Assembly (NCBI GenBank): GCA_044870295.1
Contig: JBIOYQ010000190.1
Coordinates: forward strand, 1-41,238
DNA: 41,238 nucleotides
Origin: Actinomycetota bacterium
GTDB lineage: Bacteria > Actinomycetota > UBA4738
Reading direction: 5' to 3'
The notes beneath the pieces are model-generated. The model ran no database searches, was not told the origin of the DNA, and saw nothing but the letters and a program-made list of their open reading frames with translations. The position numbers and the translations under genes were made by a program. Below are positions 1 to 41,238 of the stretch, in pieces. Each line of letters begins with the position of its first letter. Position 1 is the first letter of the stretch.

Positions 1-1
1 C

Positions 2-3000
2 GCCGAGCTGGCCGTCGCTGGCGGCTTCCTGACCATCCCGGTGGCCGCCGACGAGGAGATCCGCGGTCCCCTCCTCCTGGCCCGCTCCATCCTGGGCTCG
101 CCCGAGGGGGCCGCCGTCACCAGCGGCACACCGGCCGCCGCCGACATCGAGCGAAGCCTGAACGCGCTGTCCGGCCACGACGACCCCGGCCTGGACAGCC
201 TTCCCCCCGACCCGAAGCTCCTGCGCACCCTGGACCTGGCCGCCATCGCCATCCGCACCCTGACCTCGGCCCAGCCGGTGGCGCTGCTGGTCGACGACCT
301 GCAGTGGACCGACGACGACAGCCTGCGGCTCATCCGCTACCTCGTCCGCTCGGCCGCATCCAGCCCCTTGTTCTTCATGGCCGCGATCCGACCCGAGGAG
401 TTCGCCACCGTCACCGAGGCGGTGAACCTCATCGCCGACATGGAGCGGCTCGGGATCGTGCGGCGGCTCAAGGTCAGCCGGTTCACCCAGGTGGAGACCG
501 CCGAGTTCCTCCGCCAGCTGCTCGGCGGCAAGGTCGATCCCGGGAGCGCCGCCGCCATGCACGGCCAGGCCGAGGGCGTCCCCTTCATCGTCGAGGAGCT
601 GGCGCACGCCTACCGCGAGGGCGCGATGATCCAGGAGATCGACGGCACGTGGAAGCTGGCCAAGAACGCCGAGCGCCTGGTTCCGTCGGCCGTCCGCACC
701 CTGATCTCGCGCCGGGCGGCGCACGTGCCGGACGAGACCCGGGCAGCCATGGCCGAGGCCGCCATCCTCGGACGCCACTTCAGCTTGAAGGATCTCCAGG
801 CGATCAGGATCCAGCTCGGCGAGGGGGAGCCCACCATCGACGCGCTGGACGAGACCCTGGCCCCGGCCGTGGCCGGCGGCCTCCTGGTGAAGCACCCCAA
901 GGACGCTCCCGCCGACTACAGCTTCTCCCACGACCAGGTGCGCGAGTTCGCCGTCGCCTCCCTCCCGCCGGCGAAGGGGCGCGCCATCCACCGGGCCATC
1001 GTCGACCTGCTGATGGTGGGCGATCCCGCGCCGGAGAGCCTCCCGTTGCTGGCCCATCACGCGAAGGAGGCCGGGGACAGCGACGTCTGCGTCAAGTTCT
1101 CCATCCAGGCAACCCGCAACGCCCTGGCCGCGAACGCCCCCGAGGAAGTCATGCGCGTCATCGACGTGTCCCTCCCGCTGGCGTCCACCCCCAGGAGCGG
1201 CTGGCCCTGCTCCAGGCGCGCGACGACGCGCTCGACATGCTGCGCCGTTCCAGCGACCGACTGGAGGGTCTGGCCGAATTCGCCGCCCTGGCAGAAGCGA
1301 TGGGCGACGCCCACCTGGAGATGGACGTGCAGCTCCGCCGGTCGGCCGCGCTGCAGCTCTGTGAGGAATGGGACGAGGCGGCGACGCTGGCGCGGACCAT
1401 CCGCCGGCGGGCCACCGAAGGCGGCGACGCCAAGGCCGAGCTGGCGGCGTGCCTGGAGCTGGGGCAGGCGCTGCTGCACGCGCGCCTCGGGGAAGCCTTC
1501 TCCATGTCCGGCCACGACATCGATCTCGATGCGGCCGAGGAGGCTTACCTCCGCGCCGTCGAGCTCGCCGAACAGCAGGCCGACGTGCTGGCCGAGGCCG
1601 GCGCGTCCCGTGAGCTGGGCGTGATCCATATGGGACGGGCACGTGCATGGTTCGTCGAGCAAGCCCTGGCCGGCGAGCACATGCAGATCCTGGCGAGAGT
1701 GGCGGGCGGCGAGCGGTTGGAGGACATGGTCGCCAGCACACCCATCGCCGGCGACATTCGCGCCGCATCCGAGCGCATCGAGCACGCCCTGCGCCTCTAC
1801 GAGCAGGCCGGCGACCGGCGTGGCGCCATGGCCTCGATCATCGCCCTGGCCTACGTGAACTGGTCGCCGGACATCCACTTCGGGTCGGGGGCGGGGCGGC
1901 ACATCGAGGAGATCCGCCGCCTGGCCTCCCGCATGGACACGCTGACCAAGGAGAGCGAACGGTCCCTGGCCGAGGCCCAGATGCTGTACGGCGCCCACGT
2001 GTTCTCCCGGGCGAAGGTGGTGCCCGACCTGGCGATCTCCCGTGGCGCGGAGGCTCACCGGCAGGCCAAGGTCATCGGGGAGCGGCACCTGGAATTCCTG
2101 GCGGCGGGCGGGACGGCCATGGCGCACTTGGACGTCGGTGACCTGTCGGAGGCCGGCCGATGGGTGGACCTGGCTGCGGCGGCAGCCGCGGAGGCCCCAT
2201 CGCCGTTCCGAGCCCGGATGCTCGAGATGTGGCGCGGGTCGGTCCAGGCCGCGGAGGGTGATGTGCGCGGCATGCGGGCGCACCTCGAGCGGGCCGTGCA
2301 ACTCGCCACGGAGCAGGGGCTCCCCGCCGCCAGGAGCGAGACGCTGGCGCTTCTGGCGTTGAAGGCCGCGTCGTTCGGGGCGGAGCGCAACGACGAGGAG
2401 CTGCTGTCCCTGGCCGAGGCGGCGGCGAACGAGGCCAAGGCGTTGAAGGAGCCGCTTCCCGGGCACGCACCGTGGGGCGCCCAGGCCGACGCCGCTCTGG
2501 CTCACGTGGCACTGGCGCGCGGAGCTAAGGAGGAAGCCCTGCGATACGCCATGGCTGCGGTCGATCACCTGCAGTCGGCCATGCAGGAGGACCTGCACGT
2601 CGAGATCCTTCTGCCGGTGGCCGAGGTGCTCACGGTCGCCGGGCCCGAGGAAGGCCGGCAGATGCTTCAGTTCTTCCTTCAGGTGATGCTGGCCCTGACC
2701 GCGCAGCGCACCCTGGACGAGCAGACGCGGGTGCGATGGTTCCGGGGCCCCACGGGGAGCCGGCTGGTGCAGCTGGCCGGATCGCTCGACCTCATGGCTA
2801 TGCAGCCCGGCGACGGCGACGCCGGCCCTGCACTGGATGACGCCGACGTGCAGCTGTTGAAGGCATTGACCGAGGGCCTGACCAATCGGGAGATCGCCGA
2901 GCGCACGGGCCAGGTCGAGACCGAAGTGGCGCGCCGTCTCGCCGAGATGTTCGCCCGTCTGGGCACGCCGACGCGATCGGACGCCACCGCGTTCGCCTTC

Positions 3001-3018
3001 CGTGAACGGGTGGTGTAG
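2..3018 (+). CDS. Large STAND/AAA ATPase - TPR-like helical - LuxR HTH regulator (LAL/MalT-like); 5'-truncated by the window, with an apparent 1-nt frameshift at 1188-1192
   Basis: The frame of ORF 41..1624 is open from nt 2 and has a Walker B-like LLVDDLQWTD, a GVPFIVEEL motif and YSFSHDQVRE. After ...LASTP the protein-like sequence continues in the frame of ORF 304..3018 (QERLALLQARDD...) and ends in a LuxR-type HTH (LLKALTEGLTNREIAERTG...RSDATAFA). Walker A lies upstream of the window. Confidence 0.8.
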   Translation, partial: RAGRRWRLPDHPGGRRRGDPRSPPPGPLHPGLARGGRRHQRHTGRRRHRAKPERAVRPRRPRPGQPSPRPEAPAHPGPGRHRHPHPDLGPAGGAAGRRPAVDRRRQPAAHPLPRPLGRIQPLVLHGRDPTRGVRHRHRGGEPHRRHGAARDRAAAQGQPVHPGGDRRVPPPAARRQGRSRERRRHARPGRGRPLHRRGAGARLPRGRDDPGDRRHVEAGQERRAPGSVGRPHPDLAPGGARAGRDPGSHGRGRHPRTPLQLEGSPGDQDPARRGGAHHRRAGRDPGPGRGRRPPGEAPQGRSRRLQLLPRPGARVRRRLPPAGEGARHPPGHRRPADGGRSRAGEPPVAGPSREGGRGQRRLRQVLHPGNPQRPGRERPRGSHARHRRVPPAGVHPQERLALLQARDDALDMLRRSSDRLEGLAEFAALAEAMGDAHLEMDVQLRRSAALQLCEEWDEAATLARTIRRRATEGGDAKAELAACLELGQALLHARLGEAFSMSGHDIDLDAAEEAYLRAVELAEQQADVLAEAGASRELGVIHMGRARAWFVEQALAGEHMQILARVAGGERLEDMVASTPIAGDIRAASERIEHALRLYEQAGDRRGAMASIIALAYVNWSPDIHFGSGAGRHIEEIRRLASRMDTLTKESERSLAEAQMLYGAHVFSRAKVVPDLAISRGAEAHRQAKVIGERHLEFLAAGGTAMAHLDVGDLSEAGRWVDLAAAAAAEAPSPFRARMLEMWRGSVQAAEGDVRGMRAHLERAVQLATEQGLPAARSETLALLALKAASFGAERNDEELLSLAEAAANEAKALKEPLPGHAPWGAQADAALAHVALARGAKEEALRYAMAAVDHLQSAMQEDLHVEILLPVAEVLTVAGPEEGRQMLQFFLQVMLALTAQRTLDEQTRVRWFRGPTGSRLVQLAGSLDLMAMQPGDGDAGPALDDADVQLLKALTEGLTNREIAERTGQVETEVARRLAEMFARLGTPTRSDATAFAFRERVV

Positions 3019-3022
3019 CGAA

Positions 3023-3754
3023 GTGCTGAAGGCGCGGGTCGACCGGCACAAGTGCGTGGGAGCGGGCAACTGCATCACCATCGCCCCGACCGCGTTCGAC
3101 TGGGTCGAGGGGGACTACGGCAAGGCCGATGTGCTCGACGTATCCACCATCGAGGAGGAGCAGCTCCGCGAGGCCGCCCTCTCCTGCCCCACCAGCGCCA
3201 TCGTGATCGAGGAGGTGGACCAGCTCCTCCCGTGGCAGCTGCGCGGGAAGTCGGCGACGCGCCGGGTGCAGCGGACGTTCATGTTCACCGACATCGTGAA
3301 GTCCACGAACCTGGTGGAGGCGCTCGGAGACGAGGCCTGGCAGGGCGTGCTGCGATGGCACGACGAGACACTGCGATCCCAGTTCGTGGCGCACCGGGGT
3401 GACGAGGTGGCGGCCACCGGCGACGGCTTCTTCGTGGCGTTCGAGTCGCCGGACGAGGCCCTGGCCTGCGCCGTGGCCATCCAACGCAAGCTCGCCGAGC
3501 ACCGCCAGACCGCCGGGTTCGCCCCACCGGTGCGGATCGGATTGCACGCCGCCGGCGCCACCCAGGTGGGCCGAAACTTCAGCGGGAAGGGCGTGCACGA
3601 GGCCTCGCGCATCGCCGGGCTCGCCGGGGGCGGTGAGATCATCGCCAGCCGGGAGACGGCGACGGGCGGCCGGTTTCCGATCTCCGAGCCACGAACGGTG
3701 GAGCTCCGCGGGTCCTCCGAGCCCGTCGAGGTCGTCACCGTCGACTGGAAGTAA
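3023..3754 (+). CDS. Ferredoxin (monocluster, 3Fe-4S-like) fused to a class III nucleotidyl cyclase domain
   Basis: GTG start 4 nt after the upstream TAG. The N-terminus has CVGAGNC...CPTSAI. The C-terminus has FTDIVKST, TGDGFFVAF, VRIGLH and VHEASRI cyclase motifs. Confidence 0.85.
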   Translation: MLKARVDRHKCVGAGNCITIAPTAFDWVEGDYGKADVLDVSTIEEEQLREAALSCPTSAIVIEEVDQLLPWQLRGKSATRRVQRTFMFTDIVKSTNLVEALGDEAWQGVLRWHDETLRSQFVAHRGDEVAATGDGFFVAFESPDEALACAVAIQRKLAEHRQTAGFAPPVRIGLHAAGATQVGRNFSGKGVHEASRIAGLAGGGEIIASRETATGGRFPISEPRTVELRGSSEPVEVVTVDWK

Positions 3755-3780
3755 GGTCATCCCATCAGGGAGGAGGCGCC

Positions 3781-4071
3781 ATGTTCGCACGAGTGACGGT
3801 GGTGCAGGGCTCGCCCGACCGCTACGACGACGCGGTCAGGGTCATCAACGAACGGGCCGTGCCGGGAGCCAAGCAGATTCCCGGTCTCGTGGCCGGGTAT
3901 TGGGCGGCCGACCGGTCCTCGGGCAAGGTCGTGACGTTCGCCGTCTTCGAGACGGAGGAAGCGCTGAAGGCCAGCGAGGAGCAGGTTCGCGAGCTTCGGG
4001 AGCGTTCGGTCGCCGAGGCGGGCGGGCAGATCGTCAGCGTCGAGACCTACGAGATCGTCGGTCAGGCCTGA
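3781..4071 (+). CDS. Small dimeric alpha/beta-barrel (ABM-like) protein
   Basis: GGAGG RBS upstream. The 96-aa MFARVT...PG..AGYW...GK....VFETEEAL pattern is typical of DABB/ABM-like proteins. Confidence 0.65.
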   Translation: MFARVTVVQGSPDRYDDAVRVINERAVPGAKQIPGLVAGYWAADRSSGKVVTFAVFETEEALKASEEQVRELRERSVAEAGGQIVSVETYEIVGQA

Positions 4072-5006
4072 GCCTCTCCAAGGTCCCGCTCCCGAACGAC
4101 GCATCTGAACCCGATATGGGTGGTCGAGGTGTCGACCGTCTCGCTCTGCCGGGCCGCGGGGCGATAGCGGAGACAGTAGTTCGGCGCGCAGAGGTGTGAG
4201 CCCCCCTTGATCACTCGCCGAGGGATGTGTGCGCCGGGCTGCCCGGGGACCAGGCTCTCCTCCGCGGTCACGCCGCCGGGTCGCTCCGGCGCGCAGCAGA
4301 CGGGCTTCGGCTGGTCGAGTCGGAACGACCCGAAATAGTCTGCGGTCCACTCCCACACGTTGCCGGCCATGTCGTACAGCCCATAGCCGTTCGGCGGGAA
4401 GCTCTTCACCGGCGACGTCCCCTCGAATCCGTCAGTCTCGAGGTTCTGCCAGGGGAACTCGCCCTGCCACGTGTTGGCCATCATCTTGCCCTTCGGCGTG
4501 AATTCGTTTCCCCAGGTGAACGCGGCCTGCTCGAGTCCCCCACGCGCCGCGAACTCCCACTCGGCTTCCGTGGGCAGCTCCTTGCCCGCCCACACCGCGT
4601 AGGCCTCGGCGTCCTCGAACGCGACATGGGTGACGGGGTGCCTCTCCCGCCCGTTGAGGTCGGTTCGGGGACCCTCCGGACGGCGCCACTCGGCGCCCGG
4701 GGTGTAGGTCCACCAGTTGGAGACATCGCGCAGGTCCACCGGACCCGCCGCCTTGCGGAACACGAGCGAACCGGAGACGAGGAGGTCCGGATCCGCGTCC
4801 GGGTACTGAGCCGGGTCGAGCGGTCGTTCGGCAACGGTCACGTACCCGGTCGCCGCCACGAAACGCCGGAACTCGGCCACGGTCACCGGGTGCTCGTCGA
4901 TCCAGAACGGGTCGACCGTGGCGCTATGAACCGGCGCTTCCTCCGGGTAGAAGTCCTCCGACCCCATGAGGAAGGTGCCACCCGGCATGCGAATCATGTC
5001 GTTCAT
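4062..5006 (-). CDS. Formylglycine-generating enzyme (SUMF1/FGE family sulfatase maturase)
   Basis: LPTEAEWEFAARGG, NGYGLYDMAGNVWEW, GGSHLCAPNYCLRYRPAAR and HIGFRC motifs; directly downstream of the sulfatase. Confidence 0.95.
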   Translation of the reverse strand: MNDMIRMPGGTFLMGSEDFYPEEAPVHSATVDPFWIDEHPVTVAEFRRFVAATGYVTVAERPLDPAQYPDADPDLLVSGSLVFRKAAGPVDLRDVSNWWTYTPGAEWRRPEGPRTDLNGRERHPVTHVAFEDAEAYAVWAGKELPTEAEWEFAARGGLEQAAFTWGNEFTPKGKMMANTWQGEFPWQNLETDGFEGTSPVKSFPPNGYGLYDMAGNVWEWTADYFGSFRLDQPKPVCCAPERPGGVTAEESLVPGQPGAHIPRRVIKGGSHLCAPNYCLRYRPAARQSETVDTSTTHIGFRCVVRERDLGEAQA

Positions 5007-5021
5007 GCCTGCCCCCGGGGC

Positions 5022-7364
5022 TCACTCCCGGGCCATCATGGCCATGGCTTCCTTCTCGAGGTCGATGAACTGGTCCCCCGAGACGTCGACGATGGCCTCG
5101 TTGATCGTGCCCCCGGTGAACGCGTACGGGGACTGGCCGGAATAGTCGTCGGTGATCGGCTCGGCCGGGTCCCTCCCGACGTTCAATCCCTCCCCCACCA
5201 GGGAGAAGTTGCCGGGCTGGGTCACGATGTGCCCGCTCCCGACCTCCTCGTCGTTGACGTACAGCGTCAGCGTTCCTTCGGTCGGCATCCCACCGTTCTC
5301 CTTCTCGAACGTGGCCGCCAGCACGACCTTGCCGAGGGGGACGTCCTTCGTCGATTCGACGGTCTGCACCTTGCTGCCCACGAAGTTGTAGACGTACTTC
5401 AGCCTGTGATCCTTCACGTACAGCGCGTGGCCGCCGAACCGCGCGCCGTGGGAGAACAGCACGCCCTGGGCATCTTTGGAATCGATCTCGACGCCCACGG
5501 CGATGCTGTAGCTCCGGTTCCGGATGTTGACCGCCGCGGACTCCGGAACCTCCGCCGAATCGGGGTAGTAGACGTACCGGTCCCTGGGCGGAGCCACCTC
5601 GGGCCGGCTCGGGTCGGCGAGCACCTCGACCGCCGTGGAATCGATGAGGGGCAGACCGTTGTACATGCCGGCCAGGTGGAACCAGTGGTTGATCATCTCC
5701 TTCAGCTTCACCGGATGCTCCGCGGCCACGTCGTGGCTCTCCGTGGGGTCCTTCATCGTGTCGTAGAGCTCCCACCGGTCCTCATCGAAGTGCCCCCAGC
5801 CGGCGATGGTGGGGTGCACGCTCACGGCCTTCCATCCCTTGTGCCACACCGCTCGTGATCCGAGCATCGAGAAGAAGGCGCTCTCCTTGGGGGTGGGGAC
5901 GTCGTCGCTCTCGAACGTCGAGCGGAAGCTGACGCCCTCCAGCGGGATCTGCGGGTAGCCCTTGACGACGTCCGGCATCTCGATGCCGAGAAGGTCGTAC
6001 ATCGTCGGCACGATGTCGGTGGCGTGGAGGAACTGGTGCCGGAGCTCGCCCCGCGCGGCGAAGCCCTTCGGCCACGAGATCACCATGGGATCGGCCACCC
6101 CGCCCTCGAAGTTGTAGCGCTTCCACATCTTGAACGGGGTGTTGAAGGCCCACGCCCACCCCACGGGGTAGTGGTTGTACGTGGCGGGCGAACCCAGCTC
6201 GTCCAGGTACTTCAGGTTGTCCTGGATGTCGTCGGGGATCCCGTTGAAGAACTTGTTCTCGTTGACTGAGCCGTTCGGGCCACCCTCGCCGCTGGCGCCG
6301 TTGTCGGACACGAGCACGATGATGGTGTTCTCGCGCTGGCCGGATTCCTCGAGGAAGGCCAGCAGCCGGCCGATCTCGTGATCCGTGTGGCTCAGGAACC
6401 CGGCGTACACCTCGGCCATGCGGCTGAACAGCCGCTTCTCGTCGTCGGACAAGGAGCCCCACGGCCGCACCACATCGACCGGGTTCCAGGGCTTCCCGTC
6501 GACGCTCTTCTCCTCGGCGTAGGGGTTGAGAGCCGAGAGCTCGGCCTCCTCGGGGAAGATCCCCATCTTCTTCTGCCGCTCGAACACGAGCTCCCGGTAC
6601 GTCTCGTAGCCCATGTCGAACTTGCCCCGGTACTTCTCGATCCATTCCTTGGGGACGTGGTGCGGCGCGTGGGTGGCTCCGGGACAGAAGTACATGAAGA
6701 ACGGCTTGTCGGGGGCGATCATCTTCGCATCCTTGATGAACTCGATCGCCCTGTCGGTGAGGTCCGTCGTCAGGTGGTAGCCCTCCGCCGGTGTCGACGG
6801 CTGATCCACGGGGTGGTTGTCGTAGACGAGGTCCGGATACCACTGGTTGGTCTCGCCCCCCAGGAACCCGTAGTAGCGCTCGAATCCGCGGCCGACCGGC
6901 CAGTTGCGCTTCGTCGATGCCAGGTTCATCTCGTCGGACGCGACGAGATGCCATTTCCCAAGCATGTAGGTGTTCCAGCCCCGCTCGCTCAGGACTTCGG
7001 CGATGGTGGCGCACTCGAACGGGATATGGCCGTTCGAGTTGGGGAATCCGGTCGTGGCTTCCGCGATGCAGGCCATCCCGTTGGTCGTGTGGTTTCGCCC
7101 CGTCAGCAGCGAGGAGCGGGTCGGTGAGCAGAGGGCAGTGGTATGCCAGTTCGTGTAGGTGAGACCCGTCTTCGCGAACGAGTTGATGTTCGGCGTCTCG
7201 ATCAGTCCGCCCCATGGCTCCATGGCGGAGAAGCCGACGTCGTCCAGGACGATGTACAGCACGTTCGGCGCACCCTCGGGCGCCACCGGTTGCAGGTACG
7301 GGTCCCAGTCCGGGACCGAGTCGCGTGAGTCGATGTTGATGGTGCCCTTGAACCGCTTCGTCAT
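5022..7364 (-). CDS. Arylsulfatase (Cys-type, large cytoplasmic AtsA/AtsD-like)
   Basis: PNVLYIVLDDVG, signature CSPTRSSLLTGR, GKWHL and SDNGAS. ATG at 7364 with a GGAGG RBS at 7371-7375. Confidence 0.93.
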   Translation of the reverse strand: MTKRFKGTINIDSRDSVPDWDPYLQPVAPEGAPNVLYIVLDDVGFSAMEPWGGLIETPNINSFAKTGLTYTNWHTTALCSPTRSSLLTGRNHTTNGMACIAEATTGFPNSNGHIPFECATIAEVLSERGWNTYMLGKWHLVASDEMNLASTKRNWPVGRGFERYYGFLGGETNQWYPDLVYDNHPVDQPSTPAEGYHLTTDLTDRAIEFIKDAKMIAPDKPFFMYFCPGATHAPHHVPKEWIEKYRGKFDMGYETYRELVFERQKKMGIFPEEAELSALNPYAEEKSVDGKPWNPVDVVRPWGSLSDDEKRLFSRMAEVYAGFLSHTDHEIGRLLAFLEESGQRENTIIVLVSDNGASGEGGPNGSVNENKFFNGIPDDIQDNLKYLDELGSPATYNHYPVGWAWAFNTPFKMWKRYNFEGGVADPMVISWPKGFAARGELRHQFLHATDIVPTMYDLLGIEMPDVVKGYPQIPLEGVSFRSTFESDDVPTPKESAFFSMLGSRAVWHKGWKAVSVHPTIAGWGHFDEDRWELYDTMKDPTESHDVAAEHPVKLKEMINHWFHLAGMYNGLPLIDSTAVEVLADPSRPEVAPPRDRYVYYPDSAEVPESAAVNIRNRSYSIAVGVEIDSKDAQGVLFSHGARFGGHALYVKDHRLKYVYNFVGSKVQTVESTKDVPLGKVVLAATFEKENGGMPTEGTLTLYVNDEEVGSGHIVTQPGNFSLVGEGLNVGRDPAEPITDDYSGQSPYAFTGGTINEAIVDVSGDQFIDLEKEAMAMMARE

Positions 7365-7481
7365 TGCAGACCTCCGAACTTGGCCGCTCGATCGGCTCAC
7401 CGCCGCCCGGACATACGACAATGCGAGCGGCGGGGGGCCACTCGCGTCACTCGAGAATGGCTCTCGCGAGTGAAGACCGCT

Positions 7482-9239
7482 TCATCCCGACGGGGTGATA
7501 CGAGCGTCTCGCCGCGTCCGTTCGATCGCCTCACGTACGGTGGGGAACACGTTGTCGTCGATGACCTCCACCGCCCCGGCTCGCCGCCACAGCTCCAAGA
7601 CGGGCGAACTCACCCTGGCCAGCGCCAGGACGACGCCGTCGCGCTGCAACTCCCCGCCGATCTGGGCCACCATGTCGGCTCCATCCGTGTCCGTCTGGGA
7701 CACGGCCTCCCCGTCGATCACCACGGTTCGCAAGCCTGGCTCGCCGGCGATCATCTGGCGAAGCTCATCGCGGAATCGGGTCGCGTCCGCGAAGAAGAGC
7801 GGACCGTCGATCCGCACCACCACGACACCGGGCGTGGTCTCCAGGGCCGCGCCGTCCCCTTCGGCAAGGTACGCCTGGGAGCTCTTGTCCCAACCCAGGC
7901 GGCGGACCGCCGGCTTGGACGCCCGGCTGATCAACGCAAGGAGCGACATGACCACGCCGATGAGAACCCCCTGGATGATGCCGAGGAAGAGGATTCCCAG
8001 CAGCGCACCCATGGAGAACACCCAGTCCGACCGGTTCACCCGGAAGTACCGACCCACCGCATTGAAGTCGACCAAACCCACCATCGAGTCGATGACGACC
8101 GCCCCCAGCGTGGCGCTCGGGAGGTTCTCGAAGATCGAGGCGAGGAACAGCAGCGTCAGGAGGATGAACAGGGCATTGATCAGTGACGCCATCTGCGTCT
8201 TCTGGCCGGCCGCATCGGCAACCGACGTCTTCGACAGGCTTCCGTCGGAGGCGAAGCCTCCCACGAAGCCGGCGGCTGCGCATGCGGCACCCTCAGCCAC
8301 GAGCTCCTGGTTGGGATCGATGTCGTACCGATGCTTGAGCGCCATCGTCCGACCGGAAGCCAGCGTCTCCGAGAACCCCACGAAGACGATCGAGAACGCG
8401 CCGGCGATCAGCGAAAGGATGTCGTCCCACGGCATGTGCGGCACACCCACGTCGAACAAGCCCGTGGGCACGTTTCCCGTGATACTCACCCCGTGCTTCA
8501 TCAGATCGAACGCGGTCACGGCCAGGATCGAGAGGGCCATCACGATCAAGGCTCGCGGCCACCGCCTGAGGAATCGCCGCATCAGCAGCAGCGCCGCGAG
8601 CGAGAGGGCACCCACGGCCAGGGTGACGACGCTCGTGTGTGGAAGCTCCTTCAGCGTGTCGATGAGCTTCTGGACGTAGGTTCCCTCGGTTTTGGTCACG
8701 CCGAAGAGCTTGTAGGACTGGTCGATGATGATCCCGAGGGCGAACCCGAGGATGAAGCCCGCCAGGACCGCCTTCGACAGGAAGTTCGAGACCCAGCCCA
8801 TCCGGAGGATGCCCAGGAGCACGTAGACGACACCAGTCACGAGCGCGAGCGCCGCCGTGACCGGCACGAACGCCGATGTCCCAAGGGCGGCCGAGCCGGC
8901 GATCGGAGCGACGACGGCCGCCGACACCGCCGCGACCGTGGCGCTCGGACCCTGCGCCAGCTGCCGCGACGTCCCGAAGATCGCGTAGGCGATGAGCGCC
9001 GCGAACGACGTGTACAGGCCGAACTGCACCGGCACACCGGCGAGCGCCGCGTACGCGAGGCCCTGGGGCACGAGCAACGCCCACACGGAGAGGCCGGCCA
9101 CCGCGTCGCTGGTCAGCCAGGATCGTTGGTACCGGGGAAGCCAGTCGAGGACCGGCACGAATCGCCTGATCCGGCCCGGGCGAACCGTGGACGCAGTTGT
9201 GCCCTCCTTCGTTGACGGTGCCCCGCGTCCGATGGTCAC
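7482..9239 (-). CDS. SulP/SLC26 family anion transporter with C-terminal STAS domain
   Basis: PQGLAYAALAGVP..FGLY, FGTSRQL..GP and NQEL motifs, many TM segments, and STAS GPLFFA...D.DG. Confidence 0.92.
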   Translation of the reverse strand: MTIGRGAPSTKEGTTASTVRPGRIRRFVPVLDWLPRYQRSWLTSDAVAGLSVWALLVPQGLAYAALAGVPVQFGLYTSFAALIAYAIFGTSRQLAQGPSATVAAVSAAVVAPIAGSAALGTSAFVPVTAALALVTGVVYVLLGILRMGWVSNFLSKAVLAGFILGFALGIIIDQSYKLFGVTKTEGTYVQKLIDTLKELPHTSVVTLAVGALSLAALLLMRRFLRRWPRALIVMALSILAVTAFDLMKHGVSITGNVPTGLFDVGVPHMPWDDILSLIAGAFSIVFVGFSETLASGRTMALKHRYDIDPNQELVAEGAACAAAGFVGGFASDGSLSKTSVADAAGQKTQMASLINALFILLTLLFLASIFENLPSATLGAVVIDSMVGLVDFNAVGRYFRVNRSDWVFSMGALLGILFLGIIQGVLIGVVMSLLALISRASKPAVRRLGWDKSSQAYLAEGDGAALETTPGVVVVRIDGPLFFADATRFRDELRQMIAGEPGLRTVVIDGEAVSQTDTDGADMVAQIGGELQRDGVVLALARVSSPVLELWRRAGAVEVIDDNVFPTVREAIERTRRDARITPSG

Positions 9240-9348
9240 CCTCGCTCTTCTGGTTCCACTCTTTCAGCGAACCTTCCTGACTCGGCTGCCGCATCACCCG
9301 ATCCAGGTGATGCGTCCTGCGCGCCCGATCCGGTTCGCTGTTCGTCCG

Positions 9349-10431
9349 ATGAGCTCCCTCGGGACGTTCACGTTGATCCTGATCCTCGCGGGCGCCAGCA
9401 TCCTCACCTGGGTGGCGGGCTTCTTCCTGTCGAAAGCCACCGACGTGATCGACGACCACTACGGGCTCGGCGAGGCGCTGGGCGGGATGATCCTGCTCGG
9501 CATTGCGGGGACGCTTCCCGAGATCGCCATCACCGTTTCCGCGGCGCTCAGCGGCCACCTCGCGCTGGCGACGGGCAACCTACTCGGCGGCATCGGGATG
9601 CAGACGCTGGTGCTCGTGATCCTCGATGCCACTTCGAAGCGATCGGCGCCGCTGTCCAACCTGTCGAACGCCCTCGAGCCGCTCCACGAGGGGGCCCTCG
9701 TTATCGGCCTCGTGGGCATCGCGGTGATGGGCACGGTCATGTCGCCGACGGCCACGATCGGCCCGGTGAGCCCCGCCTCCATCGCGATCGTGGTCCTGTG
9801 GTTCCTCGGCATCTTCGCCCTGAACCGGTCGCGGAAGTCGCAGCGGTGGAAGGCGGTCGACCTCGACCCCGTGCAAGCCGCGGCGACAACCTCTGAAGGA
9901 GTGGTCCCGGGTCCACCGGCCGCGGGATCCGCCGGGCCGAAGAACTCACTGGCGGACAGGCCGATCCGGAGGACGCTGATGGTGTTCGGCGTCGGATCGA
10001 TCGCCACGCTCGTGGCCGGCGTGCTGCTCGAGCAGAGCGGGAACGAGCTGGCCACCCGATGGGGCATCAACGGCGCCATCTTCGGCGCGACCATCCTGGC
10101 CGCGATCACGGCCCTGCCCGAGATCAGCACCGGCATCGCGGCGGTCCGCATGGGTCAAGTGGGGCTCGCGATGGGCGATATCTTCGGCGGCAACGCCATC
10201 CAGGTCACGCTGTTCCTGGTGGCCGACCTCCTCGCGGGAAAGGCGGTGCTCCCCACCGCCAGCGCCGAATCGATCTGGCTCGCGGCGCTGGGCATCGTCG
10301 TCACGGGGATCTACGTGAACGGCCTGGTCACGCGACCCGATCGAAAGGTCCTGGGGGTCATCGGCCCGGACTCACTCCTCGTCGCCGTCACTTACCTTCT
10401 CGGCGTCTTCGGGCTGATGGCCCTGAAGTAG
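9349..10431 (+). CDS. Sodium/calcium (CaCA family) antiporter
   Basis: Two alpha-repeats (GTLPEI...GNLLGG and TALPEI...GDIFGGN) and about 10 TM segments. Start uncertain (ATG 9349 or 9310). Confidence 0.88.
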   Translation: MSSLGTFTLILILAGASILTWVAGFFLSKATDVIDDHYGLGEALGGMILLGIAGTLPEIAITVSAALSGHLALATGNLLGGIGMQTLVLVILDATSKRSAPLSNLSNALEPLHEGALVIGLVGIAVMGTVMSPTATIGPVSPASIAIVVLWFLGIFALNRSRKSQRWKAVDLDPVQAAATTSEGVVPGPPAAGSAGPKNSLADRPIRRTLMVFGVGSIATLVAGVLLEQSGNELATRWGINGAIFGATILAAITALPEISTGIAAVRMGQVGLAMGDIFGGNAIQVTLFLVADLLAGKAVLPTASAESIWLAALGIVVTGIYVNGLVTRPDRKVLGVIGPDSLLVAVTYLLGVFGLMALK

Positions 10432-10467
10432 GTTCTGGTTGAACCAGGCGATAACGTAGACGGCCAG

Positions 10468-10836
10468 ATGCCTGATGTGAGCCGGCGCGAACCGGGTGCC
10501 GAGGATGCCACTCGCCGAACCTATCTCGCGCACGAACGCACGCTGCTCGCCTGGTGGCGGACGGGCCTCGCCGCGTTCGCGGTGGCCATCGGGATCGGCC
10601 GCGTGGTGCCTGCCCTCATCGATGCGTCGGCGTGGCCATTCGTCATCCTGGGGGTTGGCTTCGGCCTCCTGGGAGTGGCATTCGTCCTCTTAGGAGCCCA
10701 GCGTGATCGAGCGGTCGGCCGGCAACTCCGTTCGGGACGATTCGAGCCATTGGATGGAGGCGTCGTCTGGGGCGTGACGCTCGCGCTGCTCGTCCTCGGG
10801 CTGGCAACGCTCGTCCTCCTGGTGCTCGAATCGTGA
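10468..10836 (+). CDS. DUF202/YidH family membrane protein
   Basis: RTYLAHERTLLAWWRTGLA motif followed by three hydrophobic helices. Confidence 0.88.
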   Translation: MPDVSRREPGAEDATRRTYLAHERTLLAWWRTGLAAFAVAIGIGRVVPALIDASAWPFVILGVGFGLLGVAFVLLGAQRDRAVGRQLRSGRFEPLDGGVVWGVTLALLVLGLATLVLLVLES

Positions 10837-10873
10837 GGAGCTCCGCCCGACCGGAACCGAGCCGTCAGCCCGC

Positions 10874-13800
10874 CTAACCGAACACCTTCACTCCGGTTTT
10901 CGACAGCAGCTCGGCGGCGCGGTCGTCCTCGGCCTGCCCGTCGCCTTCGCCCGACGCGCGCACCAGCTCGGCCAGGTCGCGCAGACACCGCGCCTCGTCC
11001 CATACCCTCTCCAGTCGCGAGAAGGTGGCGATGGCCGAACGCAGCAGAACGGGATCGCCCGCCACCAGACCCTCGGCCCACGCCAGGAACGCCTCGGCGT
11101 TCGGCCGGTCCGGCGCCACCCGCCGGAGCCTCTCCAGCGGCTCGGCAGTCTCGTCGACACGACCCGCCCTCACCAGCGCCCGGACCAGGTGGAACAGCAT
11201 CTCGTCGGCCATTCCCAACATCAGATGCTCCTCGCCCAGTCGATCGATCCCCGCCCGCAGAGCGGCGATGGCCTTCTGGACGTTCCCGCGGGCCAACTCG
11301 ATCTCTCCCATCAAGATGGCGCCGTACGGCATGCCCTGGACCTCGTGCCGCATCCACTCGGAATCCAGCCACCGCCGCAGCTCCCGCTCCGCCGCATCCA
11401 GATCGCCTCGGAGGAAGGCCAGCATGGCGTCGTAGTAGTAGGTGGCGACGATGATGTGGGTATACCCGAGCCGCTCGCCGACCTCGCGGTGCATCTCCGT
11501 GGCGCGCTCGATCTGGCCGAGCTTCCCCTGGTCGTAGGCGTAGTTGCAGACGTTCTGCCACAGCCAGCCTTCGTAGTCCCGACGGCCGGAGCGCTGCGAC
11601 AACTCGATCCCCTCCCACAAGATGGACCATCCCCGCTCGTAGTCGGGCGCGTAGTCCATGAGCGCCGAAGCCACCGAGTTGTGGGCTCGAAGCGACAGAT
11701 CGAGATCGCCCGCCTCCTCCGAGATCCGGAACCCTTCCTCCAGCAGCCGCATGCCCTCCTCGACGGATCCGAGGTGCAGCAGGGCGATCCCGAGCGACAG
11801 GAGCGCCTGGCCCTGGTTGACCTTGTCCCCCAGGCGTGAGGCGATGTCGATGGTCCGCCGTAAAGGCGGCACGGCGTCACCCAGCCGGCCGCGACGGCGG
11901 TGGTAGTTGCCGACGAAGGCCAGCGTCCGGGCGAGATCGCGGTCCGCCCCCGCCGCCTGGAGCCGCTGGACGGCCCGCTCGGCCCAGGGGATCACGTCCG
12001 CTTCGTGCCCTCCCTCGAACGAGCCCCACGCCATGACGGCCTCCAACCGACCCATCGCCGCCTCGTCGCCGAGGGCTTCGGCCCTCCCCAGGGCGGCCCG
12101 GGTGGCGGCAAGGACGTCGTCGAAGGACTCCAGTCCCCGGGCGGCGTTCACGACCGCCTCCGAAAGACGGAGCAGGTCCTTCGGGGGCAGCCCTGCCCGG
12201 TCGCCGGCCGCCAACGCGGCCCGATACCACCGCAATGCCTCGGCCTGCTGCCATAGCCGCCACGCGCGGTCGCCGGCCAGCCCGGCCCATCGGGCGGTGG
12301 CTTGATCGACCTCCTTCGACGGCGGCTCGCCCAGCTCCTCCTGATACGCCGCGGCCTGGACGTAGTGGGCGGCCACCACCTCGGCCAGCTCCTCCGCCCG
12401 ATCGCCCGCGCGATCCTCCGCCCACCTCGCCACCTCGACGTGCTTGTCCGCGCGGAGGGCCTTGGGCAACGACTCGTAGGCCACGTCGCGGATCAGCACG
12501 TGGCGGAAGGCGAATTCCAGCTCGCCGGCGAACGTCGGCGGCTCGCGCGGTGTGAGGATCTCCTTGACCCGTAACCGCCCGAGCGCGTGGCGGACCTCGT
12601 CGGGATCGCCGCCGGCAAGCCGCGCCACCGCGCCCGCCCAGAACGCCCGACCCACCACGGCAGCGTCCTGGAGCAGGGACTTCTCCTCGGCCGGCAGCCC
12701 GTCCAGCCGCGTGGCGATGAGCGCCTGGATCGATCGCGGCACGTCCACCTGGTCCACCGGCTGGGCCAGCTCCAGTCGAGACGCCTCGGTGGCACGGAGA
12801 ACCCCGCGGTCCACGAACATCCGCACGATCTCCTCGGTGAACAGCGGATTGCCCTCGCTGCGCACGCTGACCAGCTCCGTCAGGTCCTTCGGCAGCGGGC
12901 CGCCCAACAGGTCCTCGAGCATGGCCACGTTCTCCTCCGGAGTCAGCGGGTCGAGGTAGATGGCCGAGTAGTTGCGCTTTCCGCCACCCCACCCGGGCCG
13001 GGTCTCCAGCAGCTCGGGGCGAGCCAGCGTGAGGACGAGCAACGGCCCCTGCGCCCAGTCCGCCAGGTGCTCCACGAAGTCCAGCAGTCCCGTGTCGGCC
13101 CAGTGCAGGTCCTCCAGCACCAGGACGAACGGCAGGCGGGCGGCCATCCGCTCGAGGAATCTCCGCCACGCTTCGAACAGATCCTCGCGGGAGAACTGAG
13201 CCGCCGACGCCCCGGCGCCCACCAGCGCCCCGATCTGCGGGGCGATGGCGTCGTCACCGAACAGCAGCTCCACCGCCTTCCGAGCTTTCTCCGCGGCGAC
13301 GTCGGGAGGGTCGTCCTCGAGAATCTCGCACTGCGCCTTCACCGCGTCGGCCAGTGCGCTGTACGAGACGTTCCCATACGCCAGGCAGCGGCCCTTCCGC
13401 CAGTACGCCAGCGTGGAGAGGGTCTCCAAATAGTTGAGGAGTTCGTACGCGAGGCGCGATTTCCCCACGCCCGCCGCGCCTAGGACCGTCACCAGCGCGG
13501 GACGGCCTTCGGTCTCCACCCGATGGAAGGTCTGCCTCAACAGGCCCAGTTCTTCGTCCCGCCCGACCAAGCGCGCTTCCAAGCCGAGCGAGGGGCGCTC
13601 CCCGCGCCGGCGAGCCTTCACCCGCAGCGCTTGCCACGCCGCGATCGGCTGGGCCTTGCCCTTCAGCGCCAGCGGGTCCAGCTCGCGGTAGTCGATGACG
13701 TTCTTGGTGGCCGCGTACACCGCCGGGCCCACCACGATCTGCCAGGGCTCGGCCGCGGTCTGCAGCCGCGCCGCCACGTTGACCGCGTCGCCCGTCAGCA

Positions 13801-14284
13801 TGCGGTCGCGCGGCCCGCCCGCCCGTTCCAGGTCGACCAGAACCTCGCCCGCCTCGACCCCGATCCGCATCTGGAGCTCCGGCCGGCCTTCGGCCGTGAA
13901 ACCACGGTTCAGCTCCCCCATGACGGCCTGCATCTCGATGGCGGCGCGCACGGCTCGCTCCGGGTCGTCCTCGTGCGCCGTCGGGACGCCGAACACGGCC
14001 AGGATGGCGTCGCCCATGAACTTCTCGAGCAGCCCCCCGTACCGCTCGACCTCCTCGGAGAGGCGCTCGAACGCGCGGTTCACCACGGCCTGCACCACTT
14101 CGGGGTCCTCGCGGTCGGCGAGCGACGTGGAGCCCACGAAGTCCGCGAACAGCGCGGCGGCGAACTTCCGCTCCTTGCGTCCGGCGGCCGCCCCGGCTCC
14201 GACCGCAGGCAGCGGACTGGCGCAGTTCAGACAGAACCGCGCCCGCTCGGGGTTGTCCTCGCCGCAGGTCGGGCAGATCGGCAC
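10874..14284 (-). CDS. Double zinc ribbon - class III cyclase - STAND (AAA) ATPase - TPR protein (paralog 1)
   Basis: CPTC...CLNC; FADFVGST, EKFMGDA, RIGV and GDAVNVAARLQ; Walker A GAAGVGKS and Walker B LEDLHWAD; GNPLFTEE and FRHVLIRDVAY; helical repeats. Confidence 0.93.
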   Translation of the reverse strand: MPICPTCGEDNPERARFCLNCASPLPAVGAGAAAGRKERKFAAALFADFVGSTSLADREDPEVVQAVVNRAFERLSEEVERYGGLLEKFMGDAILAVFGVPTAHEDDPERAVRAAIEMQAVMGELNRGFTAEGRPELQMRIGVEAGEVLVDLERAGGPRDRMLTGDAVNVAARLQTAAEPWQIVVGPAVYAATKNVIDYRELDPLALKGKAQPIAAWQALRVKARRRGERPSLGLEARLVGRDEELGLLRQTFHRVETEGRPALVTVLGAAGVGKSRLAYELLNYLETLSTLAYWRKGRCLAYGNVSYSALADAVKAQCEILEDDPPDVAAEKARKAVELLFGDDAIAPQIGALVGAGASAAQFSREDLFEAWRRFLERMAARLPFVLVLEDLHWADTGLLDFVEHLADWAQGPLLVLTLARPELLETRPGWGGGKRNYSAIYLDPLTPEENVAMLEDLLGGPLPKDLTELVSVRSEGNPLFTEEIVRMFVDRGVLRATEASRLELAQPVDQVDVPRSIQALIATRLDGLPAEEKSLLQDAAVVGRAFWAGAVARLAGGDPDEVRHALGRLRVKEILTPREPPTFAGELEFAFRHVLIRDVAYESLPKALRADKHVEVARWAEDRAGDRAEELAEVVAAHYVQAAAYQEELGEPPSKEVDQATARWAGLAGDRAWRLWQQAEALRWYRAALAAGDRAGLPPKDLLRLSEAVVNAARGLESFDDVLAATRAALGRAEALGDEAAMGRLEAVMAWGSFEGGHEADVIPWAERAVQRLQAAGADRDLARTLAFVGNYHRRRGRLGDAVPPLRRTIDIASRLGDKVNQGQALLSLGIALLHLGSVEEGMRLLEEGFRISEEAGDLDLSLRAHNSVASALMDYAPDYERGWSILWEGIELSQRSGRRDYEGWLWQNVCNYAYDQGKLGQIERATEMHREVGERLGYTHIIVATYYYDAMLAFLRGDLDAAERELRRWLDSEWMRHEVQGMPYGAILMGEIELARGNVQKAIAALRAGIDRLGEEHLMLGMADEMLFHLVRALVRAGRVDETAEPLERLRRVAPDRPNAEAFLAWAEGLVAGDPVLLRSAIATFSRLERVWDEARCLRDLAELVRASGEGDGQAEDDRAAELLSKTGVKVFG

Positions 14285-14290
14285 GGTGGA

Positions 14291-14296
14291 AGTCTA
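14291..14296 (-). promoter_or_regulatory. Putative -10 element (TAGACT) for leaderless transcription of cyclase-STAND paralog 1
   Basis: TANNNT hexamer 6 nt before the GTG, with no SD. Confidence 0.5.
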
Positions 14297-14360
14297 GGGG
14301 GAGCGCAGCCTCCAGCCGACCCGAACAAACCCCCCAGTCCCGGTCCTCAGCCCCGGGTGC

Positions 14361-14702
14361 TCATGTTCGAGACTTGGGAGGCAGGGAGCGGGCGTAGGAC
14401 ACGCCGCGCTCGACCCATGTGGCCAGCTGACGCCGCTCGCCCAGGTGCTCCCGATCGACGCGGAGCCAACCCGCCATCGGCCGCCCGCGCATGATCATCG
14501 GGTGGGCCTTCGTCGTGGAAACCAGCCGATCCGAGGCCGCAGGGTCGACCCGCACGAGGATCCCGCCCTGGCCGCTCGCCGCGACGGCCATGTTGCCGCC
14601 GATCAGGAAGGCCAGACCCCCGAACATCTTCTTCTCCGTGAGGCGTTTCTCCCCACCCACGAGCTCGCGGATCCGGTCCGCCAGATCCTCGTCGTAGGCC
14701 AC
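14361..14702 (-). CDS. TfoX/Sxy N-terminal domain-like protein
   Basis: MAYDEDLADRIRE...EKKMFGGLAFLIGGNM...MRGRPMAGW pattern; GAGGTG RBS. Confidence 0.85.
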   Translation of the reverse strand: MAYDEDLADRIRELVGGEKRLTEKKMFGGLAFLIGGNMAVAASGQGGILVRVDPAASDRLVSTTKAHPMIMRGRPMAGWLRVDREHLGERRQLATWVERGVSYARSLPPKSRT

Positions 14703-14714
14703 AGCGCGATCACC

Positions 14715-14894
14715 TCACCGAGCGAGGGCGCGAAAGACCTCATAGACCATGAAGGCTGGCCAAAAGAGGCCCTGGAACACCGCGAGCACGAACTCCCAGA
14801 ACGTGTCCGCCTGCTGGAAGAACCACACCCACGCGCCGAAGATCCCGAGCCCGTAGATCCCTCCGCCGGCTGCGCCTGCGCTCTTACCGGTCAT
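14715..14894 (-). CDS. Small hypothetical membrane protein, 59 aa (not in ORF track)
   Basis: Hand translation: MTGKSAGAAGGGIYGLGIFGAWVWFFQQADTFWEFVLAVFQGLFWPAFMVYEVFRALAR. It has two hydrophobic segments, GAGG before the ATG, and ends 12 nt before the tfoX-like start. Confidence 0.75.
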   Translation of the reverse strand: MTGKSAGAAGGGIYGLGIFGAWVWFFQQADTFWEFVLAVFQGLFWPAFMVYEVFRALAR

Positions 14895-14990
14895 CCCTCA
14901 CCGCCCTCCACGACGCGACCTGGCGATCCTACGACGGATCGTCCCGACATCGGGTGAGCCGGAACCGTCGCAGAACGCCGCCTTCATCCG

Positions 14991-15101
14991 CTACCGCACC
15001 CAGAGCTGGCTAATCAGCATCCCGAACAGCGGGTTGTACTGGTAGTTCCGCACGCGCTTGGACACGAAGTCGACGCTCTGGCGGTTGAAGATGGGGTCGA
15101 C
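14991..15101 (-). pseudogene. Start-less 3' remnant resembling the C-terminus of a family-5 ABC substrate-binding protein
   Basis: Reads VDPIFNRQSVDFVSKRVRNYQYNPLFGMLISQLWVR* with GC3-rich codons. An in-frame TGA lies 7 codons upstream, and no start codon precedes the segment. Confidence 0.5.
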
Positions 15102-15134
15102 CCGCCGGCGCTGCCGGCTAGCTCACCCCCCGAG

Positions 15135-16949
15135 CTAGAGACCCGTCACACGTGGCCGCGCGCGACGCGTGGCCGATGCTACCGATCCTCCTCCCGCGCC
15201 TCCCGGCCGCGTCGGCTTCGCCGCTCCCCGCGGAACGAAGTCGTGCGTGCCCAGCGTCTCCAGGAACGTCGGCGCATGCCTGACCCTCGTCGCCTGTTCG
15301 AACGCATAGGCGAGCCCGATCAGCTCCGGCTCCGACCAGGCGTCGCCGAAGAAGTTGATCCCCACCGGCAGCTCCTTGAACGAATAGCCCGCGGGCACCG
15401 TGATGTTCGGAAACCCCGCGATGGCCGCCGGCCAGGAACTGGCCGTCAGGAAGTGATCACCGTTCACCAGATCGGTGGTCCACGAAGGGCTCCCCGTCAG
15501 GCTGAAGATCGCGTTCAGGTTGTTCTTCTTGAGCGTGTCCCTGATCCCGCCGATCATCAGGGACTTCTCCAGCTGCAACGCGTCGAGGTACACCGGGTCG
15601 TGCAGTCCGTCGGTCTCTTCCGACAGGAGGAACAGCTCCTGTCCGAACCAGGGCATCTCGGTGTCCGCATGCGCGTCGTTGAATGCGATCAGGTCCGCCA
15701 GCGTGCGCATCTGCGTGTTCCTCAGCTCGGACAGGTACTTCCGGAGATCCGCCTTGAACTCGAACGTGAGCACCGTCAGCTCCGCGTCGAACACATCGAA
15801 CACGCCCGCGATCTCCACCGGATCGATCACCGTGGCTCCCTGGTCTTTCATCGCCTGGATGGCGTCCTCGGCGACGGCGTCGCCCTCGGGTGAGAACCCG
15901 AACACGCCGTCCCGCCACACCCCGATCCGCGCGCCTCGCAGGGCCTCCGGATTCAGGAACGGCCGGTAGTCCGTGAAGAAGTGTCCCTTGCTCTTGAACG
16001 TAGCCGGGTCGCGCTGGTCGATCCCGGTGAGCGCACCCAGGACCGTCGCCGCGTCGGCCACCGTGCGAGCCATCGGTCCAACCGTGTCCTGGCTGTGGGC
16101 GATGGGGACCACGCCCGACCGGCTGGTCAGCCCCAGCGTCGGCTTGATGCCGACGATGCCGGTGGTCGAGGACGGGCACACGATCGACCCATCGGTCTCC
16201 GTCCCCAGCGCCGCCGCCCCCAGGTTCGCCGAGATGGCCGAGCCCGAACCCGAGCTGGACCCACACGGGTTGTGGTCCAGGACATAGGGGTTCAGGCACT
16301 GTCCGGCCCGCCCACTCCAGCCGCTGGAGGACTGGAACGATCGGAAGTTGGCCCACTCGGAGAGGTTGAGCTTGCCCAACAGCACCGCCCCGTCCTTGCG
16401 CAGCCCGCGGGCGGTGAAGGCGTCGCGCGGCACGATCGAACCGAGCAGCGCCAGTGATCCCGCCGTCGTCTGCATCCGATCGGCCGTGGCGATGTTGTCC
16501 TTCAGCAGGACGGGGATGCCGTGCAAGGGGCCACGGATGTGCCCCTGCTGGCGCTCCTGGTCGAGCTGGTCGGCGATGGCCAGGGCATCGGAGTTGATCT
16601 CCATGACGGAGTTGAGCCTGATGCCGTTCTGGTCGATCTCGTCGATCCGGTCGATGTAGGCCTGGGTCAGCTCCCGCGAGGTGATCTCACCGGACTCCAT
16701 GAGCGACTGGAGCTCGGCGATGGTCTTCTCCTCGAACGCGAACGACGTCGGTCTCCGCGAGCCGGCTGCCGTTCGGGTGACACCGGAAACCGCGTGCGTA
16801 CTGCGCGTTGCGACCGATGCGGCCGACCGAGTGAGCTCGGGCGCGGCGTGTCCCGCTGCAGCCAGCGCGCCCGTATACGCCCCGTATCGGAGAAAGGTCC
16901 GCCGATCGATCCCCCGGATGCCGTCCTTGGGGTCGGATCCCCCGTCCAT
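15135..16949 (-). CDS. Tat-exported amidase-signature family amidase (peptide amidase-like)
   Basis: Twin-arginine IDRRTFLR; GPLHGIPVLLKDNI, PCGSSSGS and GTETDGSIVCP (Lys-cisSer-Ser triad). Confidence 0.92.
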   Translation of the reverse strand: MDGGSDPKDGIRGIDRRTFLRYGAYTGALAAAGHAAPELTRSAASVATRSTHAVSGVTRTAAGSRRPTSFAFEEKTIAELQSLMESGEITSRELTQAYIDRIDEIDQNGIRLNSVMEINSDALAIADQLDQERQQGHIRGPLHGIPVLLKDNIATADRMQTTAGSLALLGSIVPRDAFTARGLRKDGAVLLGKLNLSEWANFRSFQSSSGWSGRAGQCLNPYVLDHNPCGSSSGSGSAISANLGAAALGTETDGSIVCPSSTTGIVGIKPTLGLTSRSGVVPIAHSQDTVGPMARTVADAATVLGALTGIDQRDPATFKSKGHFFTDYRPFLNPEALRGARIGVWRDGVFGFSPEGDAVAEDAIQAMKDQGATVIDPVEIAGVFDVFDAELTVLTFEFKADLRKYLSELRNTQMRTLADLIAFNDAHADTEMPWFGQELFLLSEETDGLHDPVYLDALQLEKSLMIGGIRDTLKKNNLNAIFSLTGSPSWTTDLVNGDHFLTASSWPAAIAGFPNITVPAGYSFKELPVGINFFGDAWSEPELIGLAYAFEQATRVRHAPTFLETLGTHDFVPRGAAKPTRPGGAGGGSVASATRRARPRVTGL

Positions 16950-17188
16950 GGCGCCCCCTTTCCAAGAGGAGGGCCGAATCGTAAGACCGATCCGCGTAGC
17001 TGGAAAATCGAGCCACCAAAGCAAGGACGGGGGGTGCTCCGCTTCGTGGGCCGTGGCGGACCTTCAGCACCGGGATGAAGAAGAGCATGCCCCGGCTGTT
17101 ACCGATCACTGTTGCATGGCGATCGAACTATGAAGCGTACGGTCCGGGAGGGGAGCGGCTCGCCTCGCCGCCCGGCCCCGGGGCCCCC

Positions 17189-18811
17189 CTATCTCCCCCG
17201 GCGCCCCACTCCGCGCCCCACTCCTGACCGCTTCGCGTCCCGAGCCACCACGCGGGCGCAGTTCTTGCCGGGCACGGCCATGACCCCTCCCCCTGGATGC
17301 GTTCCGGACCCGCACAGGTAGAGCCCTCGGACCGGTGAGCGGTAGTCCGCGTACCCCGGAATGGGCCGGAAGCAGAACATCTGGTCGGGGGTCATCTCAC
17401 CCTGGAAGATGCTGCCGCCCAGCAGGCCGAATCGCTCCTCGATGTCGGGCGGGGCCAGGACCTCCATGTGCTCGACGGCGTCCTCGAAGCCGGGCACGTA
17501 TGCGCCGATCGTCTGCACAACCTTCCGCCCATACGCCTCGCGCTCCGCCTCCCACGTCGACCCGCGAAGCTCGAACGGACCGAACTGCGTGAAGCACAGC
17601 GCGACGTGCTTGCCCGCGGGAGCGATCCCCGGCTCGAGCACGGTCGGGAACACCGCCTCGACATACGGCTGTTCGGAGACGCGCCCGTACTTCGCGTCGT
17701 CCCACGCCTGCTCGAGGTAGTCGATCGACGGCGAGATGGCGAACAACCCCGTGTACGGGTCGCCGGGGAGCGGGCCGTCCCATGCGGTGGGGCGGGGCAG
17801 GTCGCCCAGCGCCAGGTTCACCTTCACCGATCCGGAACGGGTCCGGTACCGCCGAACCTGCCGGACCACCTCGTCCGACAGGTTGGCCGGCCCGACCAGG
17901 TCGAGGTAGGTGGTGATCGGATGGGCGCTGGAGACCACCCGGCGCGCCGCCACCGTGGATCCGTCGGCCAGCTCCACGCCCCGAGCGCGGCCACCGTCCA
18001 CCACCACCCGCTTCACCGGCGCATCAGCCCGGACCTCGGCGCCGGCCGCTGTGGCCGCGTCGGCCAGGGCCCGGCTGAGCGCCCCCATCCCCCCGTGCAC
18101 CCAGCCCCACGCGCCCTCGTGACCGTCCACTTCGCCCATCCAGTGGTGGAGCAACACATAGGCGGAACCGGGACTCATCGGACCGCACCACGCCCCGATG
18201 ATCGCTTGCGTGGCCAGGGCGCCCTTCACCCGGTCGTCCTCGAACCACTCGTCGAGCAGGTCGGCGGCGCTCATGGTGAACAGCCGCACCAGCTCGTGGA
18301 CGTCGGTGCCGTTCCACCGTCGAAGCCGGCCGGCCAGCCCGACCCAGTGCCGGAGGTCGCCCATCCGCAGGTTGGGCGGCACCTCGAACAGCAGGCCGTG
18401 CACGAGATGGGCCAGCCGCGAGAGATACCGGTCGAACTCCACGTAGGCGTCGGCGTCGGCCTTGGAGAAGTGGGCGATCTCCTTCGCCGTCCGGTCCGCC
18501 TCGCCCCACAGCGTCAGGGCGGTGCCGTCCGGATACGGCACCCAGTAGTCGGGCTCAATCAGGGTCGTCCGGTAACCGAACCGTGGGAGGTCGAGCTCGC
18601 GAACGACGCGCGGCGGCATCAGGCTCACCACATAGGAGGCCGTCGAGACGCGATAGCCCGGCCACGGCTCCTCGGTGACCGCCGCCCCTCCCAACACAGC
18701 GCGCCGTTCCAGCACCAGCACGTCGAGGCCGGACCTGGCCAGATAGGCCGCGCACGCCAGCCCGTTGTGACCGCCGCCGACCACGACAACGTCACGGATC
18801 CGTTCGGACAT
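17189..18811 (-). CDS. FAD-dependent oxidoreductase, phytoene dehydrogenase-related/PYROXD2-like
   Basis: VVVGGGHNGL..AAYLA..G, GGMGAL and GLYLCGSGTHPGGGV motifs. Confidence 0.9.
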   Translation of the reverse strand: MSERIRDVVVVGGGHNGLACAAYLARSGLDVLVLERRAVLGGAAVTEEPWPGYRVSTASYVVSLMPPRVVRELDLPRFGYRTTLIEPDYWVPYPDGTALTLWGEADRTAKEIAHFSKADADAYVEFDRYLSRLAHLVHGLLFEVPPNLRMGDLRHWVGLAGRLRRWNGTDVHELVRLFTMSAADLLDEWFEDDRVKGALATQAIIGAWCGPMSPGSAYVLLHHWMGEVDGHEGAWGWVHGGMGALSRALADAATAAGAEVRADAPVKRVVVDGGRARGVELADGSTVAARRVVSSAHPITTYLDLVGPANLSDEVVRQVRRYRTRSGSVKVNLALGDLPRPTAWDGPLPGDPYTGLFAISPSIDYLEQAWDDAKYGRVSEQPYVEAVFPTVLEPGIAPAGKHVALCFTQFGPFELRGSTWEAEREAYGRKVVQTIGAYVPGFEDAVEHMEVLAPPDIEERFGLLGGSIFQGEMTPDQMFCFRPIPGYADYRSPVRGLYLCGSGTHPGGGVMAVPGKNCARVVARDAKRSGVGRGVGRRGR

Positions 18812-18898
18812 ACGAGGGGAAGCTAGCGCCTCCCCATGGGGGCGCGCCATCGCCGCTCTGGAGCAGTCGATGCCGAGGAAGGAACCTTCGCGTCCACC

Positions 18899-21800
18899 TC
18901 AGGACGTGAGGGCAGTTGCTTCGCCCAGCAGGTCGTCGCACTCGCCGAGGAGCGGCGCGGCGCCGAGCCCGGCGAAGATCTCGCGGGCGGCCGACAGCTC
19001 CTCCGATGCCTCGGTTGCCCGACCGAGCGACAGCAGGCATCGGCCCGCAGCCAACAACGCGTTCGCCTGCTCGAAGAGGAACCCTCCACGCTCCCACGAC
19101 TCGGCCGCGTCCCGATATCCGGCCGCCGCGTCCTCGAGCCTTCCGTCGGCCTCCGCCAGCGCCGCGCGCACCACTATCTGCTTCATGAGCAGCGTGGGCA
19201 CCGGGACCTCGTCGTCGACGATCAGCCCCCTGACCGCGTCCACGTCTCCCAGATCGATCAGCACGCGGAGCCCCTCCGGCACGATCCAGAAGTTGCGCAG
19301 GCGTTCCTCACTGGTCGCCCGGAGCAACTCCTCGATCAGGACGCGAGCACCCTCGCGATCCCCCCGGCCATGGCGGGCCACGGCGGCCACCATCAGGGCC
19401 TGCCAGAGCACCTGTGGATCGCCGATCTCCCTGGCCTTCGGGAGCACGTCCTCTTCCAGGCGCGCCGCCTCTTGGTGCCGACCGCGGTACGTCAGGACAT
19501 GCAGCTTCTCGATCGCGGAGATCGTGCCGGGCTGGGCCTGCCCCCCGTGTTCTTCCTCCCATCGGGCGATCTCATCCGCGCGTTCGATCACCTCGTCCCA
19601 CCGCCCCAGGTCGAACAGGCGCCACGTGGTCTCGGCCTTGGCCCATGTCATCTGCCGCCTGGCGCCATGCGTCGCGTTGTAGTCGATCCCCTCCTGATAG
19701 ATGCGAAGGGATTCGGCCGGATCTCCGTAGATCGCCGTCCAGTCCGCCCAATTGACATACGACGGGCCGCTCTGGGCCACCAGCCCCCACTCCACCCCCA
19801 TCCGAACCCCCTCGGCCAGGTCCTCCAAGCCTCCCACGTCTCCCCTGACGGCCCGCCCGATCCCCCGGAGCTGGAGGCCCCGGACGATCACCTGCTTGAG
19901 GTCGAACCGCTCGGCCAGCGCCAGCGACTTCTCGGTCCACGGGAGGAACACGTCCGCATCGTTGGTGGCGAGCATCTCGTGGCCGGCGATGGCCGAGTAC
20001 ACGTCGGCCAGCTCTGGACCCGGAGGCTCTGCTTCCAGCAGCTCGACGGCCTCGCGCAGCAGCGCCCTGGCCTGTTGGGTCCGCCCCCGAAGCCGAAGGC
20101 CGGCCGCGAGCTTGCGCATGGCCGTGGCCGTCTGAGCCGCGTCGCCGGCCCGGCGGAACGCCTCGATCGCCTGCTGGTAGCCGGCCTCCACGTCGTCGAA
20201 CGGGAGAACGCCGGCCATGGCGCCCAACTCCATCCCCTTCGACAGGATCTCCGCCCTGCGAAGGTCCGAGTCATCCACGAGCTCGAGGCCGCGCCGGTAC
20301 ATGTTCCAGGCGGTTCCGAGGTCGAGCTGCGTCGCCTTGTCGCCCGCAAGCACCAGGAATCGCACCAGGGACCGGTGGAGCTCGTCCTGTTCGGCCCGGT
20401 CGGCGGCACCGGCCGCGCTCGACAGCTTGATGGCCTGCTCGTAATGGTGAACTAGCAGCTCGGCCTGGTCGGCAACCCGCTCCCCCGCCATCCGCTCGAT
20501 CCAGCCGGCGGCCAGGCGGTGCCGGCGGGCCCGGTCCGCCCTGGGGATCTGCGAGTAGGCGACGTCGCGGACCAGGGCGTGCCAGAACGCGTACTCGGCC
20601 TGATCCTTGACCGACGAGGTCCGCATGGGGCGGACCAGCTCCTTGCGGGCCAGGTCGTGCAACCCTTCCCTGACCGCTCGCTCGTCGGCGCCGGACATGG
20701 AGGCCACGGCGCCGGACCAGAACACCTTGCCCATGACGGCCGCGTCCTGCAGCAGCGACTTGCGCTCCGGCGGGAGGGTGTCGAGCCGCGCGCTGATCAG
20801 CGCCTGGATGGTGTCGGGCAGCCGGATGTCCTCGGCCGCGCGCACCAGGTTCAGCGTCCGGCCCCGCACTTCGAGGGCGCCCTGATCCAGCAGCATGCGC
20901 ACGAACTCCTCCGCGTACAAGGGGTTGCCGCCGGCCCGCTCGAGGAGGGTCGTCTGCAGCTCGGCTGGAAGGACGGCCTGCTCGAGCAACGCCACCAGCA
21001 GCCGGGCCGTCTCCTCGTTGGTGAGCGGCGAGAGGGAAACCGTGGCCGAGTTGCGCTTGCCCCCACCCCATCCTGGGTGCCGTTCGTACAGCTCGGGGCG
21101 GGCCGAGCAGATGACGGTGATCGGCACACCAACCGACCAGTCCACCAGGTGGTCGACGAAGCCGATCAAGGCCGGGTCCGCCCAGTGCAGGTCCTCGAAG
21201 ACCAGGACCAACGGGTGCCGAGCCGCCGCGGATTCGAGGAACCGCCGCCACGCCGCGTAGGACTCCTCGCGATCGGATGGGGCGGCCTGCGCGGGCGCCT
21301 CGCCCGTCGCCGACGATCCCACCCCCAGGAGCGGCCGCAGCTTGGCCCGCAGCCATTCGTGCTCACCCTGGTCTTCGACGAAGGCTCGCAGTGCGGTGTC
21401 GAGCTTCTCGGCCGCCTGGTCGGACCCATCCGACTCCAGCACACCGGCCAGGCCCTTCACGATCTCGCCAAGCGCCCAGAACGTGATCCCTTCGCCGTAG
21501 GGGAGGCACCGACCCTGTCGCCAGTAGACGGTCACGGACGGGTCCTCGTCGAAACGGTTTTTGAGCTCCCACAGCAGCCGCGACTTGCCCACGCCGGGCT
21601 CACCGGTGATGGTCACGAGCTGGAGGCCGGCCTCGTCGACCGACCGCGTGAAGGTCCGCAGGAGCAGCTCAAGCTCGTGGCCCCGGCCGATGAACGGGGA
21701 GCGGGTCCGCTGGTCCACGTCGACGCCGTACCGGCCGCGGGCCTCGAGGGCCCGGAACAGCCGGACCGGCTCGCTCTTGCCCTTCACCGAGACCGGGTCC

Positions 21801-22384
21801 AGCTCTTCGTAGGCGATGTGGTCGCGGGTGATCCGCTCGGTGGCCGCCCCGACCACCACCGCGTCCTGGGGCGCGGCAGCCTCGATCCTTGCCGCCGTGT
21901 TCACCACGTCGCCGGCGACCATGCCCTCGCCCCGCTCGGCTCTCGCGCCGAGCGTGACCACGGCCTCGCCCGTGTTGACGCCGATCCTGACCGAGAGCGC
22001 GAGATCGGGGGCGTCCTCGTTCATCTCGGCGATCGCTTCCAGGATGCGAAGGCCGGCCCGCACGGCGCGCTCGGCGTCGTCCTCGTGCGCGATCGGCGCC
22101 CCAAACACGGCCATCACCGCGTCGCCGATGAACTTCTCGACCGTGCCGCCGAGGCGCTCGATCTCCTTCCTCAGACGGTCGTGATACGCGCGCAGGACGG
22201 CCCGGACGTCCTCGGGGTCGGCACGTTCGGACCTGGCGGTGAACCCCACCAGGTCACAGAAGAGGACGGAGACGACCTTCCGCTCCTCCGAGGGCTGGGC
22301 GGCGGCCTCCAGCGAGGCTCCGCACCGACCGCAGAACTTGAAGCCCTCCGGATTCTCTTGTCCGCAGTTCGCGCACACGACCAT
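18899..22384 (-). CDS. Double zinc ribbon - class III cyclase - STAND (AAA) ATPase - TPR protein (paralog 2)
   Basis: CANC...CGRC; FCDLVGFT, EKFIGDA, RIGVNTG and GDVVNTAARIE; Walker A GEPGVGKS and Walker B FEDLHWAD; GNPLYAEE and FWHALVRDVAY. Confidence 0.93.
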   Translation of the reverse strand: MVVCANCGQENPEGFKFCGRCGASLEAAAQPSEERKVVSVLFCDLVGFTARSERADPEDVRAVLRAYHDRLRKEIERLGGTVEKFIGDAVMAVFGAPIAHEDDAERAVRAGLRILEAIAEMNEDAPDLALSVRIGVNTGEAVVTLGARAERGEGMVAGDVVNTAARIEAAAPQDAVVVGAATERITRDHIAYEELDPVSVKGKSEPVRLFRALEARGRYGVDVDQRTRSPFIGRGHELELLLRTFTRSVDEAGLQLVTITGEPGVGKSRLLWELKNRFDEDPSVTVYWRQGRCLPYGEGITFWALGEIVKGLAGVLESDGSDQAAEKLDTALRAFVEDQGEHEWLRAKLRPLLGVGSSATGEAPAQAAPSDREESYAAWRRFLESAAARHPLVLVFEDLHWADPALIGFVDHLVDWSVGVPITVICSARPELYERHPGWGGGKRNSATVSLSPLTNEETARLLVALLEQAVLPAELQTTLLERAGGNPLYAEEFVRMLLDQGALEVRGRTLNLVRAAEDIRLPDTIQALISARLDTLPPERKSLLQDAAVMGKVFWSGAVASMSGADERAVREGLHDLARKELVRPMRTSSVKDQAEYAFWHALVRDVAYSQIPRADRARRHRLAAGWIERMAGERVADQAELLVHHYEQAIKLSSAAGAADRAEQDELHRSLVRFLVLAGDKATQLDLGTAWNMYRRGLELVDDSDLRRAEILSKGMELGAMAGVLPFDDVEAGYQQAIEAFRRAGDAAQTATAMRKLAAGLRLRGRTQQARALLREAVELLEAEPPGPELADVYSAIAGHEMLATNDADVFLPWTEKSLALAERFDLKQVIVRGLQLRGIGRAVRGDVGGLEDLAEGVRMGVEWGLVAQSGPSYVNWADWTAIYGDPAESLRIYQEGIDYNATHGARRQMTWAKAETTWRLFDLGRWDEVIERADEIARWEEEHGGQAQPGTISAIEKLHVLTYRGRHQEAARLEEDVLPKAREIGDPQVLWQALMVAAVARHGRGDREGARVLIEELLRATSEERLRNFWIVPEGLRVLIDLGDVDAVRGLIVDDEVPVPTLLMKQIVVRAALAEADGRLEDAAAGYRDAAESWERGGFLFEQANALLAAGRCLLSLGRATEASEELSAAREIFAGLGAAPLLGECDDLLGEATALTS

Positions 22385-22419
22385 CGGTGGCAGGAGTCTA
22401 CGGCCCGCCGGTGAGCCGG

Positions 22420-22998
22420 CTAGGCAGAGATCGTGACGGCGATGGGCGGGGCGGCCCCGTAGCGGAACCGAAACGGCTGGCTCACGTTGTCTCGGTCCAT
22501 CCGGAAGATGAACGACCAGCGCACCCGGCGCTGATCGGTCCCGAGGTCCAGGCCGCACACCCGGCAGAAGCCCCGTCCGTCATCGAAGCCGGCGATCTTC
22601 AGTTCGGTGCCGTCGGCGCAGATCAGCCGGACCAGCGAGGTGGAGACGTCGGCCTCGGTCCCCGGGTGGAGGTTCTGGAACGTGGCGGCAACAACCACGA
22701 AGACCTCGCCTCGCGCGGCCGGGTAAGAGCCGTCATCCTGCGCCGGGACCGAGCGCTCGGCCCGAGCGCCGGTCACGGCGATCATCCAGTCGTCCGTCTG
22801 CGAGGTCGTCGCGCCGATCGACGGCGTCGTGGTCTTCGAGCCGGCCTGGCAGGGTTCGTGCGTCGACGGAGTGCTGGTGGCCGAGCCCGACCCGCCGCCC
22901 TGCAAGATCCACCAGGCGGCGCCGGCCGTGACGACGGCGACCACCGCCACCACACCCCACGCTGGGAACCCTCTCGACCGATCCGGCGCTTCGTGCAC
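22420..22998 (-). CDS. Membrane-anchored hypothetical protein, possible DUF4352-like Ig-fold domain
   Basis: N-terminal TM, Ser/Thr-rich linker, then a beta-rich domain (GEVFVVVAATFQN...L..ADG...F.F). Confidence 0.55.
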   Translation of the reverse strand: MHEAPDRSRGFPAWGVVAVVAVVTAGAAWWILQGGGSGSATSTPSTHEPCQAGSKTTTPSIGATTSQTDDWMIAVTGARAERSVPAQDDGSYPAARGEVFVVVAATFQNLHPGTEADVSTSLVRLICADGTELKIAGFDDGRGFCRVCGLDLGTDQRRVRWSFIFRMDRDNVSQPFRFRYGAAPPIAVTISA

Positions 22999-23062
22999 TG
23001 GCCGTCATACGCGCCCAGCCTGGCCCAAGGTTCCCGCACTGTTCTACAGCCGCGCTTCCTCG

Positions 23063-23515
23063 CTACTCCGGCGTCTCGGGCGCGTCCTTCTTCGCGGCCT
23101 TGAGGCGATCGCCCAGCTCTTCGAAGTCCGGCGGCGCCATGTCCTTCCGGAGCTTCGGGAACATCTCCTCTTCCTCTTCCTTGACGTGGTGGCGGACCCC
23201 GCCGATCAGTGCGGACATCTTCGCGTCCAGGTGGGGATCGTCCCCGGACAGCCCGATCAGCGCCCGGAGGGCGTTCTTGGCCTCCTGGTGCTCGACGTGC
23301 GCCTCCTCGACCAGCTCGAGCCATTGGCCGCCCAGCTTCTCCATCACCGGATACAGCTCCTGCTCCTCGATGTACGCATGGATGGAAAGCTCCTTGATCA
23401 CGCGGTCGGCGATGTCGCGCTTGGTCTTGTAGGCCTTCGACCCGGCTTGCTCGAACTTCTTGAACAGGCCTTCCACGGTCTTGTGGTCCTCCTTGAGGAG
23501 CTTGATCGGGTCCAC
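23063..23515 (-). CDS. Hemerythrin/HHE cation-binding domain protein
   Basis: LKEDH, HAYIEE..LYP, EAHVEH and HHVKEEEEEMFP; GTG start with AAGGAG RBS. Confidence 0.9.
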   Translation of the reverse strand: MDPIKLLKEDHKTVEGLFKKFEQAGSKAYKTKRDIADRVIKELSIHAYIEEQELYPVMEKLGGQWLELVEEAHVEHQEAKNALRALIGLSGDDPHLDAKMSALIGGVRHHVKEEEEEMFPKLRKDMAPPDFEELGDRLKAAKKDAPETPE

Positions 23516-23812
23516 GTCGGTTCTCCTTCTCCGGGAATGTGCGTGCGTTGTTCCCCGGAGGACACGCCTCACACCGTTCGGCATGACGAACCATGGCTCC
23601 GTTCTGTGAGCGATTGACTGACAGCCGCCACGGGTCGCGGCTGGCTTCCCGGAACCCTTCCTTAACCAAGGCCTGACCTGGGCGCGACCCTCCCCTAACT
23701 GGCCCGATCGAACAACCAGGATGCCGGCCTCAGCCATCCGTTCGTGCGCCCCCGACGGGAGACCGGCGAGGGCACGGTTGGCGTGCCCGTCGGGATCCAT
23801 GAAGGAGGACGG

Positions 23813-24307
23813 ATGAGGAAAGCACTCATCGCAGGGATCGTGGTGGCGGGCATCATCGCCACGGCTCCAGCGGCGTTCGCTGAAGCCAGGGAGTGCCGGG
23901 GCACCATCGGGGCGGCGCGGGTCGACAGCATCGTGGTGCCCCAGGGTGCGTCGTGCACGTTGGACGGCACCAGGGTTCGCGGGAACGTCCAGGTGGAGGA
24001 AGGTGCGACGTTGACGGCCACGGGCGTGATCGTCCAGGGCAACGTGGAGGCCGACGAGGCGATGTCGGTCTCACTGACGGACTCGAGGGTCCCCGGCAAC
24101 GTCTCGATCCAGCGCAGCACCGCTGCGGTCACGGTGACCGGCAACACGATCCAGGGCAGTCTGCAGGCCGACGAGAACACGGGCAGCGTGACCATCGCCG
24201 ACAATCGCATCGGCAACAACCTGCAGTGTTCGGAGAACGATCCCGCACCCATGGGCGGGAACAACATGGTTCGGGGCGAGAAGAGCGACCAGTGCGCGGC
24301 GCTCTGA
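23813..24307 (+). CDS. Secreted hypothetical protein, beta-helix-like, with Cys pairs
   Basis: AAGGAGG RBS; signal peptide ending A-F-A; repeated V.GNV/I.G.L strands. Confidence 0.75.
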   Translation: MRKALIAGIVVAGIIATAPAAFAEARECRGTIGAARVDSIVVPQGASCTLDGTRVRGNVQVEEGATLTATGVIVQGNVEADEAMSVSLTDSRVPGNVSIQRSTAAVTVTGNTIQGSLQADENTGSVTIADNRIGNNLQCSENDPAPMGGNNMVRGEKSDQCAAL

Positions 24308-24387
24308 ACCTGTAGCAGAAGGTCGCGAGCTACGGGCTCCTCATCCCTTGGTGGGGTGGGGAGCCCTGCTCGTTGCCGCGGCGATCC

Positions 24388-24570
24388 CTACAGGGTCGAC
24401 ACGACGAGCAGCGACAGCATCCCGGCCAGGGCGATGCTGCCGATGGCCAGCACCAAGGTCCGTCCGATCTCCTGGATCTTGCGGGGCAGGGTGGACACGG
24501 CGAGGAGGGACGCGCCGAAGGCCACACTCCACCCCCACGTCGACGAGTCGGCGATGACGCTCCCGCTCAT
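24388..24570 (-). CDS. Possible small two-TM membrane protein
   Basis: Hydrophobic 60-aa ORF filling the gap between genes; no clear RBS. Confidence 0.3.
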   Translation of the reverse strand: MSGSVIADSSTWGWSVAFGASLLAVSTLPRKIQEIGRTLVLAIGSIALAGMLSLLVVSTL

Positions 24571-24687
24571 GATGCGAGCATTCCCACCAAGAGATGGGCC
24601 CACACGCCCGTGGCCGGGCCAACCGTCGTCGCTCTAGCATGGAGCTCGGTCCGGAAGCAGACCGACGGCGGTCCAGTGGGTGGTTCG

Positions 24688-25473
24688 ATGACCAGCGACG
24701 AGCAACGAACCTTCTTCGACGAGCACGGCTACCTGCACGTCCCGGGCGTGTACTCACCCGCCGAGACCGACGAGCTCGCCGTTGACCTCGACCGCCTCAT
24801 CGACGAATGGTCCTTCGAGGGCGTGTGGACCGGGCAGTGGCGCGAGGCGCTGCTGGACCCGGAGCTCGCCGCGACCATCAGCCTGCGGGCACTGCACGAC
24901 CTCCAGCTGTACTCAGCGGCGTGGGCGCGAGCCATCGTGCAGTCGCGGCTGGTCGCGGTGCTGGTCGCGCTGCTCGGGCCGGACGTCGAGTTCCACCACA
25001 CCACCATGCACGTGAAGCCGCCCGAGCGGGGGGCGGCGTTTCCCATGCACCAGGACCACCCGTTCTATCCGCATGCCGACGACCGGTACGTCGACGTCCT
25101 GCTGCACCTGGACGACACGACGCACGAGAACGGGGAGATCCGATTCCTGGCGGGTTCGCACCGTGACGGGCCGCTCGAGCACATCACGCGTGGACCGGAC
25201 GGTGAGCCGGTGACGCAGCACCTCCCGGTGGACCGCTACCCATTGGAGGACAGCCTGGCGGTGCCGGCCCGGCGAGGGGACATCGTGTGCTTCTCGATCA
25301 ACACGATCCACGGCTCGTATCCGAACCGGACCTCTCGCCCGCGTCGGATGGTTCGCATGGGGTACCGGCATCCGGACAACCGTCAGCTGGAGGGGCAGTC
25401 GATGGGTCGCCCCGGCGTGATGGTGGCGGGCTCTCGGCCGCGCCGCGACGGGATGGATCCTTTCCCGATCTGA
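24688..25473 (+). CDS. Phytanoyl-CoA dioxygenase (PhyH) family Fe(II)/2-oxoglutarate dioxygenase
   Basis: FFDEHGYL, KPP..G..FPMHQD, ENG.IRFLAGSH and TIHGS..N....PRR; HxD...H iron triad. Confidence 0.9.
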   Translation: MTSDEQRTFFDEHGYLHVPGVYSPAETDELAVDLDRLIDEWSFEGVWTGQWREALLDPELAATISLRALHDLQLYSAAWARAIVQSRLVAVLVALLGPDVEFHHTTMHVKPPERGAAFPMHQDHPFYPHADDRYVDVLLHLDDTTHENGEIRFLAGSHRDGPLEHITRGPDGEPVTQHLPVDRYPLEDSLAVPARRGDIVCFSINTIHGSYPNRTSRPRRMVRMGYRHPDNRQLEGQSMGRPGVMVAGSRPRRDGMDPFPI

Positions 25474-25482
25474 GGAACGTCG

Positions 25483-26346
25483 TCAGTCCGCGGGAACCTT
25501 CGCGGCGGCACGTTCGGCGGCGGTCTCGGCCCGCTTCGCCTCAGTCTCGGCCTTCTTCAGCTCCGCCATGGCCTGCTTGGCTTCCGCCCTCGCCCCATCG
25601 GCTTCCCGCGCCAGCCGGTCCGCATTCTCCTGCGCTCGGGTGGCCACCGACCGTGACCGCATCAACTGCCGGCGAGCCTCGGCCGCCTCGCGCTCCAACT
25701 CCTTGGCCCGGCCGCGAGCCGCCTCGGTCGCCGCTCGAGCTGCATCGCTCTTTGCCTTCTCCTGCGGGGTCTGCCTCGGTCGAGGCTTCGGGCGCTCCGG
25801 CGGGGTCGCCACGACCTCGAGGCCGGTCACGCCGCCGAACCCGGAGGGGGCGGCGAACTCTTTCGTCAGACGGCCCGCCTTCACCAGGTCCGCGGCCTCG
25901 GTGTCGAGCGAGGCGGCCTCGAAGGTGGCGCTGACGGCCTCGGCCGCGCCTTGCGAGGCGTGCCCGGCCTGGCGAAGGACATCTTCGGCGGCGCGGGTGA
26001 GGGTGGTGACGACCTTTCGGCGGCGGTCCATGGCCTCGCGGAAGCCTCCCGCCTTCACGCCCGAGAGGACCTTCCGCTGGGCCTGACGGAGGTCGTTGCC
26101 CGCGGCCAGGAGTTCCTGGACGTCGTCGGGCCGTTGCCGGGCCACCTGGTTGGCGGCCCAGGCGGCGACGGTGGGGCGCCGCAGCGCCTTGACCTCCGTG
26201 GCTTCGTCGGACCGGCCCTCTGCCTTCAAGCGGGAGGCCAGCTCGTCGCGGGCCTTGGTGAACTCCGCGGGCGGGAGCGTGAAGAGTTCGTCGACATCGT
26301 CGTCGAGAGCATCCTTCTTCTTCGCCACGTCACCATCCTGACGCAT
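25483..26346 (-). CDS. Hypothetical protein with long Ala/Glu/Arg coiled-coil C-terminus
   Basis: N-terminal LFTLPPAEFTKARDELA...LRRPTVAAWAAN segment, followed by a charged helical tail. Start may be the GTG at 26328. Confidence 0.75.
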   Translation of the reverse strand: MRQDGDVAKKKDALDDDVDELFTLPPAEFTKARDELASRLKAEGRSDEATEVKALRRPTVAAWAANQVARQRPDDVQELLAAGNDLRQAQRKVLSGVKAGGFREAMDRRRKVVTTLTRAAEDVLRQAGHASQGAAEAVSATFEAASLDTEAADLVKAGRLTKEFAAPSGFGGVTGLEVVATPPERPKPRPRQTPQEKAKSDAARAATEAARGRAKELEREAAEARRQLMRSRSVATRAQENADRLAREADGARAEAKQAMAELKKAETEAKRAETAAERAAAKVPAD

Positions 26347-26393
26347 TCGGCGACGACGAGCCTGCTACGCTCCGCGGTCGGAGGTGAATCGGG

Positions 26394-26771
26394 ATGCTCA
26401 GCGAAGGCATAGCGGTGGCGACGATCGCGGTCACGGACATTGATCGCGCCAAGAAGTTCTACGAGGACGTGCTGGGGCTGAAGGCCATCGACGAACGGTC
26501 GGACGGTGTCCGGTACGCCGCGGGGCAGGGAACCTACTTCCTGGTGTATCCATCGCAGTTCGCCGGGACGAACCAGGCCACGACGATGTCCTTCGTGGTC
26601 GACGACGTGGAGAAGGCCGTGGCCGAGATGCGGGACCGGGGCGTGGTGTTCGAGGAGTACGACTTCCCGGGTCTGAAGACGGTGAACGGGATCGCGGAGA
26701 TCCAGGGCGAGAAGGGCGCGTGGTTCAAGGATCCCGACGGGAACATCCTGGCGGTGGCGGAGCAGACGTAG
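26394..26771 (+). CDS. VOC/glyoxalase family protein
   Basis: VTDIDRAKKFYEDVLG, F.VDDV and AWFKDPDGNIL; GGAGGT RBS. Confidence 0.9.
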   Translation: MLSEGIAVATIAVTDIDRAKKFYEDVLGLKAIDERSDGVRYAAGQGTYFLVYPSQFAGTNQATTMSFVVDDVEKAVAEMRDRGVVFEEYDFPGLKTVNGIAEIQGEKGAWFKDPDGNILAVAEQT

Positions 26772-26892
26772 AGGCAGTTGCGGAGCCGCTCGTCTAGGAC
26801 TTTGGTCTCAATCCTCCGGCGGCCGCGAATCGCCCGGGTGAGGGACGGGTAAGAGGTCGAACGGTGGCCCCCCGAACCTGGAGGAGCACGTC

Positions 26893-27114
26893 ATGGACCT
26901 CCTCTTGTTGAGCGCCTATGGGGTGTTGGGCGTGTACATCGGCTTCTTGGTCGGTTTGCTGATCCACCGCGGGTACGTGGAGCGTGGATCGCACGGGGAT
27001 CAGGGTGGGGGGAGCGAGCCGCCCGCTCCGGAGCCGTTCGATCCGAGATCCGGCGACTGGGCGGTGTGGGAAGCCGAGATGATGAAGCCCGACCGCATCG
27101 TCAGGACTGTCTGA
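26893..27114 (+). CDS. Small single-TM hypothetical protein
   Basis: GGAGGAG RBS; N-terminal TM followed by a G/P-rich tail. Confidence 0.6.
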   Translation: MDLLLLSAYGVLGVYIGFLVGLLIHRGYVERGSHGDQGGGSEPPAPEPFDPRSGDWAVWEAEMMKPDRIVRTV

Positions 27115-27144
27115 CCCATCGTGTAGGGTCACTGGTTCGGCTCT

Positions 27145-27183
27145 GGAGAAGTCTCAAAATGAGTCTCATTTTGAGACTTCTCC
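27145..27183. repeat. Perfect 39-bp palindrome (19-bp arms, 1-nt centre) between convergent genes; candidate bidirectional terminator or protein-binding site
   Basis: GGAGAAGTCTCAAAATGAG-T-CTCATTTTGAGACTTCTCC; the arms are exact reverse complements and the site is AT-rich compared with its surroundings. Confidence 0.9.
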
Positions 27184-27232
27184 CGGCCCAGATGGGCACA
27201 GCCCCCCTTGCATCCCGGGTCTTCGCGGGCGT

Positions 27233-29230
27233 TCAGGCCGCGGAAACGGATGACAGCGGCCCCGGCAGCTCGCCGGACTGGATCACCTTCAGCGTCTGCG
27301 TCGCCCGAGTCAGCGCGACGTACAGGCGACGGTACCCATCCGACCCGCCCGCCACGATGTCGGCCGGCTCCACCACCACCACGTGATCGAACTCCAACCC
27401 CTTCGCGTGCCTCGGGGTCAGCACCGTGATCTTGCGCCCGCGTCCCCAGTCGGCGGCGTCCACCTCCAGCCCGTTGACCCTCGCTCGCACCAGCAGGTCG
27501 TCGAGCATCCCGTCCGGCACGATCACCCCCAGGGTCCCCCGCCGTGACATGGCGCCCTCCATCTCCCGGAGCAGCGTTCGCCCCACGTCGCCCGATTCCA
27601 CTCGCATGAACGACGGCTCCTCCCCATCCCGGATCGCCTCCGGCCCCCGCAGCCCGGACCCCACCATCGGCAGCAGCCGACCCGCCAGCTGGAGGATCTG
27701 CCGCGGCACGCGATACCCGATGGTCAGTTCCTCCACCCGTGTCCGTTCGCTTCCGCCCCCCGGCAGGTGGGCCAGCACCTCGTCCCACGTCGAATGCGGC
27801 CACAACCCCGTCGCCTGCGCCACGTCGCCCAGCACCGTGATCGACCCCGACGGTGCTCGCCGCGCGATCATTCGCAGCTGCATCGGGCTGTAGTCCTGCG
27901 CCTCGTCCACGATCACGTGCCCGTACGTCCTCGGCGTCCCGGCGATCAACGCTTGCGCCTCGTCGATCAGCGCGCCGTCCGCCGCGCTCCACCCGCCGTC
28001 GGAGACCGGCCATCCCTTCGATCCCACCACGCCGTGCACCAGATCCGCCGGACGCACCGTCGGCCACACCCGGTCGAGCAACCCGCGGAAGGCGGGGTCG
28101 GCCGACAACCTCCGCAGCACGTCGCGGGGCTCGTCCCCGACGGCGGCAGCGCCCCCGGCCTTGGCCAGCACCCGATCGGCCATCAGCACGGCGAATCGGT
28201 CGCGTCGCTCGCGATACGGCGCCGCCGATGTGTGGGCCGACGCCAGCGCCGCCTCGACGTCGGCCGGATCGACCGTCACCGCCCGCAGTCCCACGCGCAG
28301 CTGTACCGGACGCCGAGGCGGCTTCGTCTCGGCCACCAGGGCCGCGCGCAAAACGTTCGCCATCGCCGCCTCACCCTTCTGGCGCGCGATCTCGTCGGGC
28401 TCCTCGCGCTCGACGCGCACCGATGCCAGCTCGTCGATCGCCTTCTGCACCACGGTGGTCTCGCCCAGGTTCGGGAGCACCCGTTCGACATACCGCATGA
28501 ACGCGCTGTTCGGCCCGACGATCAGCACGCCGGTGCGACCGAGCGACGTCCGCATCGAATACAGGAGGTACGCCGCCCGATGCAGCCCCACCGCCGTCTT
28601 CCCGGTCCCCGGCCCGCCCTGCACCACCAGGATCCCGTCGGCCGGAGCTCGGATCAGCCGGTCCTGCTCCCGTTGGATGGTGGCGGCCACGTCGCGCATC
28701 CGACCGGTTCGCTCACGGCCCAACTCGGCGAGCAGCGCGTCGCCGGCGCGAACCAGCGGCCCCGCCGCCTCCGCCGACCGAACGGCGTGCGCGGCGAACT
28801 CCTCGTCCTGGATGTCGAGGAGCAGCCGGCCCTCGGTGAGGAAGCTCCGGCGGCGCTCCAGCTCCCAGGGGTCGTCCCACGTGGCCTGGTAGAAGGCCTC
28901 GGCCATGGGCGCGCGCCAGTCGATCACCACGGGATCGAGGTTCTGCTCGTGCACATGCCGTCGCCCGATGTAGTAGCGGTCGCCGTCCACGCGATCGATC
29001 CGGCCGAAGCACAACGCCGACTCCTCGGACAGGTCGGCCAGGCGGGACAGGAACATCTGGTAGATCGCTTCCTCGGCGTACGGGTCTCCGGCCACCACGA
29101 TCCGCAGGCCGCGCGAGGCCTGCTGGCGCATCTCCTCCAGGCACTCGTAGGCGTGGTCGAGATACGCCTGTTCGGCGGTCAACCCGGGATGGGGGGCAGC
29201 CGCAGTCGGCTCGGTGTCCTGGGTGTCCAT
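27233..29230 (-). CDS. helD: HelD-family SF1 helicase-like ATPase (RNA polymerase recycling factor)
   Basis: FGRID...YIGR, VIDWRAP, MRDVAATIQREQD, Walker A GGPGTGKTAVGLHRAAYLLY, VDEAQD, KGLEFD and LYVALTRA. Confidence 0.85.
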   Translation of the reverse strand: MDTQDTEPTAAAPHPGLTAEQAYLDHAYECLEEMRQQASRGLRIVVAGDPYAEEAIYQMFLSRLADLSEESALCFGRIDRVDGDRYYIGRRHVHEQNLDPVVIDWRAPMAEAFYQATWDDPWELERRRSFLTEGRLLLDIQDEEFAAHAVRSAEAAGPLVRAGDALLAELGRERTGRMRDVAATIQREQDRLIRAPADGILVVQGGPGTGKTAVGLHRAAYLLYSMRTSLGRTGVLIVGPNSAFMRYVERVLPNLGETTVVQKAIDELASVRVEREEPDEIARQKGEAAMANVLRAALVAETKPPRRPVQLRVGLRAVTVDPADVEAALASAHTSAAPYRERRDRFAVLMADRVLAKAGGAAAVGDEPRDVLRRLSADPAFRGLLDRVWPTVRPADLVHGVVGSKGWPVSDGGWSAADGALIDEAQALIAGTPRTYGHVIVDEAQDYSPMQLRMIARRAPSGSITVLGDVAQATGLWPHSTWDEVLAHLPGGGSERTRVEELTIGYRVPRQILQLAGRLLPMVGSGLRGPEAIRDGEEPSFMRVESGDVGRTLLREMEGAMSRRGTLGVIVPDGMLDDLLVRARVNGLEVDAADWGRGRKITVLTPRHAKGLEFDHVVVVEPADIVAGGSDGYRRLYVALTRATQTLKVIQSGELPGPLSSVSAA

Positions 29231-29302
29231 GTCCTCGCGAATTCGGGCGGGTTCCCGTACAGTGCCTCGGCGCCCACGACCCCCGACCGGAGAGGGTACG
29301 CG

Positions 29303-30286
29303 ATGAACCGACGACTGCTGGGTACGACGATCCTGACCCTCGGCCTCCTGACCATTGCCGTCATTCCCGCGCGGGCCGGAGCCGGCGCGGCGCCCGCGGC
29401 GCGACCCAGGGTGATCGCCACCATCGACGTGGGTGATGGCCCGAGCGGGATCGGCGTCAATCCCCGGACCAATCGCGCCTACGTGGCGAACTTCCGGGCC
29501 GCCACCATGTCCGTGATCGACGGTGCCACCAACACCGTGATCGCCACCGTGGACGTGGGTTCCCAGCCGGCCGCGGTGGGCGTGAACCCGCAGACCAACC
29601 GGATCTACGTGGCCCTCCAGAGCGGCGGGGTGGCGGTCGTCAACGGCAACAACAACAATCTGGTGACGACCATCACCCTGGGCAACCTTCCGGACGGCGT
29701 GGCGGTGGTCCCACAGACCAACTTGATCTACGTGACGAACTTCCTGGGCGGAACTGTCTCTGTCATCGACGGCGCCACCAACACCGTCATCAAGACCATC
29801 CCGGTCGGACAGTCGCCGCTCGGGATCGCGGCCAACACCGCGACTAATCGGATCTACGTGGCGAACGTCGACAGCAACACTGTCTCGGTGATCGACGGCG
29901 ATACCAATACGGTGATCGCGACCGTGACGGGCCTGGGGCAGAACCCCACCGCCGTGGCCGTCAACGAGCAGACGAACTTCGTCTGGGTGCCGGGACGTTC
30001 CGGCGACCTCATCTTCGCCATCGACGGAGCCACCAACCAGCTCGTGTCCACCCTCGGCGTCGGGGACTTCCCCACCGGAGTGACCGTGGTCCCCAGGACG
30101 AACCACGTGTTCACGTCGAACCAGTTCTCCAACGACGTGTCGGTGGTGGACGGTACGGGCTTCCGCCTGCTGGGCTCGCTCGACGTCGGCATGCTCCCCA
30201 CCGACGCCGAAGCCAACTTCCGTACCGGCCATGTGTTCGTGTCGAATCAGGACAGCGCGACGGTCACGGTGATCGCGGACCGGTAA
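29303..30286 (+). CDS. Secreted YVTN/YncE-type beta-propeller protein
   Basis: Signal peptide, then about 7 repeats of VG..P..V.VNP.TN.IYV.N....VSVIDG.TN. Confidence 0.88.
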   Translation: MNRRLLGTTILTLGLLTIAVIPARAGAGAAPAARPRVIATIDVGDGPSGIGVNPRTNRAYVANFRAATMSVIDGATNTVIATVDVGSQPAAVGVNPQTNRIYVALQSGGVAVVNGNNNNLVTTITLGNLPDGVAVVPQTNLIYVTNFLGGTVSVIDGATNTVIKTIPVGQSPLGIAANTATNRIYVANVDSNTVSVIDGDTNTVIATVTGLGQNPTAVAVNEQTNFVWVPGRSGDLIFAIDGATNQLVSTLGVGDFPTGVTVVPRTNHVFTSNQFSNDVSVVDGTGFRLLGSLDVGMLPTDAEANFRTGHVFVSNQDSATVTVIADR

Positions 30287-30325
30287 GCTGGCGCGGCAGC
30301 CCGTTTCCCGAGGAGGACCTCAACC

Positions 30326-30838
30326 ATGACCACCGCCACGTTCAGCACGTCCATGGGCACGTTCAAGGTTCGCCTGATGCCCGAGCACGCTCCCGTGACC
30401 GTGAAGAACTTCACCGACCTGGCCCGAGGGGACCGGGAATGGACGGACCCCCGCGACCGCCGAGCGAAAGAGGAGCCGCTCTACACCGGCACGATCTTCC
30501 ATCGGGTCATCCCGGATTTCATGATCCAGGGCGGCGATCCCGAGGGCTCGGGGCGGGGCGGACCCGGCTACACGTTCCAGGACGAGTGCCCACCCGGCGG
30601 CCCGGCGTTCGACCGCCCCGGCCTGCTGGCCATGGCCAACTCAGGTCCGAACACGAACGGCTCCCAGTTCTTCGTCACCGTCGCGCCGACGCCATGGCTG
30701 ACGGGCAAGCACACCATCTTCGGCGAGGTGACCGAGGGCATGGACGTGGTCGACGCGATCGCTCGGACCCCTACCGGACCCCAGGACCGGCCGACCACCG
30801 ACGTGGTGATCGAGAAGATCGAGATCGAGGACGACTGA
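30326..30838 (+). CDS. ppiA: Cyclophilin-type peptidyl-prolyl cis-trans isomerase
   Basis: FHRVIPDFMIQGGDP, LAMANSGPNTNGSQFF and WLTGKHTIFG; AGGAGG RBS. Confidence 0.93.
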   Translation: MTTATFSTSMGTFKVRLMPEHAPVTVKNFTDLARGDREWTDPRDRRAKEEPLYTGTIFHRVIPDFMIQGGDPEGSGRGGPGYTFQDECPPGGPAFDRPGLLAMANSGPNTNGSQFFVTVAPTPWLTGKHTIFGEVTEGMDVVDAIARTPTGPQDRPTTDVVIEKIEIEDD

Positions 30839-30856
30839 CCGCCGGGCGCCCTGCGT

Positions 30857-32020
30857 TCACCTGCCCTTCCTCCTGGAAGCCTCGACGCCCTTGTAGCTGA
30901 GGACCCCCCGGAGCTCGTGGAGGATCTCGACGAGGTCCGCCTGGTCCGCCATGACCCGGTCGAGGTCCTTGTAGGCCTGGGGCGCCTCGTCGACGAGCTC
31001 ACCGGCGCTGGCCACCTGCCACGTCCGGCCCTGCATGGCCTGAGCGAACGCTTCCTGCGTGATCTCACGCCGGGCTCGGCCCCGGCTCATCCGACGGCCG
31101 GCGCCGTGGGAGCACGACTGGTAGGACAGCGGGTTCCCCAGCCCACGGACGATGTAGGACTTGCTCCCCATCGAGCCCGGGATGACGCCCAGATCACCGC
31201 TCCTGGCCCTGATGGCACCCTTCCGCGTGATCCACATCTCGCGCCCGTCGTGAGTCTCCAGCGCCGCGTAGTTGTGATGGCAGTTGATCGAGGTGACCTG
31301 CTTCCCGCCGGTCAGCCGGCCGAACGCCCCGAGCGCCGCCGTCATGAGGGCTTGGCGATTCGCCATCGCATACTCCTGAGCCCACAGCATGTCGCGGACG
31401 TAGGCCTCGAATTGCGGCGTTCCCTGGAGGAAGTACGCGAGGTCGGGGTCCTCGAGCCCCTGCTCCTGTCGCTTGGCCAGCTCGATGTGGTGCTGGGCGA
31501 GCTGGTTGCCGACTCCTCGGGATCCTGAGTGCATCACCAGCCAGGCCACGCCTCGCTCGTCGCCGGCGAGCTCCACGAAGTGGTTGCCGGACCCGAGGGT
31601 GCCGAACTGCACGAGCGCCCGCTGCTCCTGCGCCGAACTCAAGGAGTGAGGGTGCTGGACCAGCCAGGCCATGGCCGCCTCGCTCGCATCCCGGTGCCAT
31701 TTCCCGAGGCCGGCCGGGATCCCTTCGGAGAACTGCTCGAGGATGCGCGCCAGCAACGTCTCGGGGATGTCCTCCAGGCGCCGGTCCGTCTCCACCGCGA
31801 TCATGCCGCAGCCGATGTCGACGCCGACCGCCGAGGGGATGATGGCGCTGTCGGTGGCGATCACCGATCCGATGGTGGCGCCGATGCCCAGGTGCGCGTC
31901 GGGCATCAGGGCCACCGGGCCGGCCAGGATCGGCAGGCGGCTCGCGACGAGGGCTTGGTCGATCGTCTGCTGGTCGACGTCGGAAGCCCACGACCGGAGG
32001 GTGGGCGTGAGCTCGTTCAT
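30857..32020 (-). CDS. rtcB: RtcB family RNA ligase
   Basis: PDAHLG, GVDIGCG, GTLGSGNHF, HSGSRG, HHNY, RKGA, PGSMG, SHGAGR and DEAP.AYK. Confidence 0.95.
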   Translation of the reverse strand: MNELTPTLRSWASDVDQQTIDQALVASRLPILAGPVALMPDAHLGIGATIGSVIATDSAIIPSAVGVDIGCGMIAVETDRRLEDIPETLLARILEQFSEGIPAGLGKWHRDASEAAMAWLVQHPHSLSSAQEQRALVQFGTLGSGNHFVELAGDERGVAWLVMHSGSRGVGNQLAQHHIELAKRQEQGLEDPDLAYFLQGTPQFEAYVRDMLWAQEYAMANRQALMTAALGAFGRLTGGKQVTSINCHHNYAALETHDGREMWITRKGAIRARSGDLGVIPGSMGSKSYIVRGLGNPLSYQSCSHGAGRRMSRGRARREITQEAFAQAMQGRTWQVASAGELVDEAPQAYKDLDRVMADQADLVEILHELRGVLSYKGVEASRRKGR

Positions 32021-32160
32021 GCCGAGGGACGACTCATGCCAGGGCGGAGCGTTTCGATGTGGCGGTTCGATCCATCCGCTCCAGCCACCAGGTGGCCTTC
32101 AGGTCCGGGAGGATTGGCGGCTCCACAGTTCGCGCAGGTGAACAGGGATGACGCGGCCAT
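32017..32160 (-). CDS. 47-codon leaderless ORF coupled to rtcB, with N-terminal CxxC half zinc ribbon (leader peptide or truncated gene)
   Basis: MAASSLFTCANCGAANPPGPEGHLVAGADGSNRHIETLRPGMSRPSA*. TACGCT lies 7 nt before the ATG, and the TGA overlaps the rtcB ATG (ATGA). Confidence 0.45.
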   Translation of the reverse strand: MAASSLFTCANCGAANPPGPEGHLVAGADGSNRHIETLRPGMSRPSA

Positions 32161-32216
32161 CGACCACAGCGTACCGGCCGGTGGGCGACGCCACTAGGGT
32201 CCCGGCAGGAGCAAGA

Positions 32217-32237
32217 GGAGTCTCCTCAAGAGACTCC
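32217..32237. promoter_or_regulatory. Inverted repeat GGAGTCTC-N5-GAGACTCC in the divergent rtcB/ku region; candidate operator
   Basis: Perfect 8-bp arms; same core as the 27145-27183 palindrome. Confidence 0.45.
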
Positions 32238-32302
32238 CGATCACAGTTCGTCGGCCACGAAACTATGGACGGGAGTGCCCGGGCAGATCCCCTCCTCCCC
32301 TT

Positions 32303-32328
32303 GCTTCGCGGAGAGCCCACGCGGGAAA
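32303..32328 (+). promoter_or_regulatory. Putative SigB/SigF-type promoter of ku
   Basis: GCTT-N16-GGGAAA ending 9 nt before the ku ATG; no SD. Confidence 0.4.
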
Positions 32329-32337
32329 GAACCCCCT

Positions 32338-33255
32338 ATGCCAAGAGCCATCTGGAGCGGCGCCATCAGCTTCGGGCTCGTCGCGATACCGGTGAAGCTG
32401 TACCCGGCGACCGAGCAGAAGGACATCCAGTTCCACCAGTTCAAGGCTGGCACGGACCAACGCGTCCGCAACAAGCGCGTCTCGGAGACCACCGGTCGGG
32501 AGGTCGACTACCAGGACATCGTGAAGGGCTACGAGGCCGACAAGGGCAAATACGTGATCGTCACGCCAGAGGAGCTCCAGTCCCTCGCCCCCGAGAAGAC
32601 CCGGACCATCGAGATCGCCGACTTCGTCGACCTGAGCGAGATCGATCCCATCTACTTCGAGAAGACCTATTACCTGGCGCCCGAGGACGAAGCCGGGGCC
32701 AAGAAGGCTTACGCGCTCCTCCTCTCAGCAATGGAGAGCGAGGGCAAGGTCGCCATCGGACGGTTCGTGATGCGGACGAAGGAGTACCTCGTGGCGATCC
32801 GCCCAATGGGCGGGGTGCTGGCCGTCGAGACCCTGTACTTCCCGGACGAGATCCGGAAGCCCTCGGAGATCGAGAACCTCCCGGTGCGGGCGAAGACCGA
32901 CGACCGGCAGGAGAGGATGGCCCGGCAGCTGATCGGCACGCTGTCGGCCGAGTGGGACCCGTCGCGATATCACGACGAGTACCGGGAGCGCGTGCTGAAG
33001 CTCATCCGCGACAAGGCCAAGGGGAAGGAGATCGCCGCGCCAGAGTCTTCGGAGACCACTCGGGTGTCCGACCTCATGGAGGCGCTGCGCCAGAGCATCG
33101 AGGCGACGAAGCAGGGCCGGCGGCCGGCGGCGCCCGCATCCGGCAACGGACAACGAGGCACGCGGGGCGGTCCTCGCCGATCCGCCCGGACGAGCTCGAA
33201 GACCAAGACCCGGAAGAGCACGCGGAAGCGCCGCTCCCTGAAGCGGGCGTCCTGA
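32338..33255 (+). CDS. ku: Non-homologous end-joining protein Ku
   Basis: MPRAIWSGAISFGLV.IPVKLY.AT, IVKGYE, IDPIYFEKTYYLAP and DLMEALRQS; basic C-terminal tail. Confidence 0.96.
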   Translation: MPRAIWSGAISFGLVAIPVKLYPATEQKDIQFHQFKAGTDQRVRNKRVSETTGREVDYQDIVKGYEADKGKYVIVTPEELQSLAPEKTRTIEIADFVDLSEIDPIYFEKTYYLAPEDEAGAKKAYALLLSAMESEGKVAIGRFVMRTKEYLVAIRPMGGVLAVETLYFPDEIRKPSEIENLPVRAKTDDRQERMARQLIGTLSAEWDPSRYHDEYRERVLKLIRDKAKGKEIAAPESSETTRVSDLMEALRQSIEATKQGRRPAAPASGNGQRGTRGGPRRSARTSSKTKTRKSTRKRRSLKRAS

Positions 33256-33284
33256 CCCCCGGCCGGATCGGCCATGATCGACCA

Positions 33285-34166
33285 ATGACCACCATCGCCT
33301 TCATCGGGCTGGGCCGGATGGGGTCGCGGATGGCGCACCGGCTCCTCGAGGCCGGCCACGACCTCGTCGTGTGGAACCGCTCGCCCGACAAGATGTCGTC
33401 GCTGGCCGAAGCCGGTGCCAAGCCCGCATCGAGTCCGGCTGAGGCGGCTCGACAGGCCGAGGCCATCATCACCATGGTCGCCGACCCGACGGCCCTGCGG
33501 TCCGTCACCGAAGGGCCGGACGGGACCGCCGCCGGCATGGACCAATCGGCCACGCACATCGAGATGTCGACGGTCGGGCCGGCCGCGATCGAGCGGCTGG
33601 TTTCGACCCTGCCCGAGGGCACCGCGGTGCTCGATGCCCCGGTGCTGGGCAGCCTGGCCGAGGTCGAACGCGGCGAGCTGCACATCTTCGTGGGAGGGCC
33701 GCCCGACCTCGCGGAGCGATGGATGCCGCTCCTCTCGATCCTGGGATCGCCGATCCACGTTGGGCCAACGGGCGCAGGAGCCTCGGCCAAGTTGGTGGCG
33801 AACGCGTCCCTGCTGAGCGTGATCGGCCTGCTCGGAGAGACGCTCGCCCTCGCGCTCAGCCTCGGACTGGCCAGGGACACCGCCTTCGAGGTCCTGGCTC
33901 GAACGCCGCTGTCGGCCCAGGCCGAACGGCGCCGTCAGGCTATCGAGCGCGAGGAGTACCCGGCGCGGTTCGCGCTGTCGCTGGCCCGGAAGGACGCGGA
34001 CCTCATCCTCGAAGCCGGCGCGGGATCGGGCACCGACCTGCGGCTGGTGCGAGCGGCGCGGACGTGGCTGGCGGAGGCAGAGGAAGCCGGTTGGGGCGAC
34101 CGGGACTACGCTGCCGTCCTCGAGTGGATCATCCAGCGATCGAGCAGAGGAAAGGACGGGCCATGA
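33285..34166 (+). CDS. 3-hydroxyisobutyrate/beta-hydroxyacid dehydrogenase family NAD(P)-dependent oxidoreductase
   Basis: IAFIGLGRMGSRMA, WNRS, DAPVLGS, GASAKLVAN and F.LSLARKD. Confidence 0.9.
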   Translation: MTTIAFIGLGRMGSRMAHRLLEAGHDLVVWNRSPDKMSSLAEAGAKPASSPAEAARQAEAIITMVADPTALRSVTEGPDGTAAGMDQSATHIEMSTVGPAAIERLVSTLPEGTAVLDAPVLGSLAEVERGELHIFVGGPPDLAERWMPLLSILGSPIHVGPTGAGASAKLVANASLLSVIGLLGETLALALSLGLARDTAFEVLARTPLSAQAERRRQAIEREEYPARFALSLARKDADLILEAGAGSGTDLRLVRAARTWLAEAEEAGWGDRDYAAVLEWIIQRSSRGKDGP

Positions 34167-34507
34167 GCGAGCAGGACAACGAGCAAGGCGGACGTGACGC
34201 CAGGAAGGCGTGGGACGAGGTCGGGGACCGGTTCTCCGACGTCGGGCGGAAGTTCGGAGACCACTACCGCAAGCTGGGAGCCGAGGCCGGAGCCGCAGCC
34301 GAGGAGCGCAAGCGGGCGCTCGGCGACGCCGTGAAGGAAGCCGTCGACGAGCTCGACCACGCCCTGACCGCGCTGGGCGACGCCCTGCGCGATCCCGAGA
34401 CGAAGGACAGCCTCAAGCAGGCCGCGCGTTCCTTCGGCGACGCGCTGTCGACCACGTTCTCGGACTTCGGCGACGAGATCCGCAAGCGGACCCGAGGGAA
34501 GAGCTAG
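34163..34507 (+). CDS. Hypothetical charged alpha-helical protein
   Basis: AAGGA RBS, ATGA overlap with the upstream stop, amphipathic helical composition. Confidence 0.75.
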   Translation: MSEQDNEQGGRDARKAWDEVGDRFSDVGRKFGDHYRKLGAEAGAAAEERKRALGDAVKEAVDELDHALTALGDALRDPETKDSLKQAARSFGDALSTTFSDFGDEIRKRTRGKS

Positions 34508-35661
34508 CCGTCCGTGGTCCGCATGACGAGCGTGTCTTCGTCCGCGGCGCCGACGGCCCACACGTCGCCCCCGGCAAATCCCGCCACACCGCTGAGGTAG
34601 TCGTACTCCGGGCTTGGATTCGGGCTCGGGACCACGGTCCAGGCCGATCCGTCCCAGTGCGAGGTGAAGGTTCGGTACGAGACCGTGAGCGGATCGTAGT
34701 CGGCGCCCACCGCCCACACGTCGTTCGGTCCAAGCGCGGTCACGCCGTTCAGCGACGTGAATGGCTTGGTCCCGTCGGTCGTGGCCACCACGGTCCAGAC
34801 CGATCCGTCCCAGTGCTCGACCAGCGTGTCGCCTCGGTTGTTGCTGGAGGTCTCGCCCACCGCCCACACGTCGGAGGGGCCGGTCGCGGAGACCGCGTAC
34901 AGCTCGCTGTCGGTCCGGGAGCCGTTCGGACTGGGAACCACCGACCAGGCGGTCCCGTTCCAGTGCATGACCAGGGTCGCCCCGTCGTGCGCTCCCACCG
35001 CCCACACGTCGTTCGAGGCCACGGCGACGACCCCGTGAAGGCTGGAGAACCCGCGGCCGACGTTCGGGGTGCGGGAGAGCGACCACCTCACGCCGTCCCA
35101 GTGCTGTATCAGGGGAACGCCCACCTGGTTGCTGCTGCTGTGGCCGAAGCCGACCGCCCAGACGTCGTTGGAGGCCACCCCGTCCACGGCGAACAGCTCG
35201 TTGGCGTCCTGTCCGATGTTCCGGGTCGGCACGATGGACCAAGCCGAGCCGTTCCAGTGGAGGGCCATGGTCTTCTCACTGCCGTAGTTCGCGATGTTGT
35301 GATAGCCCACCGCCCAGACGTCGTTCGTGGAGATGGCCGTCACGCCGTACAGCTCGTTGTATCCCTGGTTGAAGTTGGGGCTCGGGACCAGCGACCACGC
35401 GGTTCCGTCCCAGTGCTCGGTCAGAGTCCCCGGCGTGGAGATCGGCCGGTACTCGGCCCCGACCGCCCAGACGTCGTTGGGGGCGACGGCGGCCACGGCC
35501 GACAGATAGTTCGCCTGGCTACTGGGATTCGGGCTGGGAACGACCGTCCACGACGCCGCTTGCGCGGCCATGGCCGACGTCGGCAAGCCAACCGATATGC
35601 CGATGACCAACACCGTGATCAATCCCGAACCAACCAGCATGCGACCGCATCGAAGCTTCAT
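34504..35661 (-). CDS. Secreted repeat protein, probable 7-bladed beta-propeller (DVWAVG...HWDG..W repeats)
   Basis: Signal peptide; seven DVWAVG repeats with HW(D/N)GxxW. GGAG 6 nt before ATG 35661; alternative start at 35667. Confidence 0.85.
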   Translation of the reverse strand: MKLRCGRMLVGSGLITVLVIGISVGLPTSAMAAQAASWTVVPSPNPSSQANYLSAVAAVAPNDVWAVGAEYRPISTPGTLTEHWDGTAWSLVPSPNFNQGYNELYGVTAISTNDVWAVGYHNIANYGSEKTMALHWNGSAWSIVPTRNIGQDANELFAVDGVASNDVWAVGFGHSSSNQVGVPLIQHWDGVRWSLSRTPNVGRGFSSLHGVVAVASNDVWAVGAHDGATLVMHWNGTAWSVVPSPNGSRTDSELYAVSATGPSDVWAVGETSSNNRGDTLVEHWDGSVWTVVATTDGTKPFTSLNGVTALGPNDVWAVGADYDPLTVSYRTFTSHWDGSAWTVVPSPNPSPEYDYLSGVAGFAGGDVWAVGAADEDTLVMRTTDG

Positions 35662-35779
35662 GGACATCTCCCGAAAACGAAGGGCACCACAAGGAATACG
35701 CGCGGGGGCGGGGATGGGCTTTCGGCAATTCCTCTCGCCGTCAGCGCCGCTCTGACCAAAGGGTTACCCTTCCCGACCG

Positions 35780-38236
35780 ATGCGTGACATCGAGGGGGTG
35801 AGGAGGCTGCGAGGCCGGCCCGGGCTCCTCACGTTCGTCCTCCAGGCCCTCATGGTGGGAGCGCTCTACTACCTGGCGGCGCGGCTGGGTCTTCGCCTTG
35901 CCCTGATCGAGCGGAATGTCACACCGTTGTGGCCGCCGACGGGCATCGCGGTCGTGGCGTTCCTCCTGTTGGGGCGGAGGGTCTGGCCGAGCGTCGCGGC
36001 GGCCGCGTTCCTGGTGAACCTGCCGATCACGCCCGATCCCCTGGCGGCCACGGTCACGGCTGCAGGTAACACGCTCGCGCCGTTGGTGGCGGCCGAGCTG
36101 CTGATCAGGCTGGACTTCCATCCCGAGATCGACCGCCTGCGCGACGCGGCCGCGGTCGTGTTCGCCTCCCTGCTCAGCATGCTGATCAGCGCCACCATCG
36201 GGGCGACCACGCTGGTGGTGTGGAACGCCATCCCCTCAGACCGGTTCGCTTCGGCATGGGCGGTGTGGTGGACGGGCGACGCCATGGGCGTGCTGGTCGT
36301 CGCGCCCTTCCTGCTCGGCCTGCTGGTCATGCAGCAGCGCCGCCCCACCACGTGGTCGCGGCGAGCCGAGGCGGTCGTGCTCCTGGTGGCCCTCGCGGCG
36401 GTGACCGTGGCCGTCTCGAGGAACCCGCACGGACTGCTATTCCTCCTCCTCCTCTTGGTGGGGTGGGCGGCCTGGCGGTTCCAGCTTCGGGTGGCCGCAC
36501 CTGCCGCGCTGGTCGTGACCGGCATCGCCACGTGGGCCGCCGCGCACGGTTGGGCCGCGTTCGACGACCGGACGCTGTTCTCCACCATGCTGTTGCTGCA
36601 GGCCTTCAACGCCACGGTGGCCTTGACCTCGTTCGGGTTCGCCGCTCTGGTGACCGAGCGCATGCGCGACCGGGACGCCCTGGAGGGCGCCGCCATCGAA
36701 CTGGAGGACCGGGTTCGCCGGCGCACCGCGGAGCTCCGGCAACGCGAACGTCAGCTGGCCGAGGCCCAGCAGGTGGCACGGATCGGCAGCTGGGAGTGGC
36801 TGGTCCAGGAGGACGAGGTCACCTGGTCCGACGAGATGTACCGCATCCACGGCTACCAGCCCCAGCAGTTCCCCGTCAGTTTCGAGCGGGCCACGGAGCT
36901 GGTGGTGCCGGAGGACCTCGAGCGGATCCGGGACAACGTCGCTGCGCACCTGGCCCACGGGAAAGACTTCTCGACGGCCCCGGCCGAGTACCGGATCGTC
37001 CGGAGCGACGGGTCCGAACGCGTCTTGCGGGGCACCGCCCGGGTCCACTTCAACTCCGAGGGGACGCCGGTGCGCATGGTCGGGACCGTCCAGGACATCA
37101 CCGAGGACAAGCGGGCCGAGCGCGAGCACCGCATCGCGGAGACCCTCCAGCGGAGCCTCTTGCCCGAGCGGCTGCCCGAGGTGCCGGGCATCACCCTGGC
37201 GGCGCGGTACGTGCCCGCCACCAAGGACGCCGACATCGGCGGCGACTGGTACGACGTGGTCGCCCTGCCCGACGGTCGCCTGGGCATCGCCATCGGCGAC
37301 ATCGCCGGCCACGGGTTGCGGGCGGCCGCCACCATGGGGCAGCTCCGGATGGCCCTGCGGGCCTACGCCATCGAGTCCGAGTCGGCCGGCGAGGTGGTGG
37401 CCCGGATGCAACAGCTCGTTCGAGCCCTCGGCATCCCGGACATGGCCACGGTGGTCTACCTGGTGTTCGACCCGGACTCCGGGCTGCTCGTGTTCGCCAA
37501 CGCGGGCCACCCGCCGCCCCTGGTGATCGCGCCGGGAGGCGAGGCGCTGTTCCTGGAGGAAGCGGTGTCGCCGCCGCTCGGCACCATGCCGCACGCCCAG
37601 CACACCGAGTCCACGGCTCGCCTGAGCCCCGGTTCGACGCTGGTCGTGTTCACGGACGGGCTCATCGAACGGCGGGGGGTGTCACTGCGCGACGGCCTGG
37701 AGCGGCTCCGCGTCGCGGCATCGGGGCCCACCGAGGACCTGGAGTCCCTGGCCGACCATCTGTTGACGACCATGGTCGAGGAGGACGTCGAGGACGACAT
37801 CGCCCTGCTGGTCCTGCAGCCGATCCCGCTGGCGGGCCGGCCGCTCCACCTCCGGGTCCCGGCCGAGCCCCGATCGCTGGCGCCGCTTCGCCATACGCTG
37901 CGACGGTGGCTCCGGGAGATCGACGCCGACCGCCAGGAGAGCTACGAGATCCTGGTGGCCTGCGGCGAGGCTTGCTCCAACGCCATCCAGCACCCCTTCG
38001 CCGCCAGGCAGGACGTGCTGGAGATCGACCTGGCGGTGGAGGACGGCCAGGTCGAGCTGGTCGTTCGCGACTCGGGCAAGTGGCGATCGACCTCCTCGGG
38101 CGGCGGCGGGCACGGCATCCCGTTGATCCGCCAGCTCATGGACTCGGTCGACATTCGAAGTGGGCCGGACGGGACCGAGGTCCGCATGCGCCGCCGGCTG
38201 GGAGCAAGGACCGATGAGCGAGCTCGCACACGTTGA
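35780..38236 (+). CDS. MASE1 - PAS - SpoIIE/PP2C phosphatase - HATPase (RsbW-like) multidomain protein
   Basis: LWPPTG and WWTGDAMG (MASE1); IGSWEW..WSDEMYRI..GTVQDITE (PAS); LQRSLLP, GGDWYD, GDIAGHG, NAGHPPP, FTDGL and DDIA (PP2C); EACSNAIQH and GGHGI (HATPase). Confidence 0.92.
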   Translation: MRDIEGVRRLRGRPGLLTFVLQALMVGALYYLAARLGLRLALIERNVTPLWPPTGIAVVAFLLLGRRVWPSVAAAAFLVNLPITPDPLAATVTAAGNTLAPLVAAELLIRLDFHPEIDRLRDAAAVVFASLLSMLISATIGATTLVVWNAIPSDRFASAWAVWWTGDAMGVLVVAPFLLGLLVMQQRRPTTWSRRAEAVVLLVALAAVTVAVSRNPHGLLFLLLLLVGWAAWRFQLRVAAPAALVVTGIATWAAAHGWAAFDDRTLFSTMLLLQAFNATVALTSFGFAALVTERMRDRDALEGAAIELEDRVRRRTAELRQRERQLAEAQQVARIGSWEWLVQEDEVTWSDEMYRIHGYQPQQFPVSFERATELVVPEDLERIRDNVAAHLAHGKDFSTAPAEYRIVRSDGSERVLRGTARVHFNSEGTPVRMVGTVQDITEDKRAEREHRIAETLQRSLLPERLPEVPGITLAARYVPATKDADIGGDWYDVVALPDGRLGIAIGDIAGHGLRAAATMGQLRMALRAYAIESESAGEVVARMQQLVRALGIPDMATVVYLVFDPDSGLLVFANAGHPPPLVIAPGGEALFLEEAVSPPLGTMPHAQHTESTARLSPGSTLVVFTDGLIERRGVSLRDGLERLRVAASGPTEDLESLADHLLTTMVEEDVEDDIALLVLQPIPLAGRPLHLRVPAEPRSLAPLRHTLRRWLREIDADRQESYEILVACGEACSNAIQHPFAARQDVLEIDLAVEDGQVELVVRDSGKWRSTSSGGGGHGIPLIRQLMDSVDIRSGPDGTEVRMRRRLGARTDERARTR

Positions 38237-38561
38237 GATCGAGCCGGGCGACGAGGCCTGGACCGTCTACGTCCGAGGCGAGATCGACATCTCGAACGCG
38301 GCCCGCCTCCTGGCGACCATCGAGGAGCGCATGAGCAACGACACTCCCGCGGTCACCGTGGATCTTTCGGCCACCACGTACCTCGACAGCGCCGGGGTGC
38401 AGATGCTGTTCGTCCTGGCGGAGCGGCTGCGCGACCGCCGCCATCCCGTCCGAGTGATCGTGCCGGAGCGATCGCCGATCCGGGCGGTGCTCGAACTGAC
38501 CGGCCTCCCCACGTTCGTCCCCATGGAAAGCGGCAGCACCCCGGTAGAGTCGAATCCATGA
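38214..38561 (+). CDS. STAS-domain anti-sigma factor antagonist (RsbV-like)
   Basis: GEIDISNA and VDLS..TYLDSAG with the conserved phospho-acceptor Ser; overlaps the upstream gene. Confidence 0.9.
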   Translation: MSELAHVEIEPGDEAWTVYVRGEIDISNAARLLATIEERMSNDTPAVTVDLSATTYLDSAGVQMLFVLAERLRDRRHPVRVIVPERSPIRAVLELTGLPTFVPMESGSTPVESNP

Positions 38562-39232
38562 CCGACCAGGGGGAACCGAGGATCCGGGTCCAGCCAGACG
38601 GTCCGTACCGCGTAACTGGTGCGGCACTGGCGCGCATGCGGCCCGTCGCCGACGGGAACGGCGACCGCGTGGCGTGGGACCGCGGCCCCGAGCTGGACCA
38701 CGACGCCACGTACGATCTGTGCCGGTGCGGCGCCTCCCGCACCATGCCGTTCTGCGACGGCAGCGAGCGCGACGAGGGGTTCGACGGCACGGAGACCGCG
38801 CCTCGGACGGCCTACGCGGATCGCGCCTTCGTCATGGGGAACGATCCGGTCAGGCTGATCGACGATCCGTCGCTCTGCGCCGGAGCGGCGTTCTGCGAGG
38901 CGGTCGACACCGACGTGTGGACGCTGGCCGAGGCCAGCGACGACCCGGCTGCCCAGGCGCGATTCGTCGCGATGGTGCGGCGATGCCCCTCCGGGCGGCT
39001 CGCGCTGCTGTTCCCCGAGGCCACCACCTTCGACGAGGAGCAGCTGCCGCAGGAGATCGGCGTGGTCGACGACGGCCCCTACTGGGTGCGAGGCCGCATC
39101 CCCATCGAGGCGGCCGACGGCACGACCTACGAGGTTCGCAACCGGGTCACCCTGTGTCGGTGTGGCGGGTCGCGGAACAAGCCGTTCTGCGACGGCACGC
39201 ACAAACGGATCCGCTTCCGCGATCCGGCGTGA
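38558..39232 (+). CDS. CDGSH iron-sulfur protein (CDGSH - divergent ferredoxin-like - CDGSH)
   Basis: LCRCGAS..MPFCDGSE and LCRCGGSRNKPFCDGTH flank C..AAFC...CPSG; DGPY motifs; ATGA overlap with the STAS gene. Confidence 0.88.
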   Translation: MTDQGEPRIRVQPDGPYRVTGAALARMRPVADGNGDRVAWDRGPELDHDATYDLCRCGASRTMPFCDGSERDEGFDGTETAPRTAYADRAFVMGNDPVRLIDDPSLCAGAAFCEAVDTDVWTLAEASDDPAAQARFVAMVRRCPSGRLALLFPEATTFDEEQLPQEIGVVDDGPYWVRGRIPIEAADGTTYEVRNRVTLCRCGGSRNKPFCDGTHKRIRFRDPA

Positions 39233-39979
39233 TCAGTGCTGGTGGACGAACAACCCGAACGCGACGCCCTGGGGATCCTCGAACACCGCGATCGACGTGT
39301 CCCCGCCCACCGGCATCGGCTGCAGGATGGTCGTCGCGCCGAGCGACTCAGCTCGCCGCAGGTACGTGGCCAGGTCGTCGACCTGAGCGTAGACGGTGAC
39401 GATCGGCACCCCGCTCGAGGACTGTCCGATGCCGCCCGAGATTCCCTGGCCTGATCCCGTTTCTACGTTCCCATGGACGGTCTGGCCGCTGGAGCCTTCC
39501 TCGATCGACCATCCGAACAGGTCGCGATAGAACGACCACGCCCCCCGAGCATCGGCCGCGTCGATCTGGAACCAGGTCACCGGCGGGTTCTCGCCGCTCG
39601 ACACGCGCGTGCTGCCATCGCCCTGGACCAGGCCGATGACGTTGCCGAACGGGTCGGCGATCAAGGCGAAGGTCACCTCCATGGACTCGGTCACCGGCAA
39701 GACCACCGTGGCGCCGAGAGACTCGGCCTTGTCCAGGACCGACTGGATGTCCGGAGCCTCGGCGTAGACGGTCGTGGCCGCGGGCTGGCCGCCCTGGGTC
39801 AGACCCAGGCCGCCGTTGATCCCATTGGTCCCTTCGTAGGACCTGCTGTGTGTGTCGATCAGGATGTAGTCGGCGTCCGGCACAGCTTCGGTGTGCCACC
39901 CGAACAGTTCCCTGTAGAAGCCCGCCGTCTTCTCCGGGTCGGCCGTGTTGATCTCGAACCAGGTCACCGGGAATCCCAT
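39233..39979 (-). CDS. Two-domain VOC/glyoxalase family protein
   Basis: Duplicated PVTWF.I...D....FYR.LFGW...A..LGA...DP.G. Confidence 0.88.
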   Translation of the reverse strand: MGFPVTWFEINTADPEKTAGFYRELFGWHTEAVPDADYILIDTHSRSYEGTNGINGGLGLTQGGQPAATTVYAEAPDIQSVLDKAESLGATVVLPVTESMEVTFALIADPFGNVIGLVQGDGSTRVSSGENPPVTWFQIDAADARGAWSFYRDLFGWSIEEGSSGQTVHGNVETGSGQGISGGIGQSSSGVPIVTVYAQVDDLATYLRRAESLGATTILQPMPVGGDTSIAVFEDPQGVAFGLFVHQH

Positions 39980-40104
39980 GGTCGTCCCCCTTCTCGATGA
40001 GCAGGATCCAGCTTAACGACGATCGGGAAGGGCCGTCCTCGACAAGGGCCGAGGACCGTACGCGGAGTATGCTTCCGCGTCTCGAGCCCGAAAGGAGCCC
40101 CGCG

Positions 40105-41238
40105 ATGCCCAGACGGCCTCTCAGGCCACTGCTCGGCGTCCTCATTGCTCTCGTGGCACTTCCCTCAGCTGCTCGGGCGGCCGTCCCGCGCGAGTCGACC
40201 TTCCAGCTGGTCAACTGGCATGGGTTCCACATGAATGGGGCCAACAACCGCGTCAACCCTTCCGAGACGATCCTCGACCCTTCGAACGTCTCGCAGCTCA
40301 CCCTTCAATGGACAGTGGAGACCGACGGCGTGATCAATTCGCCTCCGGCGGTTGTTGATGGTGTGGTCTACGTCGGCTCGGGGTACGGCGTCGCCGCAAT
40401 CGACGCTGAGACGGGAACCCAGCTCTGGTCGGCCGATACGGCGAGGTACGTGGTGAACGCCGTGGAAGTCGTCCACGGGGTCGTGTACGCCGGCGACTAC
40501 GGATTTCGGGTCTACGCCTTCGACGCATCGACCGGTCATAAGCTCTGGACGTTCAATTCGAGAGGAGGCGGCGTCGCCACGCCGGCAGTCGTCGACGGTG
40601 TCGTGTACGTGCAAGGGGCCAAGAATCTCTATGCGCTGGACGCCACCACCGGTGACGAGCTGTGGCGTTTCACCGGCGGCTCGACCTCGGCCTACTGGGC
40701 CGCCACCACCGTGGCCCGAGGTGTCGTCTACGCCTCGGGAGGCGCCTACCTGTACGCGCTGGATGCTGGGACTGGAACGGAGCTCTGGCGAGCCTTCGGC
40801 GCATGGAGTGATGCAGCTGTGACCGTGGCCGGCGGGGTGGTCTACAGCACCAACTCGGGCGGACCATTCGCGGTCCGCGCGCTGGACGCGTCGACCGGGG
40901 AGGAGAAGTGGACGCACCTCCTCCAGGCGCCCGTGACCGCCCCTGCCGTCATCGATGGCGTCTTGTACGCCGCTGGCTACTTTTCGGGTCAGGTGGTCGC
41001 GCTCGATGCCGCGACCGGAGCGAACCTCTGGCGAACGAACGTTGGAACGGATTCGCGCGCAGCAGTGACGGTGACCAACGGTGTCGTCTATACGCGAGAC
41101 ATGGACTCGGTACGCGCCCAGGATGCCGGCAACGGGGCCACCCTCTGGAGTGCCCCAATCCAAACCTCTACTGCCGAGCCATCGTCCTCGCCCACGGTGG
41201 TGAACGGCGTCGTCTACGTGGGTTCCGGGTTCGACGGC
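40105..41238 (+). CDS. Secreted PQQ-like/BamB-type beta-propeller, 3'-truncated (not in ORF track)
   Basis: AAAGGAG RBS; signal peptide MPRRPLRPLLGVLIALVALPSAARA; repeated PAVVDGVVYV...YALDA.TG.ELW; open to the window end. Confidence 0.85.
   Translation, partial: MPRRPLRPLLGVLIALVALPSAARAAVPRESTFQLVNWHGFHMNGANNRVNPSETILDPSNVSQLTLQWTVETDGVINSPPAVVDGVVYVGSGYGVAAIDAETGTQLWSADTARYVVNAVEVVHGVVYAGDYGFRVYAFDASTGHKLWTFNSRGGGVATPAVVDGVVYVQGAKNLYALDATTGDELWRFTGGSTSAYWAATTVARGVVYASGGAYLYALDAGTGTELWRAFGAWSDAAVTVAGGVVYSTNSGGPFAVRALDASTGEEKWTHLLQAPVTAPAVIDGVLYAAGYFSGQVVALDAATGANLWRTNVGTDSRAAVTVTNGVVYTRDMDSVRAQDAGNGATLWSAPIQTSTAEPSSSPTVVNGVVYVGSGFDG

Follow-up and report, generated by a model that had tools for sequence, protein, structure and literature searches.

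Rv1900c (LipJ) of M. tuberculosis (PDB 1ybt, 1ybu) and Ma1120 of M. avium (PDB 4wp3 to 4wpa, 5d0e to 5d15) represent the cyclase-domain subgroup to which the protein analysed here belongs. Rv1900c, in which the N-terminal partner domain is an alpha/beta hydrolase, is described as an adenylyl cyclase in PMC4174876 and in its PDB titles, and Ma1120 is described as one in a passage of PMC4215837. A ferredoxin N-terminal to a class III cyclase domain occurs in the 6TM (cytochrome b-like)-ferredoxin-class IIIb adenylate cyclases (e.g., R. palustris Q132R4), which are membrane-anchored and for which the relevant passage of Beltz et al. 2016 (PMC4821796) gives 30 sequences, all proteobacterial. Finally, in the mycobacterial CHD+LuxR subfamily (CHD - NTPase - TPR - LuxR; PMC3466318) a cyclase domain is covalently attached to the N-terminus of a STAND-type regulator that consists of an NTPase, helical repeats and a LuxR-type helix-turn-helix (HTH).

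The locus considered here shares features with each of these. It lies near the start of a 41,238-nucleotide stretch of DNA (termed here the window; contig JBIOYQ010000190.1 of assembly GCA_044870295.1) from an Actinomycetota bacterium, and it comprises a ferredoxin-cyclase gene (termed Fd-CHD) together with the gene directly upstream of it:

2..3018, forward strand: LAL-type regulator gene (AAA_16 NTPase, helical repeats, LuxR-type HTH), with its 5' end cut by the contig start and with one frameshift
1188..1192, forward strand: run of five C at the regulator's frame change; relatives read ...ASTPQ(D/E)RLALLQ... across this point
1474..2592, forward strand: TPR-like superhelix of the regulator (residues 25-397 of its 538-aa C-terminal piece), as delimited by the predicted complex interface and an AF2 model
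2833..3003, forward strand: LuxR/NarL-type HTH of the regulator, from a family-profile match to DevR, NarL and GerE
3023..3754, forward strand: Fd-CHD, with a GTG start, encoding 243 aa plus stop
3023..3220, forward strand: single-cluster ferredoxin domain (residues 1-66; C11-x2-A14-x2-C17 ... C55-P56; Fer4_13 match)
3221..3268, forward strand: linker (residues 67-82), including the nearly invariant LLPWQLRG
3269..3751, forward strand: class III cyclase homology domain (residues 83-243; PF00211), with D90, D134 and R196 intact

The original prediction that this 243-aa protein joins a ferredoxin to a class III cyclase is borne out: Pfam Fer4_13 (E 4e-10; 40.7 bits against a cut-off of 24.5) and Guanylate_cyc (PF00211; E 6.4e-7; 29.6 bits against 21.9) both match above their cut-offs, and Fer4_15 matches as well (E 2.5e-7). 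Nor is the fusion due to chance, since 117 of the 120 best database relatives contain, according to a precomputed Pfam column, both a Fer4 family and PF00211 within a single gene product of about 243 aa, rather than as two separate genes. The start at 3023 is preferred over an upstream GTG at 3002 because the homologs begin at the same place (among 121 that were aligned, the first residue is M in 82 and V in 32). Only 10 residues precede the first cluster cysteine, and the homologs are of equal length; judged by its sequence, Fd-CHD is a soluble protein with no room for a membrane anchor, and the six-helix cytochrome b-like anchor that might precede the ferredoxin is absent from it. From the 6TM-ferredoxin-class IIIb enzymes, which like Fd-CHD are known from sequence only, it thus differs in being soluble, in its Rv1900c-like cyclase subgroup and in its pairing with a LAL regulator, and also in its distribution: those enzymes, as far as the passage cited above extends, are proteobacterial, whereas the Fd-CHD fusion is kept in soil metagenome-assembled genomes (MAGs) of Actinomycetota, Chloroflexota and Acidobacteriota. 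Full-text literature searches found no characterised protein of the soluble ferredoxin-class III cyclase architecture, in agreement with what had been supposed at the outset, the only comparable proteins that they turned up being the membrane-bound ones mentioned in a bioinformatic analysis (PMC4821796); nor did these searches bring up any cyclic-nucleotide cyclase for which control by an iron-sulfur cluster has been demonstrated.

The ferredoxin domain reads C11-VGAGN-C17 ... C55-P56, with Ala14 at the position of the second cysteine of a 4Fe-4S ferredoxin. Among 53 orthologs C11, C17, C55 and P56 are each invariant (53/53) and A14 is nearly so (51/53). In the portion of PMC6237146 bearing on it, CxxAxxC(x)nCP is the motif of [3Fe-4S] ferredoxins, so that the early reading of this alanine as a 3Fe-4S feature agrees with the alignment, and the domain, being of the [3Fe-4S] type by motif, would be expected to bind such a cluster. 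Ferredoxins of known structure are matched as well (1rof, E 5.4e-7; also 2z8q and 1siz), and the model of the Fd-CHD monomer assigns the domain a pLDDT of just 58-72. The single-cluster [3Fe-4S] ferredoxins of actinobacteria (CxxA/GxxC(x)nCP; PMC6237146, in the same portion; PDB 8amp, 4id8) have in common with it both the Fer4_13 and Fer4_15 families, the same three-cysteine motif and an alanine at the variable position.

The upstream gene belongs to a family whose orthologs are about 1,050-1,100 aa in length and have the AAA_16/helical-repeat/LuxR-HTH (LAL) order of domains. The AAA_16 match in the window's own regulator, cut by the contig start, is partial (30.1 bits versus a cut-off of 32.6); orthologs score 62-66 bits (1e-16 to 1e-17) and contain the Walker A motif GEPGIGKT. 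Similarly, the family profile matches DevR (6.2e-9), NarL and GerE (5.6e-7), which corresponds to a LuxR/GerE-type HTH, and Pfam GerE is matched by orthologs at 27-32 bits and by the window's own copy at 17.3 bits (E 0.0036), below the cut-off of 23.5. A full-length ortholog (L011) aligns with positions 2-1195 of the window in one frame and with 1174-3015 in another. This frameshift, at 1188..1192, could be either an assembly error or a real lesion; a scan of metagenomes for either allele of the site yielded 0 matches. Because the regulator copy is both frameshifted and cut by the contig end, the window's own module, to judge from its sequence, may be nonfunctional. The AF2 model of the regulator's C-terminal region is all-helical (pLDDT 90.5, pTM 0.85), and its best Foldseek matches are the TPR domains of LGN/Pins (E 1.3e-6 to 1e-4); the MalT sensor domain, considered as a structural analogue and rejected, is absent among the matches listed. 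Two other candidate relationships were rejected: the regulator's sensor aligns poorly with the TPR regions in this genome's TPR-cyclase paralogs (BLASTP E 0.034; hhalign probability 5.5%), and LAL proteins to which a cyclase domain is fused directly (P0137) align with this regulator family through the HTH alone (63 columns, probability 71%).

The association between the two genes is close. In 79 of 80 related loci Fd-CHD is immediately preceded, on its own strand, by the regulator gene (the exception, L056, has just 503 nt of upstream DNA), and the regulator's stop codon is separated from the Fd-CHD start by -1 to +26 nt in 50 of the 52 loci that were measured (43 and 64 nt in the others; 4 nt in the window). 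Within the order, the regulator adjoins Fd-CHD in all 14 genomes that carry the full-length gene and is missing from all 10 listed genomes that lack it, and the two-gene module occurs in 63 of the 121 genomes searched. A search of the phylum, for which the 1e-60 threshold also catches cyclase-only paralogs (48/401 genomes) and for which only matches covering residues 1-243 were counted, found full-length Fd-CHD in 20 of 401 genomes. Moreover, five database proteins (P0124, P0138, P0157, P0273 and P0275) pass from a LuxR HTH into a ferredoxin within a single frame; of the nine longer forms found, only P0273 and P0275 have HTH and ferredoxin in one frame. P0272 (1,202 aa) was rejected as a clean full-length fusion and left uncounted, its alignment with the regulator ending at column 414 of 539 and a frame change being probable. 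Genes on the other side of Fd-CHD were discarded as partners. Those that follow it in the window (a 96-aa ORF and genes for a formylglycine-generating enzyme, a sulfatase and a SulP transporter) recur in 0 of 80 related loci, and clustering of all downstream ORFs gave no cluster present in more than 18 of 75 loci. The analysis revealed no conserved target genes. Thus, as in the mycobacterial CHD+LuxR proteins, a cyclase domain is tied to a STAND-type NTPase/helical-repeat/LuxR-HTH regulator; in those proteins, however, it is covalently N-terminal, whereas here it belongs to a protein of its own, Fd-CHD, whose gene follows the HTH-coding region and which is predicted to be held via its ferredoxin.

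That prediction comes from modelling Fd-CHD together with the regulator's 538-aa C-terminal piece (translated from 1402-3015). The ipSAE, which is the model's own confidence score, was 0.86 (0.84-0.88 across runs) versus 0.00 for the best of three controls; the calibration mark for this score is attained by 116 of 157 solved complexes and by 2 of 215 mismatched pairs, a calibration only roughly applicable here because the study's own paired alignments were used. Runs agreed in at least 79% of contacts, with partner pLDDT of at least 81. In the predicted complex the ferredoxin domain sits inside the TPR-like superhelix and the cyclase domain is left free, the Fd-CHD side of the interface consisting solely of ferredoxin residues 7-58, cluster loops included. 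Memory on the model's part of a solved complex seems an unlikely source of the score, since to our knowledge no ferredoxin-TPR complex has been solved. Conservation on the regulator side is modestly enriched: 36% of interface residues are at least 90% identical versus 23% elsewhere (Mann-Whitney p 0.014), and H159, R172, M194, G197, V200 and D397 are each 53/53. His159 is in the predicted interface, as are V200 and the G354-H355 loop of the regulator and P22, T23, D26 and W27 of the ferredoxin, and next to His159, off the contact list, is Cys312 (Cys in 50/53 orthologs). On the ferredoxin side interface and non-interface residues are equally conserved (0.83 vs 0.79). LGN/Pins (in complex with Inscuteable, NuMA or Frmpd4) likewise encloses its partner in the concave TPR groove, as is predicted for the regulator and the ferredoxin; its TM-scores are low (0.27-0.51), however, and it is eukaryotic, functionally unrelated and without an NTPase or HTH. 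Moreover, its ligands are peptides, whereas the regulator's predicted ligand is a folded Fe-S domain.

The reading put forward here, which with its full mechanism is judged to have about an even chance of being correct, is that Fd-CHD constitutes half of a conserved two-gene signalling module, the other half being the upstream STAND/LAL regulator with its AAA_16 NTPase, TPR-like superhelix and LuxR-type HTH. Fd-CHD itself would consist of a [3Fe-4S]-type ferredoxin, a conserved linker and a catalytically competent cyclase domain of the Rv1900c/Ma1120 type. The ferredoxin would serve as a docking piece within the concave groove of the helical repeats and, because its cluster-binding loops sit in the predicted interface, the fit between the two proteins would change according to whether the cluster is oxidised, reduced, damaged or iron-free. 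Left unobstructed, the cyclase domain would pair head to tail with a second copy of itself, as class III activity requires, and would make a cyclic purine nucleotide, most probably cAMP. In this way both second-messenger synthesis and DNA binding by the regulator would respond to redox or iron status. A bolder and improbable version holds that the ferredoxin is not a gate for the cyclase at all but a redox-sensitive protein 'ligand' of the STAND transcription factor: the cluster would lie in the interface with the TPR sensor, where invariant or near-invariant regulator residues would read its state (or even complete the cluster at the vacant Ala14 site), and the cyclase dimer would bridge two regulators, a single Fe-S switch thereby setting both local cNMP synthesis and transcription.

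Fd-CHD was originally cast instead as a stand-alone sensor-enzyme, gated by redox state, O2 or iron. In a fuller version of that reading the ferredoxin would act in cis on the cyclase dimer, separate cNMP-binding proteins would read the product, and the regulator would be co-transcribed or control the operon without binding. Intramolecular signalling of this kind would fit the fusion itself and the linker, in which the 53 orthologs all share L68, L69, P70, W71 and Q72 and at least 90% of them L73 and R74 (the monomer model gives this segment a low pLDDT of 55-60). Candidate readers exist too, the source genome having 11 cNMP_binding matches (and 15 cyclase-domain matches), numbers that count in favour of the two-gene module as well, and many other sensor domains are found fused to cyclase domains of this subgroup. 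What the original account overlooked is the linked LAL regulator with its predicted docking of the ferredoxin. The stand-alone reading does not account for the 79/80 adjacency, for the two genes being present or absent together, for the HTH-ferredoxin proteins in a single frame or for the contrast between the complex and control scores, and is therefore considered unlikely.

Whether the two-gene module would include an active enzyme depends upon the cyclase domain. Among NCBIfam entries it scores best with the cyclase portion of LipJ (Rv1900c; E 3.8e-29), and it matches the chains of Ma1120 (E 1.1e-21; Foldseek TMt 0.90) and Rv1900c (E 1.1e-18; TMt 0.86-0.88; 0.86-0.91 over both proteins) in both sequence and modelled fold, for which the AF2 pLDDT is at least about 90 over most of the domain, with one block at 72. 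Residues were assigned from HMMER alignments to these solved chains, with roles taken from the pertinent part of PMC4215837 and the Rv1900c identities from the study's own alignment to 1ybt. The metal-binding aspartates D90 (FTD) and D134 (GDG) align with those of Ma1120 and Rv1900c, and R196, the transition-state arginine, with Ma1120 R168, so that all three proteins have the same two Asp and the same Arg, as first reported for this gene from its sequence. The three substitutions called at the same time are correct as well: A130 aligns with Ma1120 K101 and an Asn of Rv1900c, N185 with Ma1120 D157 and an Asp of Rv1900c, and H192, at the usual position of the transition-state Asn, with Ma1120 A164 and a His of Rv1900c. 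Neither the canonical adenine-selecting Lys-Asp pair, which according to that part of PMC4215837 Ma1120 retains, nor the guanylyl-cyclase Glu-Cys/Ser pair is present in Fd-CHD, which reads A130-N185. Among the 53 orthologs position 130 is V in 30, T in 11, G in 6, A in 4, D in 1 and S in 1, and position 185 is N in 44, D in 6 and G, T or S in one each; the adenine-selecting Lys occurs in 0/53 orthologs and 0/121 homologs. Fd-CHD thus resembles Rv1900c in its His and in its replaced Lys, and differs from it in having a ferredoxin as N-terminal partner domain and from both enzymes in having a dedicated LAL partner.

The transition-state Asn is replaced by His192 in 53/53 orthologs, and His occupies this position in 131 of 150 representatives of the wider subgroup. 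Because Rv1900c has the same His and Ma1120 an Ala (PMC4215837, in the part cited), the Asn is, on these alignments, dispensable in the Rv1900c/Ma1120-type subgroup. The suggestion that the altered residues might indicate a product other than cAMP finds no support: His192 is common to Rv1900c, the Pycsar match is negligible, and the variation at positions 130 and 185 among orthologs speaks against a newly tuned base pocket. The product is most probably a cyclic purine nucleotide, with cAMP the likeliest, possibly made with relaxed base selection, and the activity may be low, given that the transition-state Asn is His and that the adenine-binding Lys is missing. As a separate observation, the cyclase domains of the genome's own TPR-cyclase paralogs are 57% identical to that of Fd-CHD.

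Enzymes such as MalY, Aes and MalK control MalT by binding to it. By analogy, Fd-CHD might be a co-regulator rather than an enzyme, its cyclase domain acting as a nucleotide-binding dimerisation module that bridges two regulators via the ferredoxin heads, with cNMP synthesis marginal. The non-canonical residues at the Lys and Asn positions, the drift of base-contacting positions among orthologs and the freedom of the cyclase domain to dimerise in the predicted complex would be consistent with this. Yet all 53 orthologs retain D90, D134, H192 and R196, a pattern suggestive of selection for catalysis, and Rv1900c and Ma1120, with His and Ala at the transition-state Asn position, are both described as adenylyl cyclases (PMC4174876 and the passage of PMC4215837); a co-regulator of this sort accordingly seems a rather poor prospect.

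Very improbable is a third account, in which the domain simply transfers electrons to some metabolic enzyme, for instance one of the P450 type, and is fused to a cyclase by happenstance. Its Fer4_13/CxxAxxC...CP type is indeed that of actinobacterial P450 ferredoxins, and one representative (P0123) has a Pyr_redox_2 segment behind its cyclase domain. But those ferredoxins are free electron carriers, whereas this one is enzyme-fused, is unusually conserved (to the same degree as the enzyme domain, with a mean column identity of 0.82 vs 0.80) and is predicted to be gripped by the TPR superhelix, with its cluster face buried; moreover, no redox partner gene is conserved near Fd-CHD loci. Hardly credible, finally, is an anti-phage system composed of a STAND NTPase and a Pycsar-like cyclase, even though defence systems commonly contain STAND NTPases equipped with TPR sensors and Fd-CHD weakly matches PycC (PADLOC, E 0.004, 14.6 bits) and one regulator ortholog BrxC_BrxD (E 0.0015), for housekeeping-type cyclases are matched far better, related loci have no linked gene for a cNMP-activated effector, the partner terminates in a DNA-binding HTH, and the module is present in 63/121 genomes searched of the order.

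For only a few large STAND/LAL regulators is it known what they sense. In the Fd-CHD/regulator module a STAND sensor would hold a folded Fe-S domain, a proposal that is open to test; if true, this would tie redox or iron status to both a second messenger and transcription. Such a module may likewise shed light on why cyclase domains are associated with LuxR-type STAND regulators in mycobacteria, where Rv0386, Rv1358 and Rv2488c, which we take to be CHD - NTPase - TPR - LuxR proteins, have no Fe-S module that we know of. The module is frequent in abundant uncultured soil lineages and, because it occurs in about half of the searched genomes of the order as well as in MAGs of Chloroflexota and Acidobacteriota, it may represent a common way in which soil bacteria read swings in oxygen or redox conditions.

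The most economical account of these findings is a two-protein signalling unit, consisting of a STAND/LAL regulator and the ferredoxin-cyclase (termed here Fd-CHD), to which we give about an even chance of being correct. The genes concerned, together with those that follow them in the window, are:

2-3018, + strand: predicted LAL regulator gene, ending 4 nt before the ferredoxin-cyclase GTG
3023-3754, + strand: ferredoxin-cyclase gene, an intact open frame of 243 codons with a GTG start
3781-4071, + strand: ORF of 96 aa, starting 27 nt past the end of the cyclase gene
4062-5006, - strand: formylglycine-generating enzyme (sulfatase cluster, 4062-9239)
5022-7421, - strand: 799-aa arylsulfatase with a C-terminal Laminin_G_3-like part (sulfatase cluster)
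7482-9239, - strand: SulP/STAS sulfate permease (sulfatase cluster)

The N-terminus of the 243-aa protein is a single-cluster ferredoxin (Pfam Fer4_13, E 4e-10; Fer4_15, E 2.5e-7), which matches solved ferredoxins from T. maritima, P. furiosus and D. africanus (5e-7 to 3e-5). The remainder is a class III cyclase domain (Pfam Guanylate_cyc, E 6.4e-7, 29.6 bits vs a cut-off of 21.9); in NCBIfam the cyclase half of LipJ/Rv1900c ranks first (E 3.8e-29), and this part also matches the solved structures of M. avium Ma1120 (E 1.1e-21) and of Rv1900c (E 1.1e-18). In the cluster motif, C11-VGAGN-C17 ... C55-P56, Ala14 takes the place of the second Cys; the motif given for [3Fe-4S] ferredoxins by Child et al. 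(2018, PMC6237146) is CXXA/GXXC(X)nCP. Residue roles were assigned from alignments to solved chains and from the Ma1120 roles stated in PMC4215837 (K101, D157, A164, which replaces Asn, and R168): the metal-binding Asp residues are D90 and D134, the transition-state Arg is R196, and the Lys, Asp and Asn positions are occupied by A130 (Asn in Rv1900c), N185 (Asp in Rv1900c) and H192 (His in Rv1900c, Ala in Ma1120). Because these alignments and roles lead to the same assignments, every residue statement of the original prediction is borne out. An AF2 monomer model based on a 53-row alignment (mean pLDDT 81.6; about 90 or more over most of the cyclase domain, 58-72 in the ferredoxin domain) superposes on Ma1120 with TMt 0.90 and rmsd 1.3-2.5 Å, and on Rv1900c with TMt 0.86-0.88.

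A word-indexed protein search with Fd-CHD matched 3,078 proteins at E <= 0.001, and the fusion is kept in 117 of the best 120 of these, which pair a Fer4 family with PF00211, have a length of about 243 aa and are 76-100% identical. In an alignment of these sequences (121 in all) the three Cys, Ala14, Pro56, D90, D134, H192 and R196 are invariant, barring two rows truncated at the N-terminus; Asn185 occurs in 120 of 121, and the three commonest residues at position 130 are V71/A25/T23. Across a wider set of 53 orthologs from named species genomes (64-84% identity), C11, C17, C55, P56, D90, D134, H192, R196 and C149 each occur in all 53 and A14 in 51, position 130 reads V30/T11/G6/A4/D1/S1 and position 185 reads N44/D6/G1/T1/S1. 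The MAGs that carry the fusion are labelled Actinomycetota (including Gaiellaceae and Solirubrobacterales), Chloroflexota (Dehalococcoidia, Limnocylindria, Chloroflexia) and Acidobacteriota. A locus scan yielded 599 matched stretches, at least 291 of which, among the matches listed, encode a relative; 80 loci were kept. Within an even sample of the window's phylum, including its own genome, residues 1-243 are covered in 20 of 401 genomes (three of them, G336, G088 and G148, flagged as unpublished), and 14 of these 20 fall among 31 sampled relatives of the same order. Two variants are extended C-terminally: P0123 (383 aa) by a Pyr_redox_2/FAD segment and P0276 (512 aa) by about 300 residues.

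The upstream gene is, judged by its domain content, of LAL (large ATP-binding LuxR) architecture. Its product shows a partial AAA_16 match at the N-terminus (30.1 bits, below the cut-off of 32.6) and ends in a LuxR/NarL-type HTH (by family profile, DevR 6.2e-9 and GerE 5.6e-7, the window's own copy reaching only 17.3 bits); full-length orthologs, with open frames of about 1,070-1,170 codons, start with an AAA_16 Walker A motif and are without a cyclase domain of their own. By tblastn, 79 of 80 related loci have this gene immediately before the ferredoxin-cyclase gene, the exception, L056, having just 503 nt of upstream DNA. Between the regulator's stop and the ferredoxin-cyclase start the gap measures -1 to +26 nt in 50 of 52 measured loci (43 and 64 nt in the other two). 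The regulator's C-terminal part occurs in 63 of 121 genomes of the order (four of them, G456, G430, G088 and G416, flagged as unpublished); it adjoins the ferredoxin-cyclase in all 14 order-level genomes with the full-length protein, and it is absent too from all 10 genomes listed by name as lacking the ferredoxin-cyclase. Near the ferredoxin-cyclase in the 80 related loci, not one downstream gene of the window reappears, and the best shared downstream gene cluster reaches no more than 18 of 75 loci; the sulfatase cluster is not linked to it in other genomes, and the 96-aa ORF has neither a Pfam match at E <= 0.001 nor a counterpart in those 80 loci. Five database proteins (P0124, P0138, P0157, P0273, P0275) have a LuxR HTH and a ferredoxin in one reading frame; longer forms are rare (nine in all), and one of the nine, P0272, was rejected as a true fusion, a frame change being probable. 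Cyclase-domain proteins with LuxR have been described for mycobacteria (PMC3466318). The fusion reported originally thus stands, but the view of it as a stand-alone gated cyclase overlooked the linked regulator, and we regard that view as unlikely.

The window is an entire contig of a 2.54-Mb MAG (224 contigs, 91% complete), and the contig start removes the regulator's N-terminus. In addition, the reading frame changes by one base within a run of five C (1188-1192), where relatives read through; an ortholog aligns with 2-1195 in a first frame and with 1174-3015 in a second. Either an assembly error or a real lesion in a decaying copy may account for this, and neither allele of the site found a match in a metagenome scan. 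The regulator gene is in two pieces, or has in-frame TGA stops (G478), in the related genomes G478, G443, G447, G463, G471 and G477, which may reflect errors in the MAGs or a module that has decayed more than once.

Complex prediction paired the last 538 residues of the regulator (window 1402-3015; regulator residues are numbered within this piece) with the 243-aa Fd-CHD, using one 53-row alignment per protein with rows in the same locus order. The ipSAE is 0.86 (three runs, 0.84-0.88), while the best of three controls scored 0.00. Of 157 solved complexes 116 attain this mark, as do 2 of 215 mismatched pairs; because self-made alignments were supplied, that calibration applies only approximately. 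Contacts agree between runs to at least 79%, and partner pLDDT is at least 81. On the Fd-CHD side the predicted interface comprises residues 7-58 only--that is, the ferredoxin domain, including cluster loops C11-N16 and S54-S58--and the cyclase domain lies outside it; the regulator's contacts (residues 25-39, 85-89, 151-204, 229-233, 267-270, 305-310, 352-357 and 394-397) lie on successive helices and, in the prediction, enclose the ferredoxin domain like a groove. Modelled alone, the regulator piece is all-helical (pLDDT 90.5, pTM 0.85) and resembles the TPR superhelices of LGN/Pins (E ~1e-6, but with low TM-scores of 0.27-0.51), which similarly hold partners in a groove. Regulator positions conserved at 90% or more make up 36% of the interface vs 23% of the rest (p 0.014), and conserved interface residues include the invariant H159, R172, M194, G197, V200 and D397 and an LPGHxPW loop; in the ferredoxin domain, conservation is equal inside and outside the interface (0.83 vs 0.79), and the whole domain matches the enzyme domain (0.82 vs 0.80). 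Binding of Fd-CHD to the regulator is, by this modelling, supported rather than shown. Regulator residue 312 (window 2335-2337), Cys in 50 of 53 orthologs and Ser in the window, might face the ferredoxin, because it lies one helical turn past interface residues 308-310. Docking of this kind might also serve a non-catalytic co-regulator bridging two regulator molecules; set beside the intact metal-binding Asp residues and transition-state Arg, this reading is decidedly unlikely.

An exhaustive search of 50%-identity representatives returned 34,445 hits at E <= 0.001, 339 of them at <= 1e-30. The three ferredoxin Cys are present in only 9 of the best 150 representatives; the remainder have a cyclase domain of the same type, 45-64% identical, behind different modules: TPR, AAA_16, BTAD, LuxR, FHA-FtsK and protein kinase (28 of the 150 scanned). 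The window's genome itself has two paralogs of about 660 aa with this domain type (C182:24305-24808 and C104:9119-9625, loci L002 and L003; 57% identical), in which a TPR-rich N-terminal region precedes the cyclase domain. Among the best 150 representatives the Lys position reads D66/K28/N13/S11/R8/V7/H6 and the Asp position D66/G31/N14/A9, plus others; and because the Asn position is His in 131, H192 is, on sequence comparison, a subgroup trait in common with Rv1900c, a described adenylyl cyclase, and not peculiar to Fd-CHD. The product is most probably cAMP, because the characterised proteins closest to Fd-CHD are adenylyl cyclases, because the genome has 11 cNMP-binding-domain matches, and because a newly specified base fits poorly with base-contact positions that drift; a relaxed choice of purine is possible. 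The non-cAMP product envisaged in the original prediction is disfavoured by this drift among orthologs and by the prevalence of His in the subgroup. Resemblance to solved ferredoxins could suggest an ordinary electron carrier, which, set beside the predicted burial of its cluster face in the regulator, is highly improbable; a defence system is hardly credible, PADLOC Pycsar cyclase models matching Fd-CHD only at E 0.004.

In full-text literature, a search beyond whose reach lie most subscription journals and supplements, no characterised Fe-S-linked cyclase was found; the nearest item, a bioinformatic note (PMC4821796), mentions 30 proteobacterial proteins that likewise combine a ferredoxin and a cyclase, but that are 6TM-ferredoxin-class IIIb cyclases.

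In the preferred two-protein unit, the regulator's helical-repeat sensor would grip the cluster face of the [3Fe-4S]-type ferredoxin domain; docking would tether an Rv1900c-like cyclase domain, predicted to be catalytically competent, that is free to dimerise; and cluster state would alter docking and, through it, cNMP output, regulator activity, or both. The window's 2.5-Mb genome has 15 cyclase-domain and 11 cNMP_binding matches and therefore, as far as such matches indicate, cNMP signalling is strongly expanded in this organism.
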